DNA of 64,000 bases, taken from assembly GCA_039815375.1 (NCBI GenBank), contig JBCBZJ010000019.1:1-64000 (forward strand). Reading direction: 5' to 3'. This document shows, in pieces, positions 1-64,000 of the stretch. The notes beneath the pieces were generated by a model. It was not told the DNA's origin. It worked only from the letters and a program-made list of their open reading frames with translations, and ran no database searches. Numbering within the stretch: the stretch's first letter is position 1; every line of letters begins with the position of its first letter. Made by a program: the position numbers and the translations under genes. Source of the stretch: Verrucomicrobiota bacterium. Lineage in GTDB: Bacteria; Verrucomicrobiota; Verrucomicrobiia; Opitutales; Coraliomargaritaceae.

Positions 1-2
1 AA

Positions 3-914
3 CGTAACATTATTATTGGTGCGTTTGGCTCAGCCGTTGGAATTAACATGACTTTCCTTCTACCCTATAGTCTAAAAGCCAAGGGTTGGGGCAAGGCACA
101 CCGTGAGCTTTCTCGTTTCGATCTTACACTCGGTCTCTTCGTTCCATTTGTCCTCGCAACCTCTTTCCTTGTAATTGCAACCTCATCACAATTCCACGCC
201 CGCGCCGATGGGGTGCACTCCGAATCAGCATACAAAAGTGTCATCGATGCGAGGCTTGCATTCACGGTATCTGATTTCGGTGCTCTACCTGACGCGAAGA
301 AAGATGCTCTGCGCGATCAACTGCCACAAGCCGACAAAGACATGGGGGTCATGCTTGCAAAACGAAATGCGAAAGATCTGGCCAGCTCGCTCGAACCTTT
401 CCTTGGAAATAATTCCCAGCTTATTTTCGGTATTGGAGTCCTTGCAATGGCGGTGAGCACAATGATTGTGCACATGATGATGAATGGCTATGCCATTTCG
501 GAGGCCTTTGGACGGCCGGGCGAGACAGCTATTTTTATGATCGGGGCATCCATGCCAGCGCTTACCGGGCTCCTTTCACCAATCCTCTGGAGCGGTCAAA
601 CTAAGACCGCGCTGGTCGTTCCCGCAGCTGTCATTGCAACAACATTGCTCCCCATCGCCTACATCATCTTTATCCTCTTGATGAATTCCAGGAAAGCTCT
701 TGGCAATGAATTGCCGAAAAATCGAGCTTTGGTCAACGGACTCATGCTTATAGCTGCGAGCGTAGCTTCATTTGCATCGATTTGGAATCTCCTGGGCAAA
801 GCCTCCTCAGGCGGATCAACAGGGATGCAAGGAATCATTGGCTTGGTCACATTGCCTCTTTTGATTCTCATCGGAATCTTCGGTTTCGTGAAACGCAACC
901 GTGTCCAGAACTGA
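3..914 (+). CDS. NRAMP-like (APC superfamily) membrane transporter, 5'-truncated by the window edge
   Basis: The frame is open from base 3 (RNIIIGAFGSAVGINMTFLLPYS...) and has many hydrophobic helices. AVGINMTFLLPY and LAMAVSTM..HM..NG are typical of PVC-superphylum NRAMP-like proteins. Confidence 0.65.
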   Translation, partial: RNIIIGAFGSAVGINMTFLLPYSLKAKGWGKAHRELSRFDLTLGLFVPFVLATSFLVIATSSQFHARADGVHSESAYKSVIDARLAFTVSDFGALPDAKKDALRDQLPQADKDMGVMLAKRNAKDLASSLEPFLGNNSQLIFGIGVLAMAVSTMIVHMMMNGYAISEAFGRPGETAIFMIGASMPALTGLLSPILWSGQTKTALVVPAAVIATTLLPIAYIIFILLMNSRKALGNELPKNRALVNGLMLIAASVASFASIWNLLGKASSGGSTGMQGIIGLVTLPLLILIGIFGFVKRNRVQN

Positions 915-931
915 GACCTGACTACTGAAAG

Positions 932-1978
932 ATGAAATTTGGAATCATTGGAACTGGAATGATAGCAGGCTTTCATGCAAAAGCCATTACCGCGATGGAA
1001 ATTGGCGAACTCGCTGGAGTAGCCGGTCTCAATTTTGATCGTGCCAAGGCCTTTGCTCAGGAATATGGCACAACCGCTTTTGAGTCCGTGGAAGCGATGG
1101 CTGCATCGACCGAGGTAGACATCTGCACAATCGGCACGCCCTCCGGAGCACATCTTGATCCGGCAATGAAGGCAATCGCAGGCGGTAAACATGTTGTCAT
1201 TGAGAAGCCGCTCGAGATCACAACCGATCGGATCGATCAAATCGTCGCTGCTGCCAATGGTAAAAACGTCACCGTCTCGGCCATCCTCAATCGTCGTTTT
1301 CATCCGGGTATAGATGCCTTGAAGAAAGCAGCTGACGAAGGACGTTTTGGCACTCTGACTTCAGCATCGGCCTATGTGAAATGGTATCGTGATCAGGCTT
1401 ATTATGATTCTGCAGGTTGGCGGGGCACCTGGGCTCTGGATGGTGGGGGCGCGTTAATGAACCAATCGATTCATACCATCGACGCGCTGATCTATCTCGC
1501 CGGCCCCGTCAAATCGGTGCAGGCAAACACAGCTTGTCTTGCCCATGAGAATATCGAAGTGGAGGATATCGCCGTGGCCATAGTCGAATTTGAAAATGGG
1601 GCCCGGGGTGTTATTGAAGGCAGCACATGCACTTGGTCGAAAAAGGGGCATCCAGCACGTGTTCAGCTATCTGGAACAGAAGGCTCTGTTTTTCTCGCCG
1701 ACGAGAGATTTGAAGTCTGGGACTTCATGAAGGAAGACAGTAACGACGAGGCGATCCGCAATCAATTCATGAAAGATGCAGAGGCTGGATTGGGTGCCAA
1801 TGATCCAACTGCGATCAGCTTCCATCAGCATCAGCGCAACTTCGAAGAAATCGTTCGAGCGATTCAGGAGGGACGTGAAGCGAGCACCAACGCCAATGAA
1901 GCGCGTAAAAGTGTTGAACTCATCGAAGCAATCTACACATCCGCGCAGAGCGGTGGAGCAAAAATTGAACTTTCCTAA
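932..1978 (+). CDS. Gfo/Idh/MocA family NAD(P)-dependent oxidoreductase (cytoplasmic)
   Basis: Motifs GIIGTGMIA (Rossmann fold), EKP, WRGTWALDGGGALMNQSIHTID; no signal peptide. Confidence 0.93.
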   Translation: MKFGIIGTGMIAGFHAKAITAMEIGELAGVAGLNFDRAKAFAQEYGTTAFESVEAMAASTEVDICTIGTPSGAHLDPAMKAIAGGKHVVIEKPLEITTDRIDQIVAAANGKNVTVSAILNRRFHPGIDALKKAADEGRFGTLTSASAYVKWYRDQAYYDSAGWRGTWALDGGGALMNQSIHTIDALIYLAGPVKSVQANTACLAHENIEVEDIAVAIVEFENGARGVIEGSTCTWSKKGHPARVQLSGTEGSVFLADERFEVWDFMKEDSNDEAIRNQFMKDAEAGLGANDPTAISFHQHQRNFEEIVRAIQEGREASTNANEARKSVELIEAIYTSAQSGGAKIELS

Positions 1979-1982
1979 AAGA

Positions 1983-2858
1983 ATGATTGTCACTGGATTT
2001 ACCGATGAAGCTGGCCAGCCTCTGGAAACTCAAATCAAAGCCCTCAAAGAGCTTAGTTGGTCACATATGTCAGGTCGCAGTATCGATGGCATAAATCTAC
2101 ACGAACTTTCAGAAGAAAGTTTTAATGCAACAGCCGACAGACTCGACGAAGCAGGCATCAACGTCATCGAGTTTGGCTCTTTGATCGGCAACTGGTCGAA
2201 GGAAATCGACTCAGATTTTGACATCACCTTAGCCGAGATTGATCGGGCAATCCCCCGAATGAAGCGGCTTAGGACAAGAATGATTCGAATCATGTCCTAT
2301 GCTCAGAAGCCGTGGGGCGAAGATCAGCATGAAGAGGAGCGCTTCAGCCGTTTAAGAGAGATTGTTAAGCGCTTTAAAGGAGCCGGTCTTGATGCGCTCC
2401 ATGAGAACTGCATGAACTGGGGCGGCTTCTCTCCCCAGCACAGCCTACGTCTGATAGAGGAAGTCCCCGATTTGAAGCTGATATTTGATACAGGCAATCC
2501 CGTCTTTCAGCGTGACCGTTCAAAGCCTGAGCCCTTTCCCTGGCAGGACCCTCTCGAGTTTTACGAGTCCGTAAAAGCACATGTGGCACATGTCCATATC
2601 AAGGATTGCCTGAATCCTCTTGACGGAAGCAATGAACCTGAAGCCTACACCTTGCCCGGTAAGGGACAGGCCAAATTGCCTGAGATACTGAGTGCATTGA
2701 AGCGAGACGGCTATGGAGGTGCTATTTCGATTGAGCCGCATGTTGCGACTGTTTTCCATTCCAAGGAAAACGAAAATAGGCCGGAACTATCCTATCGAAG
2801 CTTTGTTGAATATGGCTATGCCTTTAAAAAGCTACTTGAGTTTAGCAAATTAGGATAA
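1983..2858 (+). CDS. Sugar phosphate isomerase/epimerase, xylose-isomerase-like TIM barrel
   Basis: ATG at 1983, 4 bp after the upstream stop. Metal-binding motifs GFTDE, LHEN, FDTGN, HVHIKD, SIEPH. Confidence 0.88.
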   Translation: MIVTGFTDEAGQPLETQIKALKELSWSHMSGRSIDGINLHELSEESFNATADRLDEAGINVIEFGSLIGNWSKEIDSDFDITLAEIDRAIPRMKRLRTRMIRIMSYAQKPWGEDQHEEERFSRLREIVKRFKGAGLDALHENCMNWGGFSPQHSLRLIEEVPDLKLIFDTGNPVFQRDRSKPEPFPWQDPLEFYESVKAHVAHVHIKDCLNPLDGSNEPEAYTLPGKGQAKLPEILSALKRDGYGGAISIEPHVATVFHSKENENRPELSYRSFVEYGYAFKKLLEFSKLG

Positions 2859-3110
2859 CGATTTGACGTAATTTGCCAAAATTATTTGGCTTTTTATTAT
2901 CTTTTAAGAATCAAAAAATTAAAAAAATTACGGTTAAATTTTACTTAAATTGCTACTTTTCAAATATTTAAAGAATTTATGCTTTTACCCAAAAGCTGCT
3001 AGAGGTCGGGATTTCAATTATCAAAGTGAACAATTTTGTTGATAATATTTGGCAATTTAGCATGACAGAGGATTCGATATTAGAAAAACCCAACTCCCCA
3101 CTTTAAAATC

Positions 3111-3629
3111 ATGAGTGAAAATAATACCTCCTCCAATGATCTTGGCTTAACGCTTGCGATGCTTACGCTTCGTATCTGGCTCTCAATCCGTTCGATTCAG
3201 ACCGGAATTGAGAAGTTTGCCGGTATGTCCAGCGGCGATAAGCCTGTAAGCATCGACGGAACGCCAAACGAATACGGCCTTACCGAAGCGACCATGTCGA
3301 AGGGGTATGCCCTCGATAATTATCAGGGTGTCCCAGGACCTCTCTATGATAAGTTTGCCGGTGAACCTTTCATTCCCGGATGGGGTCTCGACATTTACAA
3401 TGTCGTTCTTGGACCAGCGCTCCTTATCCTAGGCTTCGCCCTACTGCTGGGCCTCGCAACCCGTTACACGCTTTTTGCTATGGGGATGCTGTATACCAGC
3501 CTGACTTTTGGTCTAATCCTTATCAAACAGGATGCTGGAATCGCATGGCTTGGCATCCATATTATTATGATTGTTGCTGCTCTGGTGCTTGCGAAACATA
3601 ATCGTTTTGCTATACTTCGTAAGTGGTAA
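3111..3629 (+). CDS. DoxX-family membrane protein
   Basis: LRIWL...GIEKF followed by a loop and three more TM helices, including LILGFALLLGLATR, which is the DoxX-like pattern. Confidence 0.7.
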   Translation: MSENNTSSNDLGLTLAMLTLRIWLSIRSIQTGIEKFAGMSSGDKPVSIDGTPNEYGLTEATMSKGYALDNYQGVPGPLYDKFAGEPFIPGWGLDIYNVVLGPALLILGFALLLGLATRYTLFAMGMLYTSLTFGLILIKQDAGIAWLGIHIIMIVAALVLAKHNRFAILRKW

Positions 3630-3660
3630 AAATAAATAATAATAGGAGCACCTAAAGCAT

Positions 3661-5064
3661 ATGAACGAAGTGATAACCAACCCCTCTCGCCGCAGTTTTC
3701 TAACCAAGTCAACCATTGGCGCTGGCCTGGCACTGGGCGCACCTGCCATCCTGAAAGCGAAAGAAGCCGGAGCCCCTACGGATGATATCCGTGTCGGGTT
3801 TATTGGTTGTGGCAAGCAGCATGAGGTGCTGCTCAACGCAATGATGAATATTCCGGGCCTTCGTTATGTTGCTGCTTCAGACATCATGCGAGATCGTGTT
3901 GGTCGGACATTCTCTACCATCAAGGGCCGTTTCGACACCAGTATCAAGCGCTACATCGATGCGGGCGAAATGCTTGAAAAAGAAGAACTTGATGCAGTCT
4001 TTATCACCACGCCTGATTTCTGGCACGCGCCACACACGATCATGGCACTCGAAGCAGGTTGTAACGTTTACTGCGAAAAGATGATGTCGAACACCATCGA
4101 AGGTGCACGCTCCATGGTTCATGCTGCAGAGAAAAGTGGAAAGCTTTGTCAAATTGGCCATCAACGTCGCAGCAACCCACGTTATCTCTTTACATACAAC
4201 GAGCTCTTTAAAAAGCACGGTGTTACTGGTCAGATCGTCAACATGAACGGCCAGTGGAATCGCGCTCTGAGTTCATCCGGTGATATCGGAATGAATCTCA
4301 TCGATAATCCTAAGAAACACTCGATGCTTCCCAATGCCGAGACGCTGAAAAAGTATGGTTTTGATACAGGAGCTGATCGTGAACTTAGTCAGAAGGAATT
4401 GTGGCACCGCTTCTACAATTGGCGCTTTTACCTGGCACTTTCCGGTGGGCCTATCTCGGACTTGGGTGCACACCAAATCGATACCTTTAATTGGTTTATG
4501 GGGGTTCAGCCAAAATCCGTTATGGCATCCGGCGGACGTAGCTTTTTTAAAGACCGCGAGCATTTCGACAACGTGATGTGCATCTTTGATTATGATTCAC
4601 CCCAAGGCAATGCCCGTGCATTCTATCAGGTCCTCACTACAACTAGCGCCGGAGGCGGTTATTATGAGTCGTTTATGGGCACAAATGGCACCGTAGAGAT
4701 TTCGGAGCGTGAAGCTTACACAAATATCTACAAAGAATCCGGTGCCAACAACTCTGGCAAATGGGATGAGCTTGTTCAACGTGGTGTTCTTAAGAAGGTA
4801 GCTGCGGGCCAAGCTGCCGGAGGTGCTGATGCCATCGCTTCCTATGAGTCTGCTCCGCCGGATGAATATGGCCTTCCAGGTGGCTTGAATAAGCCGCCGC
4901 ACCAACCTCATATTGAGAATTTCCTCGGAGCGATACGTGGCAACAACAAGCTGAACTGTGACGCACGCCATGCTTTCGAAGCCGAAGCTCCAATCTACTG
5001 GGTGAATCCTGCGGCGGAAAGAAACGAAATCATTAACTTTACCGACGAACATCTGCAAGCGTAG
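3661..5064 (+). CDS. Tat-exported Gfo/Idh/MocA oxidoreductase
   Basis: SRRSFL twin-arginine signal; motifs GFIGCG, TPDFWH, YCEK, GHQRRS, NWR...GG..DLGAHQID. Confidence 0.92.
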   Translation: MNEVITNPSRRSFLTKSTIGAGLALGAPAILKAKEAGAPTDDIRVGFIGCGKQHEVLLNAMMNIPGLRYVAASDIMRDRVGRTFSTIKGRFDTSIKRYIDAGEMLEKEELDAVFITTPDFWHAPHTIMALEAGCNVYCEKMMSNTIEGARSMVHAAEKSGKLCQIGHQRRSNPRYLFTYNELFKKHGVTGQIVNMNGQWNRALSSSGDIGMNLIDNPKKHSMLPNAETLKKYGFDTGADRELSQKELWHRFYNWRFYLALSGGPISDLGAHQIDTFNWFMGVQPKSVMASGGRSFFKDREHFDNVMCIFDYDSPQGNARAFYQVLTTTSAGGGYYESFMGTNGTVEISEREAYTNIYKESGANNSGKWDELVQRGVLKKVAAGQAAGGADAIASYESAPPDEYGLPGGLNKPPHQPHIENFLGAIRGNNKLNCDARHAFEAEAPIYWVNPAAERNEIINFTDEHLQA

Positions 5065-5118
5065 TTCTGGTCGGAATCATTCAACACATTAACAAACGAC
5101 CTATTAAGAAGATATAGC

Positions 5119-5847
5119 ATGAAATACCTCAGCCTCCCAACAGCCGCCTTGAGTGCATTGATTTTTACTGCATGTGGCGACAAATCGGCACCAACCGAAG
5201 AACCGGCAGCAGACGCTGCTGCCGACGCACCTGTAGTCGCCGCCGCAAGTGCCGGTGGAGTAATGGCGCTCACTACAGATATTCCTGAAGAACTGATCGA
5301 AGGCACTCCACAGCCGATCAAGGTTCAAAATCTTGAGCAAGCTCCTACATCGGCCCCTGTTCTCATGGTTGCAGAAGGCACGAAGCTGCTCTCTGCTGGC
5401 AAGGCAGTCACAGGTTCTGACGACTTCCCGATTATCGGCGATCTATCTTACATCACCGATGGTGACAAGGAAGCCGGTGAAGGTTACTTTGTAGAGCTCA
5501 TGGATGGGCCGCAGTGGGTCCAAATTGACCTCGGTTCCCCTGCTGACCTCAGTGCGGTATGGGTATGGCACTATCATTCCCAAAAGCGCGCTTACCATGA
5601 TGTGCTAGTCCAAGTTTCGAACGATCCAGAATTCGGATCCGGTGTGACAACCCTCTTCAACAATGACTACGATAACTCTGCCCAGCTAGGCAAAGGCAGC
5701 GACAAACCTTATGTCGAAACACGTTTCGGCAAACTTGTAGATGCTAAAGGCAAGAAGGCTCAATACGTTCGCCTTTACAGCAACGGCAATACCTCCAATG
5801 ACATGAACCACTACATTGAAGTGGAAGTCTATGGTGTCGCTAACTGA
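5119..5847 (+). CDS. Lipoprotein with discoidin (F5/8 type C, galactose-binding-like) domain
   Basis: Lipobox IFTAC, Ala/Pro-rich linker, and motifs [26 protein letters not shown]. Confidence 0.8.
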
Positions 5848-5875
5848 CACTGACATACTTTAACTTTAGTTTTTC

Positions 5876-5910
5876 AAAAGGCCCGTATTTTTAAATGCGG
5901 GCCTTTTCTT
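5876..5910. terminator. Bidirectional intrinsic terminator
   Basis: AAAAGGCCCGTATTT-TT-AAATGCGGGCCTTTT stem-loop flanked by A/T tracts, between convergent stops at 5847 and 5915. Confidence 0.85.
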
Positions 5911-5914
5911 TGCC

Positions 5915-6676
5915 TCAAGGAGCCGAATAATAGAAACCCGATCTAAGCCGCCTTCGTATCCTCCATAGAGCTGCGATCATCGGCCAGGCATCATGCATCG
6001 GCCGAACTTTACCTCCTTCAATCTCTTTCCACGGAACTGCCTTTTCAGCACATGAGATATCCAAACACCTTAATGCGAGAAGTAACTCTACATCAAAGAC
6101 ATAGTTTCTCTCCTTAAGTTTGCTTGCCACACTTCTGTATGCCCTGCCAAGTATGATTTTTGCTCCGCACTGCGTGTCTTGATAGTTCAGGCCGGTCAGT
6201 AGGCGGACGAGCAGCCTAAAGAGACGAAAGGACAAGGATCGTCCTAAGTCGCGTTTCAGCGGTGCTTCTTCCGAGTTCTTTCGTATACCGACATAACCAC
6301 TACAATCTTCGGATAATGCAGTTTGTATGAGCCGAATCATCGAATCGGCTGAAATAGCACCATCCGCATCAACAAAAGAAAGCCACTTAGCGTCTGGAAA
6401 AAGATCCCAGGCAGAATAGATCGCCCCACCCTTGCGAGAGCGCGATTCAAGTCGGACTAAATCTACATTCGAGTAGAGAGTGCCGAAAGAATTGACGAGA
6501 TCCGATATCTTCTCTGCTTCATCGGGACTAGAGCCATCATCTGCGACGACCCACCGTATCGGAAGTTCAGATTCTTTTAATTTTGCTGCTAGTTGCGGTC
6601 CGAAGATTGAAAGGCGGTTAGAATCATTCCACACCGGGCTAACTAGAATAATCTCTCGTGTATCATTCGGCAACAT
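5915..6676 (-). CDS. GT2 glycosyltransferase, polyprenyl/dolichyl-phosphate sugar synthase-like
   Basis: Motifs PVWND, DDGS, KGGAI, FVDADG, DTQCGAK, FDVELL. Confidence 0.9.
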   Translation of the reverse strand: MLPNDTREIILVSPVWNDSNRLSIFGPQLAAKLKESELPIRWVVADDGSSPDEAEKISDLVNSFGTLYSNVDLVRLESRSRKGGAIYSAWDLFPDAKWLSFVDADGAISADSMIRLIQTALSEDCSGYVGIRKNSEEAPLKRDLGRSLSFRLFRLLVRLLTGLNYQDTQCGAKIILGRAYRSVASKLKERNYVFDVELLLALRCLDISCAEKAVPWKEIEGGKVRPMHDAWPMIAALWRIRRRLRSGFYYSAP

Positions 6677-6762
6677 TAAGACGCTAGTTAATCGGAATCA
6701 TAGATCAATTGCAAAGGATGATTGCAGTGCTTGTGGAAGTGATTTCCACTTTAACCACTACG

Positions 6763-8286
6763 ATGCCGAAGCAATACCTCATATGGCTCAGTTGGATCGC
6801 CATTTTGATTACTGCCCTGTGGCTACGCATAGGTGGCCTTGAAGATCGCCCTATCCACGCGGATGAGGCAACTGGGGCTCATATACTTGGAAAGCGCTTG
6901 AACGGAGAAGCATATAACTACAACCCGAAGCACTTTCATGGTCCTGTGCTCAGTATGGGCTCTCTAGCCATTTCTATGTTTCAAAATGAAAGAAGCTGGG
7001 AAGAATTAACGTTGGTAGGCCTACGAACAAGCACAGTAATCGCAGGGATTCTTCTTGTGCTGGTTCCTTTGCTTTGGACAAAGCTGATCGACCCTATTGC
7101 AGCAATCGTTGCAGGTGCCTTTCTAGCAACTTCGCCTCTACTGGTCTACTACAGCAGAATGTATATTCACGAGGTTTGGCTTACTTTGTTTGGTATGATT
7201 GCTTGTTGGGCAATCTATCGAATTTCACTAAAGCCAACCCTGACAAAAGGAGCTGTCGCAGGTCTGTTTATTGGCCTCATGTTTGCGACCAAGGCAACTA
7301 CAGCTATCTCGATTATTGCTTGGGTTGTGGCTTTCAGCACAGTCATCCTGATAGATCGATCAGTGAAGTCTCCTAACGCTGGTTCCTGGCTTGTTTTAGA
7401 TTTTATTAAGCCCATTTTGGTATGCACCTGCGTCGCATTGGCGACTACATGGCTCTTAGTCTCCAATTTTTTCCAGAACCCGAGTGCAATCCTAGACACG
7501 GTCAAAACCTACTTCGTCTATGAGACTACGAACGGGCATGAAAAACCTGCCAGCTATTTCATACGTCTCTTGATTTGGCCGAAGCATTCACTTGGAACTT
7601 GGTGGTCGGAAGCTATGGTGCTTGTTTTGGCTATTGTCGCTACGCTTCTCTCCATAAGGAAACGCAATAAACAAAAATTGGCTCTCTTTCTGGTGATTTC
7701 CACCGTGCTACACTTCCTGATCTATTCTCTAATTGGCTACAAAACGCCATGGCTCAGCTTGCTTCCCTGGGCGCATCTTTGTCTCTTAGCAGGCTTTTTC
7801 GGCACCGAAATTTTCCAGGCTCGTAACATAGTTCTCCGACTGAGCCTTATCGTTTTGATCTCAGCTGCGCTTGGCTATCAAATACGACAGAGTCTTGCCG
7901 CAACGCGGGCTTTTTCCAACGACATTCGCAATCCATACGCTTACGTCCCGACCACAAAGGATGTTGGGAAACTAGCAAAATGGTTCTCTGAGTTGAGTGA
8001 GGTAGATGAAAAAATCGATCTTTCACCGATAGCCGTTGTTGGCCAGGGGTATTGGCCCCTACCCTGGTATTTACGCGATTTCGAAGTCGGCTACTGGACG
8101 AACTCAAACGTCGTGGATATTACTTTTCCGGTCGTTATCGCGATGTCCGATCATATCAAGAGTTGTGATAAGACACTGGGAGAAAGTCATGTTGCCCTGC
8201 CTAGGTCATTGCGAAATAATGTCCCCATAACAGTCTATTTACGGAATGACATCTGGAGTAAATGGATGAAGTCTCCAGGATCATGA
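6763..8286 (+). CDS. GT-C fold multi-TM glycosyltransferase-like protein (TIGR03663/Agl23/PMT-like)
   Basis: LRIGGL..RPIHADEA, YNPKHFHGP, SPLLVYYSRMYIHE and YKTPW motifs, about 12 TM helices, and a C-terminal soluble domain with WPLPWYLR. I prefer ATG 6763 over the upstream TTG at 6709. Confidence 0.8.
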   Translation: MPKQYLIWLSWIAILITALWLRIGGLEDRPIHADEATGAHILGKRLNGEAYNYNPKHFHGPVLSMGSLAISMFQNERSWEELTLVGLRTSTVIAGILLVLVPLLWTKLIDPIAAIVAGAFLATSPLLVYYSRMYIHEVWLTLFGMIACWAIYRISLKPTLTKGAVAGLFIGLMFATKATTAISIIAWVVAFSTVILIDRSVKSPNAGSWLVLDFIKPILVCTCVALATTWLLVSNFFQNPSAILDTVKTYFVYETTNGHEKPASYFIRLLIWPKHSLGTWWSEAMVLVLAIVATLLSIRKRNKQKLALFLVISTVLHFLIYSLIGYKTPWLSLLPWAHLCLLAGFFGTEIFQARNIVLRLSLIVLISAALGYQIRQSLAATRAFSNDIRNPYAYVPTTKDVGKLAKWFSELSEVDEKIDLSPIAVVGQGYWPLPWYLRDFEVGYWTNSNVVDITFPVVIAMSDHIKSCDKTLGESHVALPRSLRNNVPITVYLRNDIWSKWMKSPGS

Positions 8287-9122
8287 GTGAGCCCTACAAA
8301 TTTGATCATGATGCGATGAAAACCACTTACACACTAAGGCTGGTAAGTGATCAAAAGCTGTATGCGCAAAATCTCGCATATGATTTATTTGGTAAAATTG
8401 ATGAGTTGGAAGCCAAGCTAAGCCGTTACGCACACGGCAGTGACATCTGGCAAATCAATCATATGAAAGCAGGCGATCAATTATTCATCAGCGAGGAGAC
8501 CAATGAGTGCCTTAGACTCGCCTTCGAAGCCCACCAAATCACCAACGGATTGTTTGACATCACTTTGGGGGCAGAGATCGAACACCAAAAGAATGCAAAC
8601 AGTGGGAAGATAAACGCTGGACAGGGTCAACTCATGCTGGATCCTGAAAAACCTCTGATCTATTGCGAAGTGCCTGGACGTGAACTCGATCTTGGCGGCA
8701 TCGGCAAAGGTTATACACTCGACTATCTTCTTCGCCAAATCGACGGCAGTGAGGGTATTGAAGGGGGGCTTCTCTCCGCAGGCACAAGCACTCAGCTCGC
8801 ATTTGGTGAGCAGCCATGGGATATCACTTTGAACGGAGAAGAAAACTCCGTTAAAGTTACGATCCAGAATGAAGCACTAAGTGCCTCCGGGACAAGTATA
8901 CAAGGTGAGCACATCATTTCTCCAACCGGCGAATCCCGGCAAAACAATTACAGGCGAGTTTGGATTGTGCATGATAAAGCTGCAATCGCTGACGCACTTT
9001 CGACCGCGGCGCTGCTACTACCAGAGGCAGAAAACGCTGAACTTCTTGCACAAACACGTGCAGTTTATAGCGAAGACAGTAGGAACAAAGTGATTTCTCA
9101 GCTAGTCAGACCGTTGTCGTAG
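8283..9122 (+). CDS. apbE: FAD:protein FMN transferase (ApbE family)
   Basis: Motifs GLFDIT, LDLGGIGKGY, SASG, HII, ADALSTA; ATGA start/stop overlap with the upstream gene. Confidence 0.9.
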   Translation: MSEPYKFDHDAMKTTYTLRLVSDQKLYAQNLAYDLFGKIDELEAKLSRYAHGSDIWQINHMKAGDQLFISEETNECLRLAFEAHQITNGLFDITLGAEIEHQKNANSGKINAGQGQLMLDPEKPLIYCEVPGRELDLGGIGKGYTLDYLLRQIDGSEGIEGGLLSAGTSTQLAFGEQPWDITLNGEENSVKVTIQNEALSASGTSIQGEHIISPTGESRQNNYRRVWIVHDKAAIADALSTAALLLPEAENAELLAQTRAVYSEDSRNKVISQLVRPLS

Positions 9123-9296
9123 TATTGCCTTATCTAACAAGGAACTCCTCCCAAAACCGCCCTCAATACCTTTAAATAGTGGAATAAGACGTTTACTCCA
9201 TTTCGCTCGACAGCATTCTAAAGACCTTTTTCTATCCCAAATTATTGCCCCTCAACTGTGGCCCCTTCCCGATATATAACGCTGTAAAACCAAAAC

Positions 9297-10604
9297 ATGA
9301 AACATATCTTTCATACGATCACCTGCTTCTCAATGCTCCTGGCCACTGTGCCCGGTTGTGCTACGACAAGTGATTCGAAAGCAACTATAGTGCCCACCGC
9401 AAATGGTCTTTCCGGTAAGGTTTTTGCTGGCTATCAGGGGTGGTATCGAACGCCAACAGATGGCTCCGGTCTTGGCTGGGAGCACTACGAGACCTACGAA
9501 GAAGAGTTTAAGCCGGGAGAAGTTGGTATCGATTTTTGGCCTGACATGAGTGAACTCAGCGATGAAGAGAAGTTTGCCACTCCTTTTAAGCACAAGGATG
9601 GCAGCACTGCCTACGTTTTTTCTTCTCAGAATCCCAAAACCGTAGCACGGCATTTTCAGTGGATGCGGGAATATGGAATCGACGGTATCTTTCTCCAACG
9701 TTTTGCCCATGATGTGCTTGAAGGGGGCCACCATCAATGGGAATTGCTCCAACCGTCGAACAACAAAATTCTGGAAAATGTCCAAAAGGGGGCTCAAGCT
9801 AATGGCCGTTCCTATGCCGTCATGTATGACCTAACAGGTGTGCGTCACGGTGAAATGCCTATGGTGATGGACGATTGGAGAGGTATTGTCGATCGTCTGG
9901 ATGTTCTGAAAGATGCCAACTATTTGCACGAGGACGGCAAACCGCTCGTTGCGATCTGGGGTGTCGGCTTTTCGGATGAAAACCGTCAATACACACTTGA
10001 TGAGGTCTCGGAACTAATTGATTTTCTAAAGAACGACCCAGAATACGGAGGCTGCACGGTCATGCTTGGCGTGCCAACCTATTGGCGCACGCTCCAGAAA
10101 GATACAGTAAGTGATCCGAAACTCCACGATGTCATTCGCAGTGCCGATGTTTTACTACCTTGGAAGGTTGGTCGCTTTGGCGGATCGAAAACGGCTCTCA
10201 AGCGCGGGAAGACTTACGTTGCCGAAGATCAAAAATGGTGTGATGAGAACGGCGTGCATTACATGCCTCTCGCCTTTCCCGGCTTTAGTTGGGCGAATCG
10301 CAAGATAAAGCAAAATCCTAATGTAAAGTTCAACCACATTCCCCGCGAAGACGGTCTGTTCCTCTGGTCCCAAGCCATAGCCGCCAAACGGGCTGGTGCC
10401 GATACCCTCTACATCGCTATGTTTGATGAAATGGACGAAAGCACGCAGATCTTTAAATCTACAAACAGTCCGCCTGTTGGTGAAAGTCGCTTCCTTACTT
10501 ATGAGCCGAATGAGCCAGACTATTACCTACGGCTGACTGGGGCTATTGGGCGACTACTACGCGAGGAGATACCAGCGACAGAAACGCTTCCTGAAGGATT
10601 CTAG
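9297..10604 (+). CDS. GH71/GH99-like glycoside hydrolase lipoprotein
   Basis: Lipobox VPGC; motifs GYQGW, FWPD, HFQWM.EYGIDG.FLQRF, MYDLTG, FPGFSW.N, YIAMFDE.DE.T. Confidence 0.8.
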   Translation: MKHIFHTITCFSMLLATVPGCATTSDSKATIVPTANGLSGKVFAGYQGWYRTPTDGSGLGWEHYETYEEEFKPGEVGIDFWPDMSELSDEEKFATPFKHKDGSTAYVFSSQNPKTVARHFQWMREYGIDGIFLQRFAHDVLEGGHHQWELLQPSNNKILENVQKGAQANGRSYAVMYDLTGVRHGEMPMVMDDWRGIVDRLDVLKDANYLHEDGKPLVAIWGVGFSDENRQYTLDEVSELIDFLKNDPEYGGCTVMLGVPTYWRTLQKDTVSDPKLHDVIRSADVLLPWKVGRFGGSKTALKRGKTYVAEDQKWCDENGVHYMPLAFPGFSWANRKIKQNPNVKFNHIPREDGLFLWSQAIAAKRAGADTLYIAMFDEMDESTQIFKSTNSPPVGESRFLTYEPNEPDYYLRLTGAIGRLLREEIPATETLPEGF

Positions 10605-10623
10605 CGACTCGCCCCCAGGCACA

Positions 10624-11625
10624 GTGTTTTCAGAAAACCGATATGATTCTATGCCCTACAATCGTGTAGGGAAATCAGGCCTGAAGCTACCTGCGATTTC
10701 GCTCGGCATGTGGCACAATTTCGGTGCAGAGGATTCATTGGAGAACCAACGAGCTTTGCTGAGGACCGCTTACGATCTTGGAGTTACACATTTTGATTTG
10801 GCTGATAACTACGGTGATGGCGCAGCCGAATCCAATGTCGGTAGAATCTTAAAGTCTGATTTTGCAGGACATCGCGATCAGCTGATTATCTCTACAAAGT
10901 CAGGACACTGCTTTTGGGATGGACCATATGGAGGAGGTCCCGGTGGCGGTAGCCGTAAGCATCTGATAGCAGGAATTGATCAAAGCTTAAAACGATTACA
11001 ACTCGATTACGTCGATATTTTCTATCACCACACTCCTGATCAAGAAACCATGCTTGAAGAGACGGTCGATGCCTTGGCTCAGGTTGTGTATCAGGGAAAA
11101 GCACTCTACATCGGCATCTCCAATTACTACGGAAATCGCTCTCGTGAAATTCGTCGTTTGCTTAAGGACGCAAAGGTGCCCTGCCTAATCAACCAGTTAC
11201 CTTTCAATTTATTTGATCGAAATGCAGAAACCTCCGGGGAATTTAATTCTTTACTGAAGGACGGAGTTGGTTCGATCACCTTCTCACCCCTTGCACAAGG
11301 TCTTTTGACAGACCGATATCTAGGTGGAATCCCGGTGAATTCGCGCGCTGGCAAAACGGGCACTTGTCTGGAAGCAAGTGCTATCACTGAGACTAACATT
11401 ATAAAGGTCAAAAAGCTAAATAGGATTGCTCAAGAACGTGGGCAAAGTCTTGCGCAGATGGCTCTCTGCTGGAACCTGCGTTTAGAACCTGTTGCTTCCG
11501 TGCTTATCGGTGCCAGCCAAGCAGAGCAAATCGCATCAAACGTTGATGCCTTAAAAAAGACGCAGTTTGATGATGACGAATTGCATGCAATCGAAGAGAT
11601 TTGTAACGCATCGCTTCTCAGTTGA
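10624..11625 (+). CDS. gpr: Aldo/keto reductase, L-glyceraldehyde-3-phosphate reductase (YghZ/Gpr)-like
   Basis: ENRYDSMPYNRVGKSGLKLPAISLGMWHNFG, DLADNYG, QGKALYIGISNY, FSPLAQGLLT. GTG start at 10624 is inferred from the N-terminal pattern of the family. Confidence 0.85.
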   Translation: MFSENRYDSMPYNRVGKSGLKLPAISLGMWHNFGAEDSLENQRALLRTAYDLGVTHFDLADNYGDGAAESNVGRILKSDFAGHRDQLIISTKSGHCFWDGPYGGGPGGGSRKHLIAGIDQSLKRLQLDYVDIFYHHTPDQETMLEETVDALAQVVYQGKALYIGISNYYGNRSREIRRLLKDAKVPCLINQLPFNLFDRNAETSGEFNSLLKDGVGSITFSPLAQGLLTDRYLGGIPVNSRAGKTGTCLEASAITETNIIKVKKLNRIAQERGQSLAQMALCWNLRLEPVASVLIGASQAEQIASNVDALKKTQFDDDELHAIEEICNASLLS

Positions 11626-12631
11626 TGTAATTCTGCCAAATCGCTTCGGCCTTACTCGGCTCTAAGATTCCATCATAAGTGCAAATGCGGAAACGAAAGG
11701 TATGCTTTTCTCCTTTCTCAAGCTTCCATGCCTCCTGGCGTATTGGCGAGAAGTGAACATAGCCACCATTGCCGGGCCCATCGTGCAAAACCCGGAGTGG
11801 CTCTGGATGACGAAAGTTATCCGGGTGACTCATTATTAAGAAGCCAGCCATCGTGTCGTTTTCAGAGCCGTGAACCTTCAACCATCGCGCATTCGTCGCA
11901 TCGACTCCAGTCTTCTGATCGCTCCTTTGCTCTTTTCCATCTGGGCTGACAACAAGCACGCTGGAATCTTTCCAATTGGAAGGATACCTCCATGCAATAG
12001 GCCCACCGTATCGATGCTGCAATAGCGTCAAGGGCTCTTCCATCAACCATTCCTGTTCGAGCTTATAATCGATCAAGTATTTTTCCTGAATTACAGAGAC
12101 CTGAACAGTAAGAGACTCGCGCATCACTTTTTGAGATTCTCCATCAGATTCGATGAGATAAATGTGATTTGCTTTAAATCCGACAGCCGATCCGCCATCC
12201 TTATCGATCCACTCAAAGGCTTCGAACTGGATTAACTCTTCCTCATCGTCTTTCTTTAAATTCCAGAAGTCGTAACTTTCGCCCTTATAGCGAGTCTTTA
12301 CCCACGCCCCCCAGATACCAAGATGATGCGAATGACTCTGCGGAAAGATCTCGGTTAGTATCTGGCCATCTGGCGACCAAATAGGATGAATATTTCCGGA
12401 TCGTTTTAGATAAACTGGTGCAGGGTCAGGAGTCTCCGATCTTCCTTCTGAGTACGGACTGTAATTGTATCGGATTATAGGATTTCCATCTGCTTTGAAA
12501 ACCAGTCCTTTCCCGTCATCGGTTATGGTCAGGTTGTTCGCCTGCGAACCGGCAAGGTTGCCCCCGAAAAACGTGAAACATATGGTCCATCCGAAGACAG
12601 CAAACCAGTTTACGCCACAGTCTTTGCACAT
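11618..12631 (-). CDS. Secreted protein of the PF14100 'PmoA-like'/DUF6807 family (glycan-locus associated)
   Basis: Signal-like N-terminus; motifs IHPIWSPDG.ILT, HSHHLGIW, DFW, RYGG, HPDNFRHP. Confidence 0.7.
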   Translation of the reverse strand: MCKDCGVNWFAVFGWTICFTFFGGNLAGSQANNLTITDDGKGLVFKADGNPIIRYNYSPYSEGRSETPDPAPVYLKRSGNIHPIWSPDGQILTEIFPQSHSHHLGIWGAWVKTRYKGESYDFWNLKKDDEEELIQFEAFEWIDKDGGSAVGFKANHIYLIESDGESQKVMRESLTVQVSVIQEKYLIDYKLEQEWLMEEPLTLLQHRYGGPIAWRYPSNWKDSSVLVVSPDGKEQRSDQKTGVDATNARWLKVHGSENDTMAGFLIMSHPDNFRHPEPLRVLHDGPGNGGYVHFSPIRQEAWKLEKGEKHTFRFRICTYDGILEPSKAEAIWQNYIN

Positions 12632-12643
12632 GAGCCGAACAAT

Positions 12644-14170
12644 CTATTTTTCAATACGTAGTTTCTTGAGTGCGTCTTTATAGAGCTTGATAGCCGAATA
12701 CATTCCACCGTTCTCGCGCATCAACGCGTCACATACGTCGAACCAACGCTGCTGCCGAAAAGGATGTAAATCTCCCGGAAACTTATTACCGAAGCGCTCT
12801 CTGAATTCGCCGCTGTTCATCAGGCTACGCCGAAGCCCGTCGGCATTGAAATGACGCGACCTCAAACGATCGGCTTGCTTGATGTATTCAACTTCATGCG
12901 GATCGCGACCGAGCATTTCAAGATAAGCGGCATAAACAACCGCACGAATTTCAGCATCGCCATAGTCATGCATTTGATAGCCGTTTTCGTCCTCTGGTGC
13001 TCCCTTCGTCCGCAGCAAGTGGACAATATGATGCTTTACAGGTTCAAACTCTGGTTGCAGCTCGCAATTCAGGACAGTTGCCTGATCAAAAAGATAAGCA
13101 GCAGGATCATCGGGGAGATTTTTATGGTCTCGATGTTCAGCTATTCCTGAATATTTTGCAGTACTTACATTACCGAGAATTTTCCAATCCTCAATGCCAT
13201 GGGCAACGATGCCATAGCCCCCTGCACCACCGGATATTGTGTTGTTTAAAACTTCACCTCCTACGTAGATACGGCCTGCCCAATGTGGCACCCAAACCAC
13301 AGCGCCGACTGGAATGGCCATATGAATACGAGCCCCAAATGCGTCGATAAGGTTCTCGCGAATAACCGCGCCGTGATAGCTGAAATAATTCTCTTTGTCT
13401 TTGATTGCGTGGAAAGGAAAACCATCGACTAAATTAATACCTCCAAGCGATTCACGCGAAACCGTTGCCACGAGATTGTTTTCAACCAATGTGCCAGGAG
13501 CTCCATAAAGCACAATACCCACATCCGTAGGGTCGATGATGAAGTTGTTACGAATGACCGAGTCCGTCGAAGCGCATGAAATTGCATCAGCCCAGCCAAA
13601 GGGCATTTCGTTGAACTCGCGGCCATTCCCACGGGGACCCACCCCGGCACCAAGGAAGATATTGTCCTCGACAGTCATATTGGAGGCAAATTCATGCATT
13701 TTCAGGGTCGACCAGGTACGCGTCGCCATAAAGACGCAGTTGCGAATGACTTGGTTGTCCCCATTTTTTGAGCCGAAATGCACCATTGCAGGCTGTCCGC
13801 CACCACCGATGCTCGGTTTTGGCACAACCGACATCTGATAGCGGTTTCCATCACAGATTACTCGTTCGAGGATGGTACCCGGAACGCCGCTCCCATCGAT
13901 CATCATCATCAGTGCTCTGTCGGCGATCCGAAGGGTAGCGTATTCGGATGGATAATTTGCTCCATGAGTGAAAATCCTCTGACCCTCCTTTGTATAGCGA
14001 AGCGTGCTTGTAACCTCGTAGACGGCACCTTTCTTAAGAGCGAGGTCTTCTCCGCTGTTCAATACAGCCTGTAAATCCTCTTCGGGGCCTACAATTGTTA
14101 TCGAATAGAGAGGGAGTGAGCCAAATAGAAGTCCAACTAGAAGTATCTTAACCGAGGTAACAAGTCTCAT
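12644..14170 (-). CDS. Secreted right-handed beta-helix protein with C-terminal DUF4214-like helical domain
   Basis: Signal peptide from ATG 14170; repeated I.NN/V.DN beta-helix rungs; WADAIS, DPTDVGIV.YGAPG, LGGINLVD; C-terminal AYLEMLGRDP. Confidence 0.65.
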   Translation of the reverse strand: MRLVTSVKILLVGLLFGSLPLYSITIVGPEEDLQAVLNSGEDLALKKGAVYEVTSTLRYTKEGQRIFTHGANYPSEYATLRIADRALMMMIDGSGVPGTILERVICDGNRYQMSVVPKPSIGGGGQPAMVHFGSKNGDNQVIRNCVFMATRTWSTLKMHEFASNMTVEDNIFLGAGVGPRGNGREFNEMPFGWADAISCASTDSVIRNNFIIDPTDVGIVLYGAPGTLVENNLVATVSRESLGGINLVDGFPFHAIKDKENYFSYHGAVIRENLIDAFGARIHMAIPVGAVVWVPHWAGRIYVGGEVLNNTISGGAGGYGIVAHGIEDWKILGNVSTAKYSGIAEHRDHKNLPDDPAAYLFDQATVLNCELQPEFEPVKHHIVHLLRTKGAPEDENGYQMHDYGDAEIRAVVYAAYLEMLGRDPHEVEYIKQADRLRSRHFNADGLRRSLMNSGEFRERFGNKFPGDLHPFRQQRWFDVCDALMRENGGMYSAIKLYKDALKKLRIEK

Positions 14171-14557
14171 GGTTTGTCTGGTATTATTCAATTGCAGCAA
14201 CTTAGATGACCGGGAATGAGTCAAAAAAGTGCGAGAAGAGTGAATTCGCTACAAAAATTGCCTATCGAGGCAAACACCATTCCAAACTTTGGACATTTTA
14301 TGCATAGAATTTTTGATGTTCACAGGTATTTGCAGTTTTTTAGAATTTATTTTTTCATGGAATATTTGTGAACGTTTTGTTTTCTATATTATCGGTAAGT
14401 GTACAAAAATCATTCCATCCAAGAAATCTATTCGATCTTAATCTCCTTTTAATTTGCCAGTTCAAACTTGTCAGATCTAAGGAAAGATATATCGTTTAAT
14501 CATTCTGTAGTATTTAAAGATACACGACTTGTGTCCCCTCTTCCTACCCCATTACTT

Positions 14558-17500
14558 ATGCAGACAAAGATATATTTGATCAGCAATCCTCAACGGAATA
14601 CACATGGCTTTGCACTTGTAGTTGCACTCAGCCTGATGGCTTTCATTCTACTGCTTTTAATCAGTTTAACGACGATTGTTCAAGTCGAGACGAAAACCTC
14701 TACGCTTAGCCAGTCTCAGCTCAAAGCCGAACTGAATTCGCTCTTAAGCCTCAACATCGCAATGGGAGAACTCCAGCGCGCAATGGGGCCTGATCAACGT
14801 ATTTCCGCTACGGCAGAAATCCTTACTACCAACGATTCGGATATTCCTAGAGGTAAGCGTAACATCGTAGGCGCTTGGTCAAGTGCTCCGGACGGAGGTG
14901 ACTTCGACGATCCGGCCTACACGAATGGCGAGCTCGTCGCATGGCTTGGTTCGGATGCCAGAGATGCAAATGGGATACCGGTCCCAAACTATAACCAGAT
15001 CGACTCACCGGCACCGGACGACCTCAACGCAGCAGTTCTCGTTGGTCCGGGTTCACTAGCAGACAACAATGGAATCGTCATTGATGATAAGGATCAAGTT
15101 GTCATCGATTTGACCAACTCCAACATAGTTGAAGGTAATTCCACTACTGGACGCTATGGCTGGTGGGTCGGAGATGAAGGAGTCAAGGCGAGGATCAATC
15201 TCGAAAAACCAACTCCCGGCTTATCAGACCAGCAAAAGTACCGCGGACTTCTGGAAGCAGGAAGCTTCACAGCTTCAAACCCAAGCGCTTTGAAAGACAG
15301 CAACAATTCGCAATCACTCAGCACAATAGATTTTGACCAAAACGCGGGCAGGATCGGCACGCTGGGGGACTTGGAATTACTGCCTGGCGGCTCGAATGAC
15401 TTATCAGACGAGTTTTTTCATCATTTAACAATCTACTCTTCCGGCGTGATCTCCAACGTTCGAGACGGCGGCTTGAAGAAAGACCTTTCGCTCGCGTTTG
15501 AAATGGATGAAAGCCTCTTTGACGCATCTGATTTTGCAGAAGGAAACGATGATAGTCTTTCGCCCTGGCCAAATGCCAGTTTCGAGGTGGCTCCGGTCTT
15601 CTCGTTTACTTCCGCAGAAGCTCCACGCGCTGAGTCTGCACCAACGCTATCATTTACCGGTTCAGCAAGAGGCCCAGTTTGGAATTTGTTACGTGACTAC
15701 TATCGGATCTATCAAGAGATCGATGACCCGCTTAATGATCCAACCTTTACTTCTCAGACGATGGCACCGAGCTTGAACCACCGCAACAGTAAGTATAATT
15801 TCTATGACAGTGATTTTTCGCCTACAGACAATCTTGACCAAGGCAATAACCATCCTGCGCTGAAAATGTCCGGTGGGCGACTTAACGCAGGTAAAAACAT
15901 ACAACTTATTGAGAACAGCGGACCCTATCCTAACGGCCTAAGCAGGCCAGACGACATTGTCTTGAACTACGCTCCTTACTACGCAAGTGCCGCAGGTAAA
16001 CTTAATACCATGTTAATCGATGGACCGGCGGGAGATGCACTGCGCAGCGACGGAAGCATCATCCCGCTCATGGTCAGCGCTAATTACATGCCCATATTTC
16101 TCCGCTCCGTAATAGAATTAGGTATATTTTTTGAGCCGAGAACTGTTGCGCCCGGTCAAGGCTTTGACGGCTACGAAGGACCTGCTTATCAAGCACTTTT
16201 AGCTGCCCGCAGTATTCATGCACTGCATAACCCTTATAACGTAAAACTCGAGACGCCTGATATTTCCTACGAAGTCGTTGGCTTTTCAAGTCGATTGGCT
16301 CTCTACGATGCGAATACCGAAATGCATGCCATAGCTGCCGATCCAGTAACCAAAATCATAAACGACCCGAGTGATCCCAACAAAACAATTACTCTGGAAC
16401 ACTCCGAGAACCACTGGGATTCCCGCTTTAAAGGAAACAACACTGAGGACGACCGCCAAGGTGAAACCAGCAACTTTTCAGCTCGTGCTGCGATTGAAGG
16501 ACTTCAAGGCAGCAATGCGATAGATCCCGGAGAAATAAGAGCCTACAGCGGAGTAAATCTGAACTCCAACGAACGTTCTGTAGTATTACCCACCTTCACT
16601 CCCGACTGGAAAGGTCTTAATAACAATAACCTGAACAATAACACCGTTGGTAACCTCATCCGCGCAGGGCAGGACTACACTTTAATTGTCCGGAGCAATG
16701 GCGGGAAACGAGCTAATGCCATCGAAGATAACTTAACCAATGGTGGAGATGGTCCTACCGATCGTGTGAGCCGCTACATCTTCTCAAATGTTTCGGTCAA
16801 TCATTACGTTAATGATGATGGCAACCAGTCGTTCCAAAGCAGTGGTCAGATTGAAAATTGGGCACTCGCTGCAGGTATGAATACAAAAATCCTGGGGCCG
16901 GGTCCACTGTATGAGCGAGCTATTCAACTTGATCAGCAAAGCACCAGTGAATTCCGCTACCCAATGAATGATTTCAGTTTTTACGATCCTGCATCGCTTG
17001 AAGCTTATAAATACGGTGCTCGCTTCGACCTCACAGACGTTTCACTTCAATCTCTCACCGCGTCAAATATACTTCCGATTGTCTCTTATGATATTAAACT
17101 GAAGCCTACCGAGTATCTCGCTCCGGCTTATATCGACGACGCCTCAAAGGGGCATCGCTACCCAGTTTATACTATGACGAACCCTTTAGCCCCGGTTCGT
17201 GACAGTAAAGCTATCTTTCCTCCCAGTGTGCTTAAGGGGCGAGGTAGTCCAGGTTTTCCAAGCCTATCACCCGGATGGGACTTCAACATTGGAGTTGGGG
17301 TTTCGACAGGCGGTCTCGATTACACAAAATGGGGCCCGAGCGATGGTGCCTTGAATGCTAGCGGAAGCGGTATTGATAATGCGATCATGCTGGAACTTCC
17401 GACCACTCCCCCGCTTTCGATCGGGAAACTACAACATGCAAATATTACAGTTTATGACCACATGCCTGCACTCGCGATCGGAAATTCATTTGCGTCTCCT

Positions 17501-18712
17501 TATATCGCACGAGATCAAACCTACTCCATAAACAACAACCGGTATGGCCTAGACCGACTCTTCTACGATATTTCATATCTCATGAACGATACCCTCTGGG
17601 ACGGTTATTTCTTTTCATCCTACTCTCTGCCCTTTGAAGGGCCTCAATACAGTACGACCAGAGGAGTTCGTGGGAGTTTTGAAGATGCCTTTGTAAATAG
17701 TAATTCGCAACCGCTTCCCAATCCTCGCATGTCACTTCATCTTGCAGACGAAGAAGACGTTTCGGATGTCGCGACAAAGCTTTTTTCGGGAATTGATCCT
17801 TCTGAAAATAGCTATCAGCGTTCCAGTGAAAATCTCATGATTGATGGTGCGTTCAACATGAATTCGACTTCTGTCAGAGCATGGCAAGCAGTCCTTGCCG
17901 GTGCGCAGCAAAGTAACGAGATTGTCTACCTTAACCCAACCCAAGGCCAAAGCGCTCAGACGGCCTCAGTTCAAGATGGTGAAACACCTTTTCTTCGTTT
18001 CTCACAACCAGGCAAGGATGAGCATGTTAGCAATACACTCGATGATGAAAATGCTTGGGGCGGCTTCCGTGCTCTAGATGAAAACCAAATCGAGGAGCTT
18101 GCGAATAACATCGTTGCTGAAATAAAAGCTCGATCGACCTTTGAAGGACGGCCGTTTCTATCTATATCCGAGTTCGTTAATCGTAAATTGATCAGCCCCT
18201 CGGATCCAAATGGAGCCGGCTTTGGTCTGGCAGGTGTCTTGCAAGCTGCGATCAACAAAAGTAGCACGATCAACAGCCAGTTCGAAGATGAGTTTAATGA
18301 TATCACACAGTCGGTGCTCAGTGATACAGGTTATGGTGGATTCCCATTCCCTGAGAATATGCTTCGCGAAGACGGCACTGAAGCAACAGCTGCGTCTACT
18401 TCGCCGACTGTTCTCCTGCAAGCCGACATCCTACAAGCTGTTGGTTCATTTCTGTCCGCACGAAGTGATTCGTTCCGGATACGCTCATACGGCGAAACAC
18501 TAAACCCGGTTACGGGTGAAGTTGAAGGTAAAGCTTGGTGTGAAGCTATCATCCAGCGCCTCCCAGAGCCCACCGTTCCTCGCAGTGGAACATCACCTGA
18601 TGAGGAAGCCTACTGGGCGACTACGATTGGTGATAGCAGTAATCAGCCAATGCCTTTCGGCAGGAGGTTTAAGCTTGTATCCATTCGTTGGCTTAGCGAA
18701 GAAGAAGTCTAG
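14558..18712 (+). CDS. Giant GspK/PilX-like prepilin-type protein (related to Verru_Chthon cassette protein A), copy 1
   Basis: Class III signal-like G|FALVVALSLMAFILLLL lacking E5; LQRAMGPDQR, WWVGDEGVKARIN, GAFNMNSTS, PFLSISEFVNR, RSDSFRIRSYG and C-terminal GRRFKLVSIRWL. I prefer ATG 14558. Confidence 0.8.
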   Translation: MQTKIYLISNPQRNTHGFALVVALSLMAFILLLLISLTTIVQVETKTSTLSQSQLKAELNSLLSLNIAMGELQRAMGPDQRISATAEILTTNDSDIPRGKRNIVGAWSSAPDGGDFDDPAYTNGELVAWLGSDARDANGIPVPNYNQIDSPAPDDLNAAVLVGPGSLADNNGIVIDDKDQVVIDLTNSNIVEGNSTTGRYGWWVGDEGVKARINLEKPTPGLSDQQKYRGLLEAGSFTASNPSALKDSNNSQSLSTIDFDQNAGRIGTLGDLELLPGGSNDLSDEFFHHLTIYSSGVISNVRDGGLKKDLSLAFEMDESLFDASDFAEGNDDSLSPWPNASFEVAPVFSFTSAEAPRAESAPTLSFTGSARGPVWNLLRDYYRIYQEIDDPLNDPTFTSQTMAPSLNHRNSKYNFYDSDFSPTDNLDQGNNHPALKMSGGRLNAGKNIQLIENSGPYPNGLSRPDDIVLNYAPYYASAAGKLNTMLIDGPAGDALRSDGSIIPLMVSANYMPIFLRSVIELGIFFEPRTVAPGQGFDGYEGPAYQALLAARSIHALHNPYNVKLETPDISYEVVGFSSRLALYDANTEMHAIAADPVTKIINDPSDPNKTITLEHSENHWDSRFKGNNTEDDRQGETSNFSARAAIEGLQGSNAIDPGEIRAYSGVNLNSNERSVVLPTFTPDWKGLNNNNLNNNTVGNLIRAGQDYTLIVRSNGGKRANAIEDNLTNGGDGPTDRVSRYIFSNVSVNHYVNDDGNQSFQSSGQIENWALAAGMNTKILGPGPLYERAIQLDQQSTSEFRYPMNDFSFYDPASLEAYKYGARFDLTDVSLQSLTASNILPIVSYDIKLKPTEYLAPAYIDDASKGHRYPVYTMTNPLAPVRDSKAIFPPSVLKGRGSPGFPSLSPGWDFNIGVGVSTGGLDYTKWGPSDGALNASGSGIDNAIMLELPTTPPLSIGKLQHANITVYDHMPALAIGNSFASPYIARDQTYSINNNRYGLDRLFYDISYLMNDTLWDGYFFSSYSLPFEGPQYSTTRGVRGSFEDAFVNSNSQPLPNPRMSLHLADEEDVSDVATKLFSGIDPSENSYQRSSENLMIDGAFNMNSTSVRAWQAVLAGAQQSNEIVYLNPTQGQSAQTASVQDGETPFLRFSQPGKDEHVSNTLDDENAWGGFRALDENQIEELANNIVAEIKARSTFEGRPFLSISEFVNRKLISPSDPNGAGFGLAGVLQAAINKSSTINSQFEDEFNDITQSVLSDTGYGGFPFPENMLREDGTEATAASTSPTVLLQADILQAVGSFLSARSDSFRIRSYGETLNPVTGEVEGKAWCEAIIQRLPEPTVPRSGTSPDEEAYWATTIGDSSNQPMPFGRRFKLVSIRWLSEEEV

Positions 18713-18722
18713 CATAGAACCA

Positions 18723-19448
18723 ATGAGATTTCGACATATCGCTTTATTTACAATTTTCCTAGGCATTTTTTCGTTAGCTGAGGCGCAGGAGAATGGATCT
18801 GAGAACGTAAACGTAACATGGTCTGCAATCTCACTCTCCAGAAATATTTCAGGACTGAAGTATGTAAGTGGTAACGAAGTTCGTAAGCTTGACGTTTTCA
18901 GAGGAGCACGCACAAAAAAAGTCACTTACAGAGGATCTGAAGTCATTTACTTTTTTCGGCAACAAGGCTCAGGAAATGATCCCGATGACGCTGAAAATAG
19001 AAAAATAGTCGGTGCCGTAACTCTGCCAAACACGAGTGGTAACTTCCTTTTCTTGTTCAGTAAAAGTCCCAAAGCAGATTACACTTACGACATTACCGCA
19101 ATTCCTGACGATCTGGCTACTTTCAAACCTGGAATGTATCGTTTTATTAATTTAGCACCGTTCGATATTGCGATACAGCTGGGTGATCAGCGTAAGCTGA
19201 TCAAACACATGAATTACACTGATATCAGTGCGAAAGCTGAGCACAATTCCTACCAACAGACTGTTATGCTTAGCCTCACCAAGCAGGGTGCGAAACCTTT
19301 TCGTAGCTACGAAGGGAACTTAAAGTATTTGGAAGACCAGCGCATTATTTATATCATAAGTCCTCGTAAAGGTGGCCGCCCAGGTCGCATTGCTTTAACA
19401 GCGATTCCAGAAAGAATAGTTCCGGAGACATCCAACGACGCGGGCTAG
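18723..19448 (+). CDS. Secreted beta-rich partner protein of the GspK/PilX-like gene, copy 1 (function unknown)
   Basis: ATG 10 bp after the upstream stop; Sec signal ending AEA; shares motifs with the protein at 47332..48174. Confidence 0.75.
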   Translation: MRFRHIALFTIFLGIFSLAEAQENGSENVNVTWSAISLSRNISGLKYVSGNEVRKLDVFRGARTKKVTYRGSEVIYFFRQQGSGNDPDDAENRKIVGAVTLPNTSGNFLFLFSKSPKADYTYDITAIPDDLATFKPGMYRFINLAPFDIAIQLGDQRKLIKHMNYTDISAKAEHNSYQQTVMLSLTKQGAKPFRSYEGNLKYLEDQRIIYIISPRKGGRPGRIALTAIPERIVPETSNDAG

Positions 19449-19752
19449 TAGTAATGTTATTCAGTGCGTAGATTGGGATTTTGATAACATAAGTTATCAA
19501 TTCCTATTTTAACCAATCGCATCCAAGTCTGGCTCAATAGCTTTTAAAAATAAATGCCAGTTAATTTATCTAGGCAGCACCTAGTTCAGTTCCACCAGTC
19601 ATAACGAAGCAATATTAAACTGATTGGCCTTTTTTCGCAGTATTTGCTGTCTCGCGAAACAAAAGAATTCCCCAAAGCAGTGTCTAATTGCCCCACTCCC
19701 AAGGTTGTCTTACATGGAAAGAGGTAAAGCAGCCTATCTATCAAAGGATACG

Positions 19753-20427
19753 CTAATCAATTTTACGGATCTTAATATTTCTCCAAGAAGACGACAGGAT
19801 CTCTTTAGCCTCTGTTCCCTTGATGCGTGGATAACCGTGTAATTGTAACGCAATCACACCCTCCAGTTCTATCTTATCATGAGTCGCGTCAGCCAATGGC
19901 TGTCCGTTAAGCCATGTCTTGATGTTCTTACCTTTGGCAACAACTCTGAAATGATTCCATTCATTGGCTTTTAAAAGTGTCGCGGATTTCGGTATATCTT
20001 TACTGAGCCACGTGCGCAGACCTTGACCGAAAATGTAACCAGTCTTGTTTAAGCCGTTTTGTATTTCTACCTGAGCACCGATCATCGTGCCTTTTGGTGT
20101 GCTACGCAACTGCACACCACTATTTAGGTCTTTGTCCACTTTGCACTCAAAAATAAGCTCGAAGTCTTTGAACTGTTCCGTTGTCGCTAAGAAAGCCGTC
20201 GGATTGGAGGGCATTCGAGTCCGACCGACAATGGCACCATCCTCGGCGTCGAAGGTGGGCGCGTTATCCCCTTCCTTGCCACGAAACTCCCAGCCATTTA
20301 GGGTCTCACCGTCAAAGAGAAGTCGCCATCCTTCTCCCTCCTGAGGCGCCTCAGCGGCTGCCGTGCCGACAAGGGATCCAAGCAACAGTGTAAAAATTCC
20401 AATTCTTTTTAAGTTATATCGTTTCAT
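19753..20427 (-). CDS. DUF1080 (3-keto-disaccharide hydrolase-like) secreted protein
   Basis: Signal peptide; motifs LFDGETLNGW, DFEL, NSGVQLRS, WNHFRV, GVIALQLH, WRNIKIR. Confidence 0.9.
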   Translation of the reverse strand: MKRYNLKRIGIFTLLLGSLVGTAAAEAPQEGEGWRLLFDGETLNGWEFRGKEGDNAPTFDAEDGAIVGRTRMPSNPTAFLATTEQFKDFELIFECKVDKDLNSGVQLRSTPKGTMIGAQVEIQNGLNKTGYIFGQGLRTWLSKDIPKSATLLKANEWNHFRVVAKGKNIKTWLNGQPLADATHDKIELEGVIALQLHGYPRIKGTEAKEILSSSWRNIKIRKID

Positions 20428-20770
20428 AGATTCTTAGGAGTAGTTTTCATTTCTCTCATTGAGCAGAAAACATTAGATTGATCATTACTATCACATTATT
20501 CTCAGACGGCAGGCTAACACAATAGTTTCCCTAAATTTTTATCTCCCACATTAAAAACAAAGAAGCTGGAAGCATCTCCTCCAAACTGAATTCATAATTC
20601 CTTTAAAACGAAAATGCACTACCCCAATGAAAGTAAGCACGGCATCCTTTATGTATCTAAAGAATAAATCAGTTGGTCACATTTTGCGCTGGGAACAACT
20701 TAAAGTAAACTCGCAGAAGTGCTGAAGAGAAACACCTGAAGTATCAGAGGGCAAGCAAAGCCATGTATGC

Positions 20771-22303
20771 TTAGTTTGTGAAGAACAGGCTTACTTGATC
20801 GAGAACAGGTTTTGCAGCATTTTCTGTTGTATCGGTCATACGTAATTCGAACTGGAAGCCATAGCCCGCCGGAAGGCTGGACAGATCAAGAGAGGCGGGC
20901 TCAACTGCAATTTGTTTAGCGAAACCTTCGATATGATCGTAGCGTTCCTTCACCATTTGCCAATCAGTCCATTGGTCGACTTTGCCATCCTTACTGCTAT
21001 CGACTCCTACACGCACTTCGACCTTCTCGACCCATGGCCCTGGACTAACGAAATCCTGAGGTGTTTGCGTGATTAGATAGAACTGGCCTTCTGCAAAGGT
21101 AATATCCGGATCCGGATGGCCACTTCCAACGTGGTGAAAGAATTCGAACGGCCCCTCAATACTTGACGAGGTAAATATCGCAGTGCTCATTTCCTTCTTC
21201 TTACCTGCCGGATGGAAGTCGCCGAAGAGATAATACTGACCGCCAACAGATATCGCAGCCCAGTCGCCATAGGCATCCTGCACAGGCTCGTGGACTTCGT
21301 AGCTTGCTAGATTCGTGGGATAGTTCTCGGGGTCCGACTCGTGCCAGTGAGGATGCTTGTGCTCACGTATTTCGCCGGTCGGATTGGTCCGGTGGTCAAC
21401 GACCGGAGCCATGATCTTAAAATCATTAATACCGTCATCACTAACCGAGCGTCCAGCTAGTGGAGAATCCCATGAGTGCTTGGACGCATTGATTGGAGAC
21501 CAGTCTTCGTAAATGAGATGGAACTTGCCATCAAGGTCGCGGATAATCCCGCAATCAGAGCCGTTGGAAGGATCCTTAAAGACCAAACCGATATCCTTGC
21601 CCGGCAAACCGTCGGTCGGATCTTCATCAATCACGAGGTGCGGATCCTGATCATTCGGAAAGTCATAGTAGATGTAAAACTTTCCGTCCACGTACTCAGC
21701 TGTAGTCGTCCAATTGGCACGCGCCGGTGCGACTGGCCCATGGTGCACCCATTTGATCATATCACGACTTTGCCATGCATGATAGCCACCAGTCTTAGGT
21801 TGAAGACCACCGGGCGAATCAAACTGATTTGGATACGGTGTCGTTTTTAAAGGAACATCAAAACCTTCCAGAGTTGCGTCTTCGGCAGCAAAGGGTTCCA
21901 CCATCTCGACTTTGGTTTTCTTGTTTTTCTTACCTCCGAAAGCCTGGTAAGCGCCGAACATCCAATAATTATCCGGACCAATCGAAAGTATCACTGGTGC
22001 ATTTCCAAGGTTCTCCGGGCCGACCGGCTTGGTGGAATTCCAATTCATCCATTCCGGTGTTTGCTTGATCGTAATCGACGAAGCCTTGGTCTTTGATTCA
22101 AATTGGCGAAGAACACTGGTATAGCTGGCTGTCTTCATAGACGGTTCAACGTAGCCATTTTCAAAGGACAAACCTTCTGAACTCTGCACCGAGGCATTCC
22201 ATTCCTCCGCAGTGTTAATATGCCAGATTTCCTTGGCCTGTGTAGATACTGTCGAGGCAAGAACCAGCGCAGTCAATGAAGCATTACGTGGGATAATTTT
22301 CAT
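20771..22303 (-). CDS. Secreted uncharacterised protein with five-bladed beta-propeller glycoside-hydrolase-like (GH43/32 clan) core
   Basis: Signal peptide ending TQA; propeller-like blades (W.S.DM..W.HHG, GKFYIYYD, DGKFHLIYED, GGQYYLFGD, HPDPDI...GQFYL). Confidence 0.55.
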   Translation of the reverse strand: MKIIPRNASLTALVLASTVSTQAKEIWHINTAEEWNASVQSSEGLSFENGYVEPSMKTASYTSVLRQFESKTKASSITIKQTPEWMNWNSTKPVGPENLGNAPVILSIGPDNYWMFGAYQAFGGKKNKKTKVEMVEPFAAEDATLEGFDVPLKTTPYPNQFDSPGGLQPKTGGYHAWQSRDMIKWVHHGPVAPARANWTTTAEYVDGKFYIYYDFPNDQDPHLVIDEDPTDGLPGKDIGLVFKDPSNGSDCGIIRDLDGKFHLIYEDWSPINASKHSWDSPLAGRSVSDDGINDFKIMAPVVDHRTNPTGEIREHKHPHWHESDPENYPTNLASYEVHEPVQDAYGDWAAISVGGQYYLFGDFHPAGKKKEMSTAIFTSSSIEGPFEFFHHVGSGHPDPDITFAEGQFYLITQTPQDFVSPGPWVEKVEVRVGVDSSKDGKVDQWTDWQMVKERYDHIEGFAKQIAVEPASLDLSSLPAGYGFQFELRMTDTTENAAKPVLDQVSLFFTN

Positions 22304-22526
22304 AGGTAACGTTAAAGCAGCGGATCAGAGTCTTGGAGTTGTTACAAACTACAGCAACCATTTAAGCGGAAAAACAAATGTTTCGTAATTGCCTAAAAGC
22401 CCCTCCAACTACCTTTCTTGTCGTTTGTCTGATAAGACAATGCAGCCTCGATTTCCATCTACAGAAAAGAGCTGCACTCACGTAAGGCGAAACCTCAAAA
22501 ACAAGCCTAATAGTTTGGCTTCTTTA

Positions 22527-24002
22527 TTAATTTAACGGAATGTCCTTTTTGATCGCATCCAACCAATCTTCTAAATCAGCCTGTAATGTGCTGACGATTT
22601 CCGGATACTCGGCAGCAATGTCTCTACGTTGAAATTCATCCCTGCGGATATCATAGAGGCTGAAACTTTTCGTCTTCTCGTTCGTGACCAGCAGATAATC
22701 TTTGGTTAGCCAGGAAACCATCTTCGCATATTTGAAACCAATCGCATGGTCACGTTCCGTCGCGGAATCTTCTATCACCGGACGCAGGCTAATGCCGTCG
22801 AGTGGCTTCTGGTTCGGCACAGTGACCTGAAGATAATCCAAAATGGTCGGATAATAGTCGCTGGTGACAGCTTGAAACTGAGTCGCCCTGCCCTGCTTAA
22901 CCTTCGTCGGCCATTCAAGGATCCCCGGCACTTGCACGCCACCGAAATTCAAGCTGCGCTTACGCTCGAGATAACCACCTGCACGGATAGACCTTCGAGT
23001 GCTGGTTTCATTTGGCGAATTCACCCCATTCTCCGGCCCATTGTCGCTGGTAAACCAAATCATCGTATTCTCATGGACGCCAAGCTTTCTAAGATGGCTA
23101 CGGAGCATGCCAATGGCATCGTCCATATCCTCAATGCAGTCTTTGGCTGGGTCCGGGGAATCAACTGCTTCAACGCCCTCAGGGTCAGGAATGGGCTTGT
23201 GTGGTGTGTGAAACCAAACAACAGCAAAAAAGGGATCCTCAGCCTTGACTGCTCGACTGATGAATTCGTTAGCTTCACGAACGATCAAGCGCGAGTCATC
23301 TCCATCTTCGGGATTGTTGATTTCATCACATAAAGCTACTTTACCCTCTTTTGCAGCCAACGGATCACCGTCTGGCATGCGCCAATAGTGGGTGCCATAA
23401 AAATTCTTATCCTCAAAATCAACCGGAAGCGCTAAATCATTCTTTACTATCCGGTAAGGATGCCATGTAGGGACTTTAGACTCAGTGACCAGACACTCAT
23501 CATAGCCGTGATGCCAGGGGCCAGAGTAATGTGCAGTTTTCCCTCGTCTTCCACGGTTTGCATCCCTTCGCAGGGTCGTTAAGGTTCCAAGATGCCACTT
23601 TCCAAAGTGACCGGTTGTGTAGCCTTTACTCTTCAAGACTTCGGAAAGCGTTGTTTCGTCCATCCTCAGCTTGCCGGTGTTGGCCCCGGGCACGCCGACA
23701 CGGATTGGATTGCGGCCAGTCAGGCAGCTGGCTCGAGTGGGTGAACAAACTGCGGAGGCGGAGTAAAAGCGGTCAAAAACCAAACCATTCGCCGCCATCG
23801 CATCCAAGTTGGGCGTTTGGATCCAGCCACGGTCGGGGTGCGGCGTTATCCCATCTTCGAGGAAAACTTTCCTGCTATTGTAAGAAGGGTCTCCCCAGCC
23901 CAAATCGTCGGCCATAATCAGGATGATGTTCGGCCGCTCCTGCGCATTTGTGAATGCGCACACACCAATGAGCAAAACTAGGATTGAGGTAAAATGGAGC
24001 AT
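22527..24002 (-). CDS. Sulfatase (S1, Cys-type)
   Basis: Motifs PNIILIMADDLG, CSPTRASCLTG, GKWHLG, SDNG. An alternative TTG start at 24053 overlaps the upstream stop. Confidence 0.93.
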   Translation of the reverse strand: MLHFTSILVLLIGVCAFTNAQERPNIILIMADDLGWGDPSYNSRKVFLEDGITPHPDRGWIQTPNLDAMAANGLVFDRFYSASAVCSPTRASCLTGRNPIRVGVPGANTGKLRMDETTLSEVLKSKGYTTGHFGKWHLGTLTTLRRDANRGRRGKTAHYSGPWHHGYDECLVTESKVPTWHPYRIVKNDLALPVDFEDKNFYGTHYWRMPDGDPLAAKEGKVALCDEINNPEDGDDSRLIVREANEFISRAVKAEDPFFAVVWFHTPHKPIPDPEGVEAVDSPDPAKDCIEDMDDAIGMLRSHLRKLGVHENTMIWFTSDNGPENGVNSPNETSTRRSIRAGGYLERKRSLNFGGVQVPGILEWPTKVKQGRATQFQAVTSDYYPTILDYLQVTVPNQKPLDGISLRPVIEDSATERDHAIGFKYAKMVSWLTKDYLLVTNEKTKSFSLYDIRRDEFQRRDIAAEYPEIVSTLQADLEDWLDAIKKDIPLN

Positions 24003-24049
24003 CACTGACTTAGTAATCGTGCAATTTTTCGGCTGATCAAGCGTGAGCG

Positions 24050-25381
24050 TCAAGTCCGCTTCTCTACACCTGCAGTCACTTCATCGAGCCATGTATGAGC
24101 TGCTTCAAGAAGCTCGCTCACCAGCTCAGGGTGGGAGTCTGCAATATCGGTTGTCTCACCTATATCATCCCTCAGATTATAAAGTTCAGCTTTTGTGAAA
24201 TTCTCATTGGCAATCAGTTTGAAGTCGCCACGACGGACCGCGACCTGCCCCTTGATTCCCCAATAAAGTTGGCGTTGTGGCAACGGCTCCGCATTTTTGA
24301 GGTGCGGTAGAAGGCTCACACCGTCAATCTCTACACCCTCTGGTATGGATGCCCCCGATATCTCAGAGAACGTCGGGAACAGGTCTGCGCCCATAAGCGT
24401 CTCATTAGAGATCCGCCCCGCTTCAATAATCCCCGGCCAGAAGGCAACTGTCGGCACACGATGACCGCCCTCGTAAAAGCTACCTTTCTTTTCCCTCAGT
24501 GGACCTGCAGACCCTGGCCCTGCAGGTCCATTATCGGATGAAAAAATAATCAGGGTGTTATGACTCAGACCGGCGTCCTCAACTGCCTGCCGGATATGGC
24601 CAATCCCCTCGTCCATCACTTCTATCATTTCCTTATAAACCTCGGGGGTCGCCTTATCTTTGTCTTTATCTCTACCCTCACCCGGGATATAGACTGGTGG
24701 TGTGCTTCGTCCTTGGTATGGATAGTGAGGAGACTCGTGAGCAATATAGAGCAAAAATGGCCTGCCCTTACCCAACACTGAGTTCGTCGAAGCGTTGCGC
24801 TTGATAAATTCGACGCTATGTTTAGTAATGAGATCAGTGGTATAGCCGTCCTCAGGCTCAAGTTGATCCTGCTTCCACCAGTCCTCAATTCCTGTTTGGT
24901 CAATGTGAATATGGAAATCCACATTGCCGCTAACGAAGCCGATAAACTCGTCGAAACCCTGTCGGATCGGATTGTATTTCGGATCGTATCCAAGGTGCCA
25001 TTTACCAAACAAGGCTGTCCTGTAACCCGCAGGCTTAACTAGCTCAGCAATGGTAATTTCCTTTAAAGGAAGTCCGGTGTCGCGATGCCCCCTGGCGGTA
25101 ACCACACCGCTGATACCTGTGCGCTGTTGATAACGCCCGGTCATTAGCGCAGCACGGGTCGGACTACAAACGGCTCCGTTCGAATGAAAATCGGTAAAGC
25201 GGATACCATCCCGTGCGAGCGCATCGATATTGGGTGTCTCAATGCGATCATTGCCGAAGCAAGCGATGTCTTCATAGCCGAGGTCATCTGCCAAAATAAC
25301 AATGATGTTAGGTCTGGTTTCGGCCCAGCTCGTTACAACAAACAGGCAGAAAGCTGCTAAGATACGTATTGGGTGAATCAT
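24050..25381 (-). CDS. Sulfatase (S1, Cys-type)
   Basis: Motifs PNIIVILADDLG, CSPTRAALMTG, GKWHLG, SDNG, YEGGHRVP; signal peptide from ATG 25381. Confidence 0.94.
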   Translation of the reverse strand: MIHPIRILAAFCLFVVTSWAETRPNIIVILADDLGYEDIACFGNDRIETPNIDALARDGIRFTDFHSNGAVCSPTRAALMTGRYQQRTGISGVVTARGHRDTGLPLKEITIAELVKPAGYRTALFGKWHLGYDPKYNPIRQGFDEFIGFVSGNVDFHIHIDQTGIEDWWKQDQLEPEDGYTTDLITKHSVEFIKRNASTNSVLGKGRPFLLYIAHESPHYPYQGRSTPPVYIPGEGRDKDKDKATPEVYKEMIEVMDEGIGHIRQAVEDAGLSHNTLIIFSSDNGPAGPGSAGPLREKKGSFYEGGHRVPTVAFWPGIIEAGRISNETLMGADLFPTFSEISGASIPEGVEIDGVSLLPHLKNAEPLPQRQLYWGIKGQVAVRRGDFKLIANENFTKAELYNLRDDIGETTDIADSHPELVSELLEAAHTWLDEVTAGVEKRT

Positions 25382-25487
25382 TGAATTATAGCTATGAACG
25401 ACTATTCCCGTGAACCTGCTTTGTCTAAGCTTCCATCGGTTAATCTTTTCCAAGTATTGATCAGGATATTTTCATTGTACACTGTTT

Positions 25488-27008
25488 CTAATTGTTCATC
25501 CAAACCGTCTGTTTCCAACGATTCCTGCCCTCATGGTTATCCTGCGGCACACCTGGCGTGCTTCGACCTTGAGCAATAATGTCGGTAATCAGAGCTGTGA
25601 GCTCTTTCTCCACTTCGGGATGGCTTGCTATCAAATTGTTCGTCTCTCCCGGATCAGCTTCAAGATCGTAGAGCTGGTATTTTGGTAAAGCTTGCTTGGC
25701 AGCTTCTTTCTCATTGGGCGAAGTCCATCCACCCGAGCCGGCACAAAACAGGAGTTTCCACTTACCTTTGCGAATCGCAAAGAGCCCGGAAACGGAATGA
25801 CTAACCAAATGGTCACGATTGTCCGCATGCTCTTTGCCTTTCAACGCAGCAAGGAAGCTGATGCTATCCTCACCCGCATTTTCCGGCAGCTCATAGTCAA
25901 GAATTTCAGCTACAGTCGCGAAGATGTCGCCTAGCAGAGTCAAGCGATCCGAGCGTGTGCCTGCCTCGATCTCCTGTGGCCAGCGGACGAGATGCGGCAC
26001 CCGAAGGCCTCCTTCCCATATATCAGCCTTACTCCCACGGTAGATGTAACTGGGGTAATGTCCCATCTCCTGAAGTCCATTAATATCTGCTCTGCGCGAA
26101 CAACCATTGTCAGCAGTAAAGATGACGATGGTGTTTTCCGCGATACCTTTCACATCAAGTGCATCAAGTATACGCCCAACACCTGCATCGGTTTGCATGC
26201 AAAAGTCCGCGTATGAGTTGAGGCCGCTTTGCCCCTGCCATTCTTCTGTTGGAAGAATCGGTGTGTGCGGACTTGTCAGCGGCACATACAGACAGAATGG
26301 TTTCTTGGCGTCGGCCTTCAGGATATAGGTAGCTGCCCGGTCACAGAACTCATCTAGTGTTCGATAGGGATCAAAGTCGTCTGCAATCGGTCCCATCCGA
26401 AAAAGTGCACCTTTCGGGACCTCTTTCCCTGGCTTAGTCATCCTAACATCTGTAGATGTATAATGATTATTCTCAATGTAGACGTAAGGAGGCATATCGA
26501 GAGAGGCACCGTGCCCCCAGAAATAATTGAAACCATTACTGGTCGGTGTGCGTTCGATGCGCTTTGACCAATCAATAGGCTTATTCTTTCCTGTCTTGTC
26601 TGCAAAAGGAAGCCCCATCCCGAGATGCCACTTTCCGATCATCGCCGTTGCATAGCCTTGCTGCTGGTAGAGCGTAGCGAAAGTCAGGCGATCCTCTTTA
26701 ATTAGAGGCTGTCCGTAGCCGTATAGCACGCCGCTCTTAAGATGTGTGCGCCAATTATAACGACCAGTTAAGACGTTGTAACGAGTCGGAGTGCAAACCG
26801 ACGAACTGCTATGCGCATCGGTGAAGATCATTCCCTCCTTGGCTAAACGATCAATATGAGGTGTCTGAATCTTCGATCCGAGGTTCAACGACGAGACGTC
26901 GCCGTAGCCCATATCGTCCACGAGAATGTAGACAAGATTTGGGACTTGTTTGGCCGATGCAATTGCAGCGAATCCTGCAATGAGAAACAAAATGAATATG
27001 TGCTTCAT
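25488..27008 (-). CDS. Arylsulfatase-type sulfatase (S1, Cys-type)
   Basis: Motifs DDMGYGD, CTPTRYNVLTGRY, GKWHLG, ADNG, WEGGLRVP; signal peptide. Confidence 0.94.
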   Translation of the reverse strand: MKHIFILFLIAGFAAIASAKQVPNLVYILVDDMGYGDVSSLNLGSKIQTPHIDRLAKEGMIFTDAHSSSSVCTPTRYNVLTGRYNWRTHLKSGVLYGYGQPLIKEDRLTFATLYQQQGYATAMIGKWHLGMGLPFADKTGKNKPIDWSKRIERTPTSNGFNYFWGHGASLDMPPYVYIENNHYTSTDVRMTKPGKEVPKGALFRMGPIADDFDPYRTLDEFCDRAATYILKADAKKPFCLYVPLTSPHTPILPTEEWQGQSGLNSYADFCMQTDAGVGRILDALDVKGIAENTIVIFTADNGCSRRADINGLQEMGHYPSYIYRGSKADIWEGGLRVPHLVRWPQEIEAGTRSDRLTLLGDIFATVAEILDYELPENAGEDSISFLAALKGKEHADNRDHLVSHSVSGLFAIRKGKWKLLFCAGSGGWTSPNEKEAAKQALPKYQLYDLEADPGETNNLIASHPEVEKELTALITDIIAQGRSTPGVPQDNHEGRNRWKQTVWMNN

Positions 27009-27048
27009 GAATTGTTGAATCCTGTGAGGCGCATTAAAGAACGGTCGT

Positions 27049-28170
27049 CTATTCTTTCACTCCCGGAATTTGGCTGAGGACAGGCACCAATTTCTTAATG
27101 GGGTTCGCCTGTAGAAGCTCAGCAGTTTCCTGAAGAATCGCATAGGCTTCCGGTTGAACAACACCGTTTCCATCCGGACCTACATTTAGTAGCAACGCAC
27201 CACCCTTCTCATTGATGTCCTTCAACTTACTATAGACGACTTCGGCGCTTTTCCAGGCATCATCACCCTTCTTGTATCCCCAGGATTTATTCATAGTATA
27301 ACAACCCTCCCAATACTTGTTAAATGCACTGCCGAAGTGCCGCTGCTCCTGCGTCACGAAATCCAACTCGAAGGTCTTTCGCTTAGCGACACGGTTGTTG
27401 ACGATGACATTGCTGTCAGCATCACGGATCGCGTTATAAAGCTCGATGCCATCTTTCATCGTCCACCAATTGACCCAGTCACCGTCAAACCAGAGCACTG
27501 CAGGATGATATTTCTCAATCAGCTCTAGCACTTGGCTGCGTTGATAATCCACATATTCTTGCTTGCGGTCGTCCTCAATCAGAGTCTGCCCCGCGGCACC
27601 CTCCTTGCCTAATTCGAAGGGCCTTGCTTGCGAGGGGTGGTGCCAATCAAGGATGCTGTAATAGAGTCCAAAACGAATGCTGTGTTTGTCACAGGCTTTC
27701 TTAAGCTCCATCAATAGATCACGGTCCTTAACCTGTGTGCTTGCGATATCGTAATCAGTATGCTCGCTATCCCAAAGGCAAAAACCATCATGATGCTTTG
27801 ATGTGATTACCAAATAAGTCATTCCAGCTTTCTTGGCTGCGGATACAATGGTTTCTGCGTCAAAGTCAGCTGGATTGAATTGTTTGGCCAGCTCTGCATA
27901 TTCATCGCGTGGAATGTCTAAGGTGCCCATGATCCATTCGGAATAGACACGACCCCCTTTGCCCTTCGTTGGAATTCTCTGGTCTTTCCATTCACCTCCA
28001 AGCATCGAATATAGACCGAAGTGAATGAACATGCCATATTGGACTTCCGCGAACCATTGAGTGCGGGCTTTGTAATCCTCAAAGGGCTCCGCTTTCAGTT
28101 CAGCTGCGAAAGAAGGCTGACAAATAGAAGCAATAACTGCGGAAAGAATGACTGGGGCCGATTTCTTCAT
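27049..28170 (-). CDS. Alpha-L-fucosidase, GH29
   Basis: Motifs GMFIHFG, TSKHHDGFCLW, YYS.LDW, LWFDG (nucleophile Asp), SWGY, LLNVGP; signal peptide from ATG 28170. Confidence 0.93.
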   Translation of the reverse strand: MKKSAPVILSAVIASICQPSFAAELKAEPFEDYKARTQWFAEVQYGMFIHFGLYSMLGGEWKDQRIPTKGKGGRVYSEWIMGTLDIPRDEYAELAKQFNPADFDAETIVSAAKKAGMTYLVITSKHHDGFCLWDSEHTDYDIASTQVKDRDLLMELKKACDKHSIRFGLYYSILDWHHPSQARPFELGKEGAAGQTLIEDDRKQEYVDYQRSQVLELIEKYHPAVLWFDGDWVNWWTMKDGIELYNAIRDADSNVIVNNRVAKRKTFELDFVTQEQRHFGSAFNKYWEGCYTMNKSWGYKKGDDAWKSAEVVYSKLKDINEKGGALLLNVGPDGNGVVQPEAYAILQETAELLQANPIKKLVPVLSQIPGVKE

Positions 28171-28289
28171 TTTTGGGGAGGGGAAGTAAAGATATAAAAC
28201 TAAAATTGTGAGTTGTGGATCGTTGTCGCAAACAATAAATCTACTCTTCAATCAGACATTGCCGTAGCGAAGCGCCCGATATTTTGATT

Positions 28290-30083
28290 ATGAGAGTTAC
28301 CCTTCCTATATCCATTCTTCTACCCCTTCTTCTCGCAACGGCTCTCCATGCTGCAAAGGCACCGCCTATGACGAGCCAGCCTGGCCTGAGTGCTACCGCA
28401 GGGTCGAAACCAAACGTAGTGGTCTTTTTATCCGACGACCAAGGCTGGGGCGACCTCTCAATCAACGGCAATAACGAACTGTCCACGCCTAACATCGATC
28501 GCTTGGCACGGGAAGGTGCGCGCTTCATGCAGTTCTACGTCCAGCCGGTCTGTTCCCCCACTCGTGCAGAATTCCTGACAGGGTGCTATCACCCACGCAG
28601 CAATGTCTATTCAACCAGCGCCGGAGGGGAACGCATGGATCTGGATAAAACGACGATCGCAGATGTATTTAGGAAAGCCGGCTACGCGACCGGTGCCTTC
28701 GGCAAGTGGCACAACGGAATGCAGTATCCTTACCACCCGAATGGGCGCGGATTCGACGAATTTTACGGATTTTGCTCCGGCCACTGGGGCAACTACTACG
28801 ACCCTATGCTAGAGCATAATGGAAAAATCGTTAGAGGTAAAGGCTTCTGTATCGACGACTTCACCGACAAGGCAATTGACTTTATTGAGCAGCATAAAGA
28901 TCAACCATTCTTCGTCTTTCTGCCCTACAACACGCCGCATTCCCCCATGCAAGTTCCCGACGAGTATTGGGAACGCTTTAAAGACAAGACGCTAACACTA
29001 CAAAAATACGACAACAACCATACCCGCTGCGCCCTGGCGATGTGTGAGAACATTGACTGGAACGTCGGCCGCGTGCTGCAAAAGCTCGAACAGCTCAATC
29101 TTAGTGAAGAGACTATCGTTGTTTATTTTAACGATAATGGCCCCAACGGTTCACGCTGGAACGACGGCCTCAAAGGCAAGAAAGGCTCGACCGATGAAGG
29201 TGGTGTCAAGTCGCCACTTCATATCCGTTACCCGAAAGGTATTCAGCCGGGAATACAACCTGTAGGCGTATCTGGCGCAATTGATTTGATGCCCACTCTG
29301 GCCGATCTAGCAGGTATCACCGATCAGCTGAATGTGCTCAGCCTTGATGGACTCTCGCAGGTTCATCAGTTGGAAGGCAAAGCACCGCACAAGGATCGTG
29401 TCATGGTTAACCACTGGAGAGGCAGACTGAGCGCACGGAACCAGCGCTTCCGACTTGATCAAAAGGGCAAGCTCTACGACATGAAGGAAGATCCGGGCCA
29501 ACTGCAACCGGTCAACCAGCTATACCCGGAAGTAGCCAAAGTTCTCGAGAAAGCAGTCCAAGACTACCGAAAAACAGTCTTGAGCGAACTAAAGGCCAAT
29601 AAACTCGACAGCCGTCCCTTCATTGTCGGACATCCCGATGCACGATACACTCACCTTCCTGCACGTGACGCAGAGGCCACAGGTAAGATCAAGCGCAGCA
29701 GCAAACACCCGAACGACTCCTTCTACACGAATTGGACGAGCAAAGATGAAAGCATTTTCTGGAATGCCGTGGTGCCCGCCTCCGGTCGCTTTCAAGTGAC
29801 GCTATATTATACCTGCCCACAAGGCTCTACCGGCTCGAAACTCATTTTGAAGTCGAGCGGGGACAATCTCACCTTTGTCATCGACGAGCCTCATGATCCA
29901 CCACTAGTCGGCAAAAGTGATGACCGCAGCTCGCGTTCAGAATCCTATGTTAAGGATTTCAAAGCCAAACCCATTGGTATTGTCGAACTCGCAGAAGGCC
30001 CACAAAAACTGGAGTTAGTCCCGCAGGAAATTCCCGGCGATCAAGTCATGGACTTCCGTTTGCTGGTGCTTGAGCGCTTGTAA
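28290..30083 (+). CDS. Sulfatase (S1, Cys-type) with C-terminal beta-sandwich domain
   Basis: Motifs SDDQGWGD, CSPTRAEFLTG, GKWHNG, DNGPN, plus an extra C-terminal CBM-like region. Confidence 0.92.
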   Translation: MRVTLPISILLPLLLATALHAAKAPPMTSQPGLSATAGSKPNVVVFLSDDQGWGDLSINGNNELSTPNIDRLAREGARFMQFYVQPVCSPTRAEFLTGCYHPRSNVYSTSAGGERMDLDKTTIADVFRKAGYATGAFGKWHNGMQYPYHPNGRGFDEFYGFCSGHWGNYYDPMLEHNGKIVRGKGFCIDDFTDKAIDFIEQHKDQPFFVFLPYNTPHSPMQVPDEYWERFKDKTLTLQKYDNNHTRCALAMCENIDWNVGRVLQKLEQLNLSEETIVVYFNDNGPNGSRWNDGLKGKKGSTDEGGVKSPLHIRYPKGIQPGIQPVGVSGAIDLMPTLADLAGITDQLNVLSLDGLSQVHQLEGKAPHKDRVMVNHWRGRLSARNQRFRLDQKGKLYDMKEDPGQLQPVNQLYPEVAKVLEKAVQDYRKTVLSELKANKLDSRPFIVGHPDARYTHLPARDAEATGKIKRSSKHPNDSFYTNWTSKDESIFWNAVVPASGRFQVTLYYTCPQGSTGSKLILKSSGDNLTFVIDEPHDPPLVGKSDDRSSRSESYVKDFKAKPIGIVELAEGPQKLELVPQEIPGDQVMDFRLLVLERL

Positions 30084-30116
30084 TCCCCAAACATCCTTTT
30101 TCTATACTTAAACATA

Positions 30117-31682
30117 ATGCATCAATTATCGTATCTGCTTCTCTCTCTACTTTCTCTGACCGCAGTCTTCGCCAAACAGCCAAATATTGTGTTTGTGTTC
30201 TCTGACGACCATGCGACGCAAGCAATCAGCGCCTATGGTAGCCGCTTAGCCGATGTCGCCCCAACCCCGCATCTGGACCGTCTTGCCAGCGAGGGTATTC
30301 TGTTTGACCGCTGCATGGTGACTAACTCCATCTGTGGTCCCAGCCGCGCTGTCATCCAAACCGGTAAGCACAGTCACTTGAACGGTTTTTTGAATAACCA
30401 GAGCAGCTTCGACGGCACCCAACAGACTTTCCCTAAACTACTTCAGCAACATGGCTATCAAACCGCTATCGTCGGAAAATGGCATCTGAAGTCTGAACCG
30501 CAGGGCTATGATTACTGGGATGTCCTCCCCGGCCAAGGCCACTACTATAATCCGGATTTTATCAGCACAAACGGCAAATACAGGGTAACCGGTTACGTCT
30601 CTGAAATTATCACCGAAAAAGCGATTCAATGGCTAGAGGAGCAACGCAATACGGATCGACCCTTTATGCTAATGGTTCAGCATAAGGCACCCCACCGCGA
30701 ATGGGCACCTGCTCCGAAATACCTGACTGCCTTTGACAATGTCACAATTCCTGAGCCGGAAACACTCTTTGACGACTACAAAGGCCGCGGCACTGCAGCC
30801 CGTAAGCAGGACATGTCGATCGCAAAGACCATGAGCTGGGGAAAGGATCTCAAAGTGAGAGAACTTGCCCGCAAAGGTAGTCAATTGGAAAAACGCGTCT
30901 TTGAGCGCATGACACCAGAGCAAGTCGCCCAATGGGAGGCCGCTTACAACCCGAAGAACAAAGCATTGTTAGAGGCCAATCTCGAAGGCGACGACCTCAT
31001 TCGCTGGAAATACCAACGCTACCTCAAGGACTACCTACGGACCATTAAGTCGGTCGATGAGTCCGTTGGCCAATTGAGAGCACACCTTGAGAAGCTTGGC
31101 CTCGCCGAGGAAACCGTCTTCATCTACTCTTCTGATCAGGGCTTCTATCTTGGCGAGCATGGTTGGTTCGACAAGCGTTTCATGTATGATGAGTCTTTTC
31201 GTACGCCCTTGATCGTTAGCTGGCCCGGAGTCTACCCAGCAGGAAAGCGCATTGCAGATCTCGTTTCCAATCTCGATTTTGCGCAGACTTTTTTGGAGAT
31301 TACAGGCGCGCCGCAACCCAATGACATGCAGGGTCGGAGCCTCGTTCCGATTCTCAAAGGTAAGACGCCCAAAGACTGGCGCAAGAGCCTCTACTACCAC
31401 TACTACGAAGGCCCACCCGCGGTGCATAAAGTACAGCGCCACGAAGGTGCCTACGATGGCCGTTACAAGCTAATGAACTTCTACGATATTGGCGAATGGG
31501 AGCTCTACGACACCAAGACTGACCCCAACGAAATGCAGAACCAGTATCACAATCCTGAATACGCCCGAGTCGTGGCTCGGATGAAACAGGAATTGGCTCA
31601 TTTACGAGAGAACTATAAAGTGCCCCCATTAAAGCCCAGCAAACAGATCAAGGTGAAGAAAAACAAAAAACTAAACTGGTAG
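30117..31682 (+). CDS. Sulfatase, GlcNAc-6-O-sulfatase / mucin-desulfating (S1_11)-like
   Basis: Motifs [51 protein letters not shown]. Confidence 0.9.
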
Positions 31683-32106
31683 AGTCATCTTCAATCTGTA
31701 TGTAACCAATCCAAGATACATGCTATTCAATATGGATATTGAGGTTTTCTAAACGCCTCGGAAGCCACTCCCCGCTCGGCTGCAAAAGCATTCTTGAATG
31801 TGAAGAATACAAACACATCCATTATTATAAAAAACATGTGAATAAGACTGCCGGCTTGTATTAGGCACAACTAAACGCTATACCAGGTGAATAAATTTCC
31901 TGTCCAGTAAGTTCAGTTCGGGCAAGTCGAAGTCTTGATTAACTTTTCGAATGGACCACTTCAAGTTATCCCGTACCCGATCAATCTGAATTCGTTTGTT
32001 TATCACGATATAATCACTTAGCGGATTACTCAGATTCCTTATTAAAATTGCAGATATTTTGACGAAAATAAAAAAAACAAGACCCTTCTTTACTATCAAA
32101 AACATA

Positions 32107-35100
32107 GTGCAGTATCAAAAACTGAGGTTACGCCTCCTTTACTGCCTGATCTTTAGTGCTACATCAGCCTTTGCACAGAATTCTATCTTAATTGATTTCT
32201 CAAAAACATCCCAAACCGTCACTGGGAACTGGAATAATGTATTTACCACCGGAGGCGGCTCAAGCGGTAACTTTGGATCCACTTCAGGTGTTCTAATAGA
32301 TAACTTGGTGCGATTCTCTGATTCTGCACTAACCGGCGTAGCACTAAATTTCGCGATCACTGGTTCAGGCCTTAATCAAATAGGCATCGGTGGCATAGAT
32401 GTCGTATCTGAAGGTAATGCTGCCGTTTTTCCTCAAACAGGAGCCATCCCTGATAATGCTCAGACTGATGTCTGCTTTATTCTAACGGAGAGCACACTAA
32501 CATTCTCCGGTTTAAACGATTCACTTTTATATGATGTATCATTTCAGTCCTGGACAGATGATACGTCCAGAGATCCTGCAACATTCACTGTACAGCCTGG
32601 AGAATCATTCGAGGCCGCGTTGGTGGTTGACTCTAATGACAGCCCTTCGGTCTATACATTTTCCGAGGTCCCTACCGATGGTTCCGGAAACATTGAAATA
32701 CGCGTCCAGCCAGGGAACACTGCAGCCAGTATTAATGCAATAGAGCTTAGCTTTCCTCAGGTTTTGACGGATCCTCCAACAATTGCGGCCTCAACCCGCA
32801 ACTTGCCCTATATCAATGATTCCACTTCGCTTTCGATTACTTTTGATCTATCCGCCAGCTCTGCAACTTTGACTACTCCGGGAGGAATCGTCGATTTAAA
32901 GGCCCTGGATGCGATAGACGACACTCCAAACAATGGTGCTGTCGTTCATGTAGATGTTCCGGGCATGGACTACACTTATCTTGTTGAGGTCGTCGGAAAC
33001 AACGGCACTGAAACTGCGACTGAGACAGTTTCAGTAACACGAGAATTTTTAGCGACTACTGAAATCTATAATTCTCCGAAACCTCGATACAATGTGCTCT
33101 TTATTATCACGGACGATTTGAACTGTGATTTGGGCACCTATGATCATCCGCTTGTGCAATCACCCAATATTGACAGCCTTGCGGCCTCCGGCAGGCAGTT
33201 TGATCGAGCCTATTGCCAATGGCCCGTCTGTTGGCCATCGCGCAAGAGTTTTATGACAGGTCTCTATCCAGATCCCATAAATGCATCGCTCAAGAATGAC
33301 CCTGTAAGAAACGAAAATCCACGAACGATTACGATGTCTCAGCACTTTATGGCGAGTGGCTACCAAGTGGACCGAGTAGGAAAAATTTATCACTATGATG
33401 TCCCGGCATCTATTGGAGAAGCGGGCAGCGATGATCCTCAGTCATGGCTGCGCTGGTACGCGCCAAGCGGGCGCGATAAAACGATAGAGAACCAGATAAT
33501 TCGCGTCTCTTCGCTCAACCCGAATGCAAACAATAACAACGGCTTAGGGGCGCAGATTAGTTGGCTCTCTGATGACCATGATAATGGTCAAAGTGATTTG
33601 GAACAGACTGATGGACTCGTCGTTCTCCAAGCGAATTCACTTCTATCAGAATACGCCAGCTCCGATACGCCCTTTTTCCTAGCGGTAGGTTTGTTTCGCC
33701 CACACACACCTTTTGTCTTCCCCAGCCAATACATCGATCCCTATGATTTAGATGATATTTCCGTTCCGACCATTCCTTCCGGCTATCTAAATAGTATTCC
33801 GTCTCAGGCCAGGAGTTATGTAAGGAATTTTGCATCTGATAACGATTTGGATCCAGAAGTCGCCAAACAGGCTATTCAGGCTTATTATGCTACAATAAGC
33901 TTTGTTGATGCTAATGTAGGTCGTCTACTCAGTCAGTTGGATTCATTAGGGCTTCGCGATAACACCATCGTTGTCTTCACATCGGATCATGGCTATCACA
34001 TGGGAGAGCATGGTCACTACCAGAAAAAGACTTTGTATGAAAACGCAACGCGCGTGCCCTTGATTATATCTGTCCCTGGACAGCCCAATGCGGGTGTGAG
34101 AACAGAATCATATGTAGAGATGATCGATTTTTATAGGACGCTGAGTGATTTAGCGGGATTACCAGAACCTTATTTCCCCAAAGGCGTTAGTTTAGAACCG
34201 ATAATTAATGATCCGACAATTTCAGTCAGAGATAGTGCCTTCAGTCAGATCGACAGCAATTATTCAATTAGAATGGATCAATGGAGATACACAAAGTATT
34301 CCAACGGAGATTTCGAATTGTATGATCATACCACAGATGCTGATGAACTGGTTAATCTAGCAGGAGATTCTAACTACTCAGCAATTGTGGCAACTCTTGA
34401 TGCAAAACTTCAGGAGCGAATCGCAGATTCACAAGAAGCAAAACCATATCCATCCAGTGGACGAGAACCTTATTTGGGCCGGCCTATCGAGCTACCTGGG
34501 ACCCTTCAGGCCGAATACTTTGACTATGGTGGGCAGGGGCTCAGTTGGAATGACAGCACGGCTGGAGGAGACGCTTGGCGTGATACCGATGTCGACCTCG
34601 AACCGACTGAAGACGGGAGTTTCCACATTGGCTCGATAACAGATGGAGAGTGGGTAGAGTATACGGTAGATCTTACTTCCGGGACCTACGATTTGACGAT
34701 GCGTTCCGCATCTAATCAATCTTCGCCGGGTCGCGTGAATGTTTACGTAGAAGAACAATTCGTAGGTTCCCTCCAAGGCTCTGCGACAGGAGGCTGGAAA
34801 GTTTACGCAGAAACTAGTCTAGCTGGTATTGCGATTACCGGTGCGGGAGCCAATACACGCATCAGACTCGAAATGGATCGTACATCCGGAGGGACAAACG
34901 CGTTTAATATCGACTGGATTCATTTCGACCTCAAGCAGATTGATTTTGTGCAATGGACCGGAAACTACGACGGATGGTCAATAACTCCCGTCGATATGAA
35001 TGCTGATGAAGATGGAGATGGTTTTGATAACAAAACAGAGTTCTTATTTGGAGGAAATCCTCTGAGTTCGCTTTCAACGCCCGCAATCACCTATTTTAAA

Positions 35101-35322
35101 GACGACCAAGATCAGGAATTCTCGGCATCTTTGTATGTTCAGGATTCAGCGCAGGAGGGGAACTTCAGTTGGCAATGGGCGCGGGATTTAACTACCGGGA
35201 GCTGGTTTACGTCTGGTTTCGAGCAGACTGATACAGACATTCCCAATGGTATGATCCGCAGTCAAATTCTTCTAGACACAAGTCAGGAGCCACAAGTATT
35301 TCTTCGCGGAATCTTTGAGTAG
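32107..35322 (+). CDS. Multidomain secreted sulfatase (iduronate-2-sulfatase/S1_7-like) with N-terminal beta domains, CBM6-like domain and acidic C-terminal domain
   Basis: Sulfatase motifs DDLN, CWPSRKSFMTG, GKIYH, RPHTPF, SDHGYHMGEH; CBM6-like QAEYFD..GEWVEYTV..FNIDW; tail DEDGDG.DN..EF.FGGNP. I prefer GTG 32107 (ORF track TTG 32059). Confidence 0.88.
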   Translation: MQYQKLRLRLLYCLIFSATSAFAQNSILIDFSKTSQTVTGNWNNVFTTGGGSSGNFGSTSGVLIDNLVRFSDSALTGVALNFAITGSGLNQIGIGGIDVVSEGNAAVFPQTGAIPDNAQTDVCFILTESTLTFSGLNDSLLYDVSFQSWTDDTSRDPATFTVQPGESFEAALVVDSNDSPSVYTFSEVPTDGSGNIEIRVQPGNTAASINAIELSFPQVLTDPPTIAASTRNLPYINDSTSLSITFDLSASSATLTTPGGIVDLKALDAIDDTPNNGAVVHVDVPGMDYTYLVEVVGNNGTETATETVSVTREFLATTEIYNSPKPRYNVLFIITDDLNCDLGTYDHPLVQSPNIDSLAASGRQFDRAYCQWPVCWPSRKSFMTGLYPDPINASLKNDPVRNENPRTITMSQHFMASGYQVDRVGKIYHYDVPASIGEAGSDDPQSWLRWYAPSGRDKTIENQIIRVSSLNPNANNNNGLGAQISWLSDDHDNGQSDLEQTDGLVVLQANSLLSEYASSDTPFFLAVGLFRPHTPFVFPSQYIDPYDLDDISVPTIPSGYLNSIPSQARSYVRNFASDNDLDPEVAKQAIQAYYATISFVDANVGRLLSQLDSLGLRDNTIVVFTSDHGYHMGEHGHYQKKTLYENATRVPLIISVPGQPNAGVRTESYVEMIDFYRTLSDLAGLPEPYFPKGVSLEPIINDPTISVRDSAFSQIDSNYSIRMDQWRYTKYSNGDFELYDHTTDADELVNLAGDSNYSAIVATLDAKLQERIADSQEAKPYPSSGREPYLGRPIELPGTLQAEYFDYGGQGLSWNDSTAGGDAWRDTDVDLEPTEDGSFHIGSITDGEWVEYTVDLTSGTYDLTMRSASNQSSPGRVNVYVEEQFVGSLQGSATGGWKVYAETSLAGIAITGAGANTRIRLEMDRTSGGTNAFNIDWIHFDLKQIDFVQWTGNYDGWSITPVDMNADEDGDGFDNKTEFLFGGNPLSSLSTPAITYFKDDQDQEFSASLYVQDSAQEGNFSWQWARDLTTGSWFTSGFEQTDTDIPNGMIRSQILLDTSQEPQVFLRGIFE

Positions 35323-35521
35323 AGCTCGTTCGTGGATGTTATCTCTATTTGATCCATCGAAATACATTAGAAACGTAGTAGCTGCGTGAAAGGTATGACC
35401 TGATGAAAACAGAACCGCTTAAAAAGTTGTTTTGGATTTAGAAAGGCCTCAGAATTAAAATGTTAGCGGAAAAAAGAGCTCCATTTTCCATGAATGCAGA
35501 ACATTCCATGGAACATCCATC

Positions 35522-35951
35522 GTGAATGATGGCCTCCCCTTGACACCCGATCAAACAGTACGGACAGTTGTCTCATATGTCGACCTTACCACAGGCCTAG
35601 AGGTCTTTGAAAACCGAATCGACATCGACAATAATGCCCAATTGAAAGCGGTGGATTTCTCACTCCTTGGGATTACGCACTTGTCGCTTCAGAGGGAAAT
35701 AACGAACTCGATACCATCGACAACCTAACTGGACTTCAGGTGTTTTACAATGCCGGTGATCTCCGTATGTCCTCTGAGGGCTACCTCCAGTTGCGCAAGC
35801 TGCCGTGACGTTGGCAGTGACCTCGGCGTCTCCGACTCGTGGACTGAACGTCGCAAGCTCTTCCGAAAATGAAATGCAATATACCTTCGTCGAAGATGAT
35901 GTCCCGCATATGAGTTTCTTTTATGGTGTGAAGATAGTCGTGAATCGATAG
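35522..35951 (+). pseudogene. Frameshifted remnant of a secreted YncE/YVTN-type beta-propeller protein
   Basis: Three short pieces in different frames read ..VRTVVSYVDLTTGLE..RIDIDNN..AVDFSLLG / DYALVASEGNNELDTID / ..YTFVEDD..SFFYGVKIVVNR*. No intact ORF is present. Confidence 0.45.
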
Positions 35952-36224
35952 AATATTGGTTGATTTGGAACTGACTGCGTTGAGCGCTAGAATCCTTAGG
36001 CCATTATCCTTGTCGCAATTTTTGATCTGCTTTCACAGGTATGTCTCAGATCGCACAAGTGTAATGGAAAAGTGAATACAAGTGAACTTGCTTGCTGAAG
36101 CGATGCATGTATTTCATTGAATGAATCAACATGACACTCAGCATATTTTTGCAATTAAGTCACAAAATGCCAATAGACTTTTTCGGTAAGAATCTCCGAA
36201 CAAACGGTCAAATCCCATTTTTAC

Positions 36225-37019
36225 TCAGATCCCCTCAACAACGGAGAAGTTGTCAAACCAGGCATATACCGTTGTCAATTGCCCACTATCATCCACAGGA
36301 GCCCATTTTTCCGAATGACCACCGTGGAAGGTGCTGAATAGGAGCTGCTGGATTAGCGTTTCGGAACCTCCTTTACCACGAAATCTTACTTTCGAAACCC
36401 GCGCAACTTCATGCTCGTCGATTCGAATACTGACCATCCCATTAGATTGGTCTGGGTCATTCAAGCTGACTTGTAGCACAACATGATGCCATTTCCCTGC
36501 ATCAAAAACAGGATTTACTGTCTGCTTGCGGGCGCCCCAACGCCAACGGTGTTTTTGCTCGTACAAATAGGTCGAAACCTTGCCATCGTCTTCAAACATC
36601 ATGCGAGCACTCCATCCATCCGGCCGACGTTCCTGCCCTCCGGTAACCGGTTTAAGGGGACCAAGCCCATGCAGTTTTCCACCACGCCGCCACTGAAAGT
36701 CTTCTTCGAAACGGACATCGAAGGATAGTGTCGCCTGAGACACCGCCTTGCTCAATGGGTACTTAAAAGTAACCCGCTCACTACCCAGCTCACTACCAAC
36801 ATAGGCTACGAGAATGGCAGCTGAGCCATCGGTACCTGAGCCCTCAACCAAAGTCACATTTCGTTCCTTCATTGCTCGCTCTTCGAAGCGGTTGAAATGA
36901 TTCCCATCAAAGTCGGCTCGCAGAAGCTCGCGCATACCCGTGTCTTCGCCGCACAAAATGCTGACTAAAGGCAATACACCAAACAAGGCCACCCTCATCA
37001 GACGATTTCGTAAACTCAT
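36225..37019 (-). CDS. Polysaccharide lyase, PL14-like beta-jelly-roll
   Basis: Signal peptide; motifs F...FQW.RGGKLHGL, WSARMMF, YLY, FSTFHGG...WAP. Confidence 0.75.
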   Translation of the reverse strand: MSLRNRLMRVALFGVLPLVSILCGEDTGMRELLRADFDGNHFNRFEERAMKERNVTLVEGSGTDGSAAILVAYVGSELGSERVTFKYPLSKAVSQATLSFDVRFEEDFQWRRGGKLHGLGPLKPVTGGQERRPDGWSARMMFEDDGKVSTYLYEQKHRWRWGARKQTVNPVFDAGKWHHVVLQVSLNDPDQSNGMVSIRIDEHEVARVSKVRFRGKGGSETLIQQLLFSTFHGGHSEKWAPVDDSGQLTTVYAWFDNFSVVEGI

Positions 37020-37100
37020 TTAGATCAGATTGTTCACTTTGAGGAAAAGGCAATTCCTACATTTAGATCACACACCGTGAACCGTTCGTGCAACAAACGT

Positions 37101-38138
37101 TTACAGCTCACGTATCCAGAAATTGCGAAACTGCACGGCATGGCCGTGGTCTTGTAAATAGAGTGGCAAAGCTTCCTTCGGATGAGGCATCTTTCGGCGC
37201 ACCTCCGTGTTATAGGGGATTTCCGGAATGACTTCGTCGGTATGAATCGGTCTTCCGTTGTGCAACACCGTGATTCGAGGATGCTCCAGAAACTTGCCTG
37301 CTTGATCATAGCGTGCAGCCCGGAAAGTAATGTCATAGGTCTGCCACTGTTCGGGCGGCGCAGTGCGGTTTACCTTCGGAGGTGCGACTTTGTAGAGCGC
37401 ACCACAGTCGGTCCAGCCGGCTTCGACTCCATAACTATCGAGGATTTGTACTTCATACTTATCCTGAATAAACAAACCACTATTACAACGGCCTGCGCCG
37501 GATGCTTCAGGCGCATAAGGTAGTTTAAACTCCAGATGAAGCTCACAATCTGCATAGCTTTTCCGAGTATACAGGCTCCCACCGTTCTTATTACCCGCAT
37601 ACTTCGGGTAACACTCCATAACACCGCCATCAATTAATTTCCACGTAGCCGACGTACCGTCAGAATGCTGCCAATTCTCAAGACTATCACCGATCAGAAT
37701 ATCTGCCTCCTTGGGCGCGGGTAGTCCCATAGTCGGAGAGACCCGCTCAATTTTCGTCAACTTGAAAGGCATTGGCACAGCTTTACCGCTTTTCGTAGTG
37801 TGCTGCTTAACGCCGCTCAGAACATTTCCCTGAACCGAAAACTGCCACTGTTTGTCTTCATAGCTTATAACACCATCTTTTAGGCTAATTTCCTTTTCGA
37901 AATCGCACTTCGCACGACGTTCAAAAGCATTCAGGAACTGCACCTCAAACTTACCATTCTTCTTACCGATGATACGAGCAACCAGTGTCGGATTGTTGGC
38001 GCCATGGCTGCCTTTAGGAGGATCGATATAGCTCCCCGTCCAATCACCCATAAACGAAGGTGGTTGACCACCGTACATCTGACTCATTACGAGCAGACAG
38101 GCCAAAGCTGAAGTGTAGCAGAGCTTGTTAAAGTTCAT
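37101..38138 (-). CDS. DUF1080 domain protein with additional N-terminal beta domain
   Basis: Signal peptide; motifs LHLEF, NSGLFIQ..YEVQILDS, WQTYDITF, LQDHG..VQFRNFW. Confidence 0.9.
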   Translation of the reverse strand: MNFNKLCYTSALACLLVMSQMYGGQPPSFMGDWTGSYIDPPKGSHGANNPTLVARIIGKKNGKFEVQFLNAFERRAKCDFEKEISLKDGVISYEDKQWQFSVQGNVLSGVKQHTTKSGKAVPMPFKLTKIERVSPTMGLPAPKEADILIGDSLENWQHSDGTSATWKLIDGGVMECYPKYAGNKNGGSLYTRKSYADCELHLEFKLPYAPEASGAGRCNSGLFIQDKYEVQILDSYGVEAGWTDCGALYKVAPPKVNRTAPPEQWQTYDITFRAARYDQAGKFLEHPRITVLHNGRPIHTDEVIPEIPYNTEVRRKMPHPKEALPLYLQDHGHAVQFRNFWIREL

Positions 38139-38180
38139 CGAATATCAATGCAGATGCTTCTGCTGATGCAATAAACCATC

Positions 38181-38211
38181 GCTGAATCCCGGGCAATGGC
38201 CGGGATTCAGC
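38181..38211. repeat. Perfect 12-bp inverted repeat (intercistronic hairpin)
   Basis: GCTGAATCCCGG-GCAATGG-CCGGGATTCAGC between two co-oriented genes, with no clear U-tract. Confidence 0.7.
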
Positions 38212-38223
38212 ATACAAATCCTT

Positions 38224-39582
38224 TTAGCTGACCAGAAATTCTTTCCGGTAATCGTATTGGCTTTTCAAATATTGATTAGCCGACGTGTTATTAGTGAACT
38301 TGAGAGTTGTTGCATCAAACTCAAGCACACTATCAAATTGTAAGGAAGCTGCACCAAGCAATGCAGTTCCAGTGAAATCAGCCGCATAGTCGGCAATATT
38401 CGAACCCGGTTGCTTACCCGCCTTAGCACATGCAATCCACTCTCTGAAATGTGATTTACCGACACGAGGCAAAGTTTTTGCCGGCAACGCTTTATCCATT
38501 CTCAGTTGGCGGAAGTAATCGTTCGGGAAAACACGTGCAGCTTTTGCATACATATCAGCAAATATCGCGCCCTTTGTTCCTACCAAAATAGTACCATTCG
38601 CCTGCCCTTTCTTATTCGTTTCTCGATTTTCCAAGATGAATTCATTTGGCACAAAGGGAACATCTTTGGGCCTGCGGCCACCGTCCATCCAAGTCAACTT
38701 GATCGGACCACGTCCTCCTTTTGCCGCAAACTCGAAAAATATAGACGATTGTTTCGGGAAAGCGACTTGAGTATTAGCAACGGAGTCTGACCAAACCTTG
38801 GTGGGGAAACCAAGACGAAGTGGAGTATAAGAACCATCCATAGCATGGCAGGCAATATCACCAATTGCCCCAGCTCCATACATTTTGAATCCGCGCCACT
38901 TGAACGGAGCAATATCTGAGCTGAAAGCTTTTTCCGGCGCAACTCCCTGCCAGAGGTTCCAATCAATCGTGTTAGGAACCGGCTCAGAATTTGGCCAAGA
39001 TTTCATGCCCTGCGGCCATACGGGACGATTAGTCCAGTGGTACACTTCCTCAACTTCGCCAATAATACCGGCATTGACCCACTCCTCGATATCCCGGAGA
39101 CCATCATTCGCGTGCCCTTGATTGCCCATTTGCGTAATCACACCGGATTCCTTGGCTGCCTGCTTAAGCAACATGGCTTCTTCAAAAGTGCGTACGAGTG
39201 GTTTTTCACACAAGACATGCTTGCCATTTGCCATAGCCCACAAAGCAATCGGATAGTGCATGTGATCCGGAACTGCGATCGAAACCGCATCAATCTGGCT
39301 GCCCATCTTGTCGAACATCACCCGGAAATCTTTAAACCGTGGAACATTCGGATATTTACTAAAAGTTTTTGCCGCACGCTTCTCGTCTACATCACAAAAG
39401 GCAACATACTCTTCACCTGATAAGCCCTTAACGTGACTGGTTCCCCTGCCACCTACGCCGATCACAGCAATGCGAAGTTTCTGACCGCGAAGGTTCTGAG
39501 CTCGGATTATTGAAGGTGCTACTAAACCAGCAACACTGAGTGCTCCAGTATTTTGAATAAACTTTCGTCTACTTATTGTCAT
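38224..39582 (-). CDS. Tat-exported Gfo/Idh/MocA oxidoreductase
   Basis: SRRKFI twin-arginine signal from ATG 39582; motifs IGVGGRG, PDHMH, CEKPL, QMGNQG, WRG...G.GAIGDIACH. Confidence 0.93.
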   Translation of the reverse strand: MTISRRKFIQNTGALSVAGLVAPSIIRAQNLRGQKLRIAVIGVGGRGTSHVKGLSGEEYVAFCDVDEKRAAKTFSKYPNVPRFKDFRVMFDKMGSQIDAVSIAVPDHMHYPIALWAMANGKHVLCEKPLVRTFEEAMLLKQAAKESGVITQMGNQGHANDGLRDIEEWVNAGIIGEVEEVYHWTNRPVWPQGMKSWPNSEPVPNTIDWNLWQGVAPEKAFSSDIAPFKWRGFKMYGAGAIGDIACHAMDGSYTPLRLGFPTKVWSDSVANTQVAFPKQSSIFFEFAAKGGRGPIKLTWMDGGRRPKDVPFVPNEFILENRETNKKGQANGTILVGTKGAIFADMYAKAARVFPNDYFRQLRMDKALPAKTLPRVGKSHFREWIACAKAGKQPGSNIADYAADFTGTALLGAASLQFDSVLEFDATTLKFTNNTSANQYLKSQYDYRKEFLVS

Positions 39583-39953
39583 AATTCTAGTACCGTCGTG
39601 CGGCTTTAGGTATTTTGAGTAATTTTTGAGAGCCAACGATTAAATTGACAAGGGGTGATTTAGATAGAGTCAGCTTCCTACTGACACCGAATATTCGAAA
39701 AGGTTTGAGAAAAATAAAGCGCATGTCAACTCGGACAAATTGCCAAAAAAATTATTTCCAGTTCGATTCAACGCGCAAAAACGACCTGAGGCGACGGAAA
39801 TATGTTCCAAAGACCACCGATTAAATAGACGAATCGACAACTTTGGTCGCGCACCTAAGAATACACCCGATCTCTTACAATAGGGATGCTAGGGTTGAAT
39901 AGGATTAAAGCGTAATTGCGTAGACCAATGGTGTTTTTGGGCAATAAGCTGTA

Positions 39954-40011
39954 ATGGTCATTCTATCGGTAAAATGACCAAGTTGTCGAATATCCCCCCT
40001 TTTGGTAGAAT
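39954..40011 (+). promoter_or_regulatory. Palindromic regulator box plus sigma70-like promoter upstream of the GH2-sulfatase-GH2 operon
   Basis: TCGGTAAAATGACCAA (39966-39981), 1 bp, TTGTCG, 17 bp, TAGAAT preceded by TGn. A degenerate second box at 39954-39969 overlaps it. Confidence 0.7.
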
Positions 40012-40120
40012 ATACTATTCAATTTAAGGACAACGTCGCAATCGAGCATTCATCTGTTGATAGCTCTGCCGTGATGATTTCTGCCTCCGACATTGTACCT
40101 ACCCAAAACAATTGTATTTT

Positions 40121-42568
40121 ATGCCCATTCGACCGCTGCTACATCTCACAATACTATTTGCGTTTGCCGCCTCATGCTTGCCGGCACTTGGAAACCAATT
40201 GATTTCAGACTGGGAGTATAGAGAAGGTGACCTCGGAGGCCCCTATGAGGCCTTGCGGACAACAAAAAAGCATAATCTGGGACTAAGTTGGGAAACCGTT
40301 ACCCTGCCCCACTGCTTTAACGCCAAGGATGCGGTGGATCCATATGTCAGCTACTATCAGGGCCCCGGCTGGTATCGCACGGCAATCCAAGTCAAAAATC
40401 CATATGAGGATGGACGCACAATTGTCCGTTTCGATGGTGCTGGACAAAAGACTCAACTCTATATTGGCACGAAACTAATCGGAGAACATGTAGGCGGCTA
40501 TGACGAGTTTGAATTCGACATCACTGATGCGGTTGCAGAGCACCAACCAGATAGCAAAGTCCACATTCTAGTCCGCTGCGACAACTCACGCGATCTTGAA
40601 ATGATCCCCTCCGACTTGTCGGATTTTAATCTCTACGGCGGCCTATATCGTCCGGTTCGCCTGATCTACCGCCCCGCAATACATCTCTCATGGCCTGTAA
40701 TCGACAGCACGGTAGATGAATCCGGCATAGAGGGAGAAATCTGCTTTAAGGTCTCGGCAGTCAATTCGCTAAGCCGCAAAGCAACTTTGCAAGTCAACCT
40801 GAACCTAATCGATCCGAAGGGCCGGAAGGCCGCCGATATTCAGGTGCAACTGGATCCAAATGGTTCGGATCAGACCGAGCTTTTGGCTCGGTTGAGCAAG
40901 CCAATGCTCTGGTCCCCGGATGAACCAAATCTTTACAGTTGGGAATTAACCTCGATTGGACCAAAAGGCGAAAGCTATCAGCAAAATGGCAAGCTCGGCT
41001 TCCGCCATTTCCGCTTCGAGAAGAAAGGGCCTTTTTATTTGAATGGCCAGCGCCTGCTGCTACGTGGCACCCACCGCCATGAAGATCATGCAGGCACAGC
41101 AGCGGCCATACCCGACGAACTCCTGCTCAAAGAAATGCAACTGATGAAGGAAATGGGCGTTAATTTCATCCGTCTGGGGCACTATCAACAACACCGCACC
41201 GTTCTGGAGCTTTGTGATGAACTCGGCATGCTGGTCTGGGAAGAAATCCCCTGGTGCCGTGGTGGTCTTGGAGGCCCGGAGTTCAAGGAACAAGCGCGCC
41301 GTATGCTGCGCAATATGATCGCACAGCACCGCCACCACCCGTCAGTAATCCTCTGGGGACTCGGTAACGAAAACGATTGGCCCGGGGACTTTGAACCAAA
41401 ATTCGGCGAGACAGAAATTGAAGCAATCCGTTCATTCATGAAAGAACTGCACGAGCTCTCGCATGAACTCGACCCCTCCCGAAAAACTGCAATCCGTCGT
41501 TGTGCATTCTGCGCGGATATTATCGACGTCTACTCTCCCTCGATATGGGCAGGTTGGTATCGGGGTAAATATACCGATTACAAGGAAGTCTCGCGCAAGG
41601 AGATGGAGCAGGTAGATCACTTCCTGCATGTCGAATGGGGAGCCTCGAATCACGCTCGTCGTCATTCTGAAGATCCGGACAAAGGTTTGGGCTCCATCCA
41701 GTCCGGACAGGCCGACGAGCGCGAGGGCGACTTCCTCATGACCGGTGGTTCCGCTCGTGTCTCTAAGGACGGTGACTGGACTGAGACGTACGCCTGCAAC
41801 CTGATCGACTGGCACCTCAAAGAACAAGAGAGTATGCCTTGGCTGACCGGTACTGCCTATTGGCCATTCAAGGATTTCTCCACTCCAATTCGCGCAACCA
41901 ACCCAGTCCCCTATGTTAACCAGAAGGGCGTAATCGAACGTGACCTCACCCCGAAGGAAGGCTTCTATGTATTCCAATCGTATTGGACTGAAGACCCGAT
42001 GATCCGCATTTACGGCCACACTTGGCCAGTGCGCTGGGGCGATGAGGGCGAGCCAAAGATGGTCAAAGTCTATTCCAACTGCGAATCGGTTGAACTCTTC
42101 CTCAATGGCAATTCATTAGGCCTTCGCCAACGCAACAGCCAGAACTTCCCAGCGGCCGGACTACGCTGGATCACGCCGTTCAAAGACGGTGAAAACACCT
42201 TGCATGCAATCGGCCGCAAAGCAGGCAAAGTTGTCGAAGATCGTATTACCTTTGAGTATCAATCTCAATCCTGGTCCGATCCAGCACAGCTTGAATTCAA
42301 ATTGATTGCCGAGAATGAGGATTCAGCGACCGTTCAAGTCTATGCACTGGACGAGAATGGAGTGCGTTGCCTCGACGCCAAGGACTTTGTGCACTTCGAC
42401 CTCAACGGCGACGGTGAATTGATCGCCGATCTCGGCACTTCGACTGCCGCCCGCAAAGTCCAACTATATAATGGACGGGCACAAATCACCCTTCACAAGC
42501 ACGACGGAAAATCAGTTGTCAGTGTACAATCAGAAGGGCTGCCAACGGCATTCCTCACGATTGACTAA
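40121..42568 (+). CDS. Glycoside hydrolase family 2 with C-terminal Ig-like (DUF4982-type) domains
   Basis: Motifs GPGWYR, GGLYRPV, GTHRHED, RLGHY, WGLGNE (acid/base), HVEWG, VKVYSNC; signal peptide. Confidence 0.92.
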   Translation: MPIRPLLHLTILFAFAASCLPALGNQLISDWEYREGDLGGPYEALRTTKKHNLGLSWETVTLPHCFNAKDAVDPYVSYYQGPGWYRTAIQVKNPYEDGRTIVRFDGAGQKTQLYIGTKLIGEHVGGYDEFEFDITDAVAEHQPDSKVHILVRCDNSRDLEMIPSDLSDFNLYGGLYRPVRLIYRPAIHLSWPVIDSTVDESGIEGEICFKVSAVNSLSRKATLQVNLNLIDPKGRKAADIQVQLDPNGSDQTELLARLSKPMLWSPDEPNLYSWELTSIGPKGESYQQNGKLGFRHFRFEKKGPFYLNGQRLLLRGTHRHEDHAGTAAAIPDELLLKEMQLMKEMGVNFIRLGHYQQHRTVLELCDELGMLVWEEIPWCRGGLGGPEFKEQARRMLRNMIAQHRHHPSVILWGLGNENDWPGDFEPKFGETEIEAIRSFMKELHELSHELDPSRKTAIRRCAFCADIIDVYSPSIWAGWYRGKYTDYKEVSRKEMEQVDHFLHVEWGASNHARRHSEDPDKGLGSIQSGQADEREGDFLMTGGSARVSKDGDWTETYACNLIDWHLKEQESMPWLTGTAYWPFKDFSTPIRATNPVPYVNQKGVIERDLTPKEGFYVFQSYWTEDPMIRIYGHTWPVRWGDEGEPKMVKVYSNCESVELFLNGNSLGLRQRNSQNFPAAGLRWITPFKDGENTLHAIGRKAGKVVEDRITFEYQSQSWSDPAQLEFKLIAENEDSATVQVYALDENGVRCLDAKDFVHFDLNGDGELIADLGTSTAARKVQLYNGRAQITLHKHDGKSVVSVQSEGLPTAFLTID

Positions 42569-42598
42569 GACACAACTGCCGCCCCGAAAAAACCGTAT

Positions 42599-47007
<4,409 letters not shown>

Positions 47008-47331
47008 CTACAGGCATGCAGGTGATACTTGCTTCAAAGCAGTATCACTCAACTTTCATCATCCATTTTTGCAGCCTTTATCTGGGCTTGGCTCCCTTTG
47101 CGCTCATATCTGGGAAATGAACCCACGCACGAACCATTAACATGTGTTCCAATTGCGCCAATTAAAGTTAATCGTATGTGGCAGCCCCTTACGGATGAAC
47201 CCTTCTCTTACTATTTCCCTATTGTCCTATCTTCTCGGTGCGTTGTTTCAGTTCACCATGAAGATGAATTGTCTTAATCGACTGAGATAGCACTGAGTCT
47301 ACCAAACGATATTTTAGATAACGTATTTTTC

Positions 47332-48174
47332 CTACTCACGTCTACGGCGAAGAGCAGCCGTCTGCAGGAAACCGCTACGCTGACCACTTCCGGACTGGAA
47401 ATAGCTGGATCCACCACGAACCACGACGAAGTTAATCTGTTCTTCTTCTCGAACCGTAATCACGTTACGTTCCTGAAACTTCCACCTGTCGTCTTTAAAG
47501 AAGGCCAGTTCATAAATCATGACTTTATCATTCTTTGGTTTCGCGATACTACTCTGGCCGGTTTTGAGTATAACCGGCTGGCCCTCTCGATCAAAACGGA
47601 GGGTAATATCATAGGGACTGAGATTATGTACCCGCATATGACCGTAAGGCAATTTGCTCGGATCATCGTCAAAGACAAGCGTGCGGAACGTGCCACCGGA
47701 ATCAGGATACATCAAAACTGTAGCCACGTTGGAGTTGGTCGGCAACGTCGCCAACGCGACCAGCTCGGGGTTATTCGTCTCTTCCCTTCTCGCCTGAATA
47801 TAGGGGGGGACTGGGCCTTTTGCGGCCGCTGGAGCTAACTGCTCCTCGGCTCGCGGCTCATCCTTCGGCGGTTCCTCACCTTCGAAATACTCAGCTTCAT
47901 CGACAAAATCATAATCCTCAAACTCTATCCTCTTCCTCTTTTTGACTTCTCCTTGAGAGATTTCCATGAGCTGCGGACCACTATAGGATATCGCTTGTGA
48001 ATACTGGAAAGCACGCGCAGTGTTTTTCCCAGCACCAGTGCCGAGCTTCAGTGCCGAAATTTCTTCTGCCATAGAAACCAGATAGACCCGCATGGAGACA
48101 TTTGCTTCCTGAGCTAAAAGCCCACAGCTACCAAGGCAAAGTACGAACGAAAAAGCAGTGAAGGTCTTCATCAT
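47332..48174 (-). CDS. Secreted partner protein of the GspK/PilX-like gene, copy 2 (function unknown)
   Basis: Signal peptide ending LLA; ISYSGP, LATLP, DDDPSKLPYG.MRVHNLSPY match the copy-1 partner; carries an acidic/Pro insertion. Confidence 0.75.
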   Translation of the reverse strand: MMKTFTAFSFVLCLGSCGLLAQEANVSMRVYLVSMAEEISALKLGTGAGKNTARAFQYSQAISYSGPQLMEISQGEVKKRKRIEFEDYDFVDEAEYFEGEEPPKDEPRAEEQLAPAAAKGPVPPYIQARREETNNPELVALATLPTNSNVATVLMYPDSGGTFRTLVFDDDPSKLPYGHMRVHNLSPYDITLRFDREGQPVILKTGQSSIAKPKNDKVMIYELAFFKDDRWKFQERNVITVREEEQINFVVVRGGSSYFQSGSGQRSGFLQTAALRRRRE

Positions 48175-48207
48175 AAAAAATCTGTTACTAGTGCTTTTAT
48201 TCAATAA

Positions 48208-51200
48208 TTAGATCTGATCCTCATTCAGCCAACGCAGGGAAACCACCCGGAAGCGGCGCCCCATGTCTCGATTGATATCACTCGTAAGCAAATCAAGTGG
48301 GGTTTCCGCATCATCCAGTGAATCAACATAGTCAGGATAGCGCTGAACGATCGCTTCGCACCAGGCCTTAGCCTCAACCTCATTTGAGATCGGATCACGA
48401 ACTTCGCCATAGGTTCGAATGCGGAAGGTGTCGGAACGGGCAGATAGGGACGGCCCGATTACCTGAAGCACGTCCGCTTGAGTCAGCCAGCCGGGAATAC
48501 CGGTCGACCGGTAGCCCAGCTCAGTCGGTTGGTCGAGAGTTCCGTCAGAAGAGTTGATGTCCGATTTATAGACAAGCAAGTTTTGTTCGGCTACAATGCT
48601 AGCCATTGATTTAGCATTTCTGTCGTTATGCTGAACACCACTATCTCCGGTGCCAGCCCAAGGCCAGAAGTCATCGTTTTCTCCTCCTGGATTGGGCACT
48701 TTGCCTATATTATTACTCTTATCCACTACTACGGGATTTGCATCCGATGCCAGAATATACCTTTCGCTAGTACTACCGCTATTTATGCGAACCACCTTCA
48801 CACGGTCCTCTGTCGGTATTATATCCTCGAATGCATTATCTCCACTACCGCTAAAGTCGTAATTGATGTTGATTCCGCTTTTATCGATGGCGTATTGAAG
48901 CGGACCGGAACGGCTTTGTGCATTATGGCTGTATGCATCCACTCCATCTTCTGTCTCATTATAAAGGATCAGACTACGGTTTATAAAATGGGATAAGGAG
49001 ACAAAGGGACCGCGAATCCGAACCTGCTTGACAATCTCCTCAGCCAGATTGTCTAACTCCACTTCGGTAAGGCGTCGATAGCCAGAGAAAGAATCCTCAC
49101 CAGTGCCTGAAGCCGGAGTCACCGAAGGGTTTGGTTGACGTGTACTTCTGGGGAAGAAAGCTCCCTCAGGCTCGTCGCTGCCTTCGGCGGGGTGGCTTAA
49201 ATGCTGTGTTCCGGCCAACAAAGCCTTCCAGGCTTCCTTGCTGGTCGAGTTCACATTAAAGGCACCGTTGACCATGAATTCGGCTGCCACCTTCTCGGGA
49301 GCTTCGCTGGGATCAGCACCAGCGACTCCTTTGATTTGCACCATGGAAGGGTTTCTCACCGTCTTGTCATCGCGATCATAGGTAGAGAAAAAATAACTGT
49401 CCCATAACGCAGTATTCAGCAAGTGGGACTGGTCACGGTAGAAATGATAGTTGTTGGTCTTTATATCGTTTAGATCATTATTTGTTATCTGGAACCCGGG
49501 TTTGTGATAATCCCAGCGCAACTGAACATTGGTTCCACGCCTGACAAAGGGGCTGTGGTAAGAGTTGCCGACCGCGTAGCCCGCCTGGTGACCGGTCGAG
49601 CCCACGTTTCTTCGATTCCGGTTATCAGGCACATCATCTGGATAAGTTCTGATCAAATCACCGGAGAGGTCGGCGTGCTGAAGCTGCGCGAGCGAGACCA
49701 GCTCTCCGGGCACGTCAAACAATACCGTGTTGTAGGATCCGTTTCCATCGTTTCGTCCCCACGGTGCAATTGGATCGATCAGATTGCTGCTAAAGGCCGG
49801 GCCGGTTTCGTAACTAAATACGAAGCCTACAGGGTTATCGTCATCGTTTGCATTTTTGAAAGCATCGGTCAGGCCGAGTGCACCTTCCGAGGCAAGGGTT
49901 TGATGAACGTAAGGCGGAGGATTCAGTGATGTGATGGCATCAATGAACACGTCACCTTGCAGATTAAAGTCCATAAAGGTGCGTACTGCTGAACTACTGG
50001 CCCCCATATGCGCCGGTTCGCCAAACCAATTATCCGCATAATTCATCCCGGGCTGGCTCATCTGGAAGCGGTAAAGGGACATGGCCAGAGGCACGTCATA
50101 GGTAGCCAGGGCGTATTGTGCCCATCTGCCGACCTTGCCTGTTAAATATGTCGTCTGTAGTAGATGATCCTGAATATTATTCCAGTCAAATTCCCCAAGA
50201 TAGAGGAGACGCTCACCAGACCCACCCCCCGCAAGTCCCAACTCAATCACACAGGTGCTTTCTCGGCCCTGCTCGCCAACCCGTGCAACCTTGGCCTTGT
50301 AGTCACGGATCGAATGATCCTGCATTTCCAGACAATTGCGAAAGTCCTGAATACTTGTGAAGTCTACCGGAGTCAGCTCCACAAAAAATTCATCGGTATT
50401 GTATTCACGGTAGTAGTTCTGGTTGATCGTGTAGCTTTTGGCTTGCCCCGGCTCCAAACGATCCGGTGCAATCGTAAACTTCGTATTGTGGAACAAGCTG
50501 GGCTGTGTGACACCACTATCATTTCTACTTGGCAGGAATGGGACCGTATCTGCCCCACTATCTCCAGGACTGTTCCAATCGCCCTCATCCATATCAAGGT
50601 TATCGACACTTTGACCTTCAGCATCATATTTAATGTTATTAGAAGGTCTGTGGATAGTAAACCACAATGATGTATTCATTCCGAGTTCATCATGCGTTTT
50701 ATCCATAGCTGTACCAATCACCTCCAATTCCAAATTTTCATCCCACACCAGCGGCACACTGAAAGGGTTGGCCAGGGTGATCGCGACCTTTGCGACCGGA
50801 TTGATCAGATAGGGCAAGGAACGCTCTTCAGGCTCTGAAGTAGTCAATCGGGACGGCTTAAGACTCGTCAATGGATCCAGAACCCGGGGATTGTCTTGCG
50901 TCACACAGCGCATCCCCAGCAGGAACCTCATATCCACGACCACAGGGCTAATCGATCGGGTCGTTTCCCCGTCACCTTCCTTGACCTTTAGCTCAAAAGA
51001 GTCGCCGTCCTCGGCGGCCTCCTGACTCAATTGATAAAATTCCTGCAGATTATCCCAAGTAGGCCCCTTGGGAATCGCAGCATTCCCGAAGACATCGTTC
51101 GCCACGATATTCGCGTTCGCATTCAGGCCATTGAGAAATTGACCCGAAAGATCGTCCAGCGAGTTCTTGGCCAGCGCGGTGCTGAGGTCAATACGCAGAC

Positions 51201-52341
51201 CGCCACGCAATGGATCGGCCAGCACCCCCATACTGTAAGGAGTGGCCGCATGAAAATTCTCCTGAATAACCGAAGGGGCATTACCAGTGCTGGCCAGTGC
51301 GGTGTTCAGCAGCTCCGCCTGTGGATAACTCGAAATGCGCTCAAGGGCAGAATTTTCCGAGGGCAGCGGGTAATAACTGACATCGCCTGCACCACGGAAA
51401 CCATCGACTGATTCCCAGCCTCGACGCGGCGAAGCTAGTGCTCCATAGCTTGCTTCATCACCCACGTTATAACCCGCAGCACCATTAATCAAAGATTTGA
51501 CGCTTTCGTCCCCAATCCACCAGGCAATACGTGCACCGTCTTCCTCAATCTCAACCAATGGGGCACTGATAAAATTACGTACATTGGCCTCACCGTTGAC
51601 CGTTTCATCCGCCGGTCCAAGCGAGCCTTCTCCAACCAGAACGACGGCCCGGTCACTGTCCAGAGGATTACCCTCCGTATCGAGTCCATAGATCGAGCTG
51701 ACATCCTGAGGCGTCGGCAAAGCTTGATTCTGATCATAGCTAACCAGCCATTTCACAGCGCGACTATCGCCCTCAACACTTGTTCCTGTCGGCGCTGGGG
51801 TATTCCTGTAAAAACTCCTCTCCAGAGCGGACTTAGAAAGCCCATCGTCCAACCTTGAGTCCTCCCAGACACCCGTCCAATAGCGGGTGCCGTGTTGAAC
51901 AGGCACCAACCCCTTCTGCTGAAGGTTCCCATCCGAATCCGATACAGCCGTATCATTGTTCTCTGGTTGAATACTCTCACTCAGGGCCTGACCATCAATG
52001 GTTCCGGCAATATCAGCGGTGGCGCTAACTCGTTGATCAGGACCCATTGAACGCTGCAGTTCCCCAAGTGCAATCTGCACACTCAACAAGGCATTTTGCT
52101 CTGCAGTGAAGCGTTTTTGTGCCGTTGCCGCCGATCCGGTTTCCACTTGTACCAGAGTTGTAATCGACACCAGTAACAGTAGCACAAAGGCCATTAAGGT
52201 CAGGCTAACATTCAATGCAAAGCCAGACCGGCTCGAACCGGCACGCAGATGCACCGGAGGAATGTCAGAACTCAGCAGATAGGGCCTGTAATCAAGCCTG
52301 CGATTCAGGTTCTGACTAGTGGAAAGACTGCCACACGTCAT
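48208..52341 (-). CDS. Giant GspK/PilX-like prepilin-type protein, copy 2
   Basis: G|FALNVSLTLMAFVLLLL, LQRSMGPDQR, WWIGDESVK, GAFNVNSTS, RGPFVSLSHFINR, RSDTFRIRTYG, GRRFRVVSLRWL. Confidence 0.8.
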   Translation of the reverse strand: MTCGSLSTSQNLNRRLDYRPYLLSSDIPPVHLRAGSSRSGFALNVSLTLMAFVLLLLVSITTLVQVETGSAATAQKRFTAEQNALLSVQIALGELQRSMGPDQRVSATADIAGTIDGQALSESIQPENNDTAVSDSDGNLQQKGLVPVQHGTRYWTGVWEDSRLDDGLSKSALERSFYRNTPAPTGTSVEGDSRAVKWLVSYDQNQALPTPQDVSSIYGLDTEGNPLDSDRAVVLVGEGSLGPADETVNGEANVRNFISAPLVEIEEDGARIAWWIGDESVKSLINGAAGYNVGDEASYGALASPRRGWESVDGFRGAGDVSYYPLPSENSALERISSYPQAELLNTALASTGNAPSVIQENFHAATPYSMGVLADPLRGGLRIDLSTALAKNSLDDLSGQFLNGLNANANIVANDVFGNAAIPKGPTWDNLQEFYQLSQEAAEDGDSFELKVKEGDGETTRSISPVVVDMRFLLGMRCVTQDNPRVLDPLTSLKPSRLTTSEPEERSLPYLINPVAKVAITLANPFSVPLVWDENLELEVIGTAMDKTHDELGMNTSLWFTIHRPSNNIKYDAEGQSVDNLDMDEGDWNSPGDSGADTVPFLPSRNDSGVTQPSLFHNTKFTIAPDRLEPGQAKSYTINQNYYREYNTDEFFVELTPVDFTSIQDFRNCLEMQDHSIRDYKAKVARVGEQGRESTCVIELGLAGGGSGERLLYLGEFDWNNIQDHLLQTTYLTGKVGRWAQYALATYDVPLAMSLYRFQMSQPGMNYADNWFGEPAHMGASSSAVRTFMDFNLQGDVFIDAITSLNPPPYVHQTLASEGALGLTDAFKNANDDDNPVGFVFSYETGPAFSSNLIDPIAPWGRNDGNGSYNTVLFDVPGELVSLAQLQHADLSGDLIRTYPDDVPDNRNRRNVGSTGHQAGYAVGNSYHSPFVRRGTNVQLRWDYHKPGFQITNNDLNDIKTNNYHFYRDQSHLLNTALWDSYFFSTYDRDDKTVRNPSMVQIKGVAGADPSEAPEKVAAEFMVNGAFNVNSTSKEAWKALLAGTQHLSHPAEGSDEPEGAFFPRSTRQPNPSVTPASGTGEDSFSGYRRLTEVELDNLAEEIVKQVRIRGPFVSLSHFINRSLILYNETEDGVDAYSHNAQSRSGPLQYAIDKSGININYDFSGSGDNAFEDIIPTEDRVKVVRINSGSTSERYILASDANPVVVDKSNNIGKVPNPGGENDDFWPWAGTGDSGVQHNDRNAKSMASIVAEQNLLVYKSDINSSDGTLDQPTELGYRSTGIPGWLTQADVLQVIGPSLSARSDTFRIRTYGEVRDPISNEVEAKAWCEAIVQRYPDYVDSLDDAETPLDLLTSDINRDMGRRFRVVSLRWLNEDQI

Positions 52342-52436
52342 AACTAATGGGGTTCATATTGGGATACGATTGAATAAAGAGGTAGATAATGATAGTCGCA
52401 CAAAATAACGTAAAATACAACTTTTAGTCGATTAAA

Positions 52437-55400
52437 TCAGTTTAAATTCAGTGAAAGCCTGACGCCATCGGCTACGGTATCACCAAGCACTTTTTGGACT
52501 TGAGGCGTATTGAAATGAACGTTGCTACCCTTACGCCATTCGTCATAGACGGCTGAATTGCGAACCGCCCCGTTGACGTCGGTAATGGTAATTTCAGGAT
52601 ACTTGGAGACTACCTCCAGGGCAGCCTTGTTATAGATCAAGTCTTCGTCCTTTCGGCGCCCGCTGGTATTACCACCGTCGTTGGGAACCGGCGTAGTATT
52701 ACACCAAATGAGTTCGGCACCCGTCTCCTTCAACATGCTGATGATAATCTCCAGATTCTTCTTGTAGTCGTCGATCTCGACACCGTGGCTTTTCCATTCA
52801 CCACTTTCCGCATCGCGTCCTTGCCTGAGGTCGTGGAGGCCGAAGTTAAACTGAATGGCATCCCAATGAAAGCCCTTCTCCCAGTAGTTCCCAAGCCAAA
52901 GGTCGATGCTTTCGACACCACGGACAGTGGAACCACCATTACCGGCAATCCGGTGGTAGTTCACCACACCTGCGAGCGCATCCTTTGCCGCGTTGTTGTA
53001 GTTGACACTAATGGAATCGCCGATCACCAGCACGCGCGGTAAATCCGGGTCGTCGGTCTCGCGGGGATCCGGCAACGTCGTCAACTCCAGTCGGTCGAGC
53101 ACGAATTTGCCATCCTGATCGCTACCGAAGACACGTGCATCAAAGAGACCTGTCTTCAAGAAATCCTTTGTTGTCTGCCTGAAGGTTTTGGCAGTCATAC
53201 GGTATCCCCCTTTCATCGGCACATCCCTGCCATTAAACTTCACACTCGCAGTGCGCTTTCCAGTCGGAGTGTACTCGGCATTGATCAGACGACCATCCGT
53301 TCGCAATCCAGTCGGTTCGGTTGCGTCCAAATCAATATCAATGAAGCGCGCCACAAATTGCTGCCCTGCCTGCAGAGCTTCAGTAGACTTCTGATCGAGC
53401 CAGTAAAGCGAAGCAATACTCGGGCGCGGTGCCTGAACCTGCTCAAGGTCTTTGTAGACATTTACTTCGACAAATTTAGTTGCGCCATCCCAGTAAAGCT
53501 TGTGCCGCACACTGCCCTCGTCACGCTTTGGATCATAAGCGGTTTGGGTAATGAATTCGACGTATTGCTGATCGAAGTCTACTTTGTAAACTTTGCCGCC
53601 TTTGCGATCGAGATCTACTTGTGATGTTGCCAGTGCAGCACTGCTATCCCCCTTACTTTCAACGGTGAATTCAGTTTCCATATCACCAATCCGAATCTTC
53701 GCAGTCACTTTACCACCTGCAGTCTTCGGTGCACGCATACGGAAAAAGACTGCATCACCGGAACGGATGTGACCCGGCTCAGCACTCCAGTCGGAAGCGT
53801 AGTTTTTATACTCACAACCTTCGACATGAATAGGGAGTGTCAACTCACGCCCGCCAACCATAATCGGATTGGACTCGACCAATGCACCCGGTTCAGCTCC
53901 GACAACCGGCGTGACTTGAGTCCAGCCAGTCGCCGCTGCCTCATCGGAAAAATGTAGGACAAACTCCCGCACACAGGCACGTGCTTTCGGAAGCTTGCCG
54001 GTATTACGCATACGAATATGGCGGGCCTCTGCCTTGAACTCGTGCTCGATGATTCCCGTCATGTCTTTGCTTTTAGAGACGGATTTCCAGTTCTCTCCAT
54101 CGTTTGAAACTTCGATGTCGTGAATATAGATACGGTCATCGTATTCCCATTGAATTGTGGCACCGCGCAACTTGCGTACTCTTCCCAAGTCCACAGCAAG
54201 GTATTGATGCTGACTGCCGTTACCCGCGCGCCAGCTGGTTTCAGGATTTCCATCAAAGGCTTTATTGGGAATCCGACCGCGTTGAAACGAAGAGACGCTG
54301 TAAGGATAGAAGAGGTTAGCACTCAGCACCTCCTCACATTCTTCCACAGCGTTACGCGTAGGAGCTGGAACTGGTGCCTCAGGCATGTCGACGGACTTCC
54401 CCGGACGGCGCGTCTCGAACTCGATGGAGGCTGGAGTCCACTCAGAATTACCCTTTGCTTTGACCGAAAGCTTGATGTCGCCCGGTTCGAACGTCGAGCC
54501 AATCAGAATACGATATTGCCCCTTCCGCAAGGAGCTGGGGTTCTCGCCGACAAGACGACCTTCGCCCTCGATGAAGAACTCGACTTCGTCGCTGGAACCC
54601 GTCACTACCATACCGTTCTCATCCACCAGTTGCACGAGTGCCTCGCTAAGGTCCGAGCCGTCTGCCGTAATTGTGGAACGCCATGTTGAAAGTTTTAATG
54701 CCACCGGCTCGCCAACGTGATAGCTTCTATGTTCTGAGACCACCTCGCCCCCGACCAGACCTTCAGCAAGGTAACCAGCTGCCTTAGAATTGCCCTCTGT
54801 CCTCATTGGTGGATGAAGCAGTGCGGATTCCACATCGGGCTTGAGTGTCTTCGTAAACCGGGTGCTACCATCTGCAGCAATCTCGTAAAACTTCACCTCA
54901 TCGGCGTTACTAAATACAGTAACACCACCGTCCTCCCGAGGATATACATAAGTAAAGGGCTTGTTGCCCATCTCGGACTGGTGCCAGAAATAACTTAATT
55001 TCGGGATATGCAGCAAGGTACAGATACCGTGATTTGCACTCGGCGCATAGTTAGGATGAAACGTATTGTAATCATACATGCTCCAAACCGCAGTGCCGTA
55101 GTTGCCCGGCTCCTTGTAAGACGATTCAGTCATCTCCCAATGCCGTTTAGCCTGACCATACTCACCACCGTCGCGAGCAGGTTTAAAGGTGTGCCCAGTG
55201 TGCTCGATCGTGAGTGCCCCTTTGCCAGAAACCTTAGGATGATGAAAGTCCATCGGTGCGCGCACATCATCCTGTCCGCGTGCTCGAGTAGGATCTTCCT
55301 CCATTGCAGCCTGTACCAGACGGGGTTCTTTAGGGCCATGGTTTATGCAGGCATTCCAAATGATAATAGATGGATGATTACGGTCGCGGCGAATCATACT

Positions 55401-56621
55401 CCGGAAGGATTTCTCAAGATTATCCATCCACACATCACCGTTGCTGTTGAGCCATGTGGGACCTTCCGCTAAAGACATTATGCCCAGCTCATCCAAATCA
55501 TCGAGGAAGTCGGGATCGTGGGGGTAGTGAGAAAGACGCACCCAGTTAACGCCCAGCTCCTTCAGTTGTTCGGCATCTGCACGGTGCAGACTATTGGGCA
55601 CGGCGTTGCCAATGAAGGGCCAGGTTTGATGGCGGTTCGTGCCCAAAAGCTTGGTATGTTTACCGTTGAGGAAGAAACCATTTTGCTTATCCCATTCAAC
55701 CCAGCGAATACCAAGTGTGGTAGCTACTGAGTCCAAAGTCCGGAAGCCCTTTTTGATACTGGTCTCGACCGTATAGAGGTATGGGCTGTCCGGCGACCAC
55801 AACTTAGGTTTGCGAATCGGCTCGGTCATCTGGGTCAATAGCATCCCCTCGCCTTTCGCCAGTTCTACCGTGTCGGTCACGCTGGTGACCAATTTGCCCC
55901 TCGCATCACGCACACGATTAATCACTCTAAATTTTTCGATTTCGTTGCGGTCGTTGCGGATAGCCGTTTCGATTTGCACCACAGCCTGTTCTTCGGACAC
56001 ATTGGGTAGCGTCAGGCGAGTACCAGCCTCCCTCGCCTCCCAAGGGAAAGTCACACGCAAAGGCTCCGTGATAACGAGGTCAACATCCCGATAGAGGCCG
56101 CCGAAGAGAACGAAATCCAGACGGCCGCCATCGGGCGGAATATCACCGTTGACTGTGTTATCGACACGAACGGCGACCAAATTCTTACCCTTTGAAACAT
56201 AATCGGTAATGTCGAAATGGAATGAGTCATAGCCGCTTACTGCGTGTTCACCGACCGGCTTGCCGTTGATCCACAATTTGGTCGTCTGCATGGCACCTTG
56301 AAACACCAAAAAAATCTTCTTTTTAGCCGCTGAACGCGGTATCTCAATTTCGCGGCGATACCAGCCGACTTTGCGACCGAGATTTTCGTAACCAGTCAAA
56401 TCCTCACGCCATATACGGAAAGAGTGAGGCAATGAGGCAACATCCCATGCACTATCGTCATAGTCGACTTGGTGAGCCTCTGCCGAATCAGCAAGTTGAA
56501 AGCGCCAGACTGGATTAATGTTAAGTGTTTCGCGGGCGGCAAAGGACGTCAGCATTGACGCAAGTGCTATCCATAAAAATCCTACAAATCGCACAAGATT
56601 AACCGGATGGGGGTATTTCAT
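52437..56621 (-). CDS. Multidomain GH2-like protein with F5/8-type domain and C-terminal SGNH/GDSL esterase
   Basis: GH2 motifs VGWYRR, GGLYRDV, GTNRHQ, VRLSHYP, RNHPSIIIW; discoidin AFDGN..T.W, LAVDLG; SGNH IGDSIS, NFGLHD, NVHF. Confidence 0.85.
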   Translation of the reverse strand: MKYPHPVNLVRFVGFLWIALASMLTSFAARETLNINPVWRFQLADSAEAHQVDYDDSAWDVASLPHSFRIWREDLTGYENLGRKVGWYRREIEIPRSAAKKKIFLVFQGAMQTTKLWINGKPVGEHAVSGYDSFHFDITDYVSKGKNLVAVRVDNTVNGDIPPDGGRLDFVLFGGLYRDVDLVITEPLRVTFPWEAREAGTRLTLPNVSEEQAVVQIETAIRNDRNEIEKFRVINRVRDARGKLVTSVTDTVELAKGEGMLLTQMTEPIRKPKLWSPDSPYLYTVETSIKKGFRTLDSVATTLGIRWVEWDKQNGFFLNGKHTKLLGTNRHQTWPFIGNAVPNSLHRADAEQLKELGVNWVRLSHYPHDPDFLDDLDELGIMSLAEGPTWLNSNGDVWMDNLEKSFRSMIRRDRNHPSIIIWNACINHGPKEPRLVQAAMEEDPTRARGQDDVRAPMDFHHPKVSGKGALTIEHTGHTFKPARDGGEYGQAKRHWEMTESSYKEPGNYGTAVWSMYDYNTFHPNYAPSANHGICTLLHIPKLSYFWHQSEMGNKPFTYVYPREDGGVTVFSNADEVKFYEIAADGSTRFTKTLKPDVESALLHPPMRTEGNSKAAGYLAEGLVGGEVVSEHRSYHVGEPVALKLSTWRSTITADGSDLSEALVQLVDENGMVVTGSSDEVEFFIEGEGRLVGENPSSLRKGQYRILIGSTFEPGDIKLSVKAKGNSEWTPASIEFETRRPGKSVDMPEAPVPAPTRNAVEECEEVLSANLFYPYSVSSFQRGRIPNKAFDGNPETSWRAGNGSQHQYLAVDLGRVRKLRGATIQWEYDDRIYIHDIEVSNDGENWKSVSKSKDMTGIIEHEFKAEARHIRMRNTGKLPKARACVREFVLHFSDEAAATGWTQVTPVVGAEPGALVESNPIMVGGRELTLPIHVEGCEYKNYASDWSAEPGHIRSGDAVFFRMRAPKTAGGKVTAKIRIGDMETEFTVESKGDSSAALATSQVDLDRKGGKVYKVDFDQQYVEFITQTAYDPKRDEGSVRHKLYWDGATKFVEVNVYKDLEQVQAPRPSIASLYWLDQKSTEALQAGQQFVARFIDIDLDATEPTGLRTDGRLINAEYTPTGKRTASVKFNGRDVPMKGGYRMTAKTFRQTTKDFLKTGLFDARVFGSDQDGKFVLDRLELTTLPDPRETDDPDLPRVLVIGDSISVNYNNAAKDALAGVVNYHRIAGNGGSTVRGVESIDLWLGNYWEKGFHWDAIQFNFGLHDLRQGRDAESGEWKSHGVEIDDYKKNLEIIISMLKETGAELIWCNTTPVPNDGGNTSGRRKDEDLIYNKAALEVVSKYPEITITDVNGAVRNSAVYDEWRKGSNVHFNTPQVQKVLGDTVADGVRLSLNLN

Positions 56622-56648
56622 ATAACAAATAAACAACTACTAACGATT

Positions 56649-56694
56649 AGTTTACCAAATTAAAAACCAGCGGTAAACTCGGTCATTCTACCGA
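56649..56694 (-). promoter_or_regulatory. Palindromic regulator box plus sigma70-like promoter upstream of the GH2-SGNH gene
   Basis: Minus strand: TCGGTAGAATGACCGA, 1 bp, TTTACC, 17 bp, TAAACT preceded by TGn. Confidence 0.7.
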
Positions 56695-56745
56695 TGTTTT
56701 TTACATATTTAATGGGCCGTGAATCGCACACGATCCCTGATTGCC

Positions 56746-59433
56746 TTATTTGATTTCGACAGACTGTCCGGATCTAGTTTGAAATATTTGTACCTCAGCA
56801 CTATTTCCTGTTCTTACAACAAGTGGACCACCTAAAGTTGAATGAGCGACTGCATGAGTCAGCTTACCATCTTTCCATTTCATATCCACCGTGACTCCAC
56901 CTCGAGCACGCAAGCCTCGAACCGAGCCGTCAGGCCAGGCCTTCGGAAGTGCCGGAAGCAAGTGCAACTCAAAAGGTGCCAGTGGACCAACCTTTGCAGC
57001 TTCATGGCGATTATGGCTTTGTAGCAGCATTTCCGCAACGGCAGCTGTAGCACCAAAATTACCATCTATCTGAAAGGGTGGATGTGTATCGAAAAGATTC
57101 GGCAGAATGTTATTCTTCATAAGGCCGCCATATGTCCGGTAGGCATCATCGCCGGCCAAGAGTCGCGCCCAGAGCGCGGCACGCAGAGCACGGCTCCATC
57201 CAGTACTGCCATCACCTCGTGCCTTCAGAGAGACAAGTGCGGCCTCGGCGAGCTTAGGTGCGTTCATCGGCGATATCTGGCGGCCGGGATGCACAGCGAA
57301 GAGATGAGATATATGACGGTGCCGACTCTTCGGACTATCCTGTTTGAGTTCCTCTTCCCATTCCATTAGCTGCCCCCAACTACCGATTTTGGGCCCAAGT
57401 AGGCGATCACGCATATCCGTCAGCTTGGCGCGATAGTCGGCGTCAACATCAAGCGCAATAGAGGCTTCTATAGTATTATTGAACAAGTCCCAGATGATCT
57501 GCTGGTCGTGCGAGACGCCATCGACAACCGGGCCACGCTCAGGTGACCATCCGTCAGGTGCGACCAGTGTGCCATCCGGACGCTCCTTAAGACTGTCCTC
57601 CCACAGGTGGCAAATCACTTTCATATTAGGATAGCCGATCTCCCGCAAATAGTCCTTATCACCGCTAAAGGCGTAATGTTCCCACAGATGCTGCGCATAC
57701 CATGCACTACCGGGTATATTCCAGCGCCAACCATGACCGCCAAAGATGTTGTGCGAAGTGCGCGTTGTCCAGCCACGTGCATTCTTGAACTTCTCATGGG
57801 TGCGAGTTTCCCGCTCGCTGGGCACACGCATTTCGTGAATCATTTTAATGAATGGCTTATGGCATTCGGCAAGATTGGCCGTCTCCGTCATCCAGTAATT
57901 CATTTGGATGTTGATATTGGAGTGATAGTCAGAGTGCCACTTGGGGTTGTTCTTATCATTCCAAAGACCTTGTAGATTCGCTGGAAGCGATCCCGGGCGC
58001 GAGCAGCTCAACATCAGATAACGGCCGTAATTGAACAATAACCGCTCCAATTCCGGATCCTTGCTACCCTGCTTATAGCCCTCAAGGCGCTGGTCTGTTG
58101 GTAACCTGCTTATGTCCGGCGCAGTGCGCCCAAGATCAAGGTCAAGGCGATCATAATAGGATCGGTAGTCAGCCACATGAGCATCAAGCAATGCTGAATA
58201 CGGTTTCTGTGCCGCCGCATCAATTGTCCTGATTAGTTGCTGATGCGGGTGTGCCTGACGCCAGCCCTTGCTGTGCTCATCGAGGTAATCCGTATCTGCA
58301 GCAAGCAGTATTGTCAGGCTATCACAATTGTTGAATACCACTGCCCGGTCACCCTTGGACAGGCTTCCACCTTCATGTAAGACACGCACTTGTGCCTCGT
58401 ATTGCAAGTCGTTCGGTAAGCTGCCCGAAGATTGTATACGGTCTTTTGTAGCAACAATCGAGGCGTCATGCGCATCCAGCAAGCCGATCAAGCCAGTGTA
58501 GCTGCCGGGCTTGTCTGCAGTAAAACGGAAGACCATGACATCATCTGCCGCAGAACTAAAATACTCCCGTTTGTATTGCACTCCACCTTCTCTATAGCTC
58601 GTTGTATGGATAGCCTTCTCAATGTCCAATTCGCGAACATACTGATATTCTGGCAAGATTGGCTCAGCCTTCAGTCCGGCAACAACAGGTACCCCGAGAT
58701 CGATCTCCGATAAGAGGAAGTGTCCGTCACCATTAACTTCATAAAAGTTAATACGGAAAATTTCGAAGCGTTGATTGTTTTCAATCGTGTACTCGCGGCG
58801 CGAACGACGCTTCTCGATCGGATCCTGATCCATCCTTTCGTCCAGCAGAGTCCAATTGACCCCATCATTCGAACCTTCCAGAGTCCATCGACGAGGATCG
58901 CGCGCGGGCACATTTCGCCCGGAGGCGAAATTATATTTTTCGACAACAACCCCCTCTCCCTCCGGATAGCGCATCTGCCAGACAATCGGCCAACGCTTCT
59001 CATGTTTTACCATCCATTCCGTCGTCACATTTCCATCGGATACCAGAGAGACTAGCTGCGAACTGTTACCATGTCCACTTGTGCAACTGCCGCCAACCAG
59101 CGGATACAAACTTCCTTTGTCCCTCGCTTTCGCACCAAAGTGCACATACAAGTCACCAAAAGCCTGAAAGCTGCCCATTGCATTGTAGCCACCACCAGTA
59201 TTTTCAACTCCAGTCCATAAGCTGTCTTCATTGAACTGAATGCGGTCTTTTGATATACCGCCAAAGATCATGGCACCGAGATGTCCATTACCAATAGGCA
59301 GGGCCTCCGATTCCCAATCTCGCGCAGGCTCATCATACCAAAGACGATGGTCACTTGCATCAGCAGCTCCGGCATGCGCCAGCAATACAGTCAAAAGATA
59401 TAAAATACGGCCTGAGGAGTAGATATGCTTCAT
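56746..59433 (-). CDS. Alpha-L-fucosidase, GH95, with inserted discoidin-like domain
   Basis: Motifs [60 protein letters not shown]. Confidence 0.93.
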
Positions 59434-59493
59434 GCAATGGGTATTGAATTTGTGCGAAATAAAACGGTGTATGTTCTCTTAAAGCGATCCGGT

Positions 59494-59516
59494 CGTCAAT
59501 TCGGCCATTTTACCGA
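59494..59516 (-). promoter_or_regulatory. Palindromic regulator box adjacent to -35 element upstream of GH95
   Basis: Minus strand: TCGGTAAAATGGCCGA, 1 bp, TTGACG; the -10 element is weak. Confidence 0.65.
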
Positions 59517-59626
59517 CCCTCCGGTCGATGCGCTCCAGCAACTCGAATCAACACTCGATTTATAAGTAAGCACCATACCAAACATTTTGTTGAATGCCCA
59601 CCCTGGCACTGATTAAAACTTGATGC

Positions 59627-61633
59627 ATGTACCCTAATATCAGTTGCGTAGACGCATGGCTGCTCCGTTTACTCTTCATGGTAGCCTGTATGTTCAATTG
59701 TAGCCATCTCCATGCATTTATTCCCATACAGGACGACTCGAACGCCATACGCTCAGTAATTGCACAAATTGAAGAACAGGTCGGCGTTTTACCCAGCAAG
59801 CAGCTGCAGATCAGCCCATGGACACTGGGTTATCGATCAAATCCGGATATCTCTGCCGATGAGCCCGTCACCTTGGACGTTCTCTTTGACGAAGCAGCCA
59901 TAATCGACCTAGTCGTCCTGTTCCCGGCGCTTTACACGCCGGACGGCTACGATCCTCATAGTTTTGGGTTTCCCGAACACTTTACCATAGAAGGTATTCT
60001 GGCTGACGAAACTAGAGTCCTACTTGTTGACTATAGCAAACAAAGATATCCTAAGCCTGGACTCGGACCTCAGTTATTCGATATCGACGTCGATACTCTC
60101 CTTGCCGGCCTTCGCATTACGTCGTTGCAACACCCGGCAACTCCAAAAGAATGGCGAAAAGGACAAAGAGTCGTTGCTTTTTCCGAACTGATGGCCTTTT
60201 CAGGGCCGCACAACGTCGCGCTGCAGAGAAAGGTCAAAGCATCCACGACACAGAAGTTCGAGTCGCGTTGGCACCACACTTATCTAATAGACGGCTTTTC
60301 CCACTATGCACCTGTTGATGGACAGATGATGGAACCGTATCGCAATGTTCTGCGACGGCTTGGAAACAAGACACTCATACTGGAAATGGACCTGGGCAAA
60401 CCAGTCATTGCCGACGAGCTTAGACTGTGGCCAGCCACTCCGGCAATTGAAGAAATGTATTCAAAAGACATCGGCACTGGCTTTCCTATGCAGGTGAAGG
60501 TGGAGGGTGCCATACGTGCGGATTTTTTCGACGCAGAAACCCTGTATCAATCGCAACGTAACACTCCGCTCCCTGCAGCCGGGCCCAAAATGCTTCGTTT
60601 GCGCAAAGACTTGTACAAACCACTGGAAAAAGTACGCTATCTACGCTTTCACTTGTCCGATGGCTACAGGCCAGGGAATATAGCCAGACCACAGATTGCC
60701 TTGACCGAGATCGAGGTATTTAGTCGTGGTCGCCTGCTCACAGGGGACCTCTTCTTCACCTACAATGTAGACAATAAGCTATACAAAACGAAGGGTCTGA
60801 CTGATGGAACGATCAGTTCTGGAAAAATTGTGCCCCTACGGCAGTGGATCGAGGATTATGAAAAGCGCACGCAACTACAAAAGCAGTTGTCTATGCTGAG
60901 AATCGCACTGGAGGACGCGATTCGCAGCGAACGCCAGCTATTCGCACGCTATATCTCCGTAGCTCTTGTTCTCATCATTCTTCTAGGGCTGACGATCATC
61001 ATAATCCGCTTGCTTGGCGAACGGCGCTGGAAACGTAAACGCGAGCAAATCGCAAGCGACCTACACGATGAGCTTGGGGGAAAGATGAGTAGCGTCGCCC
61101 ACTCTGCAGAGTTACTTCAATTAGGGCTCGGTCAAATAGATGAGGCAAATAAGGAACTACTTGATCATACCGTACGTACAGCAGTATCCGCTGCAGAAGA
61201 GACACGACGCATCGTTCGCCTGCTGGAAGAGCGCGCCTCTGCTACCAGTTTATCGCAGCAGATACGTGAAGCCGCCGATGAGGTGCTCGCTGAGATTCCG
61301 CATACCTGCACACTCGACGGACTCGAAAAAATCAAGCATCTGCAACCAACGCGCCAGTTGGATTTCATCCTCTTTATTCGCGAAGCACTCAATAATGCCT
61401 TGCGACATGCGGACGCGACTCATGTCCTCATTAAAACTCATACCTCCGGCCGACGTATCACGGTCGAAATTGAAGACGATGGTAAGGGTATCCCAAAGAA
61501 CAAAGTCCCACTCCGACACCTCGAAAAACGTGCACGACGAATCCGCGGAAAAATGTATGTACGCACAGCCAAAGAGGCCGGGACGAGAGTTTCCTTATCC
61601 CTGAAACTGAGACCAAGAGTAAGATTACCATGA
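59627..61633 (+). CDS. Sensor histidine kinase (HisKA_3/NarX-type) with periplasmic discoidin-like domains
   Basis: Signal-like N-terminus, two GFP..F/V...G discoidin-like repeats, a TM helix, IASDLHDELG H-box, EALNNALRHA N-box, IEDDGKG G1-box. Confidence 0.9.
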   Translation: MYPNISCVDAWLLRLLFMVACMFNCSHLHAFIPIQDDSNAIRSVIAQIEEQVGVLPSKQLQISPWTLGYRSNPDISADEPVTLDVLFDEAAIIDLVVLFPALYTPDGYDPHSFGFPEHFTIEGILADETRVLLVDYSKQRYPKPGLGPQLFDIDVDTLLAGLRITSLQHPATPKEWRKGQRVVAFSELMAFSGPHNVALQRKVKASTTQKFESRWHHTYLIDGFSHYAPVDGQMMEPYRNVLRRLGNKTLILEMDLGKPVIADELRLWPATPAIEEMYSKDIGTGFPMQVKVEGAIRADFFDAETLYQSQRNTPLPAAGPKMLRLRKDLYKPLEKVRYLRFHLSDGYRPGNIARPQIALTEIEVFSRGRLLTGDLFFTYNVDNKLYKTKGLTDGTISSGKIVPLRQWIEDYEKRTQLQKQLSMLRIALEDAIRSERQLFARYISVALVLIILLGLTIIIIRLLGERRWKRKREQIASDLHDELGGKMSSVAHSAELLQLGLGQIDEANKELLDHTVRTAVSAAEETRRIVRLLEERASATSLSQQIREAADEVLAEIPHTCTLDGLEKIKHLQPTRQLDFILFIREALNNALRHADATHVLIKTHTSGRRITVEIEDDGKGIPKNKVPLRHLEKRARRIRGKMYVRTAKEAGTRVSLSLKLRPRVRLP

Positions 61634-62277
61634 GCGATGACATTCGGATACTAATTGTTGAAGACAACAAACCTTATGCCACCACACTTCAGAAATTATT
61701 GGAGACAGGTGAAAGTATGTCTCACGTCGAGACTTTCTTCGATGGAGAGTCCTGCCTCGCTGCACTTGCAGATCAGGACTATCCAAAGGTAGACATCATC
61801 ATTCTCGATCTGCAACTACCGGGTATCGGCGGACTTGCGATAATACCCCGCCTGAAACAATTGATACCTAATCTGCGCATTCTCGTACTGACTCATAACG
61901 ACGACCACCTTACCACGCTGGAAGCAATACGACTCGGAGCAACCGGTTACGTGCTGAAAACAGCCTCCGTTCAGAGTGTATGGAATGCCATTCATGAGAT
62001 TCACGAAGGTGGATGTGTTATCGACCCAAGTCTCTCTAGCTTTGTCCTAAAAGCCCTCACTTCGACAACCCATCAGAAGCAGGAATTCCTCAGCGAACGT
62101 GAGCAGCAAGTGCTCGAACTACTTGCAGCCGGTTATGTAAAGAAGGAGATAGCAGATCAGTTGAGCATCAGTTATAGTTCTGTCGCAACGCATACCGAAC
62201 GAATCTTCTCAAAGTTAAAGGTCCGCAATATCGCGTCTGCTGTTGCCACAGCTATACGCAAGGGACTCATCGATTAG
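61630..62277 (+). CDS. NarL/FixJ/LuxR-family response regulator
   Basis: REC domain (VED, LDLQLP, GA.GYVLK) plus HTH LSEREQQVL...KEIADQL; ATGA overlap with the kinase. Confidence 0.95.
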   Translation: MSDDIRILIVEDNKPYATTLQKLLETGESMSHVETFFDGESCLAALADQDYPKVDIIILDLQLPGIGGLAIIPRLKQLIPNLRILVLTHNDDHLTTLEAIRLGATGYVLKTASVQSVWNAIHEIHEGGCVIDPSLSSFVLKALTSTTHQKQEFLSEREQQVLELLAAGYVKKEIADQLSISYSSVATHTERIFSKLKVRNIASAVATAIRKGLID

Positions 62278-62685
62278 AGAGTGCAGAATACACTGGGAAA
62301 CTTTAAAAATAACGATATTCAGTCGAAGCTAATAGGCAATCACTTCAAGCGTTCTCCCGTAATTATACTTAGTTTGATTTCTAATAAACTGGATATATAA
62401 ACTTATTAATACGGAGACGTTACAAGGCCATACGTGAAGCCCTTGTCGCTCCATGTATTTCATGGATTAGGATTAACTTCGAATCCGAGTCGGCTTAGCA
62501 AATCAACTTAATTTTTGCATGATTAAGTATAAATACTGATGTTCAACAGTTTACACTATCTTCAGATATCTGAAATACCTCTTTTTTCTTTTATGTTTAC
62601 GGCCGAAACTACAAAGAAAATGCCTTCAAAATAATCTTTTATTGTACGTTACTATAGAACTCCTGCTTGGATTTTAAATTGAGTG

Positions 62686-62732
62686 TCGGTCATATGACCG
62701 AATTGACGAAAAATCACTTCCTATGATATGTT
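62686..62732 (+). promoter_or_regulatory. Perfect 16-bp palindrome plus sigma70-like promoter upstream of the DUF5060 gene
   Basis: TCGGTCATATGACCGA, 1 bp, TTGACG, 18 bp, TATGTT preceded by TGn. Confidence 0.72.
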
Positions 62733-63012
62733 CATTATACCCCATTTATCTATCGTTATAAATAGATTCCAAAATACCTAACAACACAAATTAATCTAGG
62801 TTTCACATACCTGATTCTGATTTTCTCTCTACTTGAAGTTCTGCGGGAACTCTAATTCCCCTAATTGCTGATCGCATACCCTGGTCGTTGCTACCCATTG
62901 GCTAGAGGTGGCCAAATAAAACCTATTCTTAAATACGTTTATTTACTCAAAATGACCGGCACTACCCTTTCCCGATTTTAGGCAGGATTGATATCATAAA
63001 TTCTTATTTATT

Positions 63013-64000
63013 ATGAGCCACATGAAGCCTAACGCTTATTTAATTTCAATACTTATCCTGTTAGCTTCCATAACTCAACCACTCGAAGCTATCCTCTACG
63101 AAGAAACCGACGGCTACGTCGTGCTGGAAGCCGAGAATCCGACCAGCGGGGGTGTAGGCAACCAAAAATGGTTGCTGTTTAATGAACCCATACCGATCGA
63201 CCCTTTTGATCAGAGTCAGGATGACGGCAGTTTTTACCGCAATGACGCCACCCATGGTGGATCCTACATCAAGAGTAATATCAATCGGATTACCCAGATA
63301 GAGGAAGGTAGACTCTCCTACAACTTCACCATCAATACCGAAGGAACGTACCGCTTCGTCATGCGCGGCAACATGGTGGGTGAGGAAGAGGGCCACGATG
63401 CAATCAACGACATCTGGATAAGGCTTGATGGAATCAATGGGACTGACGCGCCTCCCATGGTCGATGAAGACCCGGACAACCCAACTGAATGGGAATACAA
63501 CCAATGGTACAAAGCATACACCCTCAACTGGACACGCAGACAGGCCAATCCATCGGAAGACTTCACCAATATCTGGCATTGGGAAGCCAAACGCGATATC
63601 GACAATACTTTCGATTACTACCTCGCCCCCGGCGACTACAATCTCAGGATCGCACCCCGCGCCAAGGACTTCGCACTCGACCGAATGGTGCTCTATCGGC
63701 TGGCCGAGGACGGCGATGAGCTGACTACCCCCTCCTTTAACTACTTAAACGGCTTGGGCTTTGTGCCGTCCAAAGCTAAGCAGCGCAATCTGGACAAACT
63801 GGGCTACCCTACCGTAAGCGGTGAGTTACAGCAGTGGCACAAGACGACCATCGACATCAAGGGGCCCTATGGGGATGAAGACGGAACGACCAACCCCTTC
63901 ACCGACTATCGGCTCACGGTGACCTTCAATCATCCCGACTCCGGCACCACCATCACCGTTCCTGGCTATTTTGCGGCAGACGGTAATGCAGCCAACACCT
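63013..64000 (+). CDS. Secreted DUF5060-domain protein with N-terminal CBM-like beta-sandwich, 3'-truncated by the window edge
   Basis: Absent from the ORF track because it has no stop in the window; translated by hand: signal peptide, EETDGYVVLEAE...FALDRMVL, then GELQQWHK..GP..NPFTDYRL.V.F.H...VPGYFAADGNAANT. Confidence 0.82.
   Translation, partial: MSHMKPNAYLISILILLASITQPLEAILYEETDGYVVLEAENPTSGGVGNQKWLLFNEPIPIDPFDQSQDDGSFYRNDATHGGSYIKSNINRITQIEEGRLSYNFTINTEGTYRFVMRGNMVGEEEGHDAINDIWIRLDGINGTDAPPMVDEDPDNPTEWEYNQWYKAYTLNWTRRQANPSEDFTNIWHWEAKRDIDNTFDYYLAPGDYNLRIAPRAKDFALDRMVLYRLAEDGDELTTPSFNYLNGLGFVPSKAKQRNLDKLGYPTVSGELQQWHKTTIDIKGPYGDEDGTTNPFTDYRLTVTFNHPDSGTTITVPGYFAADGNAANT

Follow-up and report, generated by a model that had tools for sequence, protein, structure and literature searches.

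A giant pilin-like gene and its exported partner

The window analysed here, a stretch of 64,000 nucleotides from a Verrucomicrobiota genome, carries a pair of genes that we call A and B (Table 1). The reading frame of A opens with an ATG at 14558 and closes with a stop codon ending at 18712 (1384 residues), and B (241 residues) starts 10 bp later with an ATG at 18723 and opens with roughly 21 residues that look, by eye, like a typical signal peptide. This matches the two-gene pair of the first-pass annotation, in which a giant pilin-like protein was followed by a Sec-exported partner of about 240 residues. The pair, cassette 1, is a transcription unit of its own, divergent and convergent to its neighbours; upstream of it we counted 4 promoter-like sites against 1.8 in shuffled sequences, and promoter and repeat scans gave no convincing operator.

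Table 1. Features of the two A-B cassettes in the window.
Feature	Position	Strand	Basis
Gene A, giant minor pilin of the K class (GspK fold), 1384 aa	14558..18712	+	ORF, relatives, P0030 model
A, residues 1-17, predicted prepilin (class III) leader with Gly at its end	14558..14608	+	sequence and alignment
A, conserved N-terminal part, about residues 18-390	14609..15727	+	conservation profile, P0030 model
A, variable central beta-sandwich region, about residues 513-913	16094..17296	+	low conservation, P0030 strands
A, conserved C-terminal part, about residues 945-1384	17390..18709	+	conservation, P0030 model
Gene B, exported partner of 241 aa with two beta-sandwich domains in tandem	18723..19448	+	model, synteny
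Second A paralog (cassette 2), ORF of 1377 aa, ends GH95-GH2 gene run	48208..52341	-	phmmer E 9.5e-65
Second B paralog, 3 bp after second A	47332..48204	-	B-family profile E 1.4e-37 (the protein is itself a row of this profile)

The predicted leader of A ends in Gly17; after Phe18 comes a hydrophobic segment that carries Val at position +5. We found 353 relatives of A; in an alignment of 120 rows, position -1 is Gly in 101, Ala in 3 and a gap in 16 (Gly or Ala in 104 of the 104 ungapped rows), position +1 is Phe in 103, Ser in 1 and a gap in 16, and Glu at +5 occurs in 0 of 112 ungapped rows. The prepilin-like G/F start lacking Glu5, as first described for A, is therefore borne out by the sequence and the alignment, and by these features A has both the class III signal peptide and the missing Glu at +5 of K-class minor pilins. 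The GspK-like motifs recorded at the same time, DE..K..N (from residue 206) and PF.S (at 1199), are present and lie inside conserved blocks.

The fold was read from a model of a relative, P0030, which is 39% identical to A (alignment A3) and was predicted with a pLDDT of 89.4 and a pTM of 0.91. This model matches GspK (3ci0_K; Z 11.7, rmsd 3.1, 238 of 280 residues aligned) and XcpX (5vtm_X; Z 11.4, rmsd 3.3, 224 residues aligned), and T. thermophilus ComZ (Z 6.4) ranks third. The GspK match did not appear with Foldseek alone, and profiles of A and B found no useful match among PDB sequences. The alignment with GspK covers residues 39-1186 of the 1186 in the model, and on this relative the N- and C-terminal strands are predicted to form one sheet into which a helical domain is inserted, in line with the pilin fold expected at first pass. 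The model thus supports a K-class pilin fold for the A family, with the variable centre inserted within the GspK fold. By mapping, helix 11-69 of the model corresponds to residues 18-76 of A; the N-terminal part comprises the long helix without Glu5, the first beta-strands, the DE..K..N motif and the first helical subdomain, and the C-terminal part the second helical subdomain with the PF.S motif, plus the last three strands, which complete the pilin sheet.

Strands 432-726 of the P0030 model map onto the central region of A, with the two centres aligning weakly, and just 8 of 130 other A proteins reach at least 40 bits against the centre of A. Whole-model structure searches with P0030 returned weak Ig/C2-like matches for the centre (Z at most 4.8), among which no lectin or CBM fold was recognised, the Pfam scan gave no hit, and the Atlas matches of the centre of A were Verrucomicrobiota clusters without a name. 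The centre had been characterised as rich in Asn, Asp, Gly and aromatics; for residues 400-950 this stands for Asn (9.1% versus 3.9% in the long ORFs of the genome), whereas the shares of Asp (7.1 against 6.0), Gly (8.9 against 7.7) and aromatics (9.3 against 8.7) differ little from background. We regard this region as a candidate specificity domain.

The model of B (pLDDT 92.1) matches the extracellular domain of PepT2 (Z 13.2) and the C-domain of AlgF (Z 8.7). Among 68 B proteins, scans with Pfam and NCBIfam returned single chance hits alone, and an Atlas search with B gave no usable named match. A complex prediction of B with residues 50-395 and 945-1384 of A, the centre being omitted, scored 0.00, a value that we count neither for nor against contact.

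A large family of paired genes with many paralogs

The A family comprises 3,886 clusters at 50% identity and is without a Pfam or NCBIfam model. B lies directly after A in 111 of 125 loci, and for 49 of 100 pairs, where about 1 would be expected, A and B have their best matches in one and the same cassette. Paralogous pairs, foreseen by the first-pass annotation, reach up to 27 per genome: we count 27 copies of A in genome G147, 20 in G196, 17 in G118 and 3 in the genome of the window, each with its B in G147 (27/27) and in the window's genome (3/3). The repertoire varies even within a genus.

Short copies of A form one clade (support 0.92) and are found in housekeeping or transport contexts. 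The third copy in the window's genome, on contig C11, belongs to this clade; it lies 99 kb from a sulfatase and heads a run of genes for a 1404-residue exported protein, a TPR protein and ExbB/ExbD-like proteins, and a homolog of the 1404-residue protein follows a short A copy in G147. In 23 reduced genomes (0.8-1.4 Mb) we find a divergent A and no match to B, and 0 of 6 such genomes tested have a match to the pilin J discussed below. No A-B pair was identified in the 89 of 89 rows labelled PILIN in a Verruconatronum proteome table, whose late labels look shifted; the induced pseudopilin in that table has 251 residues and belongs to a different family. No description of the A-B family was found in the literature searched, a scope that excluded subscription papers and bioRxiv supplements.

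A single H-I-J trio without a K gene

The window's contig yielded no N-methyl-type pilin motif and no gene for a secretin, ATPase or platform protein; besides A, its sole pilin-like gene is the second A paralog. The earlier statement that the 64 kb hold neither further pilins nor assembly genes is borne out apart from this paralog. Type IV filament machinery is present elsewhere in the genome, with a prepilin peptidase gene on contig C14 and 3 secretin-like, 5 extension-type and 5 PilT-type ATPase-like, and 4 platform-like ORFs. A T2SS on contig C3 has its own G-H-I-J-K set, including a 389-residue GspK-like gene.

Intact H-I-J-A-B operons, with A and B at the end, were read directly at three loci in three genomes (L094, L005 and L064), of which L005 and L064 carry long A copies. 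The genome of the window has a homologous H-I-J trio on contig C63 without a K gene, and the trio likewise ends without one in three family members. When seven operon pilins (full-length or N-terminal) were queried in the window's genome, a C63 gene ranked first for all seven, and for six of the seven the best match was the trio member of the same class (E 3e-23 to 3e-4). In the C63 cassette, the two major-like pilins score best against GspG, below the cut-off, and the trio shows sub-threshold matches to Verru_Chthon D, B and C in matching order.

A J-like gene occurs exactly once in 59 of the 59 genomes with a match (80 searched) and is single-copy in 3 of 3 further genomes, the H-X9-DG pilin model being too short for copy counting. 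It is present in 58 of 69 genomes with A versus 1 of 11 without, in a hand-chosen set in which kin are not independent. The window's genome thus encodes cognate H, I and J pilins, a peptidase and assembly machinery, and the C63 trio is likely the socket for A-B tips. One J gene against up to 27 copies of A supports the idea of plug-in tips, and with many A-B units and one set of cap subunits the tips would likely be swapped on one shared fibre. The interchangeable tip module originally suggested for the pair is in this respect backed by the K fold, the partner, the paralogs, the machinery and the single-copy trio without K; A is not a member of Verru_Chthon A (see below).

Alternatively, the long paralogs might no longer join a filament, and their N-terminal helix would do no more than tether a periplasmic complex with B, serving in binding or as a scaffold, to the inner membrane. 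A 150-kDa head would be large for a secretin, and a pilin gene is close by at a minority of copies (7 of 46 loci of at least 18 kb), but the long paralogs retain both the G/F site and the complete pilin sheet, J and A co-occur, and the long copies at L005 and L064 sit in intact operons; we judge such an anchor quite improbable.

Glycan-degrading neighbourhoods

The CAZyme-like surroundings noted at first pass are real: among 33 neighbours scanned there are 7 sulfatases, 3 GH2 and one each of GH29, GH95, GH99-like, GH43-like, PL14 and beta-helix proteins. A sulfatase is found 3.1 kb from cassette 1 and 3.4 kb from cassette 2, and 14% of the genome is within 10 kb of one. In G118, where we counted long copies and left out three short ones, 11 of 14 loci lie beside glycan-degrading genes versus 3 of 14 control regions (Fisher p 0.007), and such genes make up 29 of 84 flanking ORFs versus 3 of 99 in the control (Fisher p 2e-8). 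In G147, 13 of 27 copies are at most 15 kb from a sulfatase versus 6.0 expected (circular shift, p 0.002), the other 14 being more than 15 kb from any listed one; in G140, 1 of 4 copies is within 15 kb. The proposed enrichment of the pairs beside CAZymes is supported for the long copies, the short copies lying outside CAZyme loci. Neighbourhoods are not fixed to a type of centre: the GH99-like and beta-helix neighbours of the window locus are shared by 1 of its 8 nearest relatives by centre, and we dismissed a correspondence of one centre type to one enzyme set.

The enrichment can also stem from co-residence in accessory islands, as it would if the tips were a general adhesin repertoire for surfaces, particles or host cells. 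Such a repertoire would fit the divergent A of the reduced genomes, the housekeeping contexts of the short copies, the mixed contexts of close relatives of the window's A (some of the nearest by centre sit among housekeeping genes), the GC content of the window (0.46-0.51 versus 0.508 genome-wide) and the differences in repertoire inside a genus. On the other hand, the long copies of G118 are tightly flanked by hydrolases and lyases (the 29 of 84 ORFs lie within 4.9 kb), and LacI or GntR-type regulators stand at 5 of the 14 loci; we consider general adhesion improbable here.

A serious rival, if on balance an unlikely one, is cargo selection for export, in which interchangeable K-B tips on a periplasmic T2SS-like pseudopilus would recognise the products of adjacent genes, such as enzymes or large surface proteins, and push them through a secretin. 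Against it, known T2SS serve many substrates through a single K, this genome has a separate T2SS with its own G-H-I-J-K set, cassette 1 is a transcription unit apart from its neighbours, and the hypervariable domain of 400 residues suits a ligand-binding head. Export predicts CAZyme neighbours too, however, and is favoured by the structural match, which spans most of T2SS GspK including the helical domain, by the similarity of the two major-like C63 pilins to GspG, by the exported protein in the C11 run and its homolog in G147, and by PATR-repeat proteins beside 4 of the 14 long G118 copies. The HIJK tip of the T2SS, moreover, is reported to touch secreted effectors (PMC10191384).

Comparison with known systems

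Like GspK and XcpX (PDB 3CI0 and 5VTM), A has a prepilin leader and no Glu5, and in its family both chain ends build the pilin sheet with a helical domain inserted; the T2SS gene order H-I-J-K is mirrored at L094, L005 and L064. In contrast to these proteins of about 300 residues, A has about 1,380, with a long variable stretch inserted, its own partner B and up to 27 paralogs per H-I-J set, and we rejected its assignment to the T2SS GspK equivalog NF037980 (14.2 bits versus a cut-off of 130, over residues 16-77 alone).

The Verru_Chthon cassette (TIGR02600, A; TIGR02598, B; TIGR02599, C; TIGR02596, D), a family of four genes kept together, is also verrucomicrobial and includes a giant K-like subunit of similar length. 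Here, by contrast, K plus B multiply without the trio: none of the three pilin-like genes of such a cassette was found on the window's contig, and a comparable trio precedes A in some genomes only. Assignment of A to Verru_Chthon A was rejected (9.6 bits versus a cut-off of 332.3 for the 1296-position TIGR02600), and 27 members of the A family reach at best 30.3 bits, the matches being confined to the first 60 positions of this model. A TIGR02600 search across the phylum was silent for its controls as well and carries no weight here.

Streptococcus sanguinis PilC and Nanosynbacter PilX1/PilX2 are reported to be large glycan-binding minor pilins, and together with ComZ they resemble A as large tip minor pilins with an extra domain. 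In those reports they number one or two per genome, whereas A forms a dispersed library; B is without counterpart there, and the centre of A without a recognised lectin module.

In PilY1/PilC systems, pilY1 lies directly after the K gene and encodes a large protein with a C-terminal beta-propeller. B is likewise a non-pilin exported protein (for PilY1, this role follows PMC10191384), but with 241 residues and two beta-sandwiches we rejected it as a PilY1, and it is the pilin A that carries the variable domain here, rather than its partner. SusC/SusD, a TonB-dependent beta-barrel transporter with a lipoprotein lid, resemble A-B as a two-gene pair repeated over glycan loci; a transporter of this kind was dismissed for A-B, since we found no TonB-dependent barrel or channel, no Pfam hit, and no barrel in either model. 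Finally, the pilus-like genes linked to glycan use in Akkermansiaceae, MUL2 (amuc_1099-1102), include no giant K-type pilin as described (PMC13174399).

A possible mechanism and its significance

We propose that the giant GspK-fold A, together with B, likely caps one shared H-I-J trio supplied in trans and forms a glycan-binding tip at this locus, a combined reading that we advance at slightly less than even confidence. The prepilin peptidase encoded on C14 would cut the leader at G17/F18. A, lacking Glu5, would then be the first and outermost subunit, as known type IV filament biology and the fold of P0030 suggest, and would nucleate the filament with I and J; homology and copy numbers point to C63 as the source of I, J and H for this assembly. 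Each Sec-exported B may stabilise or complete the head of its own A, with which it co-occurs and co-diverges. This plug-in architecture of leader cleavage, outermost A and H-I-J in trans we consider probable. The variable beta-sandwich would provide specificity, and extension and retraction would deliver a polymer to the enzymes of the cell, as the neighbourhood and analogous systems suggest; given the architecture, we lean slightly towards a glycan as ligand, at this locus likely a sulfated glycan with fucose, the predicted substrate of the surrounding enzymes. More speculatively, and with more doubt than confidence, Verrucomicrobiota may hold a tip library of one H-I-J socket and up to about 27 giant K-B heads, co-regulated with glycan loci and reeling in polysaccharides as a substitute for SusC/D.

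Verrucomicrobiota degrade and take up fucoidan and other resistant glycans, and their substrate acquisition has been called understudied (PMC13174399). If there is one socket for many tips, loss of the single J should disable all tips at once, and the effect of losing one cassette should be confined to a single substrate or cargo. In the literature searched, we came upon no type IV filament that draws on dozens of interchangeable K subunits, and even as a device for export such a set would be without precedent there. New binding domains may be plentiful among the variable centres of the A family.

The A-B pair encodes a K-class pilin and a dedicated partner

The A-B pair of cassette 1, whose genes lie 10 bp apart on the same strand, is real and encodes a hitherto undescribed form of K-class tip pilin together with a partner dedicated to it; literature searches found no description of the A-B family. 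A beta-helix gene on one side is transcribed away from the pair and a 3-keto-disaccharide hydrolase gene on the other side towards it, so the pair is likely a separate transcription unit. The first 17 residues of protein A form a leader whose last residue is Gly; Phe and a hydrophobic helix come next, position +5 is Val, and none of the A proteins in an alignment of 120 carries Glu there, in agreement with the prepilin-like G|F start without Glu5 noted in the first-pass annotation. Of the Asn/aromatic-rich centre described there, the Asn richness stands, but aromatics are not enriched. One report describes a filament tip complex capped by a subunit without Glu5 (PMC10191384), and another reports that a pseudopilin of 251 aa, which has 67 homologs, is induced in an alginate cluster (PMC13274419); this multi-copy pilin family belongs to the same order but is distinct from the A family.

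A Pfam search with A gave no match; against the GspK and Verru_Chthon A models A scored 14.2 bits (cut-off 130) and 9.6 bits (cut-off 332), far below threshold and over its N-terminal part only. A set of 27 relatives shows the same pattern. Structure was predicted for P0030, a relative of 1186 aa and 39% identity, in place of A, from a 64-row alignment (pLDDT 89.4, pTM 0.91). Among 48,161 chains, the model matched GspK best (Z 11.7, rmsd 3.1, 238/280 aligned), followed by XcpX (Z 11.4) and ComZ (Z 6.4). Since the GspK and XcpX alignments run from model residue 39 to 1186, the predicted GspK fold of P0030 is formed by both chain ends and the remainder is an insertion, so that the GspK-like assignment proposed for A holds on the predicted fold of this relative. 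A central beta-sandwich, at about residues 513-913 of A, has weak Ig/C2-like matches in the P0030 model (Z up to 4.8). Along A, both ends are conserved and residues 400-900 are variable.

The best named matches of A come from Opitutales and other Verrucomicrobiota. One search returned 353 relatives; the family forms 3,886 clusters (50% identity, E up to 1e-30), is estimated to occur in ~3,700 genome stretches and was found in 130 of the 151 genomes of the order.

A direct search with B found one relative, and the genes 3' of A across the examined loci form one divergent family. Where sufficient DNA is available downstream, B follows A in 111 of 125 loci; for loci outside those used to build the B profile the figure is 52 of 66. 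Of the 14 loci without B, 6 belong to reduced genomes. A and B co-diverge, with best matches in the same cassette in 49 of 100 cases (~1 expected), for which shared inheritance alone would suffice. The B model (pLDDT 92.1) has two beta-sandwich domains. Its closest structural matches are the extracellular domain of PepT2 (Z 13.2, 168 residues aligned at rmsd 3.4) and the C-domain of AlgF (Z 8.7), likenesses of fold that show no function. Three loci carry two B genes in tandem.

Coordinates of the features discussed (G000, the genome of the window; L, examined loci)
Feature	Location	Strand	Description
Gene A (K-class minor pilin)	window 14558-18712	+	1384 aa
Gene B (partner of A)	window 18723-19448	+	241 aa
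Second A-B cassette	window 47332-52341	-	terminates GH95-GH2 gene run
Two-component pair	window 59627-62277		adjoins second cassette
GT2, PMT-like glycosyltransferase, ApbE gene	window 5918-9122		within degradation island
Five-pilin cassette	L084:1820-5392 = G000:C63:102819-106391		two GspG-like, H, I, J; no K
Gene run headed by short A-B	L081:2839-18554 = G000:C11:208838-224553		
Tandem B genes (two)	L115; G140:C1:490990-492504; G115:C2:277664-279113		
ORF on C50	G000:C50:45906-49328		1140 aa

One minor-pilin trio and many A-B pairs

In L094, L005 and L064, H-, I- and J-like prepilin genes lie immediately upstream of A-B. J and B matches 3-4 kb apart on one strand in G063, G085 and G098, and a J gene adjoining A in G149, are consistent with the same H-I-J-A-B operon. 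In G000, the best matches of these operon pilins lie on contig C63, 3' of two GspG-like pilins, with no K gene after the trio and no machinery genes beside the five-pilin cassette; the trio likewise lacks a terminal K in three family members. On C3, the T2SS comes with a K gene of its own; two further pilin sets, on C3 and C49, each terminate, as judged by eye, in their own PilX-like gene.

The J gene is present in exactly one copy in all 59 genomes with a match (80 searched with a four-sequence profile, at most 29 candidates scored per genome) and in each of three further genomes. A copies number 27 in G147, 20 in G196, 17 in G118, 6 in G204, 3 in G000 and about 22 in G233, of which one is broken and another partial. 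The genome-wide count bears out the expected multiplicity of paralogous pairs, all copies being paired with B in G147 (27/27) and G000 (3/3). The pattern of one socket and many tips is well supported by the genomes.

The type IV filament machinery that the first-pass annotation presupposed is present in G000 (prepilin peptidase, secretins, ATPases and platform proteins), with 22 N-methyl-type pilin, 3 secretin-like and 10 traffic-ATPase-like ORFs. A periplasmic role of A-B outside any filament is quite improbable. Type IV filament loci lie on C3, C11, C25, C33, C49, C50 and C12; C50 also carries an ORF whose start, by eye, resembles a Cas9 RuvC motif.

Glycan neighbourhoods and the divergence of A

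The window is an island of sulfatase, fucosidase and GH2 genes, confirming the CAZyme-like neighbours first reported. In G118, we scanned 84 of the 113 flanking ORFs of at least 280 aa around the 14 long copies (3 short copies omitted). For comparison, we placed 14 control regions at spaced positions and scanned 99 of their 145 ORFs. Degradative CAZyme or CBM families (E 1e-12) were tallied from the result tables. Such families occur in 29/84 ORFs versus 3/99 in the control, neighbouring ORFs being non-independent, and in 11/14 versus 3/14 regions. In G147, 13 of 27 A copies have a sulfatase within 15 kb, against 6.0 expected (p 0.002; some sulfatases may be missing from the list used), as do 3/3 in G011 and 1/4 in G140 (one partial match omitted). 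In G000, the distance to a sulfatase is ~3 kb for cassettes 1 and 2 and 99 kb for the C11 copy. The proposed enrichment beside CAZymes stands for long copies in G118 and, with respect to sulfatases, for A copies in G147; short copies sit among housekeeping or transport genes. Selection of cargo for export by A-B, the main rival and in our view less likely than the tip reading, also accounts for the CAZyme neighbourhood.

PATR-repeat proteins adjoin 4 of the 14 long copies in G118 (L107, L110, L111, L118). In L037 and L048, the A-B pair is flanked by large ORFs that look autotransporter-like by eye.

In a tree of the conserved core of A (63 sequences, 530 columns, FastTree), the short copies, including the operon-linked L094 and the C11 copy, form one clade (support 0.92), the long copies are expansions, and cassettes 1 and 2 fall on different branches. 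The C11 short pair is followed by genes for a 1404-aa exported protein (a homolog of which also lies 3' of a short copy in G147), a 965-aa TPR protein, one ExbB-like and two ExbD-like proteins. In 23 genomes of 0.8-1.4 Mb a divergent A is kept and a B match is absent; L086-L092, from reduced genomes of 0.8-1.0 Mb, have divergent A proteins of 1020-1120 aa in housekeeping surroundings, without B, which form a clade of their own.

A purely glycan role is opposed by the short-copy contexts, the small genomes with no B match, and the GH99-like and beta-helix genes of the cassette 1 locus, common to just one of the eight closest relatives. General adhesion by A-B seems unlikely. The best reading, which we hold tentatively, is that A cassettes provide exchangeable cap subunits on one filament; it draws on sequence motifs, the predicted fold of P0030, the order and copy number of the genes, and enrichment. 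A glycan role of the pair is plausible. Under this reading, A would be processed, contact B and assemble with H, I and J partners supplied in trans, and the variable head of cassette 1 A would likely bind the local glycan as its ligand.
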